This document shows, in pieces, positions 1-64,000 of a DNA stretch of 64,000 bases (the first letter of the stretch is position 1; each line of letters starts with the position of its first letter). The DNA lies in the NCBI RefSeq assembly GCF_001194135.2, contig NC_068998.1:27874342-27938341 (forward strand). Reading direction: 5' to 3'. The position numbers were made by a program, and so were the translations under genes. The stretch is from Octopus bimaculoides (lineage: Eukaryota). The notes beneath the pieces are model-generated. The model saw only the letters and a program-made list of their open reading frames with translations. It was not told where the DNA came from and searched no databases.

Positions 1-59
1 TAGTTTCTAAATGAAGACATTAATAGAATGCTCCTGAAAAGCAGAAGGTTTGCTAGTTG

Positions 60-1720
60 TGTGTTTCTTTTTTTAATTCTCTGGGGTATTTTCATATAAC
101 AGGGATTGGTTTTTAACTAGAACACAATGATCCATCGCTTACATAACAAGTTAAGAGTTGTATGTCAAATTTTTGAGGATCTTATGTATTGTCACTGTTC
201 CGCTTATTGATTGAATTTGAAGAATACGTGTTAGATGTTGTCTTTCTTCGGTTGAAAAATCTCAGGCTTTCCGAGATTGCTTATTAAACTTTTTTAATAC
301 AATACTAAGTAATATTGTATGCGTGTCGAATATATAATTTTATAGACACCAATGCAGAAGCATAATCTGGGCTAAGAATATGTAGGTTGGAGCAGTTGAT
401 CTTAAATGCTTATTTTTCTCACTAATTTTCAATGAAATATTCACATCAACTGGGTAAATGATCTTCACATCAGTCCAAACATTTTTGTTTTCTGTCCTGA
501 ACAATGTTCCTTGTATTGGAATATATAAATGTATTCCATATCAGAAATAATGTTTGTCCCAAATCAGTCCTTATTATGGAAGGGATTGCACATTGTTTTA
601 GCAATGACCTATTTTGCATACGAAGGTAGTACCTCAGAAGACATCTTAGGTGATCTTTCGGTCATTACCTAATATTCATAATCAGAGGTGACGATAGGCA
701 CGAAAACTAAATTGAAGATAACAAGTTCGGCTTCTTTTCTACTTTTGCCTTTTCTGAAGATCGAATGCTGGAGTTGGCGCATTAGCAATTCTAGCATCCA
801 GTTCAGCCTCCAGTTTCCCATCACTCGTGAATATGGCTCGGAAATACTTAAAATCCACTTGCCTCTCTGATGTTCCACTAACATGCAGAGTGCACTGAGA
901 AGACTTTCCTGAGAGGATTAATGTTTCAGTCATCGTAATACTAATTCTCATTCCTGCTTTGCAACACTCGTCAGCGTACCTATTGAGTGCATACTGAAGA
1001 TTGCATAAGTAATACAATAGCACAGATATATATTTTGATCTTGATGCCTCGAATGTTCAGCACGTGTTTAGTAGTTATTTCCTGCTTTTGTTCTGAAAAA
1101 GCATAACCTTCGAAATGTGACGTAATGCAACAACCACGAAATTATCTACATTGGTGCCATTCTTATGTTTCGGGAAACTTACACTAACTTTTTGTTTGTA
1201 TGCAAACTGTTCCTATACCAAGTTTTGTTGAAATATGTTGCACCAACAGTTCTAGTGCCTTGTGGAATATTTTGAGGACTGAAAACTCTTCCAAGAATTC
1301 ACTCCTTAGTCCCTCTCCTCACATTTGAGTGCTTGGTTAAGTGATTTCCATTTAATGGTGTTGCTTAGCAGATATTTACCGAAGATATAATATAACGTTT
1401 CAAGACTGCCTGAAGTGATCTTAAACTGTTTCCTCTATATTTTTTTCCCTCTAGGAGAGAGTTTTCATTGTCACTCTTTCAGTGGAAACTTACAGCTGAT
1501 GCCAGGATTTTTCAGATTTTAATATCAAAGGAACAGAATTTCTCCATTGTCCAGCTAAGCAGCCGATGTCCTACAAAACATTGTGCACTATTATCTGGTA
1601 GTAAGAACTTAGCTCCAGTTGCCATATATTTTGAAAATTGGTTTATGGTCGCTCGATTATTTTTACAGCATCTTTGATAAATTTTCATCGATATCTAAGT
1701 ATTAGTAATACTGTTTGAAA
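60..1720 (-). mobile_element. Decayed R4/Dong-like non-LTR retrotransposon, 3' part (RT thumb, linker, RLE endonuclease), interrupted by an RTE fragment
   Basis: Minus-strand peptides LSWTMEKFCSFDIKI*KILASAVSFH (~1480-1560), ITSHFEGYAFSEQKQEITTKHV (1061-1126), degenerate HNK-D-LIWDK (~555-585) and QHLTRILQIQSISGTVTIHK (181-240) match the copy at 55390-56800 (RKLIRRLQIQSIIGTVKICK). Many stops and frameshifts. Confidence 0.75.
645..1015 (-). mobile_element. RTE-clade LINE reverse-transcriptase fragment nested in the R4/Dong-like element
   Basis: LQYALNRYADECCKAGMRIS...FKYFRAIFTSDGKLEAELDARIANA then SRKEAELVIFNLVFVPIVTSDYEY*VMTER, typical of the RTE RT C-terminal region. Confidence 0.75.
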
Positions 1721-1879
1721 GGAAGAGAGGGGCTAGATTAACTATTTCTATTTATGTGTCTCTTTCGGAAAACTATGGACATATTGTCTGGCTACATTCT
1801 ATCCTTGCATCAATGTATATACATATATATAACTCAATGATTGTATGACAATTTAATTTATTTTATACAAGGGTGGACT

Positions 1880-1905
1880 CTGCGTGTGAGTGTGTGCGTG
1901 CGTTC

Positions 1906-1961
<56 letters not shown>

Positions 1962-1980
1962 ATCCGTGTGTGTGTGTGTA
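1880..1980. repeat. (GT)n microsatellite
   Basis: Direct reading. Confidence 0.95.
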
Positions 1981-2439
1981 TAAAAACAGAACGAACACAC
2001 GTACACACTAATCTGCACTTATTCTTTCGAGTATCCATATGCACATACGTACACGCGCACATACATACATGCGCACACATATAGAAAGACACACAGAGAG
2101 AAAGGCAAATACACACACAGAGACCAGTACATACATGCATATAACAAAAGAAAATGTTCAAGCGTCTAACACCTTTCCCGAGACAGCCTTGTATAAATAA
2201 ATTCTCTATTAAAATTAATTTCAACCCTCTTGGTAATGCGTCAACATTCGCTGTTGGTTTATCTCCCACCTCTGTGACTTTTCATAAGGTGACAGCCACC
2301 TTCAAGGTCTTGTCTAGGCTTGAACACGACATGTCAATACGAACCTGTGAATATATAATGAAGGGCAGAGTGAGAAGAGAATAACGGGTGTGTTGATAGT
2401 GAATATAGAGTGAAGAGGTGGAAATGATCTGTTAATGTT

Positions 2440-2685
2440 AAGTGGATATATATTACAGAAACAATGAGCAATTGCTAGAAGATTGTTGAGTGAAACCGAG
2501 CAATCCAGTTAATCTAGCAAGCGGGAATTCATCTCACTGAGGGGTGTCGGTGCACAATAATGCCTTCGAGAGTAAGGCTCCGAAACGGCGTGCACTCTTT
2601 CCCGATGACCCCATAAGCTTGCAAGCATGCGGTATGCGAAGCTTTCAACTTGTAGATCTTGCATCTGCAAGTTGTTTACAAAAAA
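2440..2685 (+). mobile_element. Isolated 3' terminus (last codons plus 3' UTR) of a HERO-type element
   Basis: KWIYYRNNEQLLE resembles HWI*LKTDDEQWLE at ~6075-6115. 2551-2682 aligns by eye with 6148-6278. Ends in acaaaaaa. Confidence 0.7.
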
Positions 2686-2689
2686 TTTA

Positions 2690-4930
2690 GGAACTTGTAG
2701 TAACTACTGACATACCGGAAAGACAAGTAGACACCTTGGAAAGACAAGAGGACTGAAAGTAGGAAAGACTATTAACGCTAGAAAAGATTGGCGGAGGCCA
2801 CGGACTTACAATTCTCGCACTGTAATCTATTGTAACATCTACCAACGTGAATGATGGCCTCATGGTTGACAGTGGGAAGTCAAGAATCAGTCAAGTCCAA
2901 TGGTCAAACGGAAATAAACTTGGAACTGAATATGGCTATTCTTTCGAACACCAAACAAACTGCAAAGAACTATGGATGCCAGCTGTGTGCGTAGGACCTT
3001 TGCTACCGAGAAAGGCTGAAAGCTACATCAGAGAAAGACTTGTTGGAGGAGGGCAGAGCAGTCATCTGATTGTAAAACACGTGGCAAATCATCCCTGGAT
3101 GCATACCACTGCGGATCGGCAAATGCTACAGTAAAGACTACTTCCCAACAGAAAACAACAGGTTATGAGACTGTTGCATCAGACAGTGCTCACAAAAAAA
3201 CCGAAGGTTCTGAGGCTTGCTGCTAATGAAAAAGTAAAATATAAAGAATTTGGAAGCAAAGTATGCAAAGGTTTATATAAAATGACAGGATCCACAGTAG
3301 AGAAACTGAGAAAGCTAACAAGCTCAATACACAATTTGTGAATTGAACTCTTTAGAGTAAAAAATATGGAACCCAATTGGCAAAAAGAAATAATGGACCA
3401 GACTGGAGGAACAGGAAAATGAAACAAGTGAGAAGCGATGGCGATGTGCGGAGGAAGACGAAAAACCTAACCTCGCGCTGCTGTGCGAAGATTAAAACAA
3501 ATGCCGCTTTTTTGCAACGAAATATCCGCTGATATGAGCGAAGAAAAGAAAGCAAAGGGACTCGTGAACAGTTTCTTAAGAATCTGTACAGGATACGGAG
3601 AAGATGTTCACTAACCCAAAGAGTGGCCCTTTATCGTGCACAAAAGGAGAACTGGATACTTATATCAAAGAAACCTACAGCAATCCAAATCGTAGTCAGC
3701 CACTACCATCTATAAATTAACTGAAGCATCTCTTAGAACTTGGTGTCGAATTTCAAATTGGAGACATCAAAGAGAAAGAAGTGAATGAGTTTTTGAGAAA
3801 AGTCAAAGCAAATTGTATCCCAGAAGGTGAAGGCATCTCATATAAGATATATAAGTACTGCAATCATCAACGAAAGAAGCTTTTTGTCTTGCTCCAACAG
3901 CTTTGGCACAAGAAGGCTCAAGTGGAGGATTGGTGTAAGGTAGAAGGCGTATACTTGTCAAAGGAAGTCAATGCAGAGACTATAAAACAGTTTAGACTGA
4001 TATCCTTATTGAATGGCAAGATTTCTATGGGCATCGCCTCAACAAGAACAGTGGAATACCTACAAAGTAATGGATATGTGGATGAATCTGTTAAAAAGGC
4101 TGGAATCCCTGAATGCGTTGAGCATTCTTTTTGATTTGAAAAGCGATCCAGGATGCCAAACAGAATAAGTTTGACTGTGATATGGTTTGATCTAGCTAAT
4201 GCATATGGTTCGGTGCTCACTAATTGGTGATGAGTGCCATGGACCACTTCCATATTCCGAAGAATGTGACAAAATTAATAACGATATGACAGTTTCGAGA
4301 TGAGATTTTACATCTGGTAACTTGGCAACAGACTGGCACCGCCTGGAGATTGACATTGCTGCTGGCTGCACAATATTCACGTGGCTGTTCCTAGTTATGG
4401 AGATGATTTTGAAAACGACAGACTTTTCGGAACAAACGGCCCATATACAATCACCTAAGAAGGCCTCCATGGATGAACTGACACTTCTGTCGATAGTCAC
4501 GCAGATCATATAGATGCCCTCTCAAGGCTAGATGAGCTGATAAAGTGATCAAGTACACGATTCAGGACAAAAATGTCGAGTAGTCTGACATTTATTAGAG
4601 AAGTGCAGAAAGAAGTAAAATTAAAAATTGCAGGCGAAAGCATTCCAACAGTCAAAGAAGCATCTGTTAAGAGCTTGGGATGTGTATACGCTGGAGCATT
4701 GTCAGATAAGAGTCGCAAGATGCAGATTATGAAACAAGCCGAGGATGGACTAACAGAAATTGGTGGCTCAAAGCTATCAGGGAAGTCTGCAGCTCGGCTT
4801 ACCTCTTTGCCTGAACAAAAGTGCCATGTGTTCATTAGAAAGTGGCTAGGGTTACCTCGGATATTAAACAGTTCAGCTCTTTATCGTAAAAAAAGGTTTG
4901 TTACAATAACTGCTGGCGCTAACCGTCGAA

Positions 4931-4964
<34 letters not shown>

Positions 4965-6280
4965 AAGGTACGAACAATGATGATGCTAAGGGAGTCAAAG
5001 AACATAGAAAATCAGGCATAATCCACCAGATGTAAAAAAAAAAATTTTTTAAACAGCCAGGAAGTAGAAAGAAAAAGCAGAAACTGATGACATCCTGTCT
5101 TCATTTGCACACTGAGATATACTAGGTGACACGCAAATTGATCGGTTCAGGCTGTTTCCAAGTATGATGCAGAGAGAACGCAGAATTGTTGTTAGTACCA
5201 GCGTCAAAGCAAGGGAAACAGAGAGAGAAGAGTTTCGTTTGACTCAATGCTTTCAACAAGGACAGATGAGAAAATAGGAGGAACACGTTGTTGAGAGAAA
5301 AATAAGTTGGAATGAAATAGGGAAGAGGAGTATATCACGTCTGAGTTTTCTGATTCATTCATCCTACGATGCCTTGCCATCGCCTACAAACCTAGTAAGA
5401 TGGAACGTATCAGAAAATGATATATGCAGATGCGGAAAAGTCGGAACACTGGACAGATATACATGGAGACACAACCTGGTCCTAAATATCCTCTCCAATG
5501 CAACAAAAACCAAATTGCTCTCATTGACAGTTGCAAAAAAAAAAAACAAAAAAAAAACACACAAAGGAAACCAACCAGAGATTTCATTACCTTCGTGCAT
5601 CCATAACAGCTAATCCGTTTGCAGAAGAAACTTCCTGTAAACGATGAAAAGTGGAACGGCTATTCAGAGATGATTGCAGGGTGCCACGGATTCTTTCTCA
5701 TTCCAGTTACGAAGGAACCAGATTTTATCATATGGTGTGAGTAAAAGAAAGTGGTAAAACTAGTCGAGTTAACGGTTCCTTATGAAGATAAGATTAATGA
5801 CCTGTAGGGACACCGTATTTCGTTATGCAAACATATCCAACACAGTATATGTGTTCAACTGTGTTAGCAGTGCTATTACGTCACATGAACACCGCTTGGA
5901 CTCGAAAGAGCGATCGTTATAAACATTTCCTCGAGGAATGTGAAAACGTAGGCTGAACCGCAGAGCATTCTCTAATCGATGTTGGATGTAGAGGATTCAT
6001 TACGACCTAACTCTTCGTCAAGCAGATACCATCATAAGTGATATCCTGGCTACAGTGGAGAAGGTAGGCCACTGGATTTGATTAAAAACAGACGATGAGC
6101 AATGGCTAGAATATTGAATGAAGCCAGTAACCAGTGACGGGGGCCGGAGCGCAATAATTCCCTCGAGAGGAAGGCCCCAAAACAGCGCTCATTTTTTTCT
6201 GATGACACCATAAGCTTGCTAGCATTCGGTATGCGGCGCTTGCAAGTGGTAGCACTTGCATCTGCATGTTGTTTACAATA
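2690..6280 (+). mobile_element. Full-length, decayed HERO-type (R2-group, RLE) non-LTR retrotransposon
   Basis: N-terminal finger CVRRTFATEKG*KLHQRKTC (~2985-3045); RT IPEGEGISYKIYKYC...QFRLISLLN and WFDLANAYGSV (~4185); LEIDIAAGCTI; YDALPSPTNLVRW...CRCG...RYTWRHNLVL; PDFIIWCE*KKVVKLVELTVPYED; DVGCRGFI. (TA)n insertion at 4932-4961 and a ~100-bp insertion near 5800-5895. Many frameshifts. Confidence 0.85.
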
Positions 6281-6304
6281 CATACATACATATATCTATC
6301 TATC

Positions 6305-6365
<61 letters not shown>

Positions 6366-6580
6366 NNNNNNNNNNNNNNNNNNNNNNNNNNNNNNNNNNN
6401 NNNNNNNNNNNNNNNNNNNNNNNNNNNNNNNNNNNNNNNNNNNNNNNNNNNNNNNNNNNNNNNNNNNNNNNNNNNNNNNNNNNNNNNNNNNNNNNNNNNN
6501 NNNNAGAGAGGAGAGAGAGAGAGAGGAGAGAGAGAGAGAGGAGAGAGAGAGAGGAGAGGGAGAGAGAGAGAGCAATAGAT
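6279..6580. repeat. Compound microsatellite (TACA)(TATC)(TA)(GA) spanning gap 6366-6504
   Basis: Direct reading; begins at the HERO 3' end. Confidence 0.95.
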
Positions 6581-7199
6581 AGATACGTATGAATGTGTGT
6601 CGGTATGTAGTTAGGTAGGTCGGTACCTAGGCAGGTAGGCATGTATGTATGTGTGTGTATGTATGTGTGTGTATGTATGTGCGTGTGTGAGAGTTGTGTG
6701 TGCGCGCGCGTTATCGCTACTTTAGAAGAAAAAGATGTACAAAGTATATATCGTCTCTATAAACTAATATTTTATTGTTTTTATGTAAGGGATTTATTAT
6801 TCCTTGTCATTCTTTACTTATTTGATTCGAGACTGAGGATTGAAACCCATCTTAAAATTTTCAGCAACTTAAAGCCTTTTGATTTCTCATTCCTTCACTG
6901 ACTCCATTTATTATTATTTATTATTTTTATTACTATATTAAAAACCAACAACAGAAAGCAACTTTGTCTTTTCTAAGCCAGCTATTCAAGAAATTATTAA
7001 GTAAATAACTATTTTATCACTTTATCAACCGATGAAGAGAACTAAAGATGTTTCTGCTTTTAGAAAATAAAAACTGGAGATAGTTTCCAAACCCGAATCA
7101 TCATCAAATATAAGTGATTTTTCAACTTTAAAAAATTTACCAGCTTCATGCGATAAACAGCGTGGCAAAGAAACTTTCCGATTGTCAGTTTAAACGATT

Positions 7200-8720
7200 T
7201 TGACCAACGACCACCAAACAATTTTAACGATGACTTCTGGATTTTACTGGTTCGTCGATATTTGTCCGTGGTTGAACATCTAAATTTTGATTTCGGTTGA
7301 ATGATGTCTCAAGGCGCATCAACTATAATACAAACTAGAAAACTTACAAGCGAAAAGATTTTTAAATTCTACCGTTTGGTAGATTTCGGGGAGTGTTGAG
7401 ATAGTAGATGACCTTTATAAGGAATGATCTTATAAGGTGGATGATCTTCATAATGAAGCTCCTTATTGCTTTTGTTGCAGACTGTTTCTGAGCAGAAGTC
7501 ACTGAAATTTCATTTCTAGGGATGGATTCAACAAGTGGAAATCGAGTCCTAATCCAACATACGGAAACCAAGTCTTTGAATGTCCGTGCATAAATCTAGT
7601 AGAACTGATGCTTGGACTTACGATGGAAAGATTTGGTAATTAGGTTTGTTTGTGGAGCAACAATTGATAAACAAAAACGGAAACTGTTGGAAACGAAATG
7701 AAGATAGCCTCTTTTGGCATCATTAGATTCTTAAGCAGAATTCATCTTTACGATATCATAAAGAAGGAATTTATTATGAAATTGATGCTGAACCTAAAGC
7801 ATTAGAAAATAGAAGTTAGTTTATTCACAATTGTTGTTAATGTTGCCAGTTGTGACGAGGGTTTTATGGATTAAGACTGACAACGAGTTACTTAAGATTG
7901 ACTATGAACCTTCAGATTGAGATATTTTTCTTTACTTTCAAGAACAACAATTGAGAGGCGAAATAAGCAATGTTATGGAAGATTTTGTTACAGTATTACA
8001 ATATTGTGTTACAGTGTTACAATATTTGGGACCTAATTCCCATGACAATACTTTTGAATAAAACTGAAAAATTNNNNNNNNNNNNNNNNNNNNNNNNNNN
8101 NNNNNNNNNNNNNNNNNNNNNNNNNNNNNNNNNNNNNNNNNNNNNNNNNNNNNNNNNNNNNNNNNNNNNNNNNNNNNNNNNNNNNNNNNNNNNNNNNNNN
8201 NNNNNNNNNNNNNNNNNNNNNNNNNNNNNNNNNNNNNNNNNNNNNNNNNNNNNNNNNNNNNNNNNNNNNNNNNNNNNNNNNNNNNNNNNNNNNNNNNNNN
8301 NNNNNNNNNNNNNNNNNNNNNNNNNNNNNNNNNNNNNNNNNNNNNNNNNNNNNNNNNNNNNNNNNNNNNNNNNNNNNNNNNNNNNNNNNNNNNNNNNNNN
8401 NNNNNNNNNNNNNNNNNNNNCACGCTCTATCTCTTTCTTTCCTTCTCCCCCCTCTCTTGCTTTCTCCCCCCTCCTCTCTCTTAATGGGACGGAAACTTAT
8501 CTCCAAGATATGACGAAAGAGAACGGTTATGAAAAAGGGAGGATAATAGCTGTTATGTTACAACAATTTCTGAAGGTTTTGAAATAATTGCCTTTACATT
8601 AATACTTCTACAACGGTTTGAGATAGACTATGTAGTCACCCGGCCTGTTACAAACAAATCTATCTCTTTAAAGAAAGCAAAGGACATATTAGATAAAGTG
8701 GTCGCAGCGAGAACATCTTT
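7200..8720 (+). mobile_element. Decayed hAT-type transposase with TTF-type zinc finger, split by gap 8074-8420
   Basis: APYCFCCRLF (7458-7487), DGFNKWK (7521-7541), IIRFLSRI (~7720); weak downstream similarity after the gap. No intact ORF, no TIR found. Confidence 0.5.
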
Positions 8721-9049
8721 GATCATCAGCTCTGATTCAAGGTTGAGCTAGGGTTAAACAGCAAATTTGCTCGACGAGCCAGTGAGAAAATATCTTTCTG
8801 TTAGAAATAGCAGTCAATTTTACGTCGAATCAAATTCTACCGTCTTAAAAAAAAGATAGAGAAAGACGTGTTGGATAATCTAGTCATAGATATACGATGC
8901 CTAAAAAAATATAAACGGAGTGGCCAAGGTTGGTCATAGTCTTACCGTGTGAAGCCTGATCTAGAGGAGGGTGGTTAAACTACACTTAAATTTGATCCCA
9001 GTTAAACAGAGTGTGTTATGAGAAGTGACTCTGCAAATTGAAACACATT

Positions 9050-9330
9050 ACCAACATGTATCCCCATGGTACACCAGTATTCTCTTTATCCTTTTCCTTT
9101 CTTTTTCCATCCGAAATCCATCCATAAGATATTGGTAGCGGTGACAATCTGTAGACACATCTTGAGCAATATCATCAACTGTCATCGTACACTGAAAGCT
9201 AAAAGAGATATCCCAATACTTCTTTTGCAATGGTAAGTCCTCAATTTCATGATGTTCGTCTGCCAAGGGCAACAGTATGTCTCCTTCAATAACTAATGTG
9301 CCTTCTTGCAGTCACAGAACTAAGGTAGCG
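9050..9330 (-). mobile_element. Possible Gypsy integrase zinc-binding-domain remnant
   Basis: LQEGTLVIEGDILLPLADEHHEI...KYWD...VDDIAQDVSTDCHRYQ resembles the H-H...DI...C-x2-C region. Weak. Confidence 0.3.
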
Positions 9331-9484
9331 GCTAAGGCAGTGGTTCTTGTCTACTGTACTTTCTTTCAGGAACAGGATTCGATTCAATGAAGAAGCCTTG
9401 GCGTGGTCGCCCAACCTGCTAGATATAGCGGCCAAATCACTATGACTTCGCCGGCTACGATGGCGAGGGTTCCAGTTTATCCGA

Positions 9485-9725
9485 TCAATTCGTGAAATTA
9501 ACATGCAAGTGGCTGAGCACTCCACAGACACGCGTACCTTTAACGTAGTTCTCGGGGAGATTGAACGTAACGTGCCACAGAATGTGACAAGGCCGGTCCT
9601 TTGAAATACAGGTACAACTCATTTTTGCCAATTTTTGCTCAGTAGACTGAGGCAACGTGAAATAAAGTCGAACTCTCGACCTTAAACCATGAGCCGATTA
9701 CCCTAACCACTAAGCCACGCGCCTT
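9485..9725 (-). mobile_element. tRNA-derived SINE (family C), internally deleted
   Basis: Reverse complement of 61210-61505 (gcgcgtggcttagtggttagggtaatcggctc...aattaacatgcaagtggctgagcactccacag). Confidence 0.8.
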
Positions 9726-10484
9726 CGACCTTCAAATACCGTCTTATTTAAGGTTAAGACACATTAGATATATCGCTAAAAAACCTGTAGTGCTTTCAGC
9801 ATGGGTCCTCTCGATGAGAGTTGATATGGGACTAAAACAATAGCAGCAGCAATTACAACATCAAGGAGGACCAATCGGATATATTTTCACTGTTGCTCAG
9901 CCGTACATTCTCTGATAACATTTACATATCTCTAATGTAATGTAAATCTATTTGCAAGATATGCTACCAGACTTATATAAGAACTCTGCTGCATCTGACA
10001 TATTGTCTAACGGGTTAACCAGAGTGACCCTGTACGGTTACTTCAGCTGCTATCTTTAGCAGCTAAATCTTACTCAAAGAGCTGCTAAATCTTACACAAA
10101 GAAGATCACATTGTAAATATTTGCTCTGTGTGACTCTGTGTGACTCTGTGTGTGTGTGTTGATAGGTCATGAATAATAAAGCTTTTGATCACATGCTGTT
10201 CGATTTGGGACTAATTTACGACTAAAAGTGTTGTTTGTGATGATAATTATGGCGGCGGCGGCGGTGGTGGCGGCGGTGGTGGTGGTAATGGTTTCGATAT
10301 ACGAGGAGGTGGGGTTGGAAATATTAAAAGACAAATGTTAATAATGGCAAAAGTCACAAGTATTCACCAAAATCTGTTGTGGAAAATATGTCATCTAAAT
10401 GAATGATAATAGAAAAGTTATGACATTACATTTGTTTCAATTCTAAAACTAAAAGTATTGCGACGAATAATTGTTAACATATAC

Positions 10485-10510
10485 AAACATACATACATAC
10501 ATACATACAT

Positions 10511-10562
<52 letters not shown>

Positions 10563-10738
10563 ACACACACATATATATATATATGTATATGTATGTATGT
10601 ATAATATATATGTGTATATAATATATACATAATATATATGTAAAGATATTTGTATGTAAATATATATATATATGCACATATATATACATAGATATAGATA
10701 TAGATATATACACATATATATGTACGTACATATGTATG

Positions 10739-10790
<52 letters not shown>

Positions 10791-10883
10791 TGTGTGTGTG
10801 AATATATACATGTATGTATATATGTGTATATTTTTACATAAATATATTATATATTACATAATATACATATATATATATATAAT

Positions 10884-10934
<51 letters not shown>

Positions 10935-10935
10935 N
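10485..10935. repeat. Compound (CATA)/(CA)/(TA)/(GT) microsatellite block
   Basis: Direct reading; runs into gap 10935-11066. Confidence 0.95.
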
Positions 10936-11999
10936 NNNNNNNNNNNNNNNNNNNNNNNNNNNNNNNNNNNNNNNNNNNNNNNNNNNNNNNNNNNNNNNNN
11001 NNNNNNNNNNNNNNNNNNNNNNNNNNNNNNNNNNNNNNNNNNNNNNNNNNNNNNNNNNNNNNNNNNTATACTGACATAGACGTACGCGTGATTTAAAAAG
11101 TAATATGACAATACTGTTACCGTTAGGCTCGGCTGTTCCACTGCAGAAATTAAAATGAAACGTCCTCTGCTGTCAAAAACAGTTACTAAAACTTCACAGA
11201 TCTTTTTTTTTTTTCTATCTTATTTCTTTATTTCTGAACAACAGTGCAAAAAACTAGCCAATGAATGGGAACCAACACCCAACCGAAAAACATGATTGTG
11301 ATATTGAAAGCTGTTATTAAATTGTCAGTTAGTCGGAAAGCAAGTACAATCATTGGCTAAGGAAATTAATTAGAGCCATGGTAGGAGGACTATATTCTAC
11401 CGAAATATTGGAATACAGGCAGATGTGACCTTTGTGAGAGAAAGGCTAAAAGATGAACTAATATTCCAATTATCAAGGAAAATTTTTCTGTGAAATAACT
11501 GAAGATGATATTTTGTATAATGACTGATGATATTTGATTTTGCTTTAATAATTTAGTGATTTAATATAATCTGATGTTAAATTTTAACAGGCATTTTATA
11601 TTTGACCACCTTCTAACATTTCCAGCTATCAAAATCATTAACCGAATAAACATGAACAAAAGAAAATGTTACGCAGAACTTAATTTAACTTGGCTGAATA
11701 TATTTAATACAGCAAACGTCACTAATCTAATGAGATATGATTATGTGTTTAGGTAAAAGAAACATTTGCTTAATTGATTAAATCATTTCAGTGAGTAATG
11801 GAGACAACAGAAGATGTTTAGGTTTTATTAAACATCCTCAGAGAGGTATAAACATGCTGAAGCAGTGACAAGAGAGAATCGCTAGCAACGATTACAGTAT
11901 TGTATTCATTGTCTCGTTTCCCGTCAACGGCAGAATACGTACTAACATGTGATGAGTTTCCTTCATAGTGTGAATCAATGTTATCGGACACACCTCATG

Positions 12000-13900
12000 T
12001 TAATTCCATCACCCATACTCTTCCGTGCTAATGTAGGGTATGTTGGAGGAGGGTATTAATTTTGGAGATTTTCTTCTAGATTGATTGCTAAAATTGATGT
12101 GTAAATGAGGAAAGAATGGTGAAATCGTTATTGTGGGATCTGGTAGTGAGGTTAGACAAAATATAACTAGCAAGAGGAGCCCGGTACATTTAAAACTGCT
12201 TAAGCTGAAGTTGCACGAGACCAGCCAGTTCCGAAGAGAAGAGGATATTGTAGACAAAATGGAGACAGGTCAGCATGTCTTTAGGTAGAGTAGCAACACC
12301 GTCCATGATGTGAAGAGAGCAAACCATTGAACTTGAAAGGAGTTAGTTGTTATTAAGGACTGAGATATTACCTGGTCTTTGAGGTTAGTCTTTGGGAAAC
12401 TGCGTTAGATATGTTGAGAATGTCAGGTCCTTAAAAGAGATCCTCGCTGATGATGAGGTCTAGCTTTTGTAGCGACCCTGAACATTTTCGTTTCGTGTTG
12501 TTCATGTTCTGGGATACGGTATATTGTTTCTTGACATGTGTAGTGAATTTGTCTTTGTCGTTTTGACAGAAAGAAGAATGACATGACTCTACAGAAGAAT
12601 GTTTCCGTGGTTTCTATTCAGTGCAGATATAGTGTAGGATACCTCAGTAGCATGTGGATGACGGTTGTGAGGGGAAGGCTAAGGAGGCTAAGGAGGTATG
12701 AACGGTAGAAGTAGTTGTTGGAGGTGATGGTAAGTAGATTGTTGATGTATAAGAGGAAAAGTATGGCGGGAGGCAAAATTGATACAGTATGGATCAGAGA
12801 GAGATCAGTTACTATATATCGTGATGGGCGATCATACCACAGCCTCCTATCCAAGACGTGAGAGATATATGAAACCCAATGGGAAACATTTTAGTTAGGA
12901 GATTCACATGCAGACACCGTCGAATACCTTACTGAGTTCAACAACACTATTTTCATAAAATTCCTTAGGAGCAGGGATCACTGGTGAATGACATAGGAAA
13001 ACAGGTATCAGCAAATCTGGCTTTGGTTGAGCCGTGCTCAGATGTTGGAAGTGCGAGTTGTAAGTGAATAATTGGCGGGATAGGAGTTGCTCCGCTTGAG
13101 AATGGGACTCACTACAGAGAGTTTTGATGATCCGGGTATATACACAGAAAGCGAGAGAGAGAGAGAGGAAGGGAGTGAGAGGGGAGGGGGAAGAGGCAGA
13201 CAGAGAAATTAAAGATTTTAAAAACTCGGTAAGTATAGAGGTTAGCTCAGGGTTGCGTTGTTTGAGGGTAATTGAGGGTACAATGTCAATACCCTTGCTC
13301 TTGTTAGTTTGAAGAGACCGAAAGTGCTTTCGTATTTGGTATATGTGTATATAATGGTAAGCTCGGTGGAGGGAAAATGGATAATTTGGGTAGAAATTTA
13401 CCCTTTATGTGAAATGTCGAGCTAAACGGGACCTGGACAGCATAAACAAATTCTCCTCTAAATTAGAGAAATGGAGGGAAGGAAATTACCATAAAGTTTG
13501 GAGAAATTCTTAAGGCAAAGGATGTTGAGATAAGTTTTTGCAGAAAGTGCTGAACAAGAGAACTCCCAGTTTGCAGTGGTGAGTGGTTTTCTTCAAGTGT
13601 TGTGAAACATAAGCAAGAAGATGGTTTCGGCCACTTGCTTAGCTGTTTCTGATGGATCAGAGGATCCGGAAGAAGAGGGGTTTTGCGTATTATGTGGATG
13701 CGTGGTGAGTAGTTGAGATAAGGTAGTGGTCGGATGAGCTGATAGATGCAAAGACATGATGGTTTGGTCGAGACTGGATTTGGAGATGAGAAATCGATCA
13801 ACGGTGTTTAAAGTGTATGCGTGATTGTCAAGGATGTGTGTCTGGTATGAAATGAATTGTTGCTGATTGCAAAAGATTCAGTTTCTGTACTGGCTACATT
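12000..13900 (-). mobile_element. Highly decayed Penelope-like element (N-terminal region and RT fragments)
   Basis: Minus strand: SRLARH (~13410-13430), VLDRRLWY-RP...DLSLI (~12800-12865; resembles VLSKGLSFxPTP...DL), and frameshifted TNSF/KFNG...DGVA (~12290-12345; resembles LNxFxFNG...GVAMG). Confidence 0.45.
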
Positions 13901-14519
13901 ACTGTCATATGAGTGCGAGAGCTGATAAGAAGTGTGAACTAACTGAGTACGATAACTTCAGATCTAGCGAGTGAGATATATATATATATCTTAGATGCAG
14001 GAAAAAAAACATGGTTGAAAACTTGGTGATCGGAAATGTTCTGAGAGTGATAGAGGAAGCAGATGGATTTAGGGGAGTTAAGAAGAAGACTTTGAGCTAG
14101 AATAACTGGAAGACCGTTTTACTGACATCCAACTGTATCAATTGTGAGATCACAGCTAATGAGTTGACCATTGTGGATATTCTTTTTCGTCAAACAATCG
14201 CAACTATGATACGTTCCACCACGTCACACCGGAAATCTCTATCTCCCATTAATTTCATGTAATTTGTCGGGTATCAGCATCAATGTTATTAATAAGCTAT
14301 AGAAAACTCCAGAAGATAATATCTGATAAGGCCTGGTATTCAGCACGACATCAATGGCCAGTTCAGCCTGTCCTGCATTGAGCAACAATAGTAGAGATGG
14401 GTGGAATGTGTTCATAAACCATTTGATACGCTATCATCTGTTGGATCTTTTCTAGCAATGTTCAGCTGAAATTGGGTGATAAATGTATCAAGATAATCAC
14501 ATGATGAAAATATAGCCGA

Positions 14520-14645
14520 ATCGACCCCCAGTACTTCTTTTCTTTTCTTTTTTTTTTCTACAAGCATGGTATTTATTCTATCGGTCACTTTTGCCGAACC
14601 GCTAAGTTACGGAGACATAAACACACCAACACCATTGTTAAGTGG
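14520..14645 (-). mobile_element. SINE family A, 3' half
   Basis: ttctatcggtcacttttgccgaaccgctaagttacggagacataaacacaccaac is the reverse complement of the 3' half at 46170-46350; abuts (GATA)n. Confidence 0.8.
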
Positions 14646-14939
14646 TAGATAGATAGATAGATAGATAGATAGATGGATAGATAGATAGATGGATGGATGA
14701 TGGCGGTATCGGAGCGTCGATTAAGATAGCTTGTAGTCTTTGGTTACGACCTTTTATATTATAGTTACATCTCTGCATCTATTTATGCCTAAATCTACTT
14801 CACCGTCACTCATACCGAAATCGATAAAATTATGCCCCTGACACAGTACTGAGTCAACTAAAAGCCTTGAATACGAAAATGTAGCATGGTCGCAATCCAA
14901 TGAATGTAGCTCTAAATTTGTTAAAGGATATAGAGTTTA

Positions 14940-15535
14940 TAGCTGTTGTTTATCAGATACAGTTTCAAGCTATTGACTAAATGAACACATGTAGTTATTG
15001 AATATATAGATACAGTATGAGCATTGGTGTAGATCGATGCATCTGGTACTTATTGATTTGACAGATACATCTGACAGTTATTGACTTGATCGAGACAGCT
15101 AGTAGCTATTGACTGGATCGATACAGCTAACAGCTATTGACTATATCGATACAGTTGGTAGTAATTGACTAGATCAGTTGACTCGAGAGACACTGGTTGG
15201 AGGCATTGACCAGATCAACACAGATGGTAGTTATTGGCTACATTGCTACAACTGGTAGCTATTGATAGGATCGATACATCTAGTAATTGTTGATAGGATC
15301 GATACAGCTGATATCTATTGACTAGATCAATACATCTGGTAACTATTAGCAAGATCGATACAGCTTGTGTCAGTTGACTAGAGGGAAACAAGTTGGAGCT
15401 ACAGCTGGTTGTTATTGACTAGATCAGATGGTATCTGTTGACTAAATCGATACAAGCGGTATCAGTTGACTGAATCAATACAATGTGGAGCTATTGACGA
15501 GGTAGATGCAGTTGCAGCTATTGACTAGATCTGTG
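14940..15535. repeat. Diverged 28-bp minisatellite, about 20 units; consensus ctattgactagatcgatacagctggtag
   Basis: Recurring tattgac...atcgatacag at 28-bp spacing, e.g. ctattgactggatcgatacagctaacag followed by ctattgactatatcgatacagttggtag. Confidence 0.85.
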
Positions 15536-15803
15536 ATAAATAGCAGAGAGGCTAATGGGACTGTGTTTTATGATTGGCACAGCTGTAATATATAGTGGTA
15601 TGATTCCTGGAACTGAAATATATAAAGGATGTCGCTGGTGGAACTGTAGTGCATAGCTGTGCAGCTTCTAGAACTGTGGTCATCAAGTCGTGAGATTGAT
15701 GGAACTCTAACATATTTTTGAGTATTGAGCACTCAGATATTTTTCGCGTAAATATCAATATTAAACATACTTTTATATCTACATTTATATCTATCTATCT
15801 ATA

Positions 15804-16120
<317 letters not shown>

Positions 16121-16156
16121 TATTCTTATATACACACACATATATATATAAGAATA

Positions 16157-16450
16157 GGCGGTAGCGTGGCTGTGTGGTAAGAAGCTTGCTTCCCAACTAC
16201 ATCGTTCCAGGTTCAGTTCCAGTGCGTGTTACCTTCGGTGTGTGTCATTTATTATAACCCGGGCCAACCGAAGCCTTGTGAATAGGTTTAGTTGACGGAA
16301 ACTGAAAGGAGCATGTCGTATGAGTATGTGTGGTGGGGGTGGGGGAATACTGTGTCTGTGTTTGTGTTTGTTCCCTACCACAGCTTGACAACCGGTATTA
16401 AGTTGCAACCGTAACTTAGCGGTTCAGCAAAAGATAACGATTGAATAAGT
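16157..16450 (+). mobile_element. SINE family A
   Basis: Same head and 3' half as 15804; short G/T-rich centre. Confidence 0.85.
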
Positions 16451-16481
<31 letters not shown>

Positions 16482-16485
16482 TAAA

Positions 16486-16705
16486 GGCGGCGAGCTGGCA
16501 GAAACGTTAGCACACCGGGCGAAGTGCTTAGCGGTATTTTGTCTGTCTTTATGTTCTGAGTTCAAATTCTGCCGAGGTCGACTTTACCTTTCATCCTTTC
16601 AGGGTCGTTAAATTAAGTACCAGTTACTCACTGGGGTCGATTAATCGACTTAATCCCTTTGTTTGTACCCTCTATATTTAGTCCCATGTGGGCAATAAAG
16701 AAATA
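16486..16705 (+). mobile_element. SINE family B (ggcggcgagctggcag...gagttcaaattc...gtcgactttacctttcatcctttc)
   Basis: B-box gagttcaaattc; other copies at 36900, 37625 and 37815. Preceded by (GATA)n, followed by (TA)n. Confidence 0.9.
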
Positions 16706-18499
16706 TATATATATATATGCACGCGCATACATACATACATCCATGCACACATATGTATATATATATATATATATATATATNNNNNNNNNNNNNNNNNNNN
16801 NNNNNNNNNNNNNNNNNNNNNNNNNNNNNNNNNNNNNNNNNNNNNNNNNNNNNNNNNNNNNNNNNNNNNNNNNNNNNNNNNNNNNNNNNNNNNNNNNNNN
16901 NNNNNNNNNNNNNNNNNNNNNNNNNNNNNNNNNNNNNNNNNNNNNNNNNNNNNNNNNNNNNNNNNNNNNNNNNNNNNNNNNNNNNNNNNNNNNNNNNNNN
17001 NNNNNNNNNNNNNNNNNNNNNNNNNNNNNNNNNNNNNNNNNNNNNNNNNNNNNNNNNNNNNNNNNNNNNNNNNNNNNNNNNNNNNNNNNNNNNNNNNNNN
17101 NNNNNNNNNNNNNNNNNNNNNNNNNNNNNNNNNNNNNNNNNNNNNNNNNNNNNNNNNNNNNNNNNNNNNNNNNNNNNNNNNNNNNNNNNNNNNNNNNNNN
17201 NNNNNNNNNNNNNNNNNNNNNNNNNNNNNNNNNNNNNNNNNNNNNNNNNNNNNNNNNNNNNNNNNNNNNNNNNNNNNNNNTTCTCTATTTGTGTGGTTTT
17301 ATTTTTCTTTTCTGTAAAGGTGTGTGTTTTTTATTCTCTGTACCTGAGTACACAGGTGCGCATATACGCACACACACACGCACACACTCACACACATGCG
17401 CACACACACACGCACGCACACAGACGCGCGCGCACATGCACAAAACATACAGACGGCGGTGGAGGGAATGCAGTGGATGTAGAAGTGAAGTGATTCTATC
17501 GTCTCAGAAAAAGTACCCAATCTCTTCATAATTTACAGAATTTCTACATCAGTATCCCCACAGTATATTACACACAACGTAAAGGACCCACATTTATCAT
17601 TAACAGCAACAACAAAACTTTATCTTTGATACATACCTTGTAAATCCAAATGTCAAAAATGCGTGTACTCTCATCATTATTTCAAAGATTAAAAGAGGAA
17701 TAATTCTAGTATTCTTGTTCGCCACCTCCATAGAATAGGCATTTTTATGTCGTTTAAAGTTGGCCGATGTTTCATTTGTCTGTTACAGCAGAAATTCCTT
17801 CAGATCTAAAAAAAACTTTGAACAGTCGAGAAACCAAGTTGAAACTACCCATTCTAAAGAACCGAGTATGCCTCACACACACACATGCGCACATCCACAT
17901 CTACACATACGCACAGACACTTCCACGTATTTANNNNNNNNNNNNNNNNNNNNNNNNNNNNNNNNNNNNNNNNNNNNNNNNNNNNNNNNNNNNNNNNNNN
18001 NNNNNNNNNNNNNNNNNNNNNNNNNNNNNNNNNNNNNNNNNNNNNNNNNNNNNNNNNNNNNNNNNNNNNNNNNNNNNNNNNNNNNNNNNNNNNNNNNNNN
18101 NNNNNNNNNNNNNNNNNNNNNNNNNNNNNNNNNNNNNATATATATATATATAAACAGTAAAAAGGTGGTCGAAAGAGGGTAGTTCTGAAGATAAGTATTA
18201 TTATCAACTAATATGTATTATCGACTTAAATGCTCCCCCTTATGATAATAATTAATTGCAATTACTGTTGTATAAGTAAATCATGAACCCTTTGTTCCCG
18301 CCACATCTTAGTATTGTGTTCGTTCTCCGTTTGCTCGCAGCCTGACTAATCTGTCTTTCTATGTGCGATTGGTCATAAATCTAGATTTTTATTTTCTTTA
18401 CCAACCATTACACTCCCTCTGTACCACGTACCCACCACTCGCCACCGAACATTACCATCACTACAAGTACAATGCTGAAATAATATACATGTGGCTTAC

Positions 18500-18538
<39 letters not shown>

Positions 18539-18984
18539 GAAAGTAATGAGAGAGAAAAAGAGGGAAACTGGAAGAGAGTGGAATAGATTTTGTCAACTGA
18601 TTTTTTTTTTTACTCATAACCGCCGGCATGTCGACACTAATGTTTATTTTTGGTGTATATTAACTTGTAATGTCAAGTTTCAAGGAGATTGTTCGCCAAG
18701 TATATTTCTATTTATTCACGAGTGTTTATTGATAAGTTTGAAGCAAATAACAAGTTAAAATAATCTTTCAAGAGATACTCCTTCCGTCCATTCCCAGATT
18801 TCTGCTTGATTCTGAAGTCACAAGAATATAGCTTATTACCCAAAACCCTACAAACCTGAAGCCCTAACATAGAAAGATTTTATTCAACATATTCTCTATG
18901 TCGTTTTAGAATTAGTTCAACACGTATATTAAATTCTATAGTATGGAAAAGAGAGGTACATAGACAAGCAGACTGATAGACAGA

Positions 18985-19250
<266 letters not shown>

Positions 19251-19697
19251 AAAGGTGAATGAAGAAATAATGAAAATTGTCGCTTGCTGAGTCTATGTAA
19301 GAGCATCAAAGTCTGTAAGAATCCTGCTGCCGTCTCACCTACACAACTAACTCTGACATTTGCCAACATTCTGAAGCAAAAATTTCGAAACTATGTTCCA
19401 AAGTGATATAAAAAGATAACGAAGGGCAATTCACAGTTTGTATTTCACGTGAGCACATTGAATGACGTGACGGGTTGCGCATGTCAGCCTCCGCTAAATT
19501 GTGTCTACCCTGAACAGTGTCACATATTATCATTATCTCAAATGACGCTGGTGCTTACTATCAGGGAAGATTTAACAAGTAAAAATAGCAAAAAATAATG
19601 GTAAATATTTTCAAGTGGTCTTTTCCTCAATTATGCCTTATCCCCCCCTTCTCTCATTCTCTCCCTTTCTCTCTTTCTCTCCTTGTCTTTCTTTATT

Positions 19698-19699
<2 letters not shown>

Positions 19700-19743
<44 letters not shown>

Positions 19744-19872
19744 GTTCTCCTTTGTTTCTCAATCATTTCTTCTTTATTATCTCCCCCCCACCACCACCAT
19801 CTCCACATCTCGTACAATATTTTCCAGCTCTTTCCTTTTTTTTTCGTGTTTTCTTTCTTCGTTCTTCTTATG

Positions 19873-19942
<70 letters not shown>

Positions 19943-19945
19943 CCC
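19700..19945. repeat. (CT)n polypyrimidine tracts
   Basis: Direct reading. Confidence 0.9.
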
Positions 19946-20045
19946 TCTTTTTTTCTCTCACTCTCTACTTCTTTCCAAGTTTCTTTCTCTCTATAGATTG
20001 TCACAATGTGTAAACTTAATAGAACTAACCATGAGATCTGTCAAG

Positions 20046-20076
<31 letters not shown>

Positions 20077-20354
20077 GAAATACGTTTATTGAAGAGAAAT
20101 TTCCGCCTAAAATCATTTCCCTTCGACAGCTCAAAGAGGGACCCTCATTGCTTCCTCTGTCGAATCATCTTTCTCTCGTTACATCATCTCGTTTCCATCA
20201 CACTTTAATAATTATTTGAAGAGAATCGTTCCTGTCCTCTTCAGGCAGCGGTAGCGTAGCTGTGAGGGCGGAGACGATGAGGGCGTTCCAACCCTGGCGG
20301 TACATACTCAAACTACGCCACAGTATGGGGTTGCTGTGTGTGTGTGTGTGTGTC

Positions 20355-20560
20355 TTTTATCTGTTATTTGTTTCGGTTATTAGACTGTAGCCATGCTGGA
20401 GCATGGCCTCGAAGAATTTTTAGTCGAACGAATCGACCTCAGTAATATTTGTAAGTCAGATATTTATTTTATCGATCACTTTGCCCAACAGCTAGTTTAT
20501 GGAAGCATAAACACACCAACACCGGTTGTCAAGCGGTGGTGGTGAGACAAACACACACAC
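20355..20560 (-). mobile_element. SINE family A, 3' half
   Basis: gccatgctggagc...tagtcgaacgaatcgacc...aaacacaccaacaccggttgtcaagcggtgg. Confidence 0.8.
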
Positions 20561-21019
20561 ACACACATACATTTATATATATAGTAAATAATATATAGTA
20601 AATATCAGACCGCCCTGCACACACAAGCACTGACCACTTCCCAGCATCCACACCATCATCCACACACGCACACATTACAGACGCACATACACACGCACAC
20701 ATTCACACGTCAAAGTCACTAGTCCCTATCCACACGCACACACTTACACACATACACACGCACGCTCACCTTCGTTTTGGGATCACCAGTACTTTACTAT
20801 CTCCCCTTCTTCCAGGCTCTCCTGTCTAATTACCTTTGTCCAGCCAGCCGCCATGATTGACCGCTAGCTCCAAAAGTTTTTTATTTTCTCTCNNNNNNNN
20901 NNNNNNNNNNNNNNNNNNNNNNNNNNNNNNNNNNNNNNNNNNNNNNNNNNNNNNNNNNNNNNNNNNNNNNNNNNNNNNNNNNNNNNNNNNNNNNNNNNNN
21001 NNNNNNNNNNNNNNNNNNN

Positions 21020-21050
21020 CTGTTGAAGAGCGTAGGCTCGAAACGTAAAA
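21020..21050 (+). ncRNA. Minimal hammerhead ribozyme motif, variant core (CTGTTGA)
   Basis: CTGTTGA-A-GAGC-gtag-GCTC-GAAA-CGT-A; the 5' stem I strand lies in the gap. Confidence 0.5.
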
Positions 21051-21185
21051 TACTTTCTCACCTTCCCGAGCGTTAAACTAATACACCTGTTTGTTGTTTA
21101 TACACCTATCTTCGTCTTTTGTTTTTCTGTAAATTTCAACTATATACATATATATATATACATAAACACGCGCGCGCGCGCACAC

Positions 21186-21227
<42 letters not shown>

Positions 21228-22021
21228 TTTCTATCCCGTTTTCTTTCCGACTTTCCTCCTCAGTACCTGCAACCTGCTAAAAACTCTTTCACTTGCTTTT
21301 AAAAAAAAACTCGCCACTCTAGTCATCTTTCTTTCCTAAGCCTCCGTCATCACGTCACACACCGTGGCTACCGCTTGAAGTTCCACGCTACCCTTATTCC
21401 TCTCCCTCCATCGAGCCCACTCTCCCCCGCACTTCCCACCTCCTCATCCGTGCCACTATCCGTTCCACCCGCTCCCGCCTTCACTCCCTCGATCATCAAC
21501 TCCTGCAAACTTACCTCCTCCTTTCCACCCTCTGCCCTCCACCCTTCACCCAACCTATTCTCCGCTTTCTTCTCGATCTCAACCACCAATTCTATAATTT
21601 CCTCACACACACAAAAAAAAACTCCACCGCCTCCTCAACCCTTCACCCCTCCCATACACACACGTACACACACACACTCCCACACGTACACACACAGATA
21701 CATGCACACACTACACACAAAACACACACACCTTATACATACACGAGCACACATACATATACACGTGCTTCAAACTGCTAGTCAAACACCTTTCTACTGA
21801 CCATTCCTCAACGCACGTGTGAAGAAGCACACAACTACACAATGGACCACCACTCCTGTCACCAGAGACTTGTGCGCACGCGCATACCCACACATACACA
21901 CACATACTTCCTTCTCTTGCACTCTCCTGTCTTAGAAAGAACTTTTTCTTCACCCATTCCCTTCCGGTCATTTCAAAATGTAACTACATGTGAATCGTTG
22001 GCGATTTTTTCCCTCCGTCTT

Positions 22022-22060
22022 CCTTTTCTGAAGAAGAGCCTTTGCTCGAAACGTAAAACA
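22022..22060 (+). ncRNA. Minimal hammerhead ribozyme motif, canonical core
   Basis: ttt-CTGAAGA(22028-34)-A-GAGC-cttt-GCTC-GAAA(22048-51)-CGT-A-aaa. Stem III is reduced to palindromic ACGT, as in PLE-associated dimeric hammerheads. Stem I is weak. Confidence 0.65.
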
Positions 22061-22165
22061 CCTTTCTTACCTTCCTTGAGCTAATATTTTACATGCATGT
22101 ACCACGTCCACGAGTTGTTGTTTTTTTGTGTTTGTTCTTCGTTTTTTTTTGGGGGGGGGGATTTA

Positions 22166-22209
<44 letters not shown>

Positions 22210-22886
22210 GTATATATATATATATATATATATATCGCCTAGGCATAGCGTTACCTGGTGTTAGAACTCAATATATATAGCTCCGACAAAGCTGTTAGGT
22301 GATACACAGGCACTCAACAATGAATATACAGCATCTTATAGCAGAAACAGTTGTATGCTAATGAAATTCATTGCATAATTTCTTGTTCCCTTATCATTTA
22401 CATAATCTCATATGTGTATATATGTATGCATGTGCGTAAGATGCGCTTTCGTACAATTTTCATCTACCAAGTTTCATTCACAAAGCATTGGTCGTCGGAC
22501 CGAAATTAAAGTACAAGAGACTTGCCCAAGTTTGTTGTTGACTCAGGACGAAAAGAGCCAGAACAAATACCGCAAAGGATTTTTTCAACGATCTAACAAT
22601 TCTGCCGGCTCGTCGTTCTTCCAGGAATCAGTCAACGAAGAAATTACTATATCAGTGATTTCCAGCCTTTTCTAACCCTCTGACTCTTGATTACATTTTT
22701 GCACTCCCTGCAAAAACTAATAATTCACATTTAAATTAAAGAACATTCAGTACAACGGTATGATAAAATTATTGGTGTGCTTAATAAAATAAAGTCATTT
22801 TTCAGATTTAGGTTGTAACTGTATTCTGAAAACGGGCTTTAATAATGAATATTCTTTCCCGTTTTATTTTTTTCTCTTTTTCGCAG

Positions 22887-23003
22887 TCTCTGAAATGCCG
22901 TCTCACATGCCTGAACTGCGGGCATGCCTGGTTTCGAGCCCCTGCTCTACATGCACACTCGATCTTCAAGAAATAGCACCCAAATCTTCCAGAGTTTCCA
23001 AAG
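22887..23003 (+). CDS. Candidate isolated internal exon (117 bp, phase 1-1), product unknown
   Basis: Acceptor ttttatttttttctctttttcgcag and donor aag|gtaaag. One frame is open: SEMPSHMPELRACLVSSPCSTCTLDLQEIAPKSSRVSK. No homology recognised. Confidence 0.3.
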
Positions 23004-23102
23004 GTAAAGACTCATTGGATAATGTAGTTCTAAATACTACTATGCCTAAAAAGAGAAAGTAGTGAACACTTATTCTTGGATGACTCGTGGACTAAACACA
23101 GC

Positions 23103-23143
23103 TGCTACTATTTCTACTACTACTACTTCAACTACTACTACTG

Positions 23144-23188
<45 letters not shown>

Positions 23189-23310
23189 TTACTACTACTA
23201 CTACTACCATCACCACCACCATCACCACCACCATCACTACCACCATCACCACCACCATCACCACCACCATCACCACCACCATCACCACCACCACCTCCAC
23301 CCTACTACTG
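23103..23310. repeat. (ACT)n grading into (ACC/ATC)n trinucleotide repeat
   Basis: Direct reading. Confidence 0.95.
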
Positions 23311-25006
23311 CCACTACCTTTAACTTAACTTTGTTCTTTGTCTTTTCTAAAGCCCTCATAAGAACGCTTTTATTTCGAAGTACAAGTTTCAAGCACTCAT
23401 CTCCCCCTCTTTCTCTTTCCTCCTCTCTCGCTTTCTTCTTTTCCTTCCCCTCTCTCCTTCCCCTCTCTCATCTCTTTCTCTCTCTCTCTCTCTTAAATCT
23501 ATCTCTGTCTTTCTATTCCAGACTTTGTATTAAACACTTGCCCTGCCTTCACCTTGTGGATGCTCCTCTTTTCTCTTGATGTTCTTCATAACACTACTCA
23601 CAACAATCCAATTGAAATACCAACTGTTCTAACCTTACTTCCATGCTCTCTTCCCAATCACTCAATGTTACTCCATGGACGCTGTACTTATCTTTCAGAC
23701 TTACTAAACAACATTTTACACAAGCAATAACTTCTCTGTCTTTCGTAGACTGCTGCACTATTTAATCCTTTATTGTTTCATAGTAAATAGATGAATAAAT
23801 AATCTCATAAGAGTCAGACGTTTAACTCGAACTCACTTACTTTGTATCAGAGCAGAATGTATTACACTTGTGTGGGTGTAGGTTAATGAGAACGTGTAAG
23901 TTTGTAGGGTAGATAGCAAATATAGAACTAGTGGAAGTATCTTCTCAAAGAGCAGAATGTAATAAGCGAAGGACAAATGAGGAAGTCGACATTACACACA
24001 CACATGTGTGTGTGTAATGTGCATACACATGCACACGCTAATGCAGACATGCATTTACATTCGTATACACTCGTTTTTTTTTTCTTTCCTCTATTCTTTT
24101 TTCATTTTCTTTCTTCCTGTATCTTTCTCCCACACTCTCTTCTTCACCTTTTTTCCAATTTCGAAATTTAAAATTATCCATTTCCTGATAATTTTACAAC
24201 GAAAAGATTTTAATGAGTAAGTTCTACAGCACGAAGCATGTGAGAAGCTTGTTTCAGAAACTAGTTCATTTTTGTCTTGGTATAATTGAAAGAAAGGCAT
24301 AAATTTTAGAAAACTTAAAGCGTTTCTCTTTAAATATGATATTTAAATGTTACAGATTTAGGGTGATGGCCCTTTCAGAATTATACTGAAATCACTTATA
24401 AAACGACGGAAAGTTCAAACTGAAAATGGTTAGTAGCTTCAATTTCAAAAGCAATGAATGACATATACCAAAAAAGATAAATCGTGTATTTTAATTGATA
24501 TCTATTGTACAATACTTGAAAGCTGTTGATGGACGAGCACTCAAACAGTCTAGAAACGGCCAGACGGTCGAAAAGCAGTCTAACAATAGAAAAGCAGTTC
24601 GACGAGAAGAAATAGTCCGACTTTGAGAATCAGTCAAACTCTGAGATGCAGTTTGACATTTGAGGAGACAGACAGTCGAAATTAAAATAAAATGGACGGT
24701 CTTATCAATTTTGATAGAAAGGAATCCCAGCCACCACGCATTGTCAGTTCACTAAAAGATAATTGTGATCACCTCGTATCATTTTTCATGAAGACAATGA
24801 TCAGAGGAACGAAGAGAACCAAATGTATACATGCGCGCGTGCACAAACACACACACACCCATATGTACGTACATATATACACGCATACACGCATACATAC
24901 ATACATACATACATACATACATACATACATACATACATACAGGCAGGCAGATATACTGAATTGCGGCTGTTAAGGAAAAAAAAAGGTTTAAGCAGAAACT
25001 TTTACC

Positions 25007-25417
25007 ATATTGTTAGGTTTGGGGATGGTCATCCTTTGCCAATTAAACACACGCACTATTTATTTGATCTTCAATTTAATTTAATTAGTATTATTATTTT
25101 TTGTCAGTTTATTTGTTCGTCAAATTCTTTTTTCTGTCCCATGCTCTTGTCCTGTCTATTTCATTTTGTCGAAGGACAAAATGGAAAGGGAGAACAAGAG
25201 GAGACACATGGGACAGAGAGTCGTTGAAGAGGTCGCAGAAAGTGTGACGAAACAACTTTGACAGACAAATAATCTAACGATAACACTAATAAAACTAAAG
25301 TGAAGATCAAATAAATAGTGCACGTGTTTAACTGGCAAAAGATGATCAACCCCAAGTATAATATCTGTTTCAACACACGTTTGCACATCAAATATCTTGC
25401 AAAACAAATACATAAAC
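25007..25417. mobile_element. Foldback (MITE-like) element, copy 1
   Basis: 25007-25100 and 25270-25364 are inverted repeats (ttgggg...actatttatttgatcttca / tgaagatcaaataaatagt...ccccaa); second copy at 41446. Confidence 0.75.
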
Positions 25418-25723
25418 ATAATTTTTCTACAAACTTTTCAATTTGTAAATTCGGAAAGAGAAACATCATCAGATCCTATTGCGGGGAAAATGAATAAATC
25501 CACCGTGCATTGTCTCTGTTTATGTCTGTCAAACGTCAGCGAGTCCATTCATGCATTTATTAACATTCTAATTGGAAAGATTGAAGTCATGAGAATGGCA
25601 TTGCAGTGAGGTGCGCCAGAAAACGCACTACGTATTTGTATTGGGAATTCGTTTATTTTATTCATAGTATAAATAAAACATAGATTAAATATGAATCTAG
25701 AGCTGAATATTAAATGTTATTAC

Positions 25724-25804
25724 AAAAAGTAAATGAACAAGAAATGGTTATTTTTGTCTCCCCTCACAAAGATAAAACGGATTGGCAAATCAATGTGTGT
25801 GTGC

Positions 25805-25842
<38 letters not shown>

Positions 25843-25958
25843 GTGCGTGTGTGCGTAATTGCGTGCGCGACCTTACGGAATTGAAAAAAGTAAATGAACA
25901 AGAAATAGTTTTTTTCTCTCCCTTCACAAAGATAAAACGGATTGGCAAATCAATATGT

Positions 25959-26037
<79 letters not shown>

Positions 26038-26094
26038 TGTGTGTTTGTGTGTGTGTGTGCGCGCGCGCGCGCGCGACCTTATAGAATTGAAAAG
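25724..26094. repeat. Tandem duplication of a unit containing a (GT)n tract
   Basis: aaaaagtaaatgaacaagaaat...cacaaagataaaacggattggcaaatcaat-(GT)n-gcgcgacctta..gaattgaaaa occurs at 25724 and ~25885. Confidence 0.9.
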
Positions 26095-26835
26095 ATGCAA
26101 CACTTCATCCACCACATGCAGTTCTCTGGCTACAACCAAAAGGGACAGGAATAGAGTGTACAAAGGAGCCACCGCTAAGTACAAGGCCATCATAGAGAGT
26201 GATGCAAAGGGGATCTGCCCGCTATACAGGAGTAAATCATGGAACAGCGCAAGAAAGACCAGAAAAAAGATAGTTATGGCCAACTCATGGTATGACAGCA
26301 AAAAATATCAGTGTCATGTTTGTTGATGCTATCCCTGGCAGTGAACTAGCATACTTTTTTTTAGAAAAACATTAGATAAGGCCAATCTACAGATTAAAGA
26401 AGTAGAAAGGTCTGGTGCTCCTATAAAATCCCTGATCTGTAGAACTTCGATAGGTCCCCATGTACGGAGAACAATTGTATTGTTTGTAGGATGAACCCAC
26501 AGGTTAACTGTAAGGATAGGAATATGAGTGTATACCTTACGATGTACTGAGGGACGGTGCAGAAGCATGACAACTACTTACATTACAGAAACTGCACACA
26601 GCATAGGACAACGTTTAGGTGAACACTGGCCAGAGCACAAAGAAGAGAAAGGCTCGTCAGTGCTCTACCAACATACTCAAGCAGAACATAGAGACTCAGT
26701 CTATAGCATAGAGGCCAAAGTACTATCAACGCATAGAACTGACACGACACTTAGACAAATCACAGAGACTATACACATAGCAATAGACAGACCGAGCCTC
26801 AACAGAAAACACGAATGGAACAATAACACCCATCA
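26095..26835 (+). mobile_element. Penelope-like element C-terminus with GIY-YIG endonuclease
   Basis: VYTLRCTEGRC...TTYITETAHSIGQRLGEH...SVLYQHTQAEH...LRQITETIHIAIDRPSLNRKHEW (ORF 26528-26860). Confidence 0.8.
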
Positions 26836-26879
26836 TCACACCACACAACATGACGACTAAAGACTAAAGAGTGAAAGGA

Positions 26880-28800
26880 GAAAATGATAAGAGCTCATCC
26901 AAAAAAGAGAGTGCCTACAAGAAATGCAGAGGCGAGGTCCAATGTGTTCTGAGACAGATGAAGGAGGCTTGGTGGTCTTCGAAGCCTACTGAACGCCAAA
27001 AACTGCAGACAGAAAGGATTCTAAAACCTTTTATGATGGCCTCAAGAAAGTGTATGGTCCTCAAGAGCACGGTGTTACTCTGATTTTTTCATCGAATAGA
27101 GAGACACTGTTGACTGACAAATCTGACATCCTGAAACGATGGAAAGATCACTTCGAAGCCGTGTTGAACTCCACCTCAGTCACTAATGATGATGTCAAAA
27201 TATCTATTCCACAGCACGCTGAAATACCAGAACTGTCTCTGGAGCCAACCTTCCTGGAAGAAGTAAACTCTATTAAACAGATCTATTATGGTAAAGCGCC
27301 TGGTAGGGATGCTGGCCCTCCTGAAATCTACAAGTATGGTGGGCAGAAGTTTTTTAAGAAGCTGCATAACCTCTTCATAAACATTTAGATGGTACCACAG
27401 GACTTCAAGGATGCCTCAATTCAACATCTTTATAAGAACAAAGGAAACAGAAGTGTCTGTGATAATCATTGTGAAATATCGCTTCTGTCTATTGCTGATG
27501 AGATTCTTGCTCGACTCGTTCTTCACAGGATCATCAAACACGTTGTAAATGGTATCTACCCAGAATCACAGTGTGGATTTTGCTCTGGTCGTGGCACTAT
27601 CGACATGATCTTTTCCCTCCGACAGGTCATGGAGAAGGTACGTGAGAAAAATCATGAGTTGTTCTTGATATTTGTTGACTTTGCTAAGGCCTTTCACAGT
27701 GTTAACTGGCAAACACTATGGAGAGGTCTGAAAAAGCTCGGTGTACCTGACAGGATGTTGAATATTATCATCTCCTTTCATGAGGGAATGAAGGCTGGTG
27801 TCGTGTCCGGTGGGGAATCTTCGGCTTCCTTCGATATTACAAACAGCACTAAGCAAGGTTGTGTTATGGTCTGTTTGCACTCTTCTTTTCAGTAATGCTG
27901 AAGTATGCTTTTGGTGACATACAAAGTGGTGTCAAATTCCAGTTTCGAACAAGTGGTGGACTATTCAATCATCAGCGTTTCAAAGCCAGAACTCTGTTAC
28001 GCACCAGTATCATTCGTGATCTACTTTTTGCAGACGACGCTGCACTAGTAGCGACCTCTTTAGAGAAAACTCAGGAACTTTTAGACCGGTTTTCTGTTGC
28101 ATGTAAACCTTTGGTTTGACCATCAGCATAAAGAAGACGGAAGTAATCCACCAAACTTGCCCTACTCCTAAGCAAATTTGAGGTATCCAGCAGAGGCAAC
28201 CGGTTCACAATTTTCCTGATACTCCTACACAGATTGATGGGAAAAGCCAAAATTATGTGAAATCATTTACATATTTTGGTAGTAAAGTGAATTCGAGCGC
28301 TTCCCTTGATGAAATCGCCAACCGTCGTGCAAAGGCAGCCAACGCATTTGGCAAAATCTGTCATCGCCTTTGGAATGAAATGAATCAAACTTGAATCGTG
28401 GATATCCTATAGATGACATATTAACCAACTAGACATCTTCTACAAAGACTTTCTGAAGACAATCTGCGGTTATTCTCCAAAAGACAGAGTTTTTAATGCC
28501 GACTTGTTTTATAAGTGTAAGATTGGTGGAATCGAGAGCTTCCTTATGCAATCACAATTGCTCTGGGCTGGCCATGTCGTCAGAATGAGTGACGAAAGAA
28601 TACTCAAAGTCCTCATGTACAGCCAGCTTGAGAGTGGGCACAGGAAGATTGGTCGACCATGGCTCAGATATAAGGACAAGCTGAAGACTAACCACTTAGA
28701 AATGAAGATAGCTCACAACACCTTTGAGCGAACAGCCTTGGAACGAACAAAATGGAGATCGTTGTGTCAAAATGGTATTAGAAGCTTCGTTACAACCAAC
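26880..28800 (+). mobile_element. RTE (BovB-like) LINE, 5'-truncated RT region
   Basis: KAPGRDAGPPEIYKYGG; PQDFKDASIQHLYKNKGNR; PESQCGFCSGRGTIDMIFSLRQ; FVDFAKAF; TKQGCVM; DLLFADDAAL; QLLWAGHVVRMSDERI. Frameshifted. Confidence 0.95.
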
Positions 28801-28839
28801 ATTAACAGGCTTTACGAATACTCTGAGACCTTTGGAAGC

Positions 28840-30140
28840 ACGATACTATGTGTCCCATCTCCAAGAAATGCAACCTCTCTAATCCTACTAACACTCGCCC
28901 TATTACTCTCACTTCTGATATATTCAAGACACTGGAGACCGCCACTTATAACGATGTCCTCCAACAATTTCGTTTTTTCTTTCTTTTTAATGTCAACAAG
29001 TATGATTTTTGAGATGCTAGATTTACTGGTGATCTGTTTTCTCTGTCACCCACTAGAGGTCTGTTGTTTTAGAGGAATTTAATGAAACCAGTGTTATTGT
29101 CTTCGACATGAGTAAAATTTTCGACCAAGTCTGGCACGCTGATCTCCCGCCTGCCAACTGCCAACTAATGGACTCCAACTGTTTCTCATCTTTTGAATCG
29201 ATAACTTCTTATCTGAAGGTATCATTACCATGTGTGTGAACGGAGTTCTTTTTGTCCCTCATTCTAAAAATCTGGCGTACCCAGGCTTCGGTTTTATTCG
29301 CTGCTCCCTTCCGCAAATACATCAATGACTTATTTTCCCCCACATCCAACGACATTACTTTTACGCAAATGACACAACCCTTCATTTCTTCATAACATTT
29401 TCCAATCATAAATCTCCACTCGCAACCGAGACACCACATATCAAAACATACTGACTCTAAGAACAGAAACCTCAGAAGCATCCTCTAATGGTGATATGCT
29501 GATCTTGTTTCCTTCCCAGTAGTCAAGGAAGCGTATGACACTCATATCAGGAAAACATCATCGCACCTCACCCCCTTAATCATAAGCAGCACTCAGTTAG
29601 GGGCCTCTAAATTGCTCCAATTTTGGGGGTCTCGCTGTTACCGAGGATTTCTCCTGGCGGTAAGACATCTTTAACGTAGCTATTGCCGCATATTAACAAC
29701 TGGTCTTTCGCTTGAAGGATAGAAGATACTTCATCCCACAGCAGTTATTGATACTCTACAGATTTCAACTGAAGCCCATAGCGGAGTATTACGCACACAT
29801 CAGGGACGTTGCAGTTTCTGCACCTACAGACATCATCTGGCCTAAAATCGTGCGATCTCATTTCTCTGCCATTTCAACTACAACTACAAAGCTCTACTCC
29901 TTCGGTCTGGTAGGCTCGAACCACTTACAATCAGGCATTTATTTTCTTCACGTCTCTTTCCCTCCCATCGCCTTTGTAGTATCTACTATCCCTATTTATG
30001 GCCCTTCTCTAATCACCACGCCCAGTCCTTCCCTCCTCAGAGCGTCGGCCTTCTAGAATTCCCTTTCTGCTCATATCTTTCCCGCACATGTTGAGTGAGA
30101 AAGATTTAAGAGAAACATTAATGACTGCAATCTCACCGGT
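28840..30140 (+). mobile_element. L2/Crack-type (CR1 group) LINE RT fragment, decayed
   Basis: PISKKCNLSNPTNTRPITLTS, VFDMSKIFDQVWHADL (29099-29146), KYINDL, KPIAEYYAHI. Confidence 0.75.
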
Positions 30141-30573
30141 TTAGGAGGACCTACAAAAACCCAAGAGCATGATTTTGTCATATTTCGGCGAGAGAGAGAT
30201 CCACATCCGTACAGCAGCTGAATCATTCAACACCTAAAACTGGCCATGAAGAGATTATATCAGACCCAGTTGAATAATAAAATATCTCCATTATTTTGCT
30301 TTTGAACTCTAGTTGCAGATTGTCATACTTATCACTTTATCAATATAAATTACTTGAAATGCTCAGAAGGACTGTTTACATAAAATGTAAAAGTCTATGA
30401 TCTTTCACATTCATCCAGTCTAGTTTCTTGAGTAATTTAAACAGTATTGTGAACTGTATTGTAATGCATGTCCACACAACAATATACCATTCATCAACAC
30501 TAAGCAATCAAACAATGCTTTCGTATTTTGTATTTATTTAGCGTATACACATACCACATGCCCGTGCACGCAA

Positions 30574-30574
<1 letters not shown>

Positions 30575-30661
<87 letters not shown>

Positions 30662-30662
30662 G
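30575..30662. repeat. (CA)n microsatellite
   Basis: Direct reading. Confidence 0.95.
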
Positions 30663-31689
30663 CACTCACACATACACATACACACGTATATATATACTCA
30701 TACGCGTGTACCCATGTATGTATGTAAGTATGTATGTAGGTGCATCACCTAAACTAGAATATATAAAATTACAAAGGCTGTTTACTCTTCTGATCTACCT
30801 GGACTCCGGGTGTCAAGGGTGGAGAGTGCTTAGTAAAGTAGACAGAGCAGTGTGAAGCGATTATGAGCAAACCTTTGATGGATTACTTACATGACAGTTC
30901 TTCCTGAACTTTGGGAACCGGATATATCACGTGTTTGTTGAAGTCAAAGACAAGATCTCCTAACCTTTCCACAGCTAAGACTGTTGTGCATGATTTCTAA
31001 AATCACATCCTTCACAAGGCAGCCCTGTTTCTAACAGAATACAGCAAATCTATGGGATCTAAGGGAGTAAATATCGATTACAAATCCTGCTTTTCTATGG
31101 GTAGTAGTATCTCTAGAGTTATATGTCAACAGATCGGCATCATGGCAAAGAGTAGCGTGGTGTCGAGTCTGAACTCAATTGTCAGATGTAGAACACACCC
31201 GCTCAAGTATGCTGAACGCATACTTGAGAGAGAAAACTAAAAAAAAAAACAAGAAAAAACTAAAAATGTGGTAAATGCCAGCTGTCCCATATATTTGTGC
31301 CATTGTTAATCATCGCAACATTCAAAATGAATGATTATCATACAAAACGTTATTTGTTCTGCTTGAAAATTCAAGTAGTGATGGTGGAGTGGTTACACAC
31401 ACAGGCTTAACAGACTGAAAGTGTGTAGCTGCAAACCTGCACATTGGCGGTCCAGTGTTGTATCATAATGCCGTTTTGAAGGTAAAGGGAGGTAGCGTCA
31501 GCAGCTCGGCGGCATAGTCGACGACTAAGCAGGCAATTAAGAACAGAACTGCTTACACACAATGTGAGAGGTGGGAGAACTAGAAAATGTGTTCTAAACA
31601 AATGCTATCTTACTTCACACTGATCAGCATGCCGCGGCCGATGGCTGTTCGTTCTTAATGGGAAAAAGACGAAGAGAAGAAAAGCAGTG

Positions 31690-32800
31690 TCAGCTTTAAA
31701 AAAATGCAAATACATTGCCAGCATGTTGGAATATTTACACCTTACTTGAGTTAGGAAGTGAAAATAGCCCGGAAATAAGGATTCCTCTTTTAACAGAGGA
31801 GTTAAGAAGATACGACATTGATATTACTGCATTTTCAGAAGCACATCTTGCTAACGAAGGACAAATTACCAAAGTCAGTACAACTTTTGGGAAGGGAAAG
31901 CAGAGAAAGAACGGAATGCGTAGTGTAGGATATGCTCGAAAAACTGTCTTTTGGCACATCAGATAGAATAACAAGCCTTCGACTACCATTGACGAAAAAA
32001 GATACGTCACTATGGTCAGTGTATATTCTTCCTCAATGACACAATCGGAAGATGGTATTTTACTGTTCTATGCTGATCTGAAGAAGTTGTAATCTGGTTC
32101 TCACAAGGGTGACAAGATATTTCTAATGGGAACATTAGAAGTAAGAGCTGAACATGATATTTGGCACTGCCTAGAAAATCACGGTCTTGGTGAAGCCAAC
32201 ATCAATGGATTACAGTTGCAATGAATGCAACTTGGCTATCAGCAATTCTTTCTATCGTCAAAAAAGCAAGAACAAAGGGGGCATGGATGCACCCACATTC
32301 AAAGCACTGGCTTACGATTGACTTAATCATCACTAGAAAGCATAATCCACAAAGTAGGTAAACAGTGAAAGTCATGAGAGATGCTGGGTGCTGGGGTGAT
32401 CATCGATTTATCAGAATCAGCTGTAGGCTGAAGATATGCTCTAAGTTTCAGCGCATGCAAAAAGCTTGATGCGAGCAAACTCTAGTCAAGAGAATCTCAA
32501 AATTCTTGATATCAGTCATTGACAGTCTGGAACTTTTAAACCAAGTGAATTTTCGGGAGGTGTTACATTTGAGTGTCATTCTGAATGAATAGCCAATTTG
32601 AGTGACCACATGTCTAGAAAGGCTACAAACAGTAGCCTTTCGGTGATCACTATTCTGGGTAAGTAGAGATGTATTGTGCATGCACTTTCCTTTGATGTCG
32701 AATGACAAGCGAGGCCCAGAACTCATTCGTCCCTCTACAAGAGAGCACGTGAAAGATCTCGAATTGGTAAAGTTGTTGAAGCATTGCAGAACTTGTTCTG
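31690..32800 (+). mobile_element. RTE LINE 5' region with APE endonuclease, decayed
   Basis: CWNIYTLL...IPLLTEELRRYDIDITAFSEAHLANEGQI; WMHPHSKHW..ID (~32282); W.DHRFIRI (~32390-32420). Confidence 0.9.
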
Positions 32801-32847
32801 GCGCTCTAAAATCGATATAAAAACTGACAGCCAAGCACCAAGTCCGA

Positions 32848-32907
<60 letters not shown>

Positions 32908-34153
32908 NNNNNNNNNNNNNNNNNNNNNNNNNNNNNNNNNNNNNNNNNNNNNNNNNNNNNNNNNNNNNNNNNNNNNNNNNNNNNNNNNNNNNNNNNNNNN
33001 NNNNNNNNNNNNNNNNNNNNNNNNNNNNNNNNNNNNNNNNNNNNNNNNNNCTCCCCCTCTCCCTCTCTCTCCCTCTCTCTCTCCCCCTCTCTCCCCCTCT
33101 CTCTCTCTCCCTCTCTCTCTTCGTCTTTCTCTTAATCAGTTGCGTTGCGCTTTGAAAAAGGCTGTGGGTAGGAGTCGCTCACAGTATTGCTTTCTGCAGA
33201 GACAGGGAAGAGTAGAGAGGGGACTAGCAACCTAATATGTCCCTTGAACCGACCAGGAACGGTTCGACGCAACAACAGTTTACATATGTTGATCAAACTT
33301 TCACCTTTATTCCTCATATTTTAGTCCTTCGTTTGTCATGGCTTCGTTTTTTAGCTTACTTCGCACATTGGCTGTTTCAGTCTTTTTCATTTATTTATAG
33401 AAGTTGACAAATGCATTCAACTTTATTCATTATATAAAATCAAGTTTATGAGATTAAAAATTTGGTAAGGAATTATCTGTTGTTTTATTAGTTGATCTTT
33501 TGATAGTAATATGTTTTATAGCTGCCAATGTCCATTTACATTTTTCAAAAGCTAGTGAAATCTATTTAAAATGTTATGACTGTTTTATTCGTATTCCTAG
33601 AGATCTCTCAGTGCTATTCATTTTGCTACCAAAAGATACAGGAGATATGAGAAATATATGGAAGTATGAGTCCATGTGACCTGACCCAAAAACTATTAAT
33701 GTTCACTTTTTTATTTGAATACTGTTTTTGATCATTATTATTGTTATTATCATTATCAAGTGTTTTTCTTCTTTCAATTTTCTTTCCATTTCTTGCTGTG
33801 TATCTTCCCGACATCTAGGGCAAACAAACTCATGGTATACGCTGACAGGTCAGATTGCTCGTTAACACTCAAGATATGCGAAAAAAAAAAACAAAGAAAA
33901 ACGGGAAACAGAAAAAAATTAACACGGATTGTAATCGTTCACACAGCGAAAATGTTCTCAATATGTATGATGTACCAATTAAAACAATCTTTTGTGCTTC
34001 TTGCAAGGATGGTAAGCCAGGGTTCATTCTCAAATAAATTTTACTTCTATTTTCTTTTTTACCATTCCAAGTGCTCCTACAATCACTTCCATTGTAACCG
34101 CTCTGAGATACCATATTTTTTCGATATCAATGAGCAAATCTTTATATTTTCTG

Positions 34154-34186
<33 letters not shown>

Positions 34187-34194
34187 TATTGTCT

Positions 34195-36895
34195 TTGCAC
34201 AGCTTCTAACGCTGGAGATATACTACGGTGTCAGCTGCTCGCTACCAGTGAACTAAGGTAACACCCCTTATTTTTAAAGCACCATCCAGAGTATTCGAGC
34301 GGTTCCAAACAGTGCTGTTTTCTGCAAGTGTTCCACCCTTATTGCAGTCCCTATTTGTTCCATATACTTCTCAAGATTGTTACTCACTGTTTCCAGGGCT
34401 CCAACAATTATTGGTACTACTACCACCTTTTTCAGCTACCACAACTGCTTAACCTCCCAAACCTACCTGTTATATCTATCGACTTTTCTTTCTTCTTTAT
34501 CGCATACCTTGTTGTCACCTGGGCATGCTATTTCTATGATCCAGCATCGTTTGCTTTCTTTCTCAAGTAACACTATGACTGGTTTCCTATTCTCTCTCTC
34601 ATGGTCGCACTGAATCATAAAATCCCATAGGATCTTTGCATCATCATTTTCGATGATGCCTTCGGGTTTATGTTCGAACCACATTTTTGCTCTGTTCAAG
34701 TCCATACATGTTGTAAAGTGTCTAATGGACAATCCTTGCTATATTGTCATAATGTCTCTTATATTCTTTCTGGGCTAGCGGCATACATTGACTGGTAATA
34801 TACCATAAGGTTTCACCATTTTCTTTACAAATTCTCCACTTATCACTTTCTGATGCGTTGTCTATTTTGTATTTGATCTAATTGGTTCTCAATGCTTGCT
34901 CTTGGGCAGCACATATTAGAGCCGCCGTTTCTGGTTTTAAATCACTTTTAGTCATCTATAGCCATCTTTTCTCTCTGTCTGCCTTATCTTCAGCATCCCT
35001 ATGAAATTGTCCATGCATTCTTTTCTTTAACCACCTATTTTCAGGTTCATGCATTCTCAAGTGCTTGTACAGTGCTTTATCGTTGCAATCTTCCATCTTA
35101 CACAAGCCTGACCTTCTTACTTCCAATAACAGTGGTTCTGCTCTAATGTTGTGTTCGCTTCCAGTCAGTCCTCTTCCCCCTCTTTTTCTTGGTAATACAG
35201 TCTGTCTGTGTCGCTTTTTGGGTGGAGTATCCCATATCTAATCAGTAACTTCCTTGTCTTTCTGTCTAAGCTGTTTAATTCGTCTACTGTCCATGCGATC
35301 ATCCCTGCTCCATATCTAAGGAATGAAACTGACCAGGTGTTGATAGCTTCAATCTTATTCCGTCCGTTTAATTTCGACTTAAGGATCAATCTCAGTCTAC
35401 GCAAGTACTCCACTTTAAATTTTTCTGTCATTTCTTTATCCATCAATTTATCCATTTCCAATGTCCCCAAGTTCTTATAGCCTGTCTCTTCTATCTGCTT
35501 CATACCCCACCCCGACGGTATCGCTAGTCCGGCCATACATTTGATTTTTCCTCTCTTCAAGACTAAAACATCACACTTTTTCAGTCCGGATTCCATTCTG
35601 ATAACAGTACTGATAGTATACACCGTATCAACGAGGGAACTGACTTAGGATTCATCTTTACCATAAAGTTTGAGGTTATCCATGAATAACAAGTGGTTGA
35701 CTTTTTGCTGGCAGCTCTTGAATGCGCACCCAGCCTTTGCTTTCCTCAGAATCAGTGTTAGTGGTATCATGCACAGTACAAAGATCAGTGGGGACAGGTA
35801 GTCCCCTTGGAAGATGTCTCTCCTGATTTCTACTGCCTCTAAACTTCTTCCGTATGCTGTCAGGTCCGTCCTCCAATTCCCCATACTTTTTCCAAGCAAT
35901 CGCTCAACATTCGATGCAATCCTAAACAGGTTCATACATTCCATAATCCAAGAATGTGGGATCATATCGCACGCCTTAGGATAGTCGATCTATGACATGG
36001 GTAAGTTACTTTTCCTCCTCTTGCAGTCTCTAAGTACAGTTTTGTCAATCAGGAGTTGATCCTTGGTACCTCTGCACTTACGTTTGCAACCCTTCTGCTC
36101 ATGTAGCAGGAATCCATTTTCCCCCAGATGTTCGTACATTGACTCTGCGACTATTCCAGTCAATAATTTTCACATAAGTGGCAAATAGGATATCGGCCTA
36201 TAATTGTCTACCGTATTGTCTTTTCCTATTTTTTCAAGCACAGCACTATCCTACCCAATGTCAACCAAGCTGGTGTTACTTGGTCGGCATTTAACAAGGT
36301 GTTGAGTTGCGCAGCTATTCGTGTATGACATTCACGAAATCTTTTGATCCAGTAGCGTTGAACTCCATCTGATCCCGGGGCCTTCCATTTGCTCATTTTT
36401 TTACTGATTTCCTTCACTTCCCTAACTGGAATGACTAGTTCTGCCTGTTTTGGACAGACTACTGTTTGTTTCAGTTCTTGCAACCATTCAGCATCCTTCT
36501 TGTGCTCTTTGTCTTTGCTCCAGATGTCACTGAAAAACCTTTGACTTTCATTGTTATCTGGTATCAACTTTTCATCTGTACACACTCCATTTATTTCCTT
36601 ATAGAATCTCTTCTGATCTACTCTGAATAACCTATTCTGGTGGTAACCCTTCATTCTTTGGTCGTATCTTACCATCTTTGCTTTCTTTGGAACGAGGCAC
36701 TGTTTCAGTTCCTCCATTACCATTCTCAGGCCCTTTCTTTCCATATTACACTTCCTATTCAGTGCCTTGTATTTTTGTTCGCTTTTAAGCTCCCTCTTTT
36801 CTTTTCGGTCTAACAGAAATGTCCTTCGAGAGCATATTTAACCCCGCCTGTATTCTTCTTTTCCACCATGGATCTTTTCGTTTCTTTTTCTTGAC
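34195..36895 (-). mobile_element. R4/Dong-type non-LTR retrotransposon (RT, zinc knuckle, RLE, 3' UTR), 5'-truncated, ending in (TAA)n
   Basis: LFRVDQKRFYKEI; WKAPGSDGVQRYWIK; IFQGDYLSPLIFVL; NHLLFMDNLKLY; NKIEAINTW...LDRKTRKLL...HPKSDTDRLY; KILWDFMIQCDH...KPVIV...IIEIACP; PIIVGALETV. 3' UTR followed by minus-strand (TAA)n at 34152-34187. Confidence 0.92.
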
Positions 36896-36899
36896 TTCG

Positions 36900-37130
<231 letters not shown>

Positions 37131-37179
37131 TCGAAAAAAAAAACATTAAGAATAAGAACCCAGGTTCAAAATTTCCCCA

Positions 37180-37220
37180 AGACACCTGAAGAAGGCTGGA
37201 GGGTATATCAGCCGAAAGAT
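37180..37220 (+). ncRNA. Truncated hammerhead relic
   Basis: CTGAAGA(37186-92)-A-GGCTG-10-nt loop-CAGCC-GAAA(37214-17); stem III and the cleavage site are missing. Confidence 0.45.
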
Positions 37221-37629
37221 GAGGACAAATATCCGTTGAATGTAAATAATGCAGCGTATGACCTTGCTGGTGGAGCCCAGTTAAAATTTTATCACGTAGA
37301 GTAGCCCATCCTGTTCAAAAGGTCCCTGAATAAGGCTTGTTTAAGGATGTTGAACGAAACACTCATGTTTCCAAAGGGGAATTATCCAAACTCCAAAGAA
37401 TTCCTTTCGACACATGGTTATGATGCTCCCCACTACTTCTGCTCGTGATCAGAGATCGTCAGCAACTAACGAACATGCTCAACTGGTTAAGGTCTGATAA
37501 CCAAATCTGTGGTATTGAGCAGAATATTTGCTGTGGCCCATCTTCGATACCAAGACAAAACAATGTACATGATAACACTTCCAATCAGTTAAGATCAGAA
37601 ACCATGAGAACCAGTGCCTGGTACTACAT

Positions 37630-38084
<455 letters not shown>

Positions 38085-38507
38085 TGCATGTATTTGTTAG
38101 CGTGTTGTCAGTAGTTTTTCGTAATTAATGTATACATGATTGTATATGTATTATTATGCAGCAGGCCTATATTCTATGTGATTACTGTAATTTAATTGAA
38201 TAGTATTAATTGCCGTCACTTCCTATAATGTTTTATTTCATAATTCGTAACAAAACCTTTTATTTTTTCATATTTTATGAAATAAAATTAAACTTTATTG
38301 TCTCACAGCCAACTCCCCTTTTTATGAGCTTTGTCTTGTTAACCCCTGCAGTCTGTTCCCATTGCATTCATCGGGATGACCTTTATTGTAAAGACGCCCT
38401 GTCATTTTTAAATGCCCTGTCTGCTTTGGTGTTGTGGTACTAAAGCAGACAGAACGTCCACAATATTAAATATTCTGGTTCACTCTACATTTCTCTCTTC
38501 AAAATTT

Positions 38508-38636
38508 AATCAGATTGCCTTATCAAAACTGTTTCAAAATAGCAAAGAAAAGTAATTTTGAAAAGGTGGAGGCGTGGCCGTGTGGTAAGAAGTTTGCTTT
38601 CCAACTAAATGGTTCCGGGATTCAGTCCTACTGCGG
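38508..38636 (+). mobile_element. SINE family A head, truncated
   Basis: ggcgtggccgtgtggtaagaagtttgctttccaac...ttcagtcctactgcg. Confidence 0.8.
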
Positions 38637-39459
38637 ACAAGAAACCGCCTAATTAAGTTAAAATCGTGCAACAATTTAAAATAAAACTTAAAAAAATGAA
38701 ATTTTACAAGAAAGAATTATTTTTATTAGCATAAGTAAACTGAAAGGCATAAGTAAATTCATTGATATATAATTATACGTATCGATTAAACCGAAATTTT
38801 GATATATATATTTCTGCTAGCTTTTGGTAGAGCTGTTATATTGGGTTACTTCATCGGAGCCATTTTTATCACTCCCTATGGCTTGTCCTACTCTTCGATA
38901 TTGAAAATTATTTGACTCAATGTGCGTCCAGTCATTTGAACACAAATAAAAAGCCTAGCATGCCCGTATAGATTTTCTGTAAGACAAATATTGGGTCTTT
39001 TACCAATATTAGTTATTGTGATCGATACCTACCACTAATATTGATTATTTGCATCTTTTTTCCAATTCATGAAACAGGCATCTTTAAAAATAGAATTATT
39101 TATTACCATCTAATTGCAAGTGTATCTACTTACAGTTTTAATTCTTTGCACCTGTTATACAGTAATTTTAACTTTACCATTATCACTGTACGTAAATATA
39201 CAGTATGCTAGCTGTTTCTCAATAATATTTCGATATATATATTTTTATGTGTTGTTTAAATTTGTTGTTAACTATTATGTACATTTTCATCTGAGGTTAA
39301 TTGAATTGAATCATTTTCTTTCGCTGTTGCGCTGTTGGATCTCTTTGAAGTTGATCGTGAAATTCTTTTGTCATTGCTTTGTTGAGCTCACTAATCCAAG
39401 TTTGAGAAGACTCTTTAATTCTATCAATAAGCCTCTGTCACCTCAATCTATGTGCCGAA

Positions 39460-40160
39460 AATATGTTGTAGCCTAAGCTCTTCCGTGTACCCTGCTTCTC
39501 CCAACTACTGCACATTTGTGCTCTAAATATAAAGGTGTTCTATCCTGCAGTCAATTGTCTGCTTTCCACTGTCACAGCTGCTACTGTAAAAAAATAAACA
39601 CCTTCGAGAGAAATTCAAAACAATCAGATACTCCATCTCAGCCAAATGTGACCGGGTAAGGTAGCTGGTTGGGCACTTGAAATAACAATGCCAAGAAACT
39701 TGCAGAAGTTACGAAAATTGTAGAAAGTTTTGAGGACAAGAGTATTTTGGTGCAGAGAGCGGGAAAAGCTGTGCAAAATCCTGAGATTAGGACTATCCTC
39801 ACCCAAATCTGTTCAAAATATCGACAGTCAAAAGTGTTGATTTTGAAAGCTGAGTCAACTGCCTTCACTGTCTATGATGCTCACAAAAGTCTCAAAGAAG
39901 TGAGATTCAACGAAGACCCATGTTGCATCATGAATTACATTGATTTTAAATTCAATAAAAACCAAATTAATTCGATAATTCAACTAATGAACCACAAACT
40001 TACATCTGCGGAATATGCAGATCTGATACAATCCCAGGCGACACCCTCTGCTGTAGAATGCAGTTTTTCGACGTTGAAAAAATCCTTGCAAAAGACGAAT
40101 TTTTTGCCTACAAATACAAAACATTATATCATATTGTACTATAATAAATTTCCACAATAG
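39460..40160 (+). mobile_element. hAT-type transposase C-terminal remnant (CGGBP1-related type)
   Basis: PKLFRVPCFSQLLHICALNIK (degenerate C-x2-H), PSQPNVTG*GSWL (cf. P-Q-PVITRWGTWL), QATPSAVECSFSTLKK...YIILYYN. Confidence 0.65.
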
Positions 40161-40318
40161 TTATGTTTTTAAATTGTTTTTATAATTCTCGTATATCAAA
40201 ACTAGAGTGAACTCTAATGTTTATAGATTTATTGATAATAATAGGGTCAAAATAAGGTTAAAAGCTGGCAATAAAGTTTTAAAATAAGGTTAAAATCAAG
40301 TAATTATAAAATCATGCA

Positions 40319-40390
<72 letters not shown>

Positions 40391-40455
40391 TGGAAAAATA
40401 ATGTTTTAACTCTCTGAGCGGGAGATATACAGTAAAAGTACCGAATAGTAAAGTT

Positions 40456-40757
40456 TATATGTCAACAGAATGTGCCAGTCCTGTAAAGGACGAAGTTACT
40501 GTTGTTTTAGCCCCAGGAAAACATCTATTCCAGCTGGGCATCGACACACAGTCTGTGTCCGTATAGCATCTGCAAGAGATGTCATTGCTCCTATGTGAGT
40601 ATCACGTAAGGCTAGAGATGAGAGCGCTGACCTCCTTTGTAAATGCTATACGGACACAGACTGTGTGTCGATGGTCAGCTGGAAAAGATGTTTTCCTGGG
40701 GCTAAAATAACAGTAACTTCGTCCTTTACAGGACTAGCACATTCTGTTGGCATATAT
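40456..40757. mobile_element. Young MITE-like element with ~114-bp near-perfect inverted arms and a 73-bp spacer
   Basis: 40456-40569 is the reverse complement of 40643-40757 with few mismatches; TA-rich flanks; diverged relative at 63936-64000. Confidence 0.85.
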
Positions 40758-41043
40758 ACATNNNNNNNNNNNNNNNNNNNNNNNNNNNNNNNNNNNNNNN
40801 NNNNNNNNNNNNNNNNNNNNNNNNNNNNNNNNNNNNNNNNNNNNNNNNNNNNNNNNNNNNNNNNNNNNNNNNNNNNNNNNNNNNNNNNNNNNNNNNNNNN
40901 NNNNNNNNNNNNNNNNNNNNNNNNNNNNNNNNNNNNNNNNNNNNNNNNNNNNNNNNNNNNNNNNNNNNNNNNNNNNNNNNNNNNNNNNNNNNNNNNNNNN
41001 NNNNNNNNNNNNNNNNNNNNNNNNTATATATATATATATATAT

Positions 41044-41385
41044 AGGTGTAGGCGTAGCTGTGTGGTAAGAAGCTTGCTTCCCAACTATACAGTTCAGGGT
41101 TCAGTTCCACTGCGTGGTACCTTCGACTAGTCTTTTCTATAGCCTCAAGCTGACCTTGTGAGTGGATTTCGTATGTATATATATGTGTCTGTGCTTCACC
41201 CCACCCCCATTACCGCTTGATAACTGGTGATGGTGTGTTTACGTCCCCGTAACTTAGCGGTTCGGCGAAAAGATGCCGATGGAATAAGTATTAGGCTTAG
41301 AAAATAAATCCTGGGATCGATTTGTTCGACTAAAGCCCTTCAAGGCGATGTTCCAACATGGCTGCAGTCAAATGATTGAAACAAT
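41044..41385 (+). mobile_element. SINE family A, near complete
   Basis: Head, short (TA) centre, and 3' half ending gcagtcaaatgattgaaaca. Confidence 0.9.
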
Positions 41386-41445
41386 TACACAGATACTTGC
41401 CAGAAGTAAAGAGTATTTTTGAAATTACATTGATAGGAGAAATCA

Positions 41446-41739
41446 ATATTGTTAAACTTGGGGATAGTCGCTACTTATTTGATCTTCGCTTTAATTTTAT
41501 TAAACGCAACAACGTAAGCCTCAGCCATGCTAACAAAACATTGAAAAACAGTATATTCTGTTATCTACGAAAGATCATTACAACCCAACAACTTCATTTT
41601 GTAATAAAACTAAAATGAAGATCAAATAAACAGTATGTGTGTGAATTTAAGCGGCAACAGATGACGGTCCCCAAATATAACAATATCTGTTTCAACACAC
41701 GTTTCTACATCAAGAATCTTGCAAAACAAATACATAAAC
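41446..41739. mobile_element. Foldback (MITE-like) element, copy 2
   Basis: Same arms and same 3' extension as 25007-25417, different spacer. Confidence 0.7.
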
Positions 41740-42109
41740 GTAGGAAATTAATAGTCTCGTGTGATAGGTGAGGAAAGTACTATGTTCTTCATAGTTAACG
41801 ATCCCTTTAACCTGGAATAGAGCGGCAACCAAGGTGCTTTGTCTTCTTAACGACTCGTCTGTGTCCACATACAATCGCACGCTCTGCGCATAGCGTTATC
41901 AATCACCTCTCAGCCTCTCTTCCTTTCTGCTTTTCTGGCTGTGCTTGCCCGCGTTGTTGCTTCTATGACCTCTTTTTAAATGGGAACCTCTAGTACATGA
42001 TAGAATATTCCATAATATGGGGTGATATTTCTGCAAGCTGATTGGTTGATATTCAGGGCACGTCTCCTGATCTAAGTGTAGTCTGATACTGTAAAGTTTC
42101 GATTCTAGA

Positions 42110-43580
42110 TTTCGCCTTGGAAATGTTTAGAGATTGCCCCTTGGAAAGTAATGAAACCTGAAGAAAGTGAAGAAGCTCGAAAGGGCCGTGTAACTCCTAA
42201 CAGAATTTCCCAATTTGTACGCACGAATGTATAAATTCGGAGTGGGAAAAACAATACCCTTTGGATCAAAATAAAGGACTGTTTTTGCAAGAGGATGATA
42301 TAATGAGAAATAAATGTAAAATTAGGAGAAACACTAATTATGTAATTCTTTCTGCAGAGAGAGGAGCACAAGCCACAAGAAATATAAACTGGCTGATGAG
42401 GGGTTTTTTCCTCTCTTACGACACCCCAAAACGCTACAGCAGCAATCGACATATCACAAAACTGTCAATTGCTATGCCGAGAGGTGGCCTTCAGAAAAAC
42501 TGCTTCACTAAAATCCTCTGTACCAAAATATGGAGCACGTGAGCCACAAGAGAAATCGCAAAATCATCATCAAAGCAGACAAACTTGCAGCTGCTGAACA
42601 TGAACAGAAATACAATACACTTGTCATTGTTAAAATTGCTATCAGAATAGTTGACGAGCAACAAGAACGACGTGACATTGTTGTGCAAAAAATAAGTATT
42701 CCGAGCAAGTATATGTAGCTCATAGGACTTATATTTCACTCTAATATTGTCTCATTATTTTTCTATATGGTCAAGATGGATATTTGTTTCATCCTATGAC
42801 AGATTGACTCATAAGTAAGATCATTTCTGCGATAACGTTGGGCTTCCTACGAAGACAAGACGAGAGCAGATGATTATATACTAATCTTCCAACTCGGCTG
42901 AAATGGTTTTGTCGACTTTAGGACATGATAACACCAAGAAAAGAGTAGGCAATTACATTCACATTCGAGATGCCATCATCTCTGACGGTGACCTAAGAAA
43001 TATCGGATAGCCATTCATACTGTCATCAAACTTCTTTTTACTACAAGCATAAGACAGGATACGAACGCAAAACAATTCTTAGAAAGGAACTTACATAGGA
43101 CAATTGATGGGTATTCTCACACTGTAAATTGTGCGAGCTTCTAAAAGCCTACATCAGTGTAGAGTATTACAATTCTATCAAAGCAATGCGATATATTATA
43201 AAACATGCTAATAGGGATAGTGACATGACTACTTTTGCAATTGAGATGGAGCTCAATGAGTGTGGATTGGATGAAATCAAACGATCAATCATACTGTGAA
43301 CTCCATTAACAGGGCTATCTTGTGGTCTGCTAGGTAGCCCATCAAAAGAATGGGTAGAGAACGCACTTCATTTCTACCACAGCTCATCATTTGGGGGTCT
43401 CAGGTGTTCTTGCAAGCAAGGTGTGCACAACATACAAAGATACATGTGGGCTACATGGAACTCTGCAAGATAATCGACACTGAAACACACTAGAGGAAGC
43501 ATCAGTCACTGGAGTGACAAATCAAATGAGACAGTCGTTTGTTGATATGCTCTCAGCCTGTGGAACTAACGAACGCCCAT
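42110..43580 (+). mobile_element. Helitron Rep-helicase remnant with internal deletions
   Basis: KADKLAAAEHEQKYN...RRDIVV; HRTYISL*YCLIIFLYGQDGY; YIHIRDAIISDGDLRNIG*PFILSS; ISVEYYNSIKAMRYIIKHANRDSD; TYKDTCGLHGTLQDNRH*NTLEEA. Confidence 0.85.
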
Positions 43581-43609
43581 GAGTGCAAAAACAATATATC
43601 AGAACATTA

Positions 43610-45112
43610 CTTAAACAAAGGCAACAGGTAGGATAGCCATTTGTAAATGAGTTGAAGCGTGCCTACTTCCAATATGAGACAATGTAAACTGATACCTTTT
43701 TCTCAGCTGGATGATGAACTGGTGAAAACTGATTACTTTGTGATTGAGATCTCTCGGGAGTTTTTGGAGCGAAATTGTTTTCTCCCTCATTACCAGATTT
43801 TTTTGTTCATAAAACGATTGCACGAGCCTACTGTTGCTTTAAAATCTCTACTTTCTTCTGTATATGATTTAACCCATTTTAGGGCATAAGATCTTATTTT
43901 ATTTCACGTTACAATGTAGCCATCTTGTCTCTGCTGGAGTCCAATTCTGCTACGTCCTTTTCCAACTTCGGCCAACGAATGCTTCCTCTTCTCATTGCAC
44001 ATGTTTGTTCGGGCATTTGTTTTAATTCTTACTCATTCTTTCTCCACTCTCATTCCAACTTCTCGGTAACATCGAATGTTCTAGCAGCAGCACAATTGTT
44101 CCATAACATCCAATTTGAAACTAGCCGCATATTTTCTTCTTTTTGCTGGTGGTTGCATATTGATATGAGTATAAAATAATTATAAATTTCACTTGACGAG
44201 ACAGTTTGTGATTTCATATGAAGATCGGTGGTTTCCCTTTTAGGCATAGTGTATAGGAAAAACATGATATAGAACCGTTTTTGTCTTTATTGGTAAATGT
44301 TAGGATATATGCAGTATATATTGGATATAAATATATAAAGGGTAAAAGTTATTAAAGGTAATAATTTATACTAGTGGCCAGCATGCGTAAAAAATTGTCT
44401 GTAGACCATAAAATATTTTTATAATAAAACATCAATTACACACTGAGAGGATGACCACTAAGTGGTCTCCTAACATGCTGAAAAGAGATGCCAAATCACC
44501 AAACCACGAAAAATACATTCTTAGCACATTGACTGTAGGCGGGCAAGACAATTTGAAAAAATTAAAAAGACCGGTTAATTCTGTACTCCGAAGTTTTACC
44601 ATTAATAATTAATAAAATTATCTGTGGATCTTCAGTAGAACCTGCTGGGGATGTATAATTATAAAACTCAAATACATACCATATCAAAAGGATACACGTG
44701 CATATCGAGTGTTATCGTTTATATTTTGTGAATAGAAAAAGAAGAGGAGGAAGAAGAAACAGCGGAAAAATCAGTATTTGCAAGAGATCAGCTGATGAAA
44801 CATAAACAAAACAATGGTTCCCTTTTAGGCGACGTGTGTATGCAAAAACATGATATAGAAACAGATTTGTTATTTCGTTTATTTTAATATCTAAGGATAT
44901 AGTAGGTAAAAAAAGACATTTCTAATAATATCATCTTCATATGACTAATATTTCAAAAGATACCTGTTGCTGCAAAAGCTAGCCTGTACACAGATGGTTT
45001 TGGAATTTAGCATTTGTCTTATGCTGCAGATATGAGATTAAATTCATGAATCTTTTACAAATTTTGACCTCGTCTTATCTAAAGGTCGTCTTATACACGG
45101 AAATATTCGGTA
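43610..45112 (-). mobile_element. pogo/Tigger-type transposon, 5' end and N-terminal transposase (HTH/CENP-B region)
   Basis: NCAAARTFDV, RWPKLEKDV, DFKATVGSCNRFM...LVMREKT..LQKLPRDL...FHQFIIQLRK...IGS. Terminus TA|ccgaatatttccgtgtataagacgacc on the minus strand from 45110. Other end not found. Confidence 0.8.
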
Positions 45113-46164
45113 TATATATTTATGTATGTGTATATATATATATATGTATATATACCAAATGATAAGAAGACAAAATTCTTTAAGACATCTTTAATGATTC
45201 ATTATTCTTTGTCTTATTATTATTTGAATTATTTACCATTCGCCAAACTCATTTTACGATGTGAACGTCGTGAAACAAAGATTTTCTACACCAGAGGAAT
45301 TCCGGCATTGGCCTGGAATCCGATAATGGTGATAGCCCAGTATTCTCGTTGAGTACTTCTCTGGAAACACCCTAACGTTACACCCTACCAGAACGTAAGA
45401 TTATATATATNNNNNNNNNNNNNNNNNNNNNNNNNNNNNNNNNNNNNNNNNNNNNNNNNNNNNNNNNNNNNNNNNNNNNNNNNNNNNNNNNNNNNNNNNN
45501 NNNNNNNNNNNNNNNNNNNNNNNNNNNNNNNNNNNNNNNNNNNNNNNNNNNNNNNNNNNNNNNNNNNNNNNNNNNNNNNNNNNNNNNNNNNNNNNNNNNN
45601 NNNNNNNNNNNNNNNNNNNNNNNNNNNNNNNNNNNNNNNNNNNNNNNNNNNNNNNNNNNNNNNNNNNNNNNNNNNNNNNNNNNNNNNNNNNNNNNNNNNN
45701 NNNNNNNNNNNNNNNNNNNNNNNNNNNNNNNNNNNNNNNNNNNNNNNNNNNNNNNNNNNNNNNNNNNNNNNNNNNNNNNNNNNNNNNNNNNNNNNNNNNN
45801 NNNNNNNNNNNNNNNNNNNNNNNNNNNNNNNNNNNNNNNNNNNNNNNNNNNNNNNNNNNNNNNNNNNNNNNNNNNNNNNNNNNNNNNNNNNNNNNNNNNN
45901 NNNNNNNNNNNNNNNNNNNNNNNNNNNNNNNNNNNNNNNNNNNNNNNNNNNNNNNNNNNNNNNNNNNNNNNNNNNNNNNNNNNNNNNNNNNNNNNNNNNN
46001 NNNNNNNNNNNNNNNNNNNNNNNNNNNNNNNNNNNNNNNNNNNNNNNNNNNNNNNNNNNNNNNNNNNNNNNNNNNNNNNNNNNNNNNNNNNNNNNNNNNN
46101 NNNNNNNNNNNNNNNNNNNNNNNNNNNNNNNNNNNNNNNNNNNNNNNNNNNNGTGTGTGTGTGT

Positions 46165-46350
46165 CCCAACATCGCTTGACAACCGATGCTGGTGTGTTTA
46201 CGTCCCCGTAACTTAGCGGTTCGGCGGAAGAGACCGATAGAATAAGTACTAAGCTTACAAAGAATAAGTCCTGGGGTCGATTTCTTCGACTAAAAGGCGG
46301 TGCTCCAGCATGGCCGCAGTCAAATGACTGAAACAAGTAAAAGAGTAAAA
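46165..46350 (+). mobile_element. SINE family A, 3' half
   Basis: atcgcttgacaaccgatgctggtgtgtttacgtccccgtaacttagcggttcggc...gactgaaacaagtaaaagag. Confidence 0.9.
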
Positions 46351-46368
46351 GAGTGTATATATGTGTGT

Positions 46369-46409
<41 letters not shown>

Positions 46410-46751
46410 CATGTATATTGATACATACACATACATGCATATATATATAAGCATAAACACACACACACACACACACATACAAGCAAACAAACGCACATAT
46501 GTGTGAGTCCCTGTGTACGTATTTATGTTTATGTTCTTTTATGCTTTGTATTCTTGAAATTCAATTAAGAAATAAAGCAATCCGGGAAAGCAGTGCTCCA
46601 GTCTGGCTGCTGTCTAATACCTGAAATGAATATCTCCATTATTGAAACTAAAGATAAAATGTAGTTAAAGGGGAATAAGTACGTCAATCTATAAACAATT
46701 ATCGTAAGAATACTATTATTTTCCAACACAATCAAACACATACAAATACAG

Positions 46752-46918
46752 ATGCGTCGGCGCGGTCGTGTGGTAAGATGTTTGCCACCCAACCACAAGG
46801 TTCCGTGATCAGTCTCACCGCGTGACACCTTGAGCAAGTGTCTATTACTATATCTTCGGCCCAACCAAAGCCTTGCGAATGGATTTGGTAGAACGAAACG
46901 TAAAAGGAGCATGACATA

Positions 46919-46995
<77 letters not shown>

Positions 46996-47190
46996 TTACT
47001 TGTTTCAGTCATTTTACGGCTGCCACACTGGAGTACTGCCTTTAGTCGAGCAAATCGACCTCAGGGCTTATTCTTTGTAAGCCTACTACTTATTCTATCG
47101 GTCTCTCTTACCGATGCGCTAGATTACGGGGACGTGAATACACCAACATTGGATGTCAAGCGATGGTGGAGTGCGGGATAAACACGGACA
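46752..47190. mobile_element. SINE family A head (+), (GT)n, then a 3' half in the opposite orientation
   Basis: Head 46752-46912 on plus; 46992-47170 is the reverse complement of the 3' half. Confidence 0.8.
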
Positions 47191-47235
47191 CAAAAATATA
47201 TGCACCTTTATTTTCTCTCTCTCTGTTTATTTTTG

Positions 47236-47345
47236 TGTCCGTTTCTGTTGAAGAGCGTCGGCTCGAAACGTAAAAGACTTTCTCACTTCCCGAGCGACCT
47301 GTCTTCGTCTTTTGTTTCGTTTGCTCTTTTGTAAATTCCAACTTT
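47236..47345 (+). ncRNA. Solo Penelope-type repeat with minimal hammerhead, variant core
   Basis: gtc(cg)ttt-CTGTTGA(47245-51)-A-GAGC-gtcg-GCTC-GAAA-CGT-A-aaagac; downstream sequence matches 21050-21140 with a deletion. Confidence 0.55.
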
Positions 47346-47359
47346 ATATATAGTAGAAG

Positions 47360-47604
47360 ACATTTCCCCAAGGTGCCACGCAGACCACACAGTCACCCCC
47401 TTGAGTCACGTCATTGAGTTGCGGTCATTTTGGAGCATCGCCTCGGAAGGTTAAATCGAACAAACCGACTCCAGTACTTATGTTTGTAAGCCTGACACTA
47501 TCGGTCTCTTTCGCTATGTGACGAGGATATAATAATAATAATAATCAAGCGGTGGTGGGGGACAAATACATACACAAGGGCACACAACACACGCGCGATC
47601 GCGC

Positions 47605-47684
<80 letters not shown>

Positions 47685-47925
47685 TTGCTTCAGTCATTAG
47701 TCTGCAGTCATGGTGGGCACCGCCTATTTGTCGAATCGACCCCAGAATTTTCTCTAGCCTGGTATTTATTCTATAATTTTTTTGCTGAACCATTAGGTTA
47801 TGAGGACGTAAACACACGAACACCAGTTGTCAAGCGCAAATGGGGGACAAAGATACAGAAACATTTTTTTCTCTCCAAGTCCAAGGACTGCAGCCATGCT
47901 GGGGTACCGTCGTTTACTTAGCTAC
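47360..47925 (-). mobile_element. Fragmented SINE family A pieces around (GACA)(GATA)n
   Basis: cccaaggtgccacgcag, aatcgaccccag, and aaacacacgaacaccagttgtcaagcg. Confidence 0.7.
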
Positions 47926-47929
47926 ACTT

Positions 47930-50790
47930 TCACGAAACCTCCTCTGACATTTGATGGATGTAGGGAGTTTGACGTTGCTCCCCTAATCGATGTTTCTTGC
48001 CTAGAGGTAGGTTCATCTGGAACTCTTGACAGAAGGAGATCTAGTTTTGCTTTGAAAGAGTCTACATCCACGCCATGCAGGTCTCTCAGAATATTGAAGA
48101 GCTATGGGCCTTTGAAGCCCAAGCTGTTGCATATCTGGTCCTGTATCCTGATGGCAATGTTGGGAACTTTGGTGCCATGAAGTAGCACCCCGTCCTGCTG
48201 TTTGTGTAAGTAACAATGCCAAAGTTTGGGACAAGTTTTTCTAGGATTTTCCAGATGTGTAGTAACTGCATATCTTTCCCGCTAGGGAGTAGAGTCTTAA
48301 CTCTTTCAGTCTCTCCCAGTAGCTGATATGTCGCATTGTATCGAGCTTTCTTGTGCAGCTTCGATGGGTCACCTCGAGATCCATCGTTAATTTTACATTG
48401 ATTGGTGGCCACAGCTGGGAGTAGTAATCCAGACGGCTGAGAACGAAAGTCCTCCATAGGAGCATCATGGTTTCCTTTTCTCTTGTTTTGAAATTTCGAA
48501 GGATCCACCCGGCCACACGTCTTCATTTTATTGCCGACTTGTTAATGTGCACCTGGAAAGATGCATAATTACTCATGTCAACGGCCATTGTGTTGGTAGC
48601 GCAGGGCTTGGAGTCTTCCAGTATTAAACTGTATGTTATTTTCCTCAGCCCACCTGTATATTGCTTCCAACACATGTTGCAGATCCACAATGTCTCCAGG
48701 GTTCTGTATCCTCAGAGAGACTTTTGTATCGTCTGCATAGCTAGCAAAAGTAGGTACTTGAGCAGCTGGGGGCATGTCAGGAAGGGCCACTATGAATAGC
48801 AGGGGCCCCAGGACAGTGCCCTGTGAAACACCACTCATTATTTGTGTTTTCTTGGAGGTGGCCCTATTGACCACCACTACCTGACCACCACTATCTTTTA
48901 GAAGATATCTTTTATTGACCACCACTATCTTTTAGAAAGTCATGTAGCCATTCTCCAAGTTTTCCAAATATGCCAAGATTTCGGAGCTTGTGACAAACTA
49001 TACCTCGATCGACTTTGTCAAAGGCTTTTGCAAAGTCGAGGTATATCACGTCCACATTTGAGTTGGTGGGCAGCTGCTTTAGCACGCAGTCGTAATGCTG
49101 CAGGAGCTGTGTCGGGCAGTTTCTACCAGATCGAAAACCATGCTGGGTGTCAGTCAGAAAGTCATTTTCTTGAAGGAATGCGAAGAGTTTCTTGCGGACT
49201 ATTCGTTCCATGACTTCGATGATGCATGAGGTCAGAGAGATAGTCCTATAGATTTTAGCATCTGCTCAGCTTCCTCCTTTATGGATAGAGCATATTATTC
49301 CGTCCTTTAGTTTATCCGGGAGCTTACCATTTGCGAGGAAACTCTAAAAAAGTAGTTGCAATGGGTTTTCAAGGACTCGTTTGCATGACTTGGGAAAGAC
49401 TGCTGGGAATTCATCAGGGCCAGCAGCAGAGTTTGCGTCTGTATCATCTCTTGCTAGCATTACATCTTTTTCTTCGATGATCTAAACAATTGTTACTGCC
49501 TCCAGTTCAGCTTCTGTAGTAGTAAAGAATTCTACAGGTTTGCTAACTTACATGTGCCGTAGAGGTGGAGTGAAGACACTTTTGAACTGTTCATTCAGTG
49601 TTTCAATTATCCTCATTGGGTTTCCCGTGAGGAGCCATCTTTTTGGAGGAGAGGCCTTACCCTGTAATGCATAGACGTAGTCTCCTTGGCGTACCTAAAG
49701 AAGGCTTTAGGGTCTGATTTTATATTTCTCATGACCCAGACTCCTCTGTCTGATCTTTCCTTCTCGTGGGACTGCTTCAGTTGTTTCTCAATCTCCAGCA
49801 GTGATGTTTCCAGGCGGGCATTCCCACTGCCGTTGAGATCTCTGTCGAGGTGGTTTGCAATCTTTGTACGCCGTTTCATAAGAACTTTCCTCTTCCTGGG
49901 AATCTTGTTTTTATGTGCAGTGTCTCTCTGAGACAAAATTGTAGTATATGGCTTGCATTACAGACATGAATGTTTTCAATTTCATGTCTATGTCAGGTGT
50001 AGAGAGACATTGGGACCAGTCCTGTTTAATGATCTCTTTCACAATCGATTTCCAGTCTGCTTTGTTGTAGTTCAGATTGGATAGGTTTTGGGTGCTTTTC
50101 ATAGGCTGCATGTCTGTAGGTTCCTTTGGTCTATACATGATCAGCTCTATTATGTTGTGATCCGAGATTAAAGTCAGTGTCACTTTCACATTGTGGATGA
50201 GATCCACATTGTTTGTGAGGCAGAGATCAAGTATATTATTTGCCCTAGTTGGTTGGAGTATTATTTGCTTCTTTTATAAATTGTTGGTGAGGTTGAGGAG
50301 GGATTCCACCTGACTTTGCTCACATCACGTCATTCCTGAGAGGAAAAGGCCTTCGGGCCATTTCACATTGGGCAGGTTGAAGTCTCCCATGAGAAGTACA
50401 CTGATGCGTGCTTCTATTTTGGTTAAGACCTCTTTTATTCTTGCAAGGTAGTCTTTGAATAGGCCCGTGTGATTTGGGGCATCTGGTGGGTGATATGTAA
50501 AACATATAACTATCTCAAATTGTCTTGTATGTACAAGTAGTGTGTCACACACTGAGTTTGAGTGTGACAAAAAGATCTGGGGTATGAGATCTTCACGGAT
50601 GTACGTTGCAACTCCACCGTGGCTCCTGTCTTTTCTATCACTTTGCAATACGACGTACTTTGGTAAGTGTATTTCTGCATCTGCGATGTCGAGTTTTAAG
50701 TGCATTTCAGTGAGTGCTCTGCATAAGGATTGATTGCATATCACTAGGTCTCTCGAGAAGGTAATTTAAGTTCTGTTACTGAGTTGCAAC
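47930..50790 (-). mobile_element. CR1-group LINE ORF2 (APE endonuclease plus RT), nearly complete, frameshifted
   Basis: RKDRSHGGVATYI; LLMGDFNLP; SDHNIIEL; QHGFRSGRNC; YLDFAKAFDKVD; GVSQGTVLGPLLF; YADDTK; TFVLSRLDYYSQLW. Confidence 0.93.
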
Positions 50791-50819
50791 AGTCCTCTCT
50801 CACACACACTCTCTCTCTC

Positions 50820-50919
<100 letters not shown>

Positions 50920-50924
50920 CGTAT

Positions 50925-51005
50925 ACATATAATGGGCTTCTTTCAGTTTCCGTCTGCCAGATCCACTCAGAAGGCTTTGATTGGCCTGAGGCTATAGCAG
51001 AAGAC
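50925..51005 (-). mobile_element. SINE family A head fragment next to (GT)n
   Basis: gggcttctttcagtttccgtctgccagatccactcagaaggctttg. Confidence 0.8.
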
Positions 51006-51499
51006 AATAAAAGAATGAAGATATTACTTTATCAAGTCTAAAAAAATATTTAAGTAGTTAAAGGGAAGTAACTACTATTCCTTTACATGGTTTATGACTA
51101 TAGTTATTTCCCACTCAATATAAATAGATGTTTATATAATCATGCATGCATGCACGCACACGCACACGCACACGCACACGCACACATACGCGCACGCGAC
51201 TTGGACACCTTAGATTTTGGCCATATTGGGTGCAGGCTGAAAAGCACTGCCGTCAGGTTTTAGGTCATCATAGTCCATTCAATTAGGGTATTGTTTGACA
51301 ACATATGTATAGGTGCTAATATTTTGGCTGGTATTTCTGAGAGGAATTTGTTTGAGCGATATGAAATCCATTTCTTGTTTGATTAGTTTCGGAATAATGT
51401 CGATAAAGCAGTTCCGGTTGAAGTAAAATTTAAGTTGCGTTTCAATGTTATGAGCTCGATTTTTGTCCAAGCCTTGGGTGACTTGCGTAATTGATAGCG

Positions 51500-52060
51500 G
51501 CATCTTACCTGTTTAATTCTCCTTTCACAACAATGCAAAATTACAATCCATACACCAGCATAATATAATCTACTCTTCACTTAGAGAAAGAGAATCCCTT
51601 TGTTTTGAGTAGAGGGCACAACTCCGTAACCCTTTTCCGTACTTACTCTGGTTTTCGAAACACCCACTTTTTCATTGCTGATTAGGTCACCTAGAAAACA
51701 GAAGCTGCTAATTTCTTCTCTGGAACGTTCCAACATTTGAAAGAATTCATTTAATAGGTGCTATTACCGTCACTGCTCTTGTACATCTGCCACATACGAG
51801 GTCCTTCTCTGTTATCCTGCCTGTGGTTCCACTAAATCTCATATGTAACCACGTATACATTCGGTACACAGAATAGAATACCTGTCAACATCTTTTCTGC
51901 ATATTGAGCATGACCGCGTCTCAGAGTTTTGAATTCTTTCTTTTAGATTTCAAGTATCTAAGTTATGTTTCCATGTTTGGAACTTTTAAAAAAAAATTTT
52001 TTCATTGATCCGGCTATGAGAACTAAGACGTGTGTATACAGGAGTTCTCATAAACATCCG
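51500..52060 (-). mobile_element. RTE-related LINE RT fragment with an embedded PHD-like finger
   Basis: CSICRKDVDRYSILCTEC / WLHMRFSG...VCGRC followed by FCFLGDLIS and RLYYAGVWIVILHCCE. Confidence 0.7.
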
Positions 52061-52294
52061 ATCTTAAAATCTTCTGTTATAACCGTAAGAATTGTGGTAA
52101 ACGGAGCAGGCCGAGAAACTAACCCTAATGAATTTCTACCTGTATACTAGATTACTCACTGAATTCATTGCGAACAAGTATTCTGCAGAAAGTAGCGTTT
52201 ACGTGGCTTTCATTACTTTCACGCCATTCATATACATTCATTTTACTTAGCGACCATCTTAATTCTTCACCTTTCTTCATCTAAACCCACCCCA

Positions 52295-52848
52295 ACACAA
52301 ATTCACACACACACACACACACACACTTACACACCTTCCCTACACCGTTGCACTCAATACCAACACCACACACACACACACACACACCATTATGCCCCAC
52401 AGCATATACAAACACCTACACACACTCACACGCGCATGCACACGCATACACACACATCCTTCCTACTCCACACACACACACCAGCACCCAACACCTCCCA
52501 ACCCCTACCTCCTGTCACCCTTATTTCAGCTCGCACCTCAATGCATCCTTCCACAACACACACATACGCCAGATGGTGTCTCACACACACACATACAAGC
52601 ACCCTCACACATATATACACATGTACAAATGCAGAAATATAACACACATATCAACTCCATATATATACACACAGTTTATCCAACAGCCCTATATATACAC
52701 ACACCAACTGATAACAGGGACACGCATACTCACTCACATATGTACGCAAGCATAAACGCACAATATTCACACATGAAAACACATTATACACACGCACACA
52801 ACAGTGTCCCTCTCTCTCTCTCTCTCTTTCTCTATCTATCTATCTCTT

Positions 52849-52904
<56 letters not shown>

Positions 52905-53258
52905 GCACACACAAATACACAGAGCACACACGAACACATCGCTCCACACAGCGCACGTACTTGTTTAGGCATCCACATATACACGCAAGCTCCCAAACAT
53001 ACATACATACATACATACATGCATACATACATACACACACACAGACACACACATACACACATACGTTCACGTAATCTTATACTTGCCCACACTTTTATAC
53101 ACACACGTCCACATATAGACACATATACACTCACACAACATTCTCGTATACCCACACGCACTTGCGCATATATACTTTAGCCAGGTTATTGTTATCTCCC
53201 CTCCCATTCAACCACATCCTTCCAGTCAATTCGTTATGTGAAACCGTTAATCCAGAAA

Positions 53259-53306
<48 letters not shown>
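52295..53306. repeat. CA-rich and CT-rich low-complexity block
   Basis: Direct reading; runs into gap 53307-53806. Confidence 0.9.
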
Positions 53307-53806
53307 NNNNNNNNNNNNNNNNNNNNNNNNNNNNNNNNNNNNNNNNNNNNNNNNNNNNNNNNNNNNNNNNNNNNNNNNNNNNNNNNNNNNNNNNNNNNNN
53401 NNNNNNNNNNNNNNNNNNNNNNNNNNNNNNNNNNNNNNNNNNNNNNNNNNNNNNNNNNNNNNNNNNNNNNNNNNNNNNNNNNNNNNNNNNNNNNNNNNNN
53501 NNNNNNNNNNNNNNNNNNNNNNNNNNNNNNNNNNNNNNNNNNNNNNNNNNNNNNNNNNNNNNNNNNNNNNNNNNNNNNNNNNNNNNNNNNNNNNNNNNNN
53601 NNNNNNNNNNNNNNNNNNNNNNNNNNNNNNNNNNNNNNNNNNNNNNNNNNNNNNNNNNNNNNNNNNNNNNNNNNNNNNNNNNNNNNNNNNNNNNNNNNNN
53701 NNNNNNNNNNNNNNNNNNNNNNNNNNNNNNNNNNNNNNNNNNNNNNNNNNNNNNNNNNNNNNNNNNNNNNNNNNNNNNNNNNNNNNNNNNNNNNNNNNNN
53801 NNNNNN

Positions 53807-53881
<75 letters not shown>

Positions 53882-54381
53882 ACTATCTGCCAGGCTCTTA
53901 TTTAAATCCCTAATGGACCACTTGAATACACACATGCTCTCCAGGGACCGAAAGTAGTATGTTCTGTTTTGCCTAATTTCTCTGTGAGACCCTATTCATA
54001 ATCAATTAACAGTCGCAGATCGATAGCGAAACAACTCTGACAACCATTTTAGAATGGTAAATCCGTAACTAAGCACAGCTGCTTTCACAATCAATAAAAA
54101 AAATCATATAGCTAGACAACCTGGCTTTCACAATCAATAAATAATAATAGATCTCGTAGGTCCGACAATGAATGAAGTATTTTTAAAAAGAGACAGGAAA
54201 CCATGTAGGCATTACAATCTCAAAACAGATTTCATCAGAATTAAGGAATGGTAGATTAGCGGTTAAACATCGCAGAATGGTATATAACAGTAGCCCGTAG
54301 AGATTATTCCTATCTACAAGTGCGATCCCCATGAATGAGAGAGGCGGCTGTTCCAGCGCATCTCCCTCGCCATCGTCCGGG

Positions 54382-54547
54382 CAGGGCCAGCCCTAAGGTT
54401 GCTGGCGCCCGGGGCAAGCTGAACTTCGGCGTGTACAAGTTGACGGTTGTGGAAATTTCTTTGTTTTTGTCACGCCCTCCTTGACGCCCCCTAGCACATG
54501 GCACCCCGGGCGACTGCCCGAGTTGCCGGTACCTTGAGCCGGCCCTA
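54382..54547. mobile_element. hAT-type MITE, 166 bp
   Basis: Ends cagggccagc / gccggcccta; 8-bp TSD cgtccggg (54374-81) and cttccggg (54548-55). Confidence 0.85.
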
Positions 54548-55389
54548 CTTCCGGGGCAGGACCTTTTCCATTTTGTTTAGTGGGACCATGGGGTGGTCTG
54601 AATTACAGGAAATTGTACGTTCTGCTCCTTAATGTAAAAACACAAAGAATTCTAGATTTAGAAGAAAAGATTAGACAGAAAGACAGTAGCAAAACGGCTT
54701 TATTGTTATAATGTTTAAAGATGGAAGATCAGTAGCTTTATAACAAAGATTAAAGAACAGCAGATCAGTAACTTTAGCGCGAGTTATGACAAGACTTGGT
54801 GGCAGTTTATATACACATTTATTGCTTCAATTATACAAGGCTTTAATGAAAAGCAGACAGCATCAAATTATAAGAATATCATATTTATAGGAGTTGAAAA
54901 CCGTGATGATTAAACTGATCAGCACATTGCTGCGAAAACGTATGGTGTTGATTCTTCATCATCTCCGAGTTGCTAAATAGCTGTGAAAATAATTATCAGG
55001 AAAATCGCGCTGGTCTGAGTATGAAGCCGTAAAAACAGACTCAAGAGCAGAATTTGGCTAGGACTGTAGCGAGAGGAGTCCGAATTCTCTCTGCTTAGTT
55101 GTACCAAAAACAACTGTTTAAAATGCCGTCGCTGAAGGAATTTTCTAGAAATATCACGCGATCACTTAACCCTGATTGGTTGAAATTGAGATCTGCACGC
55201 ATGATACACTCGAAAATAAAAATGAAGTCAACCGCCATGTAACTAAATAAAACACATCTAATAATTATTAAGTAAGTGGCAAATCAAAATTTGAAACATG
55301 CCTGTCATTAATGGTTGATTAGCTTCTAAACAAATTTAGGTCTCACAAATATTTTAGAATATGGTAGATCTAAAACTAAATAACGTAGC

Positions 55390-56800
55390 GTTCACAATCC
55401 TTCAAAGGCAGAACAACACAGATGATTCCGACGTCATTTACTTGCAATATAAGACATCGCACACCAAATTTATATAGACTTCATAAATTGAGATTTGGGA
55501 CATCTTCCATCGGGGTTATGCCAATCGAGACAAGATTCAACTGCACAAATATATAGGCATTAGATATATCAAGAAAAGATTAGTAACTAGTTCCTTCAAG
55601 TGCTAGACTTCACTCTCACTGGAGATCTCTACAAATAAATTCTTAATGTAGCTTGAACAACACTCTTTGCCTGATAACCTAGAATACACCCTCAAAGAAG
55701 TCTTACGACTCTACTGCAACGTATCATCAGATGTAAGGGTGAGTCTGTATGAGCAGAAGACTATGCATGGATATGTCAATAGAAAGCTCCGTGATGATAG
55801 TAACATCGATCATCAAAGCAGTTTATCATGGACCAATAGCCGGATTACTATCTCCCACTCTGCAATCCAGGAACAGAAAATATCAACCTAATGCACAATG
55901 CACCTAATGCACAAAAGGGATAGAGATGCAGGTAAAGCCGTAAAGTGTGACAACCGATGCAGACTTTGTGGAGCTCACACTGAAGACATCACCCACATCA
56001 TAAACTGTTGTCCAAAAATGTCATCACAGTATTATCTACCGATGAGACATGATGTTGTAGCTAGGACACTCTATAATGAAATCCGTCGAAAGGATAATCC
56101 CGAGGACAAAGAAATAAGAACCCACAATATGGTAGAAGCCATAGCCACTCATAAAAAAAAAAGGTAAAACGCTGGAATGTACCAGTGAAGACCTCAATAA
56201 AATATAAGCACAACAAACCTGATATAAAGATTTGGGATACAAAAGAGAAACTGTGCACAGTTGCCCAGCGGATGTTAAAGCTGTAGATCAGTGAAAAAGA
56301 GGACACCTATGCTGAACTATTGATAAATCTGCAGTTACTCTATCCAGATTACAAGTTCAGGTTTATACCTGTAATTATTGGGGCCCTGGGATATGTAACG
56401 CACTGCCTAAATACCAATCTTGAGAAATTAGGCTTCTCAAAACCAGAAAGGAGAAAGCTAATTCGAAGGCTACAGATCCAATCCATCATTGGAACTGTAA
56501 AAATCTGTAAAACTTTCTAGAAGTTTATCATTTAAATATATATGAGCATGTGTAGATATACAACTATATGCATGAGAATACATGCATAAAACATACAAAT
56601 CTGCACGTACATACATACATACATACATACATACATAGATGCATGCATACATACATACATACATACATACATACATACATACAAACGAAAATACCCTGTT
56701 GTTGATGTTGAAATTCCAATTCCAATGAAGGAGCCTTGGATCTAGATTAGAAACCGGTTCTTTCTCTATTGGTAAGAAATCTTGAAATAAACTGAATAAT
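55390..56800 (+). mobile_element. R4/Dong-like non-LTR retrotransposon, 3' part, same lineage as 60-1720
   Basis: AIQEQKIST; CRLCGAHTEDITHIINCCPKMSSQYYLPMRHD (CCHC knuckle); HNKPDIKIWD; FIPVIIGALGYV; LQIQSIIGTVKICKTF. 3' UTR with (CATA)n. Confidence 0.88.
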
Positions 56801-57449
56801 GACATACATACATTCATATATGCATTATATAATGTATGCATGTATATGTAAATCAACGTTCACCACCACCACCACCACTGTATACATGATCAAAGCAACC
56901 AGCATCAGCACCATAACCAAAACAGCCACAACTCTTACCCACCCAACAGCTCCTTCACTAACAACAGCACCATTAGTAGTTGAACGAGATCAGTAACTCC
57001 ACCTAAAATAAGAGACAATGACGTGAGATACGCTAGTGTATTTCAATAGCTGAATAAAATGCCTTTGATCTGAGGTGAATGCGGATTGACTTGAGATTTA
57101 ACAGCAACAATATGTTCATCGCCACCACCGACAATACCCCATCACCTTCCCCACCATCACCGCTAACAGCACCACCAAAACCTGTTCAGCCAACGTCTTC
57201 ACTACCAACCCATGAAAATTTTGAATTACTAGCGACAACAATAATTTTATCTGCACGTTAGCAATGTCTATAACAGACTGGGCCGGTTCAAGGTACCGGC
57301 AACCCGGGCAGTCGCCCGGGGTGCGAAATTTTTTCCCACGAGAGTTTCGGAGTCTAGTTGAGCTCAACTATCAAACTAGTGTCCACCTAGTCACGAAAAT
57401 ACACTGGTTGAGTTCAGTGGAAAATGTGCGTAATAGCAAAATCTAACTG

Positions 57450-58248
57450 GGATCTTTATGGTTTGACGGGCAACATTTTTTTATGTAGTGTTTTTGGTAC
57501 CGAAACACTTTCAAACTTCGAAAACTTGTATATTTTTTGTTATAGAACAGATAAAAAATATTGTATTCGAAGTTATTTCATGTAAAAAAAATTGTCGTAT
57601 TTCGGTAATTTCAACCAATCACTGACGTCTATTGAGGTGAAAACTATTACGCCGTGGAATGTAAACAACGGTGTCAGGGGATCTTTTCCCTTGAATAAAA
57701 TTAGTGCCGCTGTTTGTCAACAAAAACTATCCGTTGTCAACAACAACTATCAGCGGTATATATTTCGTTTGTCACTGTTATTTATGACATCGTTCGTGTG
57801 TTTGTACTGGTTTTAGCTTTAGGGTTTTAGGGTTAGGGTTCGGGTTAGTTTTAGGATTACGGTTAGGGTTATGATTATTTTTGCCATAACCTTAACCCTA
57901 ACCCTAACCCTAACCCGAAACCTAACGCTAAAACCCTAACCCTAACTCTAAAACCCGAACCCTAACCCTAAAACCCTAAACCCGTACTAGGGAATAATGA
58001 TATAATTAAACAGGGAATAACAAACTTGACACCGAACAGCACTAACTGTATTCAGCTGAATAGACGTCAGTGATTGGTTGAAATTACAGAAATACGACAA
58101 CTTTAACATGAAATAACTTATTAAGAAGTAATTTTTGTTAAGAAGGCTAAGAGAAAAAGATGTTTTATATGACACATTCTACCAGTATCCCAAGTTTGAA
58201 AGTGTTTCGTTAAGAAAACAAGTGTTGGCCGTCAAACCATAAAGATCC
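57450..58248. mobile_element. Merlin-like foldback MITE (799 bp) with internal telomere-like repeats
   Basis: TIR ggatctttatggtttgacgg(g/c)caaca (25/26 match); perfect 8-bp TSD tctaactg (57442-49, 58249-56); imperfect arms of ~190 bp. A GG terminus plus 8-bp TSD suggests Merlin. Confidence 0.75.
57813..57985. repeat. Degenerate (TTAGGG)n followed by (CCCTAA)n
   Basis: 57813-57871 is TTAGGG-type and 57886-57984 is CCCTAA-type. Confidence 0.9.
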
Positions 58249-61163
58249 TCTAACTGTTCTAAACGGGTTGATAGGGGTGACAAATGTGAAATTTAATGTA
58301 TAAAGTGAATGAAGAGTTGCTCACCGATGATGCCATAAGTGTTGTTAATTTGCGTAATTTACTCGAAAATGTAAATTAGTGTAGTTTTCTAATATTTTGA
58401 CTGATTTTGTACATTCCTAAAATGTTGGTGTTGATCTGGAAAAATCGTAATCAATATGGCGTTGTGTCGTATTGCACCCTTCTTATATATACCAATGGGT
58501 ACATGCAGTATCACTAATCTAAGTCTGAGCATAGGTACCTAATGTTAGCTCCATATAGAGATAGTGCTCAATTGCTCTTGTAGTAACGCCGTGCGCATGC
58601 GTAGTCTTACGCATGCGTAGAATTAAACAACCAAACTTTCCCGCTTTAATCTTTCTCTTTTACGGTCGGCCGACCATGAGCATGGACGTGTGCTAAAGCT
58701 GTCTCTACATCTTTCGGACTTACACTCGACAGCTCGCTCACAACTACAGAACAACGTCCCAACAACTATGCTCATACACCCAGAAGCTGTAACAACAAGA
58801 ACTAATGATGTACATATTTACCACCTAAATAAAGTGTTGTTTAAGTTGATAGTCTGGAGTTCAGCGTTCCGTTATATTCTAAGTTTATAGTAGGAAAGTC
58901 AGGTATACAATCTAAAGATGTATAACCCACTTTCCTATAATCTATAAGAACGATGGGGAACGGGAATGTAGTGCTTATGTGAGACCTGCTATGCTGTACT
59001 CACAGTGGCATACACCATTCTATGCCTAACTGGCTGTACTGTAGTAGGTGGATTTTCAAAGTAAGCTCTGATTGGCTGTATGCAAATGAGTTCATTACTG
59101 AGTCCGGAACTCTCGTGGGAAAAAATTCGCGCCCGGGGCGCCATGTGCTAGGGGGCATCAAGGAGGGTATGACAAATGCAAGGAAATTTCCACGACCGTC
59201 AGCTTGTACACACCGAATTTCAGTTTGCCCGGAGCGTCAGCAACCCTAGGGCCGGCCCTCGTAACAGACATACGCTACTAACATTGTATGTCAACGCAAT
59301 GGAATATGTGTGTATGTGTGTTTACCGTGTGCGTGTTTGAACGTGTGTGTATTTGTGTATTTGTATGTGTGCGTTTACGTGTGTATATGTTTTTCCTATA
59401 TGGATGTGTGTATTTGCGCGCGCTGTGTGTGTGTGAGAGAGAGAGAGAGAGAAAGAGAGAGTGAGTGAGTGAATGTAGTGTAAAGTTTTTTTGTTTTTTT
59501 TTTGGTGGGGGGGGGNNNNNNNNNNNNNNNNNNNNNNNNNNNNNNNNNNNNNNNNNNNNNNNNNNNNNNNNNNNNNNNNNNNNNNNNNNNNNNNNNNNNN
59601 NNNNNNNNNNNNNNNNNNNNNNNNNNNNNNNNNNNNNNNNNNNNNNNNNNNNNNNNNNNNNNNNNNNNNNNNNNNNNNNNNNNNNNNNNNNNNNNNNNNN
59701 NNNNNNNNNNNNNNNNNNNNNNNNNNNNNNNNNNNNNNNNNNNNNNNNNNNNNNNNNNNNNNNNNNNNNNNNNNNNNNNNNNNNNNNNNNNNNNNNNNNN
59801 NNNNNNNNNNNNNNNNNNNNNNNNNNNNNNNNNNNNNNNNNNNNNNNNNNNNNNNNNNNNNNNNNNNNNNNNNNNNNNNNNNNNNNNNNNNNNNNNNNNN
59901 NNNNNNNNNNNNNNNNNNNNNNNNNNNNNNNNNNNNNNNNNNNNNNNNNNNNNNNNNNNNNNNNNNNNNNNNNNNNNNNNNNNNNNNNNNNNNNNNNNNN
60001 NNNNNNNNNNNNNNNNNNNNNNNNNNNNNNNNNNNNNNNNNNNNNNNNNNNNNNNNNNNNNNNNNNNNNNNNNNNNNNNNNNNNNNNNNNNNNNNNNNNN
60101 NNNNNNNNNNNNNNNNNNNNNNNNNNNNNNNNNNNNNNNNNNNNNNNNNNNNNNNNNNNNNNNNNNNNNNNNNNNNNNNNNNNNNNNNNNNNNNNNNNNN
60201 NNNNNNNNNNNNNNNNNNNNNNNNNNNNNNNNNNNNNNNNNNNNNNNNNNNNNNNNNNNNNNNNNNNNNNNNNNNNNNNNNNNNNNNNNNNNNNNNNNNN
60301 NNNNNNNNNNNNNNNNNNNNNNNNNNNNNNNNNNNNNNNNNNNATTCGTTTTCTACATGCTCTCGAAAACTAGGCCCCTCATTCAGGCCAGAAAACACGT
60401 CTCCTCGAATTAGTAGCTGACTTTCCACCAAATTCAAGTTAGACGGCCAACATGAGATGGTTTTGCTCCTTCGCATAAATTCCAGCACCGCATCCAACAG
60501 AAGTCGTCGAAGGCTTGTTTATTAACACACAATAACCACTGACTCATTGATATAATGTTCCTCTTTCTGCTTCTACCCTTACTACAGTCTTTTTTTTTTC
60601 TTCTGTTTTTGTAAGCTGCACACCATCCTCCACCCATTTTCTTCTCCCGCCATCCTTCTCTCTCGCCAGATCTCAACTTAATATCATTATTTCCTCCTGG
60701 ATTTCTGGAATCCCATGACCACCACATTTTCCTGCAGACATCGATTTACAGAAATTAATTGCCTCTCTTCATCAGAATTGATTAAATAAACACGTTTTTA
60801 ATAAAGTCCTATTTTTTAGGAATGCTTCTATAATGCTTTAAAAAATGTCGCCATTTACCACCATTTTAACATTAAGCATGGGTCCACGCCTCCTCTAATT
60901 AACTTTAAGCGTTGGCAATAAAATTATATGAAAGCTATAAATAACACCGTAGAAAACACAGTATATGTGCTTTGTTTATCTGCTGGATTTGCTGTGAGAT
61001 AACATTTAAGAAAACTCCTTATTAACGCTGTGTGTTAAAACACCTGAAAGTCATAGACCAGGCGAGACAACTCGCCTCGGATCAAACCAAAGAGATTTAC
61101 TGGTAAAACAATCTGAGCACTTTGTAATAGATACCTATTACATAATGTCATTAGATGTGTATG

Positions 61164-61196
<33 letters not shown>

Positions 61197-61209
61197 ACAC
61201 AGATGTAAA

Positions 61210-61505
61210 AGCGCGTGGCTTAGTGGTTAGGGCATTCGGCTCGCGATTGTAAGGTCGTGAGTTCAATTCTCGGCGATGCGTTGTATCCTTGAGCAAGACA
61301 CTTTATTTCACGTTGCTCCAGTCCACTCAGCTGGCAAAAATGACTTGTACTTGTATTTCAAAGGGCCAGCCTTGTCATGCTGAATCTCCCTGAGAACTAC
61401 GTTAGGGGTACACGTGCCTGTGGATTGCTCAGTCACTTGCACGTTAATTTCACGAGCAGGCTGTTCCGTTGATCGGATCAGCTGGGACACTCGTCGTCCA
61501 ACGGA
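61210..61505 (+). mobile_element. tRNA-derived SINE (family C)
   Basis: A-box tggcttagtgg, B-box gagttcaattctc, then tccttgagcaagacactttatttcacgttgctccag; second copy at 9485-9725. Confidence 0.85.
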
Positions 61506-62961
61506 GTGCTCCTGTATATATACACATGCATATTCACGAGTCTCTATCTTATTGCAAGATGGTAGCGTCTCCATTCGCAGCACAATTTCCGAGACATTGA
61601 CGGAATACTGATGAACCGATCTCTTGTTCACAGTGAAACCTTGATCCCACTCCCTTATGTTTCTTCTTCTGATGCTGTCTTCATAATAAAACCCACAGAA
61701 CTGCAATCACAGACATAATGGCTACTACAAACAACTATAAGTCAAATTTACTACAATAAAGAAATATGCAATGATCATTATCATTATTAATGCCTTGTGT
61801 ATTTATACCCTCGTTCTAGTCTAACGACCCTCCATGTTTGTTTTCGTTCGGTTTCCTTGTATGTCTCCATTGTCCTGTTTTCTGTTCCCAATTTTGACCC
61901 TCTATAAATCCAAAATTTGATTTTGGTACTTATGAGAGCAACTGTCCTCGAAGACTCATATTGTCGTTCAATGCTCGAAATGAGGAATAGATAGACAGCC
62001 GACAACTGATGAAGGGTCGTTCTTTGTGTTACTTGCCCTGTTTTCCATTTGTTTCTCTCGTTGTTTGCGTATAGGACTCATTTGTTTTCGTATTTCATGT
62101 TATTTACTGTTGGTGACGTCATGTACCCATCTATGCATATGTATATATGTGTGTGTGTGTGCGTGTGTATGTGTAACATATATATGTATATATGTATGTA
62201 TTATCTATATTATATATATATATATATATATACACCCACATATACATAGATACATACATACATAATGGTTGTCGACTCGTTAAACGAGTATGGCCATCAT
62301 TGACAAGTTATCTTTCTGTGTTTTTTGTTTTCAGTGACCATGGGACCTACAATGGTTTTTAAAGCCAGGAAATGAGTTGCATTTTCTGTTGCAGATGTGG
62401 CATTCCTTTTCATGTGTTGCAATTTGGTACTTGTTTGATTGTAAGCTTCATGTACCTTGTAAATCCAGAACTGTTGGAAAATTCCATACTACGTAGACTG
62501 CATATCAGATTAGCTACTAGAAATTAATTGAATTCAACCTGAGGGCCTTTCAGCATAAATACATGTCACTAGGTTTTAGACACATTAGAATAGAGCTGTA
62601 GGAGAAAGAGAGAAAGAGCGTCTTTGAAGCCTGTTGCCCTGAATTGTGTGACGTTTGTTGAAAATTATCGATAACAGAAGGTCGTGCCAGACGTCGGGAG
62701 GTCATTAACGAAGCTTGTAGCTATAAATTGCTTGAAAGTTCCACGAACGGTGAAGTGGTTAGGAAGTATGAGATATAACTCTTGTTTTCAAGTCCTTTCG
62801 ACTTGTATAACTGATTCGTTATATTGTGTTATTTCTAAAACAATGAAAATCTTCTCATTTTTTTGGGGGGGTGGTAATCTTTTTATATAATAGATTAAAC
62901 AATGAAGATATCAAAAACACAGTGACAACGAAATAGAAAAAATAATATAAAAAATATTCAA

Positions 62962-63113
62962 AAAGAAGCTTGCATCCCAACCACATAGTTCTGGGTTCAG
63001 TCCCACTGCGTGGCACCTTAGGCAAGTGTCTTCTACTATAGCCTCGGACCGACTAAAAGCCTTGTGAGTGGATTTGGTAGACGAAAACTGAAAAAAGCCT
63101 GTCGTATATATAT

Positions 63114-63148
<35 letters not shown>

Positions 63149-63153
63149 CATAG

Positions 63154-63236
<83 letters not shown>

Positions 63237-63435
63237 TGCTTGTGTTTGCCATCGCTTGACAACCCATGATGGTGTGTTTATGTCCCCGCGGCTTAGCGGC
63301 TCGGCCCAAGAACCGATACAATAAGTACTATGCTTACAAAAAAGTCCTGCAGTCGATTTTTTCAACTAAAACGCTTTAAGGCGGTGCCCCAGCATCGCCG
63401 CAGTCTAATGACTGAAACTAGTAATAGAGTAAAAG
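62962..63435 (+). mobile_element. SINE family A with compound central microsatellite (TA)(GATA)(TATG)(TG)
   Basis: Head 62962-63105; 3' half 63245-63435. Confidence 0.9.
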
Positions 63436-63675
63436 AATATATATATCAATAAAATGTTTATATTTATTGCTAAAACGCTAAATGGATATTAGTCCGTGTG
63501 AGTGAATGCGTGTGTGCTTGTGTGTGTGTGTGTGCGCGTGTGTTGTGCATATGCGTGCATGCGTATTTGTATGTGCATGCGTGTATGTATACATAGTTGC
63601 GCGCGCGCGCACACATACATACATACATACATACATGCATTTACACACACAAATATGTATAATATACATATCTAT

Positions 63676-63837
63676 AGGCGCAGGCATGACTGTGTGGTAA
63701 GAAACTTGCTTCCCAACTACATGGTTTCTGGGTTCAGTCCCACTGCGTGGAACCTTGGGCAAGTGTTTTCTACTATAGCTTTGAGCCGACCAAAGCCTTA
63801 TAAGTGGATTTGGTAGACAGAAACTGAAAGAAGCCCG

Positions 63838-63840
<3 letters not shown>
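63676..63840 (+). mobile_element. SINE family A head followed by (TA)n
   Basis: ggcgcaggcatgactgtgtggtaagaaacttgcttccc...gaaactgaaagaagcccgtc. Confidence 0.9.
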
Positions 63841-63875
<35 letters not shown>

Positions 63876-63935
63876 CATTTCTAAATCTCTCAGAGAGATT
63901 TATGCAGTAGTGATACGATAAAGTAGTTGTATGCT

Positions 63936-64000
63936 GTCAACCTAATGTGACAGTCCTATGAAGGGAATAATCCTACTGCTATTTAGCCCTAGGAAGCAGC
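63936..64000. mobile_element. Start of a diverged relative of the 40456 MITE, cut by the window edge
   Basis: gtcaacctaatgtgacagtcctatgaaggg...tttagccctaggaa versus gtcaacagaatgtgccagtcctgtaaagga...tttagccccaggaa. Confidence 0.6.

What the first reader, a model, noticed from the sequence alone, without database searches (positions are those of the whole stretch)
57270..59268. Three-layer nest of DNA transposons with all three TIR pairs and TSDs preserved
Seen: hAT-type MITE (8-bp TSD [a/g]taacaga) contains a MULE-like element (~28-bp TIR, 9-bp TSD gcccgggg[t/c]), which contains a Merlin-like MITE (26-bp TIR, 8-bp TSD tctaactg). The insertion order is directly readable. Inference: since the outer ends remain intact, the 2-kb composite could move as one unit and carry the inner elements and telomere-like repeats.
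Basis: partly seen in the sequence, partly recalled or inferred. Interest (0 to 1): 0.74.

Follow-up and report, generated by a model that had tools for sequence, protein, structure and literature searches.

The report
Three nested non-coding DNA transposons
Three dead-looking, non-coding cut-and-paste transposons sit one inside another in an octopus-like genome; this is a normal sight in repeat-rich genomes, and nothing shows that the 2-kb package ever moved as one piece.

Summary
At 57270-59268 there are three concentric pairs of terminal inverted repeats (TIRs), each flanked by its own target-site duplication (TSD).

- **Outer:** a 166-bp MITE, TSD 8 bp with 7/8 matching.
- **Middle:** a ~1.0-kb element, TIR ~31 bp, TSD 9 bp with 8/9 matching.
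- **Inner:** a 799-bp foldback element, TIR 26 bp, TSD 8/8.

A second, uninterrupted copy of the outer MITE lies 2.7 kb away at 54382-54547. It reads straight across the middle element's insertion point, so it serves as a paralogous empty site.

Two diverged copies of the outer MITE in another cephalopod's contigs are also uninterrupted. None of the three elements has a coding frame or any protein homologue.

The superfamily labels (hAT, MULE, Merlin) fit TSD length and terminal bases. They cannot be proven, because no matching transposase was found.

The idea that the composite moves as one unit has no support:
- both outermost ends of this copy carry substitutions in the terminal two bases;
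- the copy differs by about 14% from its neighbour;
- all three other family members lack the insert.

No whole genome could be searched, so junction copy number is untested.

The one mild curiosity is the inner foldback, whose centre holds mirrored TTAGGG-like arrays. Verdict: an ordinary nested TE insertion, low interest.

The parts
57270..57277 (+). Left TSD of the outer MITE (ATAACAGA)
   Evidence: It matches 59261-59268 at 7 of 8 positions and lies directly outside the point where homology to copy 2 ends.
57278..57322 (+). Left 45 bp of the outer hAT-like MITE. This includes the left TIR (CTGGGCCGGTTCAAGG...) and the left 9-bp TSD of the middle element (57314-57322, GCCCGGGGT).
   Evidence: It aligns to 54547-54503 of copy 2.
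57323..57441 (+). Left part of the middle (MULE-like) element, with the left TIR GCGAAATTTTTTCCCACGAGAGTTTCGGAGTC
   Evidence: (I10: 57327-57354 against 59100-59127, 93% complementary).
57442..57449 (+). Left TSD of the inner element (TCTAACTG)
   Evidence: It is identical to 58249-58256.
57450..58248 (+). Inner 799-bp foldback element. The TIR is GGATCTTTATGGTTTGACGGGCAACA, and the arms are homologous to about 57665 and 58040.
   Evidence: (I2, I4, I6, I11), (arms 78% identical over 345 aligned nt; DNA fold -187 kcal/mol, z = -15.8).
57588..57649 (+). Best-kept block of the left arm. It mirrors 58043-58104 at 89% and contains CCAATCA and TGACGTC.
   Evidence: I2. Its function is unknown; a transposase-binding or promoter remnant is only an inference.
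57804..57985 (.). Centre of the inner element: a degenerate (TTAGGG)n array (57804-57878) facing a (CCCTAA)n array (57886-57985). The two arrays share a mirrored pattern of variant units.
   Evidence: (I1, I3, and I8, a 29-nt perfect mirror at 57818-46 / 57952-80). This is the only telomere-like repeat in the window.
58249..58256 (+). Right TSD of the inner element (TCTAACTG)
58257..59130 (+). Right 874 bp of the middle element, including the right TIR (ends ...GGGAAAAAATTCGC). It is non-coding.
   Evidence: The longest open frame is 87 codons, and the six-frame query found no homologue.
59131..59139 (+). Right TSD of the middle element (GCCCGGGGC)
   Evidence: (D10). It matches the left TSD at 8 of 9 positions.
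59140..59260 (+). Right 121 bp of the outer MITE, ending ...CCCTAGGGCCGGCCCTC
   Evidence: (87% identical to 54512-54383).
59261..59268 (+). Right TSD of the outer MITE (GTAACAGA)
54374..54555 (-). Second, uninterrupted copy of the outer MITE (54382-54547, 166 bp) with its own 8-bp TSD (CCCGGAAG / CCCGGACG). It serves as the empty site for the middle element.

Best explanation
This is a record of three successive cut-and-paste insertions of non-autonomous DNA transposons in an octopus-like genome.

1. A 166-bp GC-rich MITE with hAT-type features inserted and duplicated 8 bp.
2. A ~1.0-kb non-coding element with ~31-bp TIRs then landed 45 bp inside that MITE and duplicated 9 bp. This fits a Mutator-like transposase.
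3. A 799-bp foldback element whose TIR starts with GG landed 120 bp inside the second element and duplicated 8 bp. This fits Merlin, but not exclusively.

Each element must have been moved in trans by a transposase encoded elsewhere. All three now look like decaying relics.

Shown: the structures, the order of insertion, the empty site for step 2, the lack of coding capacity, and that the outer element belongs to a multi-copy family found in more than one species.

Inferred: which transposase superfamily moved each element, and that none is active now.
For: - TIR and TSD geometry of all three layers.
- Uninterrupted paralogue of the outer MITE at 54382-54547, with a different 8-bp TSD and a continuous sequence across the middle element's target.
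- The outer element minus its insert is exactly 166 bp, the length of copy 2.
- Two further diverged copies of the outer MITE occur in Logan contigs L010-L013 of another cephalopod, and homology ends at the same termini.
- There is no open frame above 87 codons, and a six-frame query of the middle and inner elements found no protein homologue among 5.8 billion proteins.
- TSD mismatches run 1/8, 1/9 and 0/8 from outside to inside, in line with the insertion order.
- TSD lengths and terminal bases match published definitions of hAT (PMC4316626), MULE (PMC6446971) and Merlin (PMC8101967).
- The host is octopus-like. A LINE reverse-transcriptase ORF at 27389-27895 has Octopus sinensis as its only named hit among 120 (79% aa), and LINE and SINE-like repeats are shared with O. 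sinensis locus L005.
Against: - No second copy of the middle or inner element was found anywhere, so their status as repeat families rests on structure alone.
- No transposase with matching TIRs was found, so the superfamily names are untested.
- The middle TSD can be read as 9 to 12 bp.
- The outer TIR in this copy is poor.
- The searches for other copies covered only the 64-kb window, about 80 kb of fetched contigs, a protein collection that samples cephalopod ORFs thinly, and collections that are not animal genomes. The negatives are therefore weak.
Confidence: 0.85

Rival explanations
1. One reading: the 2-kb composite is itself a mobile unit. A hAT transposase would recognise the outer ends and carry the inner elements and telomere-like repeats to new sites.
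For: - Both outer ends are present with at least 45 bp of native MITE sequence each.
- From general knowledge of hAT elements, 2 kb is within the size they can move.
Against: - The left end reads CT where copy 2 reads TA. The right end reads ...CCCTC where copy 2 and one foreign copy (L013) read ...CTG; the other foreign copy (L010) ends ...CCAGG.
- This copy and its neighbour differ at 21 of 166 sites (K2P 0.14), which marks them as old.
- The other three family copies seen, one in the window and two in another species, all lack the insert.
- No second copy of any junction was found in the window.
Confidence: 0.05
2. The inner element belongs to a Mutator/Foldback-type family, or another family with 8-bp TSDs, rather than to Merlin.
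For: - It is a foldback: long imperfect inverted arms with tandem repeats towards the centre and almost no unique middle.
- MULE TSDs span 8-11 bp, and one animal clade has 8 bp (PMC6446971).
- Foldback elements have been tied to Mutator (title of PMC3169594).
Against: It meets all three structural Merlin criteria: terminal 5'-GG, TIR of at least 24 bp, and an 8-bp TSD (PMC8101967). From my own knowledge, classical Drosophila FB elements make 9-bp TSDs.
Confidence: 0.3
3. The inner palindrome is not a transposon. It would be a local inverted duplication or an assembly artefact of a draft scaffold.
For: The window is a gapped draft with 11 runs of N, and palindromes can be assembly artefacts.
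Against: - The arms are only 78% identical with many indels, whereas an artefact would be near perfect.
- The ends are a clean 25/26 TIR flanked by a perfect 8-bp duplication of the host sequence.
- There is no N inside 57270-59268.
Confidence: 0.03

Closest known systems
Nested MITE / DNA-transposon insertions, as widely described in repeat-rich plant and animal genomes (for example nested MULE insertions in maize and rice, title of PMC3903597)
   Same: TIR elements sit inside TIR elements. Each keeps its own TSD, so the order of arrival can be read directly.
   Different: Nothing in kind. The only differences are the host (a cephalopod) and the particular families.
hAT-derived MITEs
   Same: The outer element has 8-bp TSDs in two independent copies, a short TIR and small size (166 bp). 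Copy 2 ends in TAGGG/CAGGG, which fits the YARNG terminus I recall for hAT.
   Different: No hAT transposase with this terminus was found, and the termini of the nested copy are mutated.
Mutator-like elements (MULEs) of animals
   Same: The middle element has a 9-bp TSD, inside the 8-11 bp range. Its 31-43-bp TIR is inside the reported 18-613 bp range (PMC6446971). It has a non-coding interior of about 1 kb.
   Different: No MURA-type transposase partner was found. The TSD length is ambiguous (9-12 bp). The assignment is made mostly by excluding other superfamilies.
Merlin MITEs and Foldback (FB-type) elements
   Same: The inner element has a 5'-GG terminus, a 26-bp TIR and an 8-bp TSD, as in Merlin (PMC8101967). 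Its long inverted arms end in tandem repeats, as in FB elements.
   Different: The tandem repeats are telomere-like (TTAGGG)n arranged head to head. No IS1595-type transposase was found. The 8-bp TSD differs from the 9 bp I recall for Drosophila FB.

Membership tests
hAT superfamily (outer element) | 8-bp target-site duplication | tested here: met
   ATAACAGA/GTAACAGA in copy 1 and CCCGGAAG/CCCGGACG in copy 2, each 7/8 matching. Definition from PMC4316626.
hAT superfamily (outer element) | Short TIR (5-27 bp) with a YARNG-type terminus | tested here: inconclusive
   Copy 2 reads TAGGGCCGGC / CAGGGCCAGC, which fits. The nested copy reads CTGGG / GAGGG, which does not. The YARNG motif is from my own knowledge. 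The TIR length range is from PMC4316626.
hAT superfamily (outer element) | An autonomous relative with the same termini that encodes a hAT transposase (BED finger plus hAT dimerisation domain) | not testable with these tools
   No animal genome could be searched. One ORF in the window that I suspected (39747-40160) has no Pfam hit and no homologue.
MITE (outer element) | Small, non-coding, TIR plus TSD, many copies | tested here: met
   The element is 166 bp. There are two copies in 64 kb, and two diverged copies at separate loci in another species' contigs. The true copy number was not measured.
Mutator-like elements (middle element) | TSD of 8-11 bp, most often 9 | tested here: met
   GCCCGGGGT/GCCCGGGGC, 8/9 matching. 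The empty site in copy 2 confirms the duplication. It can be read as 9-12 bp. Definition from PMC6446971.
Mutator-like elements (middle element) | TIRs, often long (18-613 bp reported in animal groups) | tested here: met
   About 31 nt with 1 indel and 2 mismatches, loosely extendable to about 43 nt.
Mutator-like elements (middle element) | A MURA-type DDE transposase in an autonomous relative with the same TIR | not testable with these tools
   The six-frame query of the element found no homologue, and no genome search was possible.
Merlin superfamily (middle element) | Conserved terminal 5'-GG | tested here: not met
   The element begins GCGAAA, or CGAAA under the alternative boundary. This is why Merlin is set aside for the middle layer, even though its TSD of 8-9 bp would fit.
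Merlin superfamily (inner element) | Terminal 5'-GG, TIR of 24-462 bp, TSD of 8-9 bp | tested here: met
   GGATCTTT... at both ends, TIR 25/26 matching, TSD TCTAACTG 8/8. Definition from PMC8101967.
Merlin superfamily (inner element) | A DDE_Tnp_IS1595 transposase in an autonomous relative with the same TIR | not testable with these tools
   No homologue was found. A metagenome scan with the 20-mer gave 4 bacterial chance hits whose matches run 20-22 nt, apart from one 32-nt stretch at 91% in L003.
Foldback elements (inner element) | Long inverted arms that contain tandem repeats, with little unique sequence between them | tested here: met
   The arms are 78% identical over 345 aligned nt, the tandem arrays are mirrored at the centre, and the DNA fold has z = -15.8.

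The most novel reading that the evidence does not exclude
The inner element may be a mobile foldback that carries a head-to-head (TTAGGG)n/(CCCTAA)n junction as part of the family itself.

The two arrays share the same variant units in mirror order, including a 29-nt perfect mirror, and they lie inside a clean TIR/TSD insertion. The telomere-like palindrome was therefore probably already aboard when the element moved.

Such a family would scatter interstitial telomeric palindromes through an octopus genome. These would be hairpin-forming and miRNA-precursor-like, and possibly fragile. The family could have been born from a sister-telomere fusion next to a single transposon end, or from an element whose long TIRs ended in telomere-like repeats.
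Probability: 0.25. Interest if true: 0.4.

Novelty: new member of a known kind. Interest (0 to 1): 0.14.

Why it matters
It matters little for biology at large. Nested DNA transposons with readable TSDs are routine in repeat-rich genomes, and they mainly serve to order insertion events in time.

- **Local value for annotation.** The locus gives exact ends for three cephalopod DNA-transposon families and a worked example of a paralogous empty site.
- **The inner foldback.** It is worth a short follow-up by anyone cataloguing interstitial telomeric sequences or MITE-derived hairpins in cephalopods. If its telomere-like core is a family feature, some interstitial telomeric repeats in these genomes would be transposon cargo rather than scars of chromosome fusion.

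Tried and rejected
I therefore did not use read laying, whose run ids must come from that tool, so there is no read-level or population check.

**2. Six-frame query.** A chimeric query of the open frames of the middle and inner elements, run against 5.8 billion proteins to fish out other copies, gave no hit. This is a weak negative. The same kind of search for the outer MITE found only 2 proteins, so cephalopod short ORFs are thinly sampled.

**3. Exact-pattern scans.**
- The inner TIR 20-mer in JGI metagenomes gave 4 hits, all bacterial-looking chance matches of 20-22 nt, apart from one 32-nt stretch at 91% in L003.
- The outer-MITE and inner-block patterns in prokaryotic genomes gave none.
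- The outer and middle patterns in viral contigs gave none.

**4. nhmmer within the window** found only outer copy 2.

**5. Sampling about 80 kb of fetched contigs** (L005-L009) around LINE relatives, including 20 kb of Octopus sinensis, gave no copy of any element.

**6. Possible hAT remnant.** I guessed that ORF 39747-40160 was a hAT transposase remnant. It has no Pfam hit and no homologue, so I dropped the guess.

**7. Rfam.**
- Nothing reached gathering score.
- In E-value mode only sub-threshold miRNA-hairpin look-alikes appeared on the telomere-like palindrome (23-46 bits against cut-offs of 49-135). I read these as generic hairpin matches.
- No tRNA was found.

**8. Literature searches** for transposons carrying head-to-head telomeric repeats, and for the run accessions, gave nothing specific.
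Full report
**What the window is.**
- The 64-kb window is a gapped eukaryotic draft scaffold with 11 runs of N and 39% GC. It is full of CA/GA/TA microsatellites and LINE fragments.
- A LINE reverse-transcriptase ORF (27389-27895) has an Octopus sinensis protein as its only named hit among 120 (79% aa).
- The O. sinensis locus L005 shares that LINE at 84% nt, and several ~200-bp SINE-like repeats at 74-84%.
- I take the host to be an octopus or a close relative. The exact species was not determined.

**Check of the observation.** The three layers exist as described.

| Layer | Coordinates | Length | TIR | TSD |
|---|---|---|---|---|
| Outer | 57278-59260 | 1983 bp | weak in this copy, 7-nt perfect core | ATAACAGA / GTAACAGA (7/8) |
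| Middle | 57323-59130 | 1808 bp | ~31 nt, 1 indel and 2 mismatches, loosely ~43 nt | GCCCGGGGT / GCCCGGGGC (8/9) |
| Inner | 57450-58248 | 799 bp | GGATCTTTATGGTTTGACGG[G/C]CAACA (25/26) | TCTAACTG (8/8) |

- Each TIR core occurs in the window only as its own pair, against 0.00-0.01 expected.
- A strict TIR+TSD scan of the whole window returns the inner element alone, and nothing in 20 shuffles.
- The middle element ends in GC and so does its flank. Its duplication can therefore be read as 9 to 12 bp, and 9 or 11 give symmetric ends.

**The empty site.**
- BLAST of the region against the window found a second copy of the outer element at 54382-54547 on the minus strand.
- That copy is 166 bp, which is exactly the length of the outer element once the middle element and one TSD are removed.
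- It is 87% identical and has its own 8-bp TSD, CCCGGAAG/CCCGGACG.
- It reads GTCGCCCGGGGTGCCATG without interruption where copy 1 carries the middle element.
- This shows that the outer element is a repeated mobile family making 8-bp duplications. It also shows that the middle element arrived later by an insertion that duplicated the GCCCGGGG[T/C] target.

**The outer family elsewhere.**
- An open frame through copy 2 was searched against 1.84 billion representative proteins and found two short ORFs.
- Their Logan contigs (L010-L013, runs SRR11869385/390/391, species unknown) share SINE-like repeats with the window.
- They hold two diverged copies of the same MITE at separate loci (L010-L012 carry one, about 76% identical to copy 1; L013 the other). 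Homology ends at the same termini, and there is no insert at the middle element's site.
- The family is therefore multi-copy and present in more than one cephalopod. Three of three other members are empty.

**No coding capacity.**
- The longest open frame in the nest is 87 codons.
- A chimeric query of all open frames of at least 20-28 codons from the middle and inner elements found no homologue among 5.8 billion proteins.
- All three elements are therefore non-autonomous.

**Anatomy of the inner element.**
- It is more than a 26-bp-TIR MITE. Its two halves align as inverted arms over about 345 nt at 78% identity with several indels.
- One 62-nt block (57588-57649 / 58043-58104) is kept at 89% (I2).
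- As single-stranded DNA the element folds into one long hairpin: -187 kcal/mol, z = -15.8.
- The centre holds a degenerate (TTAGGG)n array facing a (CCCTAA)n array.
- The arrays are true mirror copies and were not independently made. They share the same variant units in the same mirrored order (TTTAGGG TTTTAGGG TTAGGG TTCGGG), with 29 nt perfectly complementary (I8).
- This is the only telomere-like repeat in the window.
- The simplest reading is a deletion derivative of an element whose long TIRs ended in tandem repeats, as in Foldback elements. A sister-telomere fusion next to one transposon end is a more exotic possibility. Neither can be tested without other copies.

**Superfamily labels.** Published definitions were checked.
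- hAT: 8-bp TSD, TIR of 5-27 bp (PMC4316626).
- MULE: TSD of 8-11 bp, mostly 9, with TIRs of 18-613 bp in animal groups (PMC6446971).
- Merlin: terminal 5'-GG, TIR of 24-462 bp, TSD of 8-9 bp (PMC8101967).

How the three elements compare:
- The outer element fits hAT. Copy 2 ends in TAGGG/CAGGG.
- The middle fits MULE and fails the Merlin 5'-GG rule.
- The inner meets all three structural Merlin criteria, but it could also be a Mutator/Foldback-type element.

No transposase partner could be sought in an animal genome, so these remain structural assignments.

**Could the composite move?** I found no support for this.
- Compared with copy 2, the nested copy has a substitution in the terminal two bases at both ends. 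It reads CTGGG where copy 2 reads TAGGG, and ...CCCTC where copy 2 and L013 read ...CTG.
- It differs from copy 2 at 21 of 166 sites (K2P 0.14, 7 differences in CpG context), which marks both as old.
- No other copy of any junction exists in the window.
- The decisive genome-wide junction count could not be run.

**Verdict.** This is a real, cleanly readable, three-deep nest of non-autonomous DNA transposons. It is of a well-known kind and most likely inert. The mirrored telomere-like core of the inner foldback is a small curiosity that may be worth a genome-wide look.

Noticed in passing
window 40453-40759: A 307-bp near-palindrome (85.7% self-complementary) with arms of about 130 bp. It is flanked by TA-rich sequence and abuts an N gap. 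It looks like another foldback-type MITE, possibly of a TA-target family.
   Followed up: partly
window 25019-25355: A second, weaker palindrome (70% self-complementary over 368 nt). It may be an older foldback-type element.
   Followed up: no
window 41171-41387, 46153-46374, 46993-47201, 62963-63160, 63671-63872 and others: A repeat of about 200 bp occurs many times, usually next to microsatellites. It is shared at 74-84% with the Octopus sinensis locus L005 and at lower identity with Logan contigs L010-L012. It is probably a cephalopod SINE.
   Followed up: partly
window 26500-29100 (+), 35100-36800 (-), 48500-50800 (-): LINE fragments with reverse-transcriptase and endonuclease Pfam hits. 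The 27050-27895 frame is broken by one stop. The only named relative is an Octopus sinensis protein.
   Followed up: partly
window 58594-58625: Inside the middle element there are two tandem 16-bp units, CGCATGCGTAG(TCTTA/AATTA), preceded by GTG. The GCGCATGCG core resembles an NRF1-type promoter motif. It might be a captured or internal promoter.
   Followed up: no
window 57588-57649 and 58043-58104: The best-conserved block of the inner element's arms (89%) carries CCAATCA followed by TGACGTC, that is CCAAT-box-like and CRE-like motifs. It may be a transposase-binding or promoter remnant.
   Followed up: no
window 57806-57940: The telomere-like hairpin gives sub-threshold Rfam matches to several miRNA precursor families (23-46 bits, against gathering scores of 49-135). 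I read these as generic hairpin resemblance.
   Followed up: partly
window 57671-57680: GGATCTTT, the first 8 nt of the inner TIR, recurs inside the ~110-bp stretch that only the left arm has. This may be chance, or a trace of a further rearrangement.
   Followed up: no
window 59269-59515: Directly right of the nest is a GT/GA microsatellite tract ending in poly-T/poly-G, followed by an 828-bp N gap. The right-hand context of the nest is therefore not assembled.
   Followed up: no
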